Source: Candidatus Hodarchaeota archaeon (lineage in GTDB: Archaea; Asgardarchaeota; Heimdallarchaeia; Hodarchaeales; Hodarchaeaceae). From it: DNA of 14,595 bases. A program made the translations under genes and the position numbers. A model generated the notes under the pieces. The model was given only the letters and a program-made list of their open reading frames with translations. It had not been told where the DNA came from and searched no databases. Of this stretch, positions 1 through 14,595 are shown piece by piece (positions within the stretch are counted from its first letter, which is position 1; each line of letters opens with the position of its first letter). The stretch covers positions 1-14,595 of the forward strand of contig JAEOTM010000098.1 in NCBI GenBank assembly GCA_016839815.1, written 5' to 3'.

Positions 1-105
1 AATAAAAACAGTATAATCAGTTTTGAAACCACTCTAAATATTTTAAATGAGATTGGTTCACCTTTGGACATTATCCAAACATTATCCTTCACTAAAGACT
101 CCCGA

Positions 106-1044
106 ATGACATCTATCACGAAATCTGAACCCAGTATTGCTTCTAGAAGTCAATCTTTTTCTGAATTGACACAGAAAGCAAATCATTTAACTGTGTGCCA
201 ATATTGTCACACCTCAAGTGAATCTTCAAGTAATTATTGTGAAAATTGTGGTAAAAATCTTTTTGACCAACAGGATTTTCTTCAAAATATCAAACAAGAA
301 ATAATCGACCATAATTATTTTATAACGTTTTTGTTCTGTTGGTTTGGCTTCGTAATCCTACAGGCCTTTTTTTATGCTTTATTTGGGATCTCAATGTTTT
401 CAATTTTGTTTCCTGATATTCATATCAAAAGTTGGAGTGTTCCCTTTTCAGAAAGTTTAGTAATCTCGATGATACTCTCATCTATTCCTGCATTTATTGT
501 CTCTTTAATGATAGGATTCTTTTTTGACCAGTTATATCTTAATGCACTAAAATCTTCTAAACAAAAATACAATCAAGCAATTGAAAAATTGCAAGGTAGA
601 TTCATACTAGGAATATGGTTGACTCTTATTGGGGCAAGTATATTCCTATTCCTTATATTGAATGGGTTTACTGAGTTTATTCTTCTCTTGATGATTGTTT
701 TATGGATATATGGGACCTCCGTTTGGAATCATCCTTTCCACTTGAAAGACAAACCAAACAAAGTTCCCTATTTTACGCTATTAAGTACGAAAAAATTACT
801 GGATAAACATGTCAAAGAAAAATTCTTTGTGTTTAATCCGATTTCGATATTCATGAGTATTATTCTAGCAGCTCTTTGGGTATTTCTAGCAGACCATCTC
901 CTTCATCCAGAGTTAGAATTTCAAGATCTAGTATTTGCAGGGGGATTAGTGATGATAGCGCTCTTCATAATAGTTAACGGGATTTTCTTCATGTATTTCT
1001 ATAATTGGTCTCATATCAAGAAGATTATACAACAGGGAGGATGA
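106..1044 (+). CDS. Zinc-ribbon domain-containing polytopic membrane protein (about 6 TM helices)
   Basis: N-terminal CQYC-x10-CENCG zinc ribbon (196-252), followed by about six hydrophobic stretches. ATG at 106 is preferred over the TTG at 64 used by the ORF track; the start is uncertain. Confidence 0.75.
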   Translation: MTSITKSEPSIASRSQSFSELTQKANHLTVCQYCHTSSESSSNYCENCGKNLFDQQDFLQNIKQEIIDHNYFITFLFCWFGFVILQAFFYALFGISMFSILFPDIHIKSWSVPFSESLVISMILSSIPAFIVSLMIGFFFDQLYLNALKSSKQKYNQAIEKLQGRFILGIWLTLIGASIFLFLILNGFTEFILLLMIVLWIYGTSVWNHPFHLKDKPNKVPYFTLLSTKKLLDKHVKEKFFVFNPISIFMSIILAALWVFLADHLLHPELEFQDLVFAGGLVMIALFIIVNGIFFMYFYNWSHIKKIIQQGG

Positions 1045-1135
1045 ATGACCCTCCTCTAAATCTCACTTAAAGTCAAAAGAAAATATTCTTCTTACTTTCA
1101 ACTTGGATATCTTCATCTTAAATGTAAAATCTCTG

Positions 1136-2089
1136 TTAATTATTCTTCAAATGCCATTCCACTGTTTGTTGTATAGCTACTTCTGGATCGGTTGGTTGAA
1201 CGTCAAATGTAGATGTGAATTTACTTGAATCTACTACAAAATCACTCTCCCATTGATATGCAACTTCTCTAAATTCCCGAGCAGTTTTAATGAATAGGCT
1301 CCCAATGAGTAGCATAAATTTGGGCATTGATTTAACTTTCTTTGATTCAGTATTAGCTTCTTTCAGTACCATTTCTGCAAATTCTCTTACTGTAACAGAG
1401 CTTACATGTGGAAGATGCCAAGTTTTTCCGAATGCATTTTCATTTTCTCCGAGAGTGACCAAACCTTTTCCAAAGTCAGGTAAGTAGATGAAGCTATGAC
1501 GTTTATCCAAATTTCCTATAAGATTTACATCTTTTCCATTATTAAGCTTCTCAAATAGGTACATTCCCAACATTGAATTTTTTGCACCTGGACCGAAGAA
1601 ATCAGAGCCTTTCCCAATTGTTGCTCTGATTTTCTCTTCCTTGTGAGCATTTAACAAATTTACTTCTATACGTGAACGAATTTTTCCCTTTTTTCCTTCA
1701 GCTAGATGAGGTAAATCTTCCTTTAGCGGTCCTTTTATGACATTGTATTCTCCATAAGCGTACATATTATCTGCATACACTACTTTCGTTTCATTCCCTT
1801 GACTTGCAGCAGCACGAATTACATTATCCATGATGATTTCTAATTTTGGAAAATCCTGATAGGGTAAGCCAATACAATGATATATTGTAGTAGCTCCTCG
1901 AACCGCGGCTTTCAGACTTTCTAAGTCAAAAGCATCTCCTTTTACAGCTTTAACTGATGTCCCAAAGTTTGAGTTTCCACTCCTCGATACAATTCGGACA
2001 TTTTTTCCTCTTGCGAGTAATTCTTTCACGATGTAGGATCCTACATTTCCATTTGCCCCTAACACTACATTTAATTCAGACTTTTCCAA
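1136..2089 (-). CDS. NAD-dependent epimerase/dehydratase family protein (atypical SDR)
   Basis: N-terminal Rossmann motif VVLGANGNVG, plus VYADNMYAYG, DFFGPG and HSFIYLPDFG motifs typical of atypical SDRs. TTG start with AAAGGAGA ribosome-binding site about 8 nt upstream. Confidence 0.9.
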   Translation of the reverse strand: MEKSELNVVLGANGNVGSYIVKELLARGKNVRIVSRSGNSNFGTSVKAVKGDAFDLESLKAAVRGATTIYHCIGLPYQDFPKLEIIMDNVIRAAASQGNETKVVYADNMYAYGEYNVIKGPLKEDLPHLAEGKKGKIRSRIEVNLLNAHKEEKIRATIGKGSDFFGPGAKNSMLGMYLFEKLNNGKDVNLIGNLDKRHSFIYLPDFGKGLVTLGENENAFGKTWHLPHVSSVTVREFAEMVLKEANTESKKVKSMPKFMLLIGSLFIKTAREFREVAYQWESDFVVDSSKFTSTFDVQPTDPEVAIQQTVEWHLKNN

Positions 2090-2288
2090 CAGTATTTTCT
2101 CCTTTCCATTTATTCTACACTTTGTGAAGTATTAGATTAATTCGTCGTAGAAAACTAATATTACAGATCACAAATCGAGAATCGTTTGTATGAAATTGTA
2201 TTAACAATAGTGATTTTTTTAAAGATTGGTTTGAATACTTCGTAAAATCACAGTTTGAAGACGTTTGAATGAAATGTCGCTTGACTAA

Positions 2289-2525
2289 AATGAAACCTTA
2301 ACTTTATATGATAAAATCCTAATATTTCTTAACCTACCTCGGGATACAGAGAGAATTGGCAGAAAGAGATTGGATGAGACTATTCATCCCAAGAAAGGGT
2401 ATCTATCAACGTACTTAAAGAATTTAAAGGATAAGAAGCTAATTCATGAAAATTCTGATGGTATAAAACTTACAAAAAACGGAATCCAGGGCACAAGTGA
2501 ATTTACGGACAATTCATCCTCTTAA
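2289..2525 (+). pseudogene. Winged helix-turn-helix protein remnant (frameshifted or start-less), not in ORF track
   Basis: Open frame 2289-2525 reads NETLTLYDKILIFLNLPRDTERIGRKRLDETIHPKKGYLSTYLKNLKDKKLIHENSDGIKLTKNGIQGTSEFTDNSSS*. The segment YLSTYLKNLKDKKLI...IKLTKNG matches the wHTH recognition helix plus wing pattern. There is no in-frame start near the 5' end; an out-of-frame ATG sits at 2290. Confidence 0.65.
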
Positions 2526-3358
2526 TCATACTTTTTTTGGTTTTCTGAAATGAATTCTAATCCTCTTGCTGTTTCGAGATAATCAACCAAGTCGGCACTA
2601 AATCTTGTGGCAGGCGCTCCATCAATGATATCGTGATCAAATTGCAGTGTTAAGGCCAGATATTCTCTGATTAGGATAGTATCATCCACAATACCTGGTT
2701 TCTTCCCCACTCCTCCAATTGCTATTGATATGGGAAAACCACTAAGTGGAATAGCCCATCCAAAGTTTCCAAACATTCCAACAGAGGTTACTGATACAAG
2801 ACCTGATAGCTTTTTCAATGAAAATGGATTCCAAACAACGCGTTTCCAAAAGCGTGCTCGAATAAATTTTGGTAAATAAATACCGATTCTAGCTAAATTT
2901 CGAAGCCTTCTTCGATTTCCTAATACTTGGACCTCATGATTATCAAAAGTCTGGTTTTGAACAGATCGAATTTCTTGGGTTATTTCTAACACTGATTTAT
3001 GGTTAACTTTCCGAAGGACATAGGGTAAGGGAATTTTTTTTCCTTTCAGAGACCTTTCGACTTGAATAGTGATATCTATATCATCAAAAATGACTATTTT
3101 TCTTCTTCCTTTTCTAACAGCATGAATTTCTTTTTTTTTATCAAGAATTTGGCCTATACACCAACAAATCCATCCTGTAAGAGAAATTGTAGTTCCAGCT
3201 TCATCTTTATAGTTTTTTATCCATTCGCGTGCTTTCGTAATGTCTAATTCAAAGAGGCCTGTGATTACGTGTCGTTTTTGTGCTTCATCTAAATAATCTA
3301 CAATACCTAGCCGATTTCTCGGGAAGTCTTTAATTGTATATTCCCCAATGACATCCAT
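2522..3358 (-). CDS. Stand-alone 2-oxoacid dehydrogenase acyltransferase (E2) catalytic-domain protein
   Basis: Catalytic DHxxxDG motif (FDHDIIDGA), plus VTSVGMFG and IGGVGKKPG motifs. No lipoyl or E3-binding domain. Start is ATG 3358 or GTG 3370. Confidence 0.88.
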   Translation of the reverse strand: MDVIGEYTIKDFPRNRLGIVDYLDEAQKRHVITGLFELDITKAREWIKNYKDEAGTTISLTGWICWCIGQILDKKKEIHAVRKGRRKIVIFDDIDITIQVERSLKGKKIPLPYVLRKVNHKSVLEITQEIRSVQNQTFDNHEVQVLGNRRRLRNLARIGIYLPKFIRARFWKRVVWNPFSLKKLSGLVSVTSVGMFGNFGWAIPLSGFPISIAIGGVGKKPGIVDDTILIREYLALTLQFDHDIIDGAPATRFSADLVDYLETARGLEFISENQKKYD

Positions 3359-3509
3359 AACAATGACCACAAGCTAGATTCTGGTTTTTAGCTTTAGAAG
3401 AACGATTATTATAATTTCGATATAAGTAAATCTAAATTCAGAACGATATTTCTACTATTTTTTTCATATGTTTTGAACTTTCTTGATGTAAGAGTGTGAT
3501 AGAATTAAT

Positions 3510-3561
3510 ATACTTATGGTTACTACATGACATATCATAATATTTTTATACCATCGGTAAC
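3510..3561 (+). promoter_or_regulatory. Putative promoter (TTTATA) with two TetR-like operator copies
   Basis: ATACT-TAT-GGTTA (3510-3522) and ATACC-ATC-GGTAA (3548-3560) resemble the palindrome ATACC-N3-GGTAT. The second copy overlaps TTTATA at 3545-3550, upstream of the + strand gene run containing tetR. Confidence 0.4.
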
Positions 3562-3619
3562 AAAAACCATTCAGACCTTTAAAAAAGGAGAAAATTAATT
3601 AAAATTGAGGTTAAAGAAA

Positions 3620-3817
3620 ATGAGATTGTTAAAAATTGAAAAAGTCCTGTTAATAGTAACAGGAATATTATTCTTCTTTACTTTTACATGTGGTTTGTGG
3701 TTACAATTTTCAGGTGAAGAAATAATATTTGGTGACGTATTATTTCATTTAAGTTTGGCTATTATAACAACAGTATCAACAGCAGCTTCAATCATTTTTT
3801 TAATAAAGAATAAATAA
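3620..3817 (+). CDS. Small two-TM membrane protein (paralog A)
   Basis: Two hydrophobic helices; shares the TxxCGLWxxxSGEE...FH motif with the next gene. ATG 3620 with GAGGT ribosome-binding site at 3607-3611 (ORF track uses TTG 3605). Confidence 0.75.
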   Translation: MRLLKIEKVLLIVTGILFFFTFTCGLWLQFSGEEIIFGDVLFHLSLAIITTVSTAASIIFLIKNK

Positions 3818-3827
3818 GGTGTTATGA

Positions 3828-4010
3828 ATGGGAATTATTGAAATCAGCATGATTATAATAACATTTATTTTAATGTTTTCAACTATGATTTGTGGTTTAT
3901 GGATTGAATATTCAGGTGAAGAGAAAGACCCTAGCGCAATTAAATTCCATATGGTGATCGCTTTACTTACCACGATTTCATCTATTATTACAATTCTAAT
4001 CTTGATATGA
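3828..4010 (+). CDS. Small two-TM membrane protein (paralog B)
   Basis: Motif STMICGLWIEYSGEE...KFH; AGGTG ribosome-binding site at 3817-3821. Nucleotides 3891-3922 match 3689-3720 at 27 of 32 positions. Confidence 0.75.
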   Translation: MGIIEISMIIITFILMFSTMICGLWIEYSGEEKDPSAIKFHMVIALLTTISSIITILILI

Positions 4011-4031
4011 TTTAAAACAAGTGAAGTAAAG

Positions 4032-4199
4032 ATGAGTAATACTACTGTAAACAACGATGTTAATAACATTGGTTTGATATCTGCAACAATAGCAACAAGT
4101 ATGACGGTAATTTTTACCGTCTCATTAGTGATGAGCTTCTGGGTACAAACAGATGCCTTATCTTCTGGTGTGTTATTTTTGCTCCTTTGTCTGGTCTAG
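4032..4199 (+). pseudogene. 55-aa hydrophobic ORF, probably a truncated or frameshifted membrane-protein remnant
   Basis: Reads MSNTTVNNDVNNIGLISATIATSMTVIFTVSLVMSFWVQTDALSSGVLFLLLCLV* and fills the gap in the operon. An alternate frame from about 4172 continues VIFAPLSGLVSMYFHQKRVEKR. Below the ORF track's size range. Confidence 0.4.
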
Positions 4200-4245
4200 T
4201 AAGTATGTATTTCCATCAAAAAAGGGTTGAAAAAAGAAATATTAG

Positions 4246-5169
4246 GTGTCGATATTGAATAGTGAACAAAAAAATATAGATCGACAAGATATTCATCCCT
4301 TTAAATCTCAAAAAGCGAAAGAAACTTTTCTGACCTATTACGATGAAAGAGCAAAAGAATGGCCTATTGACTCAGAAACAATGTATGTAAATAGTTCTTT
4401 TGGTCAAACATTTATAAGAATATGTGGCCCAAAGGATGGTCCTTCATTAGTCTTATTACCAGGTGATTCAGTGACCTCACTTGATTGGATGCCTCTAATC
4501 GGAAACTTGTCTAAAGACTATCGTATCTACGCTTTAGATCAGATATATGATATTGGTCGTAGTATCTATTCACGTCCGATAAAAAAACCAGATGATTTTG
4601 TTCAATGGCTAGATGAAGGGTTTATTGCGCTAAATCTGGATAATATTAATTTAATGGGTTATTCCTATGGAGGCTGGCAAGCAAGTCGCTATGCTCTTTC
4701 TCATCCAGAACGATTAAACAAGTTGATTTTACTTGCACCAGCAACTGCTTTACCTATTAGATTGAGTGCTTTAATTCGGGTCATTTTCTATGCTGTTATA
4801 CCTGTACAGATTATGGTTAAAAGTTACCTCTATTGGTTCATGGCCGATTCAGTAAGAAAAAATGAAGAAACTAAAAAGGCCATTGATGAAATGATTACGG
4901 AGACTATGCTAGCGAAGAAATGTTTTAAGTCTAGGAAATTTGTAAATCCAACTGTATTGACTGATGACGATTGGCAGAACTTAAATATACCTATCCTTTT
5001 CTTGACTGGAGAAAATAAAGTACTTTATTCCGCAAAGAAAGCGATTCTGCATCTAAAAAATTTTGCACCTAATATTAGAACCGCAATCACCTCTGATGCT
5101 GGTCATGATTTACATATTGTAAAACCAGATTGGGTTACTACTGAAGTACTAGAATTTCTAAGAAATTAA
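4246..5169 (+). CDS. Alpha/beta-fold hydrolase (carboxylesterase Nap/YbfK-like)
   Basis: Nucleophile elbow GYSYGG, oxyanion region LVLLPG, C-terminal AGH His, and N-terminal WP..SE...V.S.FGQT pattern. GTG start. Confidence 0.9.
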   Translation: MSILNSEQKNIDRQDIHPFKSQKAKETFLTYYDERAKEWPIDSETMYVNSSFGQTFIRICGPKDGPSLVLLPGDSVTSLDWMPLIGNLSKDYRIYALDQIYDIGRSIYSRPIKKPDDFVQWLDEGFIALNLDNINLMGYSYGGWQASRYALSHPERLNKLILLAPATALPIRLSALIRVIFYAVIPVQIMVKSYLYWFMADSVRKNEETKKAIDEMITETMLAKKCFKSRKFVNPTVLTDDDWQNLNIPILFLTGENKVLYSAKKAILHLKNFAPNIRTAITSDAGHDLHIVKPDWVTTEVLEFLRN

Positions 5170-5200
5170 ATTATGCTGTAAATATACCTAGGGGATTTCC

Positions 5201-5893
5201 GTGTCAGAGAAAAGGCAAAAAACAAGACGAAATATTATCGTAGAGAAAGCAATACTCTTATTCTCCCAATATGAATATGAAAAAGTTGTTTTAAGTCAAA
5301 TTGCGGAATCAGCTGGCTTTACTAAAGCAACATTGTACAAAGAATATTATTTTGGATCTAATAATCCTAATCATGAAGTTAAATTCGATATCTATTTAGC
5401 AGTGGTAGCCACAATTTTCCAAAGAATATGTAATAATTTTGAAGAATCACTGAAAATTGCTCCCAGAGGAGAGGAAATCATTACTATGGGATTTGGCCTA
5501 TTAGGGCTCGCTAGAAAACATCCTTATTACCTTCAAGTCATTAATGACCCAAGACTTCGCTCTGCAGTAGCTAAAATTATTACTTCTGACCTTCCACCAA
5601 CAGAAAGTGAACAAGCATTTTTAACCTACCAAAGAAAGAGTTTCGCAGTATTACAAGAATTTGCTAAACAGAATCTGAAACATCTCGATCTAAAGATCAA
5701 TGAGGAAGTCCTAGATACTTTTAACCACGTACTCAGTTCTACTATCCCGGGATTAATTTTTGAACTTGTAATTCGTGAACAAACAGTCGGTCAATTACCA
5801 GAAGTTTCAGATAGGCAATTACTATTATTTTCTGAACTCCTCCTTGATGGTTTAAAACAGAGCAAATTAAACAATAGAGCGAGTGATTTATAA
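5201..5893 (+). CDS. TetR/AcrR family transcriptional regulator
   Basis: N-terminal AILLFSQYEYEKVVLSQIAESAGFTKATLY HTH pattern followed by a helical ligand-binding region. GTG start with GGGGA upstream. Confidence 0.85.
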   Translation: MSEKRQKTRRNIIVEKAILLFSQYEYEKVVLSQIAESAGFTKATLYKEYYFGSNNPNHEVKFDIYLAVVATIFQRICNNFEESLKIAPRGEEIITMGFGLLGLARKHPYYLQVINDPRLRSAVAKIITSDLPPTESEQAFLTYQRKSFAVLQEFAKQNLKHLDLKINEEVLDTFNHVLSSTIPGLIFELVIREQTVGQLPEVSDRQLLLFSELLLDGLKQSKLNNRASDL

Positions 5894-5907
5894 TTTAGGG
5901 TGAAAAA

Positions 5908-6906
5908 ATGGAAAATGAAAGTAAAATGAAAGCGATAGTGTGTACTAAATACGGACCCCCAGAGGTTCTTGAATTAAAGGAGGTAGACAAACCTACTCCG
6001 AAGGACAATGAAGTATTGATAAGAATTTATGCGACGACAGTCACTTTGTACGACTGTTGGTCGCGAAGTGGGACAGCCCCTCCTGGATTCAAATTTCTTA
6101 TGCGTCTTGTGGCTGGTATCAGAAAACCCAAGCAACCTATTTTTGGTACTGAGTTAGCTGGAATAATAGAAAGCGTTGGATCAACAGTGACAAAATTTAA
6201 GGTAGGTGACAGAATTTGGGCGTATCTCGGGATGAATCAAGGTGCTTATGTTGAGTATATGTGTCTACCAGAAGATGGGGTATTAACTATAGCCCCGACT
6301 AATATGACCTTAGAAGAAGCTGCAGCTGTTCAGCAGGGAGCATTGACCGCATTATATTTTCTAAGGGCCGGAAATATCGGGAAGGGTCAAAAAATCTTAA
6401 TTTTTGGTGCTTCTGGAGGGGTAGGGTCTTTTGCGGTTCAACTTTCCAAATACTTTAGAGCAGAGGTGACCGGAGTTGCTAGCGCGGCGAAATTTGACTT
6501 TGTAAAATCCTTGGGGGCAGAAAAAGTCATTGATTATACTAAGGAAGATTATACAAAAAGTGAGGAGATGTATGATATCATTCTTGACACGATCGGTAAA
6601 ACTGATATCGGACGAAGTAAAAAATTATTAAAGAAAGATGGAAGGTATCTCTTTACAACTTTTGGTATACCTAAGCTTGTTCGTATCCTATGGCTTCAAG
6701 TGGTAAACCGCAAGAAAGCATTTTATGGGACCTTAGAAGAGACAACTGAAGATCTAAATTTCCTCAAGGAGCTTATTGAGGGGGGGAAAATCAAAGCTGT
6801 CATTGACAAAAGTTTTCCAATGAACCAAGCTGCTGAGGCTCATAGGTATGTCGAATCAGGTCAAAAAACAGGACAGGTCGTTATAACTATGAAACAGGAC
6901 AGCTAA
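5908..6906 (+). CDS. NAD(P)-dependent MDR-family oxidoreductase (quinone oxidoreductase-like)
   Basis: MKAIV..YGPPEVL start, GTELAG, FKVGD, GASGGVGSFAVQL nucleotide-binding motif and EAHRYVESG C-terminus. Start may be the second ATG at 5926. Confidence 0.92.
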   Translation: MENESKMKAIVCTKYGPPEVLELKEVDKPTPKDNEVLIRIYATTVTLYDCWSRSGTAPPGFKFLMRLVAGIRKPKQPIFGTELAGIIESVGSTVTKFKVGDRIWAYLGMNQGAYVEYMCLPEDGVLTIAPTNMTLEEAAAVQQGALTALYFLRAGNIGKGQKILIFGASGGVGSFAVQLSKYFRAEVTGVASAAKFDFVKSLGAEKVIDYTKEDYTKSEEMYDIILDTIGKTDIGRSKKLLKKDGRYLFTTFGIPKLVRILWLQVVNRKKAFYGTLEETTEDLNFLKELIEGGKIKAVIDKSFPMNQAAEAHRYVESGQKTGQVVITMKQDS

Positions 6907-6939
6907 CCTGAATTTGGAGAGAAACCTATTGATATACTG

Positions 6940-7068
6940 GTTTTTAGAATAAAGGAGCTCAACTTTAGCTCCAGCTTTTTTCATACCTTCGATAAAAGGA
7001 TTCAGTACGAAAGCTGTATGATCCTTTTTGGTTCTTGCACTCCCATTAATAATCATAACATTAGACGT
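6940..7068 (-). pseudogene. Truncated flavodoxin-like / NADPH-dependent FMN reductase (iron-sulfur flavoprotein) remnant
   Basis: Reads SNVMIINGSARTKKDHTAFVLNPFIEGMKKAGAKVELLY, the N-terminal FMN-binding loop. Similarity stops after about 40 codons. The likely original start is now ACG (7066-7068), 8 nt downstream of a GAGAGG ribosome-binding site. Confidence 0.75.
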
Positions 7069-7169
7069 ATTTATTTCCTCTCGAAATCCAATCTCACAAT
7101 TTTAAAGGTAAATAATGCCTCAATCCTATTAGTTTTAAAGAACCTTCTTCTACAAATTTCAGGTTTAAT

Positions 7170-7817
7170 ATGACTGTTCTGACTACTATGAATTTGAAAA
7201 GAATTCCCATTTTTTGTTTAATTGGACTTTTAGGGATATTCGTTTATTGTTTCTGTTGTTTTATTGCCATTCTATTATTACCTTATAATTTTGATCCTTT
7301 TCAAATCTTTTTAAGTGAATTAGGCAATCAGAGTAGGAATCCAAATGGAGCTACTTTCTATCTTCTGGGAATGGTTACTGCTGGTTTGTTATCTCTCATC
7401 TTTTACTGGGGATTCTATTTATATCTAATTAAGGACAAGACTACAACAATTTTCAAGATCATTCTTACTCTTGGTTTACTCAACAGTTTATCAGTTTCAT
7501 TAACTGGAATTTTTGCAGAATCTATCAATTCGGAAATGAATCAATTACATATTATTTTCAGTGTGTGTATATTTACTACTTTATTTCCTCTTCTGTTAAT
7601 CGTGAGTTTATCATTATTCTTTCATCCCGAATATCCAAATTATATCACCGTTTGGGGGGTTATAGCATTAATCATTGACACGGTTTTTTTACTAACTTTG
7701 ATAATAGGAGGAGAAATATTCGAGAAAGCAGCCATACTAGACTTTTTGGCCGTATTTTCATATTTCTTTTGGATATTCCTAATCATTATTAGTGTAATTA
7801 GACATAAAGAAAGGTGA
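7170..7817 (+). CDS. DUF998-like multi-pass membrane protein
   Basis: About 6 TM helices with LSELG after TM1 and a GIF...H motif typical of DUF998 proteins. Start is ATG 7170 or 7188. Confidence 0.7.
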   Translation: MTVLTTMNLKRIPIFCLIGLLGIFVYCFCCFIAILLLPYNFDPFQIFLSELGNQSRNPNGATFYLLGMVTAGLLSLIFYWGFYLYLIKDKTTTIFKIILTLGLLNSLSVSLTGIFAESINSEMNQLHIIFSVCIFTTLFPLLLIVSLSLFFHPEYPNYITVWGVIALIIDTVFLLTLIIGGEIFEKAAILDFLAVFSYFFWIFLIIISVIRHKER

Positions 7818-7869
7818 TATGTAATATTAGGTAACAGAACTCCAACTGCCATTTGAGAGATTTATTTAG

Positions 7870-9582
7870 TTAAGTCTTCTGAAAGTATTCCTCTTGGAGA
7901 GAGGTACAGTATTGTTCATCAGCGATTGTATCACTTTGAATATATTGATCGGTTAATCGGATAACACGGTATCCTGGTCTCATCAACAAATAATCGTGTG
8001 TTGCTGCTATAATTGTTTTTCCTTTTTCCGCCAATCCTGTTAGTATATTCATAATTTGAAGTGCTAGTCTACTATCCAGATTCGCTGTTGGTTCATCAAC
8101 CATAATTACATCTCCTCCTTTATATAATGCTGCGGCTAAAGACGCTCGTTGTTGTTGACCACCTGATAACTCAGTAGGAAATACTTTATGATATATTTTA
8201 ATTCCAAGAGTTTCAAGCAATTCATAGAGTGGATTATAGTCTTTAATTTTTTGTTTTAACCGTAACATATTTGGTAGCATTACATTTTCTTCAATAGAAA
8301 GAAAAGGGTGCATTACATAATTCTGGGTGACATAACTTATATTCTTTAAGCGAATCTGCGATTTTTTACCTTCTGATGATTTATGAAATGGTATTCCCAT
8401 TACTTCTAGAAATCCTGAGCTGGGTTTTTCCAAGCCAGTAAGTATGTTAAGTAGGGTTGTTTTTCCTACTCCACTGGGACCAAGGATAGCAACAAACTCT
8501 CCTTGGTTTATTGTAAAAGAAAGGTTATTGAGTACTTGATTTTCTTGCGTTAAGCTCCTGTATGTTTTCCCGATACCTTGTGCAATAATTAACGGATTAT
8601 TTGTTATATTTTTACGACTGAAGGGAGGAGTCTCAATAGACTCTGATTGATCTTCAATGTATATCTCCTCTGGATTTCTCTTAATTCGTGCGAAATCTTC
8701 ACTCAAGTTATGAGTGATTATCACCTGTTTTTCGATTTGCAATCTTCTCAAGATATGATCTGGAATCCGGATTGATTTTGATGAATCCAAGATGGTATTA
8801 TCTGTTACCATCTCTGGTTCTTTGTTTTTTCTCTTAAATAACGATTCACGTTGACTTAGGAGGTTCTCTCCATATTCTTCTGTTGCAAGTCTTCCATCAA
8901 GTATCAGAAGTGCTCTATCAGAGAGTGTTTGAAAACGTATATCATGAGTGGCCACTAGAATTGCAGTACCTGATTTTGTGACTTTTCTCATCAATTTATG
9001 AAGTAGATTCATATTTTCTGAATCAAGTTGACCTGTAGGTTCATCTGCTAGGACAACAAATGGTTTTTTGGAAACTGCTTTTGATAATGCAACTCTCATG
9101 GTTTCACCAGCAGATAATTTTCCACAACGCACATTTGATAATTTTCGAATATTTAAATCAGTAAGAATTTCTTTTGTTCGTTCACGAGCATCCCTAGTTT
9201 TCCATCCTGCATTCAACATCTCCCATGAAATTGCATCGAAAACCTTCATGCGAGGATCAAGATTTTCACGGGCATATTGTGAAAAATGTCCTATGAAACG
9301 TCTTCTGAATTCACGTCGTTTTGTTTCACTCCATTCTTGAATAGGAATATTTCCAACTTTAACCACACCGCTGGATGCATTAACAATTCCTGCAATAATC
9401 AATAGTAACGTTGTTTTCCCAGCACCAGAAGGACCAATTATTGAAATAAGTTCTCCCTTTTTAACTGCTAGATCACATCCCCGTAAGGCTGAAATCTTTG
9501 TGCCATCGAGTTTATGTTGATAAATTTTGATTAAATCCTTTATTTCAACAGCATAGTTATTCTCACTAGAAATAGTACTCAT
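7870..9582 (-). CDS. ABC ATP-binding protein with two LolD/MacB-type NBDs separated by an AbrB/MazE-like segment
   Basis: NBD1: GPSGAGKT, LSAGE, LADEPTGQLD, ATHD. NBD2: GPSGVGKT, LSGGQQQR, VDEPTANLD, ATHD. The likely start ATG 9582 overlaps the permease stop (ATGA) and has GGAGGAGG upstream, giving 570 aa. Confidence 0.92.
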   Translation of the reverse strand: MSTISSENNYAVEIKDLIKIYQHKLDGTKISALRGCDLAVKKGELISIIGPSGAGKTTLLLIIAGIVNASSGVVKVGNIPIQEWSETKRREFRRRFIGHFSQYARENLDPRMKVFDAISWEMLNAGWKTRDARERTKEILTDLNIRKLSNVRCGKLSAGETMRVALSKAVSKKPFVVLADEPTGQLDSENMNLLHKLMRKVTKSGTAILVATHDIRFQTLSDRALLILDGRLATEEYGENLLSQRESLFKRKNKEPEMVTDNTILDSSKSIRIPDHILRRLQIEKQVIITHNLSEDFARIKRNPEEIYIEDQSESIETPPFSRKNITNNPLIIAQGIGKTYRSLTQENQVLNNLSFTINQGEFVAILGPSGVGKTTLLNILTGLEKPSSGFLEVMGIPFHKSSEGKKSQIRLKNISYVTQNYVMHPFLSIEENVMLPNMLRLKQKIKDYNPLYELLETLGIKIYHKVFPTELSGGQQQRASLAAALYKGGDVIMVDEPTANLDSRLALQIMNILTGLAEKGKTIIAATHDYLLMRPGYRVIRLTDQYIQSDTIADEQYCTSLQEEYFQKT

Positions 9583-12500
9583 AACCGAACCTCCTCCAAA
9601 TGACGTTTTGAAAAACGATTGATTTTCAGCATCCAGACTATCATAACGAATCCTAAGATTATTAAAGACCATAGGATTATCAGAAATCCATTATAAATCC
9701 AAACTAAGTCCCTTGCGTTTTCTCCGAAGAATTCCGGTCCACTTGTCGTTGACCAAAGGAATCCAATTAAAACTCCGATCATACTGGGGACGATAACTGA
9801 CAAGATGAGCTCGAAAGATAATTGGGAATTGAAATATCCAGGAGTCGTTCCTGCCCTGTGATATACTTCCAATTCATGTTTCCGTCTCTCAAAAAGAATA
9901 TCTAATAGAATATAAGTATAGAGAATTGGTGTAAGAGTAGCTACAATTACGCTTATGTGGATAATGAATTCAAACAAACGAAAAAATGGATGTCTTTGTA
10001 AACTAATAATTTGGGTCACTACTTCAAGTTTAGCTCCACTAATTTCTTTAATTTTTGTTGCTATGTTGTCAATATCTTCAGATCCTTCGACTTTAACCAA
10101 AGCTTTTCTTTGCTGCAAAGTTTCTACAGTAACTAGAGTACTATCCGTAGCATTCTTCAAAAATAAGTCGTTGATTTGATTCAGTGTTGAAAAACTGATA
10201 ACCATTTGTAATGAATTAGTCACTCCACTTTCTTGGTCAATCAGCTCATGTTTTAAGACTGGAAACTGGTCAAATGAACCAACAATAGTTATGGTGTAAG
10301 TATCTTCTATGTGAGGGAGTTCAAGAGTTATATTATCACCTTCTCTAAGCGCATTGTTGGCTAAGAACTCCTTGGTCATTAGTGTGGTTCCATTTTTAAG
10401 ATCAATAATCGTTGTAATGTCAAATCCATAATCGTCCACATATACTTCAGGTATCACCACTGAATGCATGAAAGTTGCCGGATCAATGGCAAAAAGACCT
10501 ATTTCTGGAGTATTTCTAAACGCAATCTTATCAAAAAAGAACGTGGCGAGATGGTCTACTTCATATAAATTGGATATTTGAGTCTGAATATGAGTGGGTA
10601 TTGTTTCCCAATTATCTACAATAATATCAGTGCCTAATTCATTATAGGCTTCATTTTCATATTTTTGCTCAATTGTGGGTGGGACAATAAACATGGGGAC
10701 GATTAAGAATAAGCTGATAATGAAGATTAAGAGAGCATTTCCATAAATGCTCATATGACGACTTATTCCTTTAAACATTAAGCTCCTTGGGTTCCTAGAA
10801 TATTTCCAACCTAAAGAGCTTAGACTGATGAATAGTCTATTTAATACTTTTGAGAGCACAATCATTGCCCCAAAAGCGGCTACTAATAATGCAAACATAC
10901 GTAATGTTATGATCAATAACTCAGTTGTAGGATCAGTCACACCATTATCGATAGAGATTTGATCTTGGAAAACTGTTGCGAAGAAGTTAGCACCAACTGC
11001 TAATAGGAGTCCGATCAGAATAACAATTATATCACCTTTTACACCACTAATAACTCTTGAATATCGCCAATCCTGATCTTCTAATAACCAACGAATACTG
11101 AGGAGTATACTTACAAAACTTAAGATGATGAAAGTACCAAGAAGTATTATCCATAAGAACTCCAAATTTACTGGTGGAGAAGAGGAGGGATCTATTTCAA
11201 AGAATCCTGTAAACAAAAGGAAATTAGTCACGGTTATTGGAACTAGAAAGGCACTAAACGTAACAGCAAAGGCGGTAGAAATAATCCTTTCTCCAACGAA
11301 CAAAATTAGCTGTATTTCAGTTCTCATTCCTTCTTTACGAAATCGTTGAATTTCCTCTTGCGTTGAGCTCTTAGTCATTCCTAAAGCACCATATGTTAAA
11401 AATAGAAGAAGAACTAAAACAGGAACAGTAAGAAGAGTTCCTTGTAATTGTAAATCACGACTCGCATTAAAGAATCCGCGAAGGAATTCAATAATTCTTG
11501 TATCAGAAAAACTCCCAATCCAAAGAAAACCTGTCTCTTGAAGAGTTTTTTTTCCTAGCGCTTCAAAATTTGAAATAAGACCAGGAATTTTCTCCCTTGA
11601 CAGATTTGAAATCATATATCGGACAGAAATAAATGTTTGAGGAATAATACTTAACCGACTAAATGAGTCTAGAAATGTGTTTGCATGTTTAGGTGTCATA
11701 TAGAATGGTACTGTGTCTAATAATCTCAATCCAGCGACAGTAGTGTTTAAACGATCAGCCCATGCTTTGGTTGAAGAGAATGATAACGATTCTACTTTTT
11801 TAACGACACCTACAACAGATAAATTCTGACTTAAACCTTTCATAGACGTATTGAAGTAAACATCTAATACAGTCCCATGAAGTTCAACCCTTGAATTTAA
11901 ATCCCAAATAATTCCAGATGGGGCATCAGAATTAAAAGGATCATTTTCTACAAACCAATTCTGTTGAAGTAACACTTCTCCTGGTTTTTCAGGTAATCGT
12001 CCATTAACTAATTGAGATTCTAAATAGTCAATCCAATCTTCTTCAATGATAGAAACGTTATGAGGAAAAGGATAATATACAACTTCATCAGGAGCTGTTG
12101 CATTGTCTTCATTTGGGACCATGACTTCTCGTTTTTCAGATAATTGAATTATGGTCATTGTAGACATTTTTGTAGAAATATCGTATACTCCATATCTTAT
12201 CGCAAATGATTGGCTTAAAGACTTAGGTATTTTCCATTCGTTCTCAGAAATGGTATTATTTGCTAGTTCATCATCATAAACAGTACGAATCCAAGTAAAA
12301 TCACCAGCTTCGAAATTTATGTTCTCTCCATCGTTCAACGGATTTTGAATTTCATAGGAATGAAGAAGATTCGCTTGATGACTACTTAGTCCAATTAAAA
12401 GACTCATAAGTATGAGGGATGGGAGAATTAAAACAAAAAATGAACTAATAAGCCTTTTCCAATTTGTTTTTACATGAATAATCCATAAAAATAAAATATT

Positions 12501-14063
12501 ATATGATTTACTTGTTAAATATTGTACTAGATTCTCTTTCCTCTTATCTAGTTCTAAATCTTGGATCTCTTTTGGAAATTGTAACGCTTTTTTTCGCCAA
12601 TATACTACTCCACTGAGAATAGCGATAAAACTAGTAATGAGAAAAACAATGAATAAAAAATTTCTTAACCTATCCTCGAAAGTAATGACTTTTTCAGGTT
12701 CTATCATGACGTCGATATATATAGGAGAAACATTTGGTAATGATTGATCCGAAATGATAAACGCTGTTCCAACCGTGTCATTTAAAATTTTATGTTCTGA
12801 AATAATATAATCTGGAGTCGTCGTTGTTGTAACTAATCCCACTAGTGAAGGAGATTTTAAATCCAAGGTGAAAAAGAAGAAAGTAGTTGAAAAACTGAAA
12901 TCTCTATACTTTTGTCTAACAAGGGTTTTATTATCTGAATTAAAAATAAATAAATCAGCACTTAGAGTAAATATTTCTTGAGCAAAATCGAAACCAGTTG
13001 AAGCTATTCTTACCTCGTTATTATAAGCTTCAATCACAGGAAAAAGCGCGAATTCAAAAGGATCTGGATCAAGATCTGAAAATAGTTGATTTATAGATTG
13101 ATTTTTCCATTGTATTGCATGTTGAACTTCAGCTCCAAAAATGAAAGAATAAATCTTGCCTGAATTAGTAATAGCGAGTGAAGGTTTAGTCATATCTGTT
13201 AACATGAAATCAAATGAAGGTAACGCATTTAAATCGGGGTACTGTGAATAGATTTCAAAAGTATTGTTCTGGGTTTCTTCTAGAAGCGTTAGTGTGGCAA
13301 AAGATGAATTTATCATTACTGCAGAAAGCAAGAATCTCGAATTATTGGCATATCCAACATCAAATACATCGATAACTGGTTGGGGTGGGGAGCTTGGTGG
13401 AAATACAATCGGGTACTTAATACTCGAAAATCCAATGAATTCTGTATTTGTGAAAGTAAGCTTAAATAAGGAACCAGAGTCATCTGTAGTGTTAATACCA
13501 GGGAAATAATATTCAATATGATCATCATATTGAACTGGACCAATTACAGGACCATTAAACGAAACTTCTCTAGGTACATTAATAGTATCAACATTTAAAC
13601 CAGTTTCTGAATTCCAGAAAAATCTTCTTAGAGATGTACCAAAAAAGAAGCTTTTTAAAAAAACTCCCATGATTGAGCCATCTGTAGTTTCAACCAATTC
13701 TTGCCTAAAGAAAATCCCTAAGGTAAAACTAATCGTACCAAATGGAGTCGGTAAAGCTGTTTGTGAATCTATATGATGGTGTTGGGTTGACCCATTAGTT
13801 AATACATTCATATAATATATTTGAACCGTGGCTCCATGACTATAATACAACCAAGTGTGAATATTTCCCCTACTATCTTCTTTTATTCCAATCGGATTCA
13901 AAGTAGGTAAAGTGAAATCATCACCTGTATTTTCTATTGCAAACATAATTGGTTTTACTGAATGTAATTCTGATTTTTGAGCACTGACAGGAGTAATAAA
14001 ACAAGAGCTTTGGAATAGAATTAAAAATATTGAAATTAATACCAGAAGCTGTTTTTTTTTCAT
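9579..14063 (-). CDS. Giant FtsX/MacB-like ABC permease (two FtsX modules) with signal peptide and extra N-terminal extracellular domain
   Basis: Signal peptide MKKKQ-hydrophobic-VSA, then a ~440-aa soluble domain and a TM helix ending WRKK. Two TM + large loop + 3TM units follow, with GRLPEKPGEVLL, LGTDIIV, AIDPATF and GDNITL...ITIVG loop motifs and coupling motifs EEIQRFRKEG and RRKHELEVYHRAG. Confidence 0.88.
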   Translation of the reverse strand: MKKKQLLVLISIFLILFQSSCFITPVSAQKSELHSVKPIMFAIENTGDDFTLPTLNPIGIKEDSRGNIHTWLYYSHGATVQIYYMNVLTNGSTQHHHIDSQTALPTPFGTISFTLGIFFRQELVETTDGSIMGVFLKSFFFGTSLRRFFWNSETGLNVDTINVPREVSFNGPVIGPVQYDDHIEYYFPGINTTDDSGSLFKLTFTNTEFIGFSSIKYPIVFPPSSPPQPVIDVFDVGYANNSRFLLSAVMINSSFATLTLLEETQNNTFEIYSQYPDLNALPSFDFMLTDMTKPSLAITNSGKIYSFIFGAEVQHAIQWKNQSINQLFSDLDPDPFEFALFPVIEAYNNEVRIASTGFDFAQEIFTLSADLFIFNSDNKTLVRQKYRDFSFSTTFFFFTLDLKSPSLVGLVTTTTTPDYIISEHKILNDTVGTAFIISDQSLPNVSPIYIDVMIEPEKVITFEDRLRNFLFIVFLITSFIAILSGVVYWRKKALQFPKEIQDLELDKRKENLVQYLTSKSYNILFLWIIHVKTNWKRLISSFFVLILPSLILMSLLIGLSSHQANLLHSYEIQNPLNDGENINFEAGDFTWIRTVYDDELANNTISENEWKIPKSLSQSFAIRYGVYDISTKMSTMTIIQLSEKREVMVPNEDNATAPDEVVYYPFPHNVSIIEEDWIDYLESQLVNGRLPEKPGEVLLQQNWFVENDPFNSDAPSGIIWDLNSRVELHGTVLDVYFNTSMKGLSQNLSVVGVVKKVESLSFSSTKAWADRLNTTVAGLRLLDTVPFYMTPKHANTFLDSFSRLSIIPQTFISVRYMISNLSREKIPGLISNFEALGKKTLQETGFLWIGSFSDTRIIEFLRGFFNASRDLQLQGTLLTVPVLVLLLFLTYGALGMTKSSTQEEIQRFRKEGMRTEIQLILFVGERIISTAFAVTFSAFLVPITVTNFLLFTGFFEIDPSSSPPVNLEFLWIILLGTFIILSFVSILLSIRWLLEDQDWRYSRVISGVKGDIIVILIGLLLAVGANFFATVFQDQISIDNGVTDPTTELLIITLRMFALLVAAFGAMIVLSKVLNRLFISLSSLGWKYSRNPRSLMFKGISRHMSIYGNALLIFIISLFLIVPMFIVPPTIEQKYENEAYNELGTDIIVDNWETIPTHIQTQISNLYEVDHLATFFFDKIAFRNTPEIGLFAIDPATFMHSVVIPEVYVDDYGFDITTIIDLKNGTTLMTKEFLANNALREGDNITLELPHIEDTYTITIVGSFDQFPVLKHELIDQESGVTNSLQMVISFSTLNQINDLFLKNATDSTLVTVETLQQRKALVKVEGSEDIDNIATKIKEISGAKLEVVTQIISLQRHPFFRLFEFIIHISVIVATLTPILYTYILLDILFERRKHELEVYHRAGTTPGYFNSQLSFELILSVIVPSMIGVLIGFLWSTTSGPEFFGENARDLVWIYNGFLIILWSLIILGFVMIVWMLKINRFSKRHLEEVRL

Positions 14064-14105
14064 TATTTCCGATCCATGATCATTTAATAGAGATTTCTAG
14101 TTTTT

Positions 14106-14143
14106 TAAGTCAAATTAAACTGAATTCAGTTTCATAGGACTTA
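14106..14143. promoter_or_regulatory. 38-bp inverted repeat, putative operator of the ABC operon
   Basis: TAAGTC-aaatt-AAACTGAATTCAGTTT-catag-GACTTA: a perfect 16-bp core palindrome (14117-14132) with co-centred 6-bp outer arms, 43-80 nt upstream of the permease ATG. Confidence 0.6.
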
Positions 14144-14360
14144 TTGACTTAAGAGTTACTATAATTTCCATTGTCGGTAATCTAGTTATTTCTATTCTAA
14201 GTTTGGACTATATTGTCACTTTAATGGACTCCCCCTTCACTTTTTTTTAACCTAACCAACGTGTGAATGCAAAAATAATGTATTTTCAAGAATAGAGGAT
14301 CAAGTACCTAAACTCAGCAAGAAAACTATTGGTTTGAAGAATTTTGACCGAATATTCGTT

Positions 14361-14594
14361 TTACAGCTCTGTTATGGTTTCTCTGATAGTAATATCTCTC
14401 TTCTCCAGTTCTTTCAGGAGTATGTTGTAACACGTACTATTTTGTCCTATATACTCAGGTGGAGATATCCCTTTCTTATTGTAAAGGCCTTTAGCAACGA
14501 GACGGGTAACTATGGAGCAAGTATAACCTGTAGTACGGGCCATGGATAGTGTCTTTGAGTTTCTATCATAACGGTCAAGCATATCATAACAGTA
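14361..14594 (-). CDS. Saccharopine dehydrogenase family protein, C-terminal part (5' end outside the window)
   Basis: YDMLDRYD...SMARTTGYTCSI...GISPPEYIG matches the saccharopine/lysine dehydrogenase C-terminal pattern. The frame stays open to the window edge. Confidence 0.85.
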   Translation of the reverse strand, partial: YCYDMLDRYDRNSKTLSMARTTGYTCSIVTRLVAKGLYNKKGISPPEYIGQNSTCYNILLKELEKRDITIRETITEL

Positions 14595-14595
14595 A

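What the first reader, a model, noticed from the sequence alone, without database searches (positions are those of the whole stretch)
7870..14143. Candidate self-contained receptor-like type VII ABC system: ectodomain-fused double-FtsX permease, NBD-AbrB-NBD ATPase and upstream operator
Seen: two translationally coupled genes (ATGA overlap at 9579-9582), each internally doubled (two FtsX modules, two NBDs) and each with an add-on domain (an extracellular domain on the permease, an AbrB-like linker in the ATPase). A long palindrome lies upstream, and no adjacent adaptor or two-component genes are in the window. Known: MacB/FtsEX/LolCDE/BceAB systems work by mechanotransmission, normally with single-NBD ATPase dimers, and BceAB signals through a separate kinase. 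Inference: a 1:1 complex forms a complete machine that may couple an outside binding or catalytic domain to ATP hydrolysis and possibly to transcription. I do not recognise this combined architecture as described.
Basis: partly seen in the sequence, partly recalled or inferred. Interest (0 to 1): 0.8.

Follow-up and report, generated by a model that had tools for sequence, protein, structure and literature searches.

The report
Fully fused archaeal FtsX-type ABC machine
A Heimdall-group (Asgard) archaeon encodes an ATP-driven membrane motor of the bacterial MacB/FtsX/YbbP kind, packed into two proteins instead of the usual three or four chains. It carries an unknown 435-residue outside domain and a small AbrB-like insert in the ATPase. 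The design is real and conserved, but its job is unknown.

Summary
Two minus-strand genes overlap in ATGA (9579-9582).

- **Permease (1494 aa).** It has a signal peptide, an orphan ~435-aa outside domain and an extra TM helix. These precede a 10-TM core that matches E. coli YbbP (VIA Z 22.5) and BceB (Z 21.7) end to end, so it holds two FtsX modules.
- **ATPase (570 aa).** It has two complete LolD/MacB-type NBDs. Between them lies a conserved 50-aa segment that is weakly but specifically AbrB/MazE-like (hhalign P 6e-5; 0 of 100 shuffles reach its score).
- **Conservation.** The gene pair recurs with the same 4-nt overlap in Kariarchaeaceae-like and other Heimdallarchaeia genomes. Heimdallarchaeum genomes carry 3-4 distant paralogous pairs. 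This genome also has a split version (permease, NBD1 with AbrB-like tail, NBD2), so the AbrB-like piece is a tail of NBD1, not a product of the fusion.

The 16-bp palindrome is unremarkable and is absent upstream of the one orthologue whose upstream region could be read. Nothing links the system to transcription. A 1:1 complex is inferred by analogy with YbbA2:YbbP1 and was not modelled.

I found no paper on this family. Earlier notes of this scan describe relatives in other genomes. I rate it a new variant of a known kind, function unknown.

The parts
9579..14063 (-). Permease gene, 1494 aa (P0001)
   Evidence: ORF. Eight orthologue clusters at 33-52% identity.
13980..14063 (-). Signal peptide or N-terminal anchor (residues 1-28)
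   Evidence: Hydrophobic segment 4-28. The same feature is present in orthologues and in most ~1400-aa paralogues.
12672..13979 (-). Orphan N-terminal ectodomain (residues 29-464)
   Evidence: No Pfam, PDB or Atlas match. Nine sequons. Conserved among orthologues. No paralogue in this genome.
12594..12671 (-). Extra TM helix (TM0, residues 465-490) that returns the chain to the cytoplasm
   Evidence: Hydropathy. Helix 3-34 of the model.
11079..12455 (-). FtsX module 1: TM1, ECD1 (563-870), TM2-4
   Evidence: Model range 53-541 matches FtsX chains at Z 9.4-10.5 and forms the first half of the YbbP/BceB match.
10827..11057 (-). Linker helices TM5-TM6 (residues 1003-1079)
   Evidence: Hydropathy. 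Same position as TM5-6 of YbbP.
9582..10757 (-). FtsX module 2: TM7, ECD2 (1134-1358), TM8-10
   Evidence: Pfam FtsX at 1372-1487. Model range 628-1035 matches HrtB, LolC/E and MacB at Z 12-14.
9579..9582 (-). ATGA stop/start overlap
   Evidence: Sequence. The same 4-nt overlap occurs in L010/L029.
9590..9597 (-). GGAGGAGG, Shine-Dalgarno-like, 7 nt before the ATPase ATG
   Evidence: Sequence. A ribosome-binding function is inferred.
7870..9582 (-). Tandem-NBD ATPase gene, 570 aa (P0003)
8833..9555 (-). NBD1 (residues 10-250; GPSGAGKT, LSAGE, VLADE, THD)
8668..8820 (-). AbrB/MazE-like segment (residues 255-305; D266 and P274 conserved in 97 sequences)
7885..8595 (-). NBD2 (residues 330-566; GPSGVGKT, LSGGQ, IMVDE, THD)
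   Evidence: A single NBD matches YbbA (TM 0.94, rmsd 1.6 A).
14106..14143 (.). Inverted repeat with a perfect 16-bp core (14117-14132), centred 61 nt before the permease ATG
   Evidence: Not conserved in L029. Function unproven.

Best explanation
This is a two-gene operon for a type VII (MacB/FtsX-fold) ABC 'mechanotransmission' machine in which every normally separate part is fused.

Shown:
- One permease chain carries both FtsX modules in the YbbP/BceB 10-TM layout. The outside domains lie between TM1-2 and TM7-8, and TM5-6 act as a linker.
- One ATPase chain carries two diverged but catalytically complete NBDs (31% identical).
- The design is conserved in Heimdallarchaeia.

Inferred:
- One ATPase chain docks under one permease chain, with NBD1 and NBD2 each on one coupling helix. 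ATP binding and hydrolysis at two competent sites then move the outside domains.
- The extra N-terminal domain is held at the membrane by its own TM helix next to the two outside domains. It is the working head of the machine: either a cis-fused counterpart of the separate partner proteins of bacterial systems (TesA, EnvC, LolA, MacA) or a ligand-binding cap.
- The AbrB-like segment is the inherited C-terminal tail of NBD1. As a half-barrel it most likely makes a protein-protein contact, pairing two complexes or docking a partner, rather than binding DNA.

The substrate or target is unknown.
For: - Fold: YbbP Z 22.5 and BceB Z 21.7 over the whole model. Each half matches single FtsX-module proteins.
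- Topology and sequons place the N-domain and both ECDs outside.
- NBDs are of the LolD/FtsE/MacB kind, and a single NBD superposes on YbbA at 1.6 A. All catalytic motifs are present in both.
- YbbAP has 2 NBD: 1 permease with coupling helices between TM2-3 and TM8-9 (PMC12646458).
- Conservation: orthologue pairs with the same overlap; 3-4 paralogous pairs in complete Heimdallarchaeum genomes; 29 of 31 Heimdallarchaeaceae genomes have ~1400-aa relatives.
- Split version in this genome and in G047: permease, then NBD1 with the same tail, then NBD2.
- AbrB-likeness. The only non-repeat PDB match of the split tail is an AbrB/MazE/SpoVT protein, at a weak E of 0.63.
Against: - No complex was modelled, so docking, stoichiometry and a closed NBD dimer are untested. 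The ATPase model's pTM is only 0.55.
- The N-domain has no recognisable fold, active site or relative, so its role as 'effector' is a guess.
- The AbrB-like call is weak: no Pfam hit, hhalign probability 64.5%, and pLDDT of 58-82 in that stretch.
- No expression or functional data exist.
- The orthologue was not found in the 23 other genomes of the same order, and the MAG is 7.8% contaminated. The contig may therefore not belong to this organism.
Confidence: 0.6

Rival explanations
1. One reading: a receptor-like transducer. Binding at the outside domain changes the ATPase cycle. The AbrB-like segment then binds DNA, for example the upstream palindrome, or a regulator, so that the transporter controls its own transcription without a kinase.
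For: AbrB-like folds often bind DNA (established knowledge). The segment is conserved. A perfect 16-bp palindrome lies 61 nt upstream of the start codon. No kinase lies in the window.
Against: - There is one half-barrel per chain, and it sits between two membrane-docked NBDs.
- The same tail exists in a split paralogue whose locus has its own MarR-type regulators and a PAS histidine kinase.
- The palindrome motif occurs once in the genome. Three equal palindromes occur in this 14.6-kb window and 110 in the genome.
- No inverted repeat is found upstream of the orthologue in L029.
Confidence: 0.07
2. An ordinary extractor or exporter, like YbbAP (hydrophobic compounds), LolCDE (lipoproteins) or BceAB (peptide-lipid complexes). 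The substrate is taken from the membrane's outer face. The N-domain would only be a cap, an anchor to the surface layer or a specificity lid, and the fusions would have no special meaning beyond fixed stoichiometry.
For: The closest folds are YbbP and BceB. Related permeases of ~950-1030 aa lack the N-domain altogether yet keep the same ATPase types. The N-domains of paralogues show no sequence similarity to this one, as expected for a variable specificity module.
Against: No substrate, partner hydrolase or carrier gene is conserved next to the pair. The N-domain is as well conserved among orthologues as the core.
Confidence: 0.25

Closest known systems
E. coli YbbAP(-TesA), type VII ABC system (PDB 9GE6-9GE8; PMC12646458)
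   Same: - Single permease chain with 10 TM helices and two FtsX-fold halves joined by TM5-6.
- Porter/Sabre-type outside domains between TM1-2 and TM7-8.
- MacB-type NBDs, two NBDs per permease.
- Best structural match: Z 22.5 for the permease, and TM 0.94 for an NBD against YbbA.
   Different: - YbbA is a separate single-NBD protein used twice. Here two diverged NBDs are fused in one chain around an AbrB-like segment.
- YbbP has no N-terminal ectodomain or extra TM helix.
- TesA is a separate periplasmic hydrolase.
- Sequence identity is only ~10-12%.
- The host here is an archaeon without periplasm or outer membrane.
BceAB(-BceS) of Bacillus subtilis (PDB 7TCG, 7TCH, 8G4C)
   Same: 10-TM fused double-FtsX permease, Z 21.7.
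   Different: BceB has one large outside domain (TM7-8) where this protein has two. BceA is a homodimer. BceAB works with the BceS kinase. No kinase lies in this window, though the split paralogue on C116 has a PAS histidine kinase two genes downstream.
Fused tandem-NBD subunits of other ABC classes (M. tuberculosis OppD and DppD; PDB 8J5Q, 8WDB)
   Same: Two NBDs in one polypeptide serving separate membrane subunits. These are the top whole-chain Foldseek matches of the ATPase.
   Different: They belong to type I importers with different NBD subfamilies and linkers. No AbrB-like insert is reported in those descriptions (not checked further).
AbrB / MazE / SpoVT swapped-hairpin domains (Pfam PF04014)
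   Same: Motif G/S-x-[IL]-R-I-P-x-x-[IL]-R/x-x-x-L followed by two strands. Beta-alpha-beta-beta pattern. Profile-profile P 6.3e-5.
   Different: It does not reach any Pfam threshold. There is a single copy inside an ATPase, with no evidence of dimer formation or DNA binding.

Membership tests
Type VII ABC (MacB/FtsX-fold) systems | Four-helix FtsX membrane fold with a large outside domain between TM1 and TM2 | tested here: met
   Both halves of the model match FtsX, LolC/E, MacB and HrtB chains (Z 9.4-14.3). Pfam FtsX matches the second half.
Type VII ABC (MacB/FtsX-fold) systems | NBD of the LolD/FtsE/MacB subfamily | tested here: met
   NCBIfam LolD E 4.8e-90, FtsE E 6.4e-85, L_ocin_972_ABC above its cut-off, two stretches each. 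YbbA TM 0.94 and MacB NBD TM 0.91.
Type VII ABC (MacB/FtsX-fold) systems | Mechanotransmission: the ATP cycle moves the outside domains with no substrate passing through the membrane | not testable with these tools
   Inferred from fold only.
YbbP/BceB-type fused permeases | One chain with 10 TM helices, two pseudo-symmetric halves, TM5-6 as linker | tested here: met
   Hydropathy. Whole-length match to YbbP and BceB. Topology as described in PMC12646458. An eleventh helix (TM0) and a signal peptide are extra.
YbbP/BceB-type fused permeases | Served by two copies of one separate single-NBD ATPase | tested here: not met
   The partner gene encodes two different NBDs in one 570-aa chain. Split relatives use two different NBD genes.
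BceAB-BceRS sensing modules | Adjacent histidine kinase and response regulator, and a single ECD between TM7 and TM8 | tested here: not met
   No kinase or regulator lies next to the pair in the window or in L029/L031. There are two ECDs.
AbrB/MazE/SpoVT (PF04014) domain | Sequence match to the family profile | tested here: inconclusive
   No Pfam hit at E<=10, and none in a six-frame family search of the genome. hhalign against 32 Heimdall PF04014 domains gives Prob 64.5%, P 6.3e-5, with 0 of 100 shuffles reaching the score.
AbrB/MazE/SpoVT (PF04014) domain | Swapped-hairpin barrel formed by two copies; DNA or partner binding | not testable with these tools
   Only the monomer's beta-alpha-beta-beta pattern is seen. 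No multimer modelling was available.

The most novel reading that the evidence does not exclude
A self-contained archaeal transmembrane transducer. In this reading the outside partner protein of a type VII ABC machine has been fused in cis, and the half-AbrB barrel between the NBDs pairs two complexes or captures a cytoplasmic AbrB-type partner or DNA. Events at the cell surface of a Heimdall-group archaeon would then be reported to the cytoplasm without a kinase.
Probability: 0.1. Interest if true: 0.75.

Novelty: new variant of a known kind. Interest (0 to 1): 0.5.

Why it matters
Type VII ABC systems are known almost only from bacteria, where they act on the wall, outer membrane or lipoproteins. 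This family is different in several ways. It is conserved and multi-copy in Heimdallarchaeia, the archaea closest to eukaryotes, which lack those bacterial targets. Its asymmetry is hard-wired, with two different NBDs and two different FtsX halves. It also has a large unknown surface domain. It therefore offers a natural single-complex construct for structural work on mechanotransmission, and a lead to unknown Asgard cell-surface biology. The split and fused versions in one genome also document how such fusions arise.

Tried and rejected
- **Internal repeat.** BLAST and hhalign between the two permease halves gave nothing. The duplication is visible only by structure.
- **Linker and outside domains.** Pfam on the linker, N-domain, ECD1, ECD2 and first TM bundle gave nothing usable. 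The ESM Atlas gave nothing for the linker and scores of only 0.81-0.85 for the N-domain, below the lead level. phmmer of the N-domain against PDB gave nothing.
- **Linker against PDB.** phmmer of the linker and of the split tail returned only artefacts from designer repeat proteins (Pizza, dPPR), built from many 3-6-bit stretches. I rejected these.
- **N-domain relatives.** The N-domain profile against the N-domains of Heimdall paralogues gave P 0.013, not significant. Against C116 neighbours, including an SBBP propeller protein, and against all ORFs of the genome, it found only itself.
- **Contig origin.** Synteny through DUF998 and an ADH was uninformative because the genus is divergent and the genes are multi-copy.
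- **Flanking repeats.** No direct repeats flank the pair.
- **Promoter scan.** The sigma-70 scan is irrelevant for an archaeon and sat at shuffle level.
- **Literature.** Three searches found no paper on an archaeal tandem-NBD type VII system.
Full report
**What is there.** The window is a whole 14,595-bp contig (C46) of a 4.24-Mb MAG, 89.5% complete and 7.8% contaminated. The nearest protein matches are named Hodarchaeales, Kariarchaeaceae and Heimdallarchaeota, so the organism is a Heimdall-group Asgard archaeon. Two long ORFs lie on the minus strand: 9579..14063 (1494 aa) and 7870..9672. The stop of the first overlaps an ATG of the second (TTATGAGT, 9579-9582), and GGAGGAGG lies 7 nt upstream. 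The 570-aa product from that ATG is the form held in the protein collection, and the orthologues begin at the same position.

**ATPase.**
- Pfam ABC_tran matches twice. NCBIfam LolD, FtsE, MacB, DevA and bacteriocin-exporter ATPase models match twice.
- NBD1 and NBD2 are 31% identical. Each has Walker A, a signature motif (LSAGE and LSGGQ), Walker B with the catalytic Glu, and THD. Both sites therefore look competent.
- An AlphaFold model built on 97 homologues has pLDDT 88 but pTM 0.55, so the mutual position of the domains is uncertain.
- A single NBD superposes on YbbA (TM 0.94, 1.6 A, 35% identity) and on the MacB NBD. As a whole chain, the best matches are fused tandem NBDs of other ABC classes, M. 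tuberculosis OppD and DppD.

**The linker.**
- Residues ~255-305 carry a motif (DSxxSIRIPDxI...L) in which P274 is invariant and D266 nearly invariant across 97 sequences that are only 33-61% identical overall.
- The model gives strand, helix, strand, strand at pLDDT 58-82.
- Pfam does not call it, and a six-frame PF04014 search of the genome does not hit it.
- I built a profile of 32 PF04014 domains from Heimdallarchaeia genomes and compared it with the linker profile. The result was Prob 64.5%, P 6.3e-5, score 22.9, with IRIP aligned on the family's ItiP. The reversed profile gave P 0.05. One hundred column shuffles gave 7.2 +/- 1.8, with a maximum of 14.1.

**Permease.**
- Hydropathy gives a signal peptide (4-28), a 436-aa hydrophilic stretch, a TM helix (465-490) and a short cytoplasmic stretch. 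After that come TM1, a 308-aa loop, TM2-4, TM5-6, TM7, a 225-aa loop and TM8-10.
- Pfam FtsX matches only 1372-1487. No internal repeat is detectable by sequence.
- I collected 46 representatives from 1.84 billion proteins and modelled residues 460-1494, giving pLDDT 85.4 and pTM 0.77.
- Foldseek ranks E. coli YbbP first (E 1.6e-16 over all 1034 columns) and BceB second.
- VIA gives YbbP Z 22.5 (713 residues aligned; model 67-1035 on chain 1-802) and BceB Z 21.7. Single-module proteins match the second half at Z 12-14 and the first half at Z 9-10.
- This is exactly the YbbP topology described in PMC12646458: 10 helices, outside domains between TM1-2 and TM7-8, TM5-6 as linker, coupling helices between TM2-3 and TM8-9, and a YbbA:YbbP:TesA ratio of 2:1:1.
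- The double-FtsX claim is therefore confirmed.
- All 20 sequons of the permease lie in the N-domain (9), ECD1 (8) and ECD2 (3). None lies in the 445 membrane or cytoplasmic residues.

**The N-domain.** It has no Pfam, PDB or usable Atlas match. It has no paralogue in this genome and no significant similarity to the equally placed ~400-440-aa N-domains of Heimdallarchaeaceae paralogues. It is conserved among orthologues, with invariant positions such as F234, D235, Y238, A239, N240, W319 and N321.

**Conservation.**
- Eight clusters of full-length permease orthologues (33-52% identity) exist. The ATPase orthologues (49-61%) come from contigs of the same lengths.
- In L010/L029 the two genes overlap by 4 nt as they do here. 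Flanking genes differ between the loci, so the conserved unit is the pair.
- In the complete Heimdallarchaeum genomes G006 and G007, three to four distant pairs (permease 1431-1505 aa directly followed by an ATPase of 587-637 aa) cluster within ~60 kb. In addition, 29 of 31 Heimdallarchaeaceae genomes have ~1400-aa relatives.
- ATPases with the same motif also occur in proteins named Bathyarchaeia and Thorarchaeota.
- Split versions exist. In this genome, C116 encodes a 982-aa permease without N-domain, then a 291-aa NBD1 ending in ...VDDHGNLRIPESIRQKVGIQ..., then a 230-aa NBD2. NBD1 of that system aligns with residues 12-289 of the fused ATPase, through the motif.
- The AbrB-like piece is therefore the tail of NBD1. 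The window's ATPase is NBD1-tail joined to NBD2.

**Distribution oddity.** With both the protein and an orthologue profile, the orthologue was not found in the 23 other species genomes of the same order. It was found in 4 of 12 genomes of another family of the class. The cause could be patchy retention, transfer, or mis-binning of the contig. I could not decide between these.

**Palindrome.**
- AAACTGAATTCAGTTT (14117-14132) is perfect and sits inside arms with 16 of 19 positions paired. Its centre lies 61 nt before the ATG.
- Two other perfect 16-bp palindromes lie in this window, and 110 lie in the genome. The motif itself occurs only once.
- The upstream region of the L029 orthologue has no inverted repeat.
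- Reading the sequence, a TATA-like TATTAAAT lies ~25 nt before the ATG. That would put the palindrome well upstream of the core promoter. This is inference only.
- There is no evidence that the palindrome is an operator.

**Verdict.** The system is best described as a fully fused, asymmetric YbbAP-like type VII ABC machine with a cis-tethered orphan ectodomain. The proposed coupling to transcription has no support. I found no paper on this family. Curated libraries name only the generic parts.

Earlier notes of this scan describe relatives on other DNA: e1-2590554 (followed up as a Heimdallarchaeal FtsX-type surface machine), e1-5646124, e1-5621885 and e1-3529162. This window is therefore a further member of a family the scan has already met.

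Noticed in passing
G000 contig C116:10998-23055 (locus L071): Split paralogue locus, all on one strand: two MarR-type genes (380 and 150 aa), a 982-aa double-FtsX permease, NBD1 with an AbrB-like tail (291 aa), NBD2 (230 aa), a 146-aa unknown, a soluble PAS-HisKA-HATPase_c histidine kinase (484 aa), a 355-aa membrane protein with a C-terminal winged helix, and a secreted 437-aa SBBP beta-propeller protein. It is a possible unfused counterpart of the window's system, with regulators and a surface protein as separate genes.
   Followed up: partly
window 7870-14063 versus genomes G048-G070: The orthologue of the pair was not found in any of the 23 other species genomes of the same order, but was found in 4 of 12 genomes of another family. 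The MAG has 7.8% estimated contamination. The pair may be horizontally acquired, or the contig may be mis-binned.
   Followed up: partly
G006:C1:100203-110038: In a complete Heimdallarchaeum genome, a 1433-aa permease is followed by a 298-aa 'half' ATPase (NBD1 plus linker only), then by a 1009-aa permease without N-domain and a 595-aa tandem ATPase. This is a mixed arrangement of fused and unfused parts.
   Followed up: no
window 1-1044 (+): An ORF open at the 5' end with a zinc-ribbon and a weak DHHC palmitoyltransferase-like match (E 4.5e-4, 20.7 bits, below the 28.7-bit cut-off). If real, a DHHC-type enzyme in an Asgard archaeon would be of interest.
   Followed up: no
window 2031-2046 and 5014-5029: Two further perfect 16-bp palindromes (ATGTAGGATCCTACAT and AATAAAGTACTTTATT). 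This makes three in 14.6 kb against about one per 39 kb in the genome.
   Followed up: no
window 14001-14003 (residue C21 of the permease): The only cysteine of the 1494-aa permease lies in the signal peptide (…LFQSSC FITPVSAQ). The sequence is not a canonical lipobox. Lipid anchoring was not examined.
   Followed up: no
L031:3237-4601 (-): Downstream of an orthologous ATPase in another Heimdallarchaeota MAG lies a convergent 454-aa protein with a C-terminal MarR/DUF7343 winged helix. It is not present in the window.
   Followed up: no
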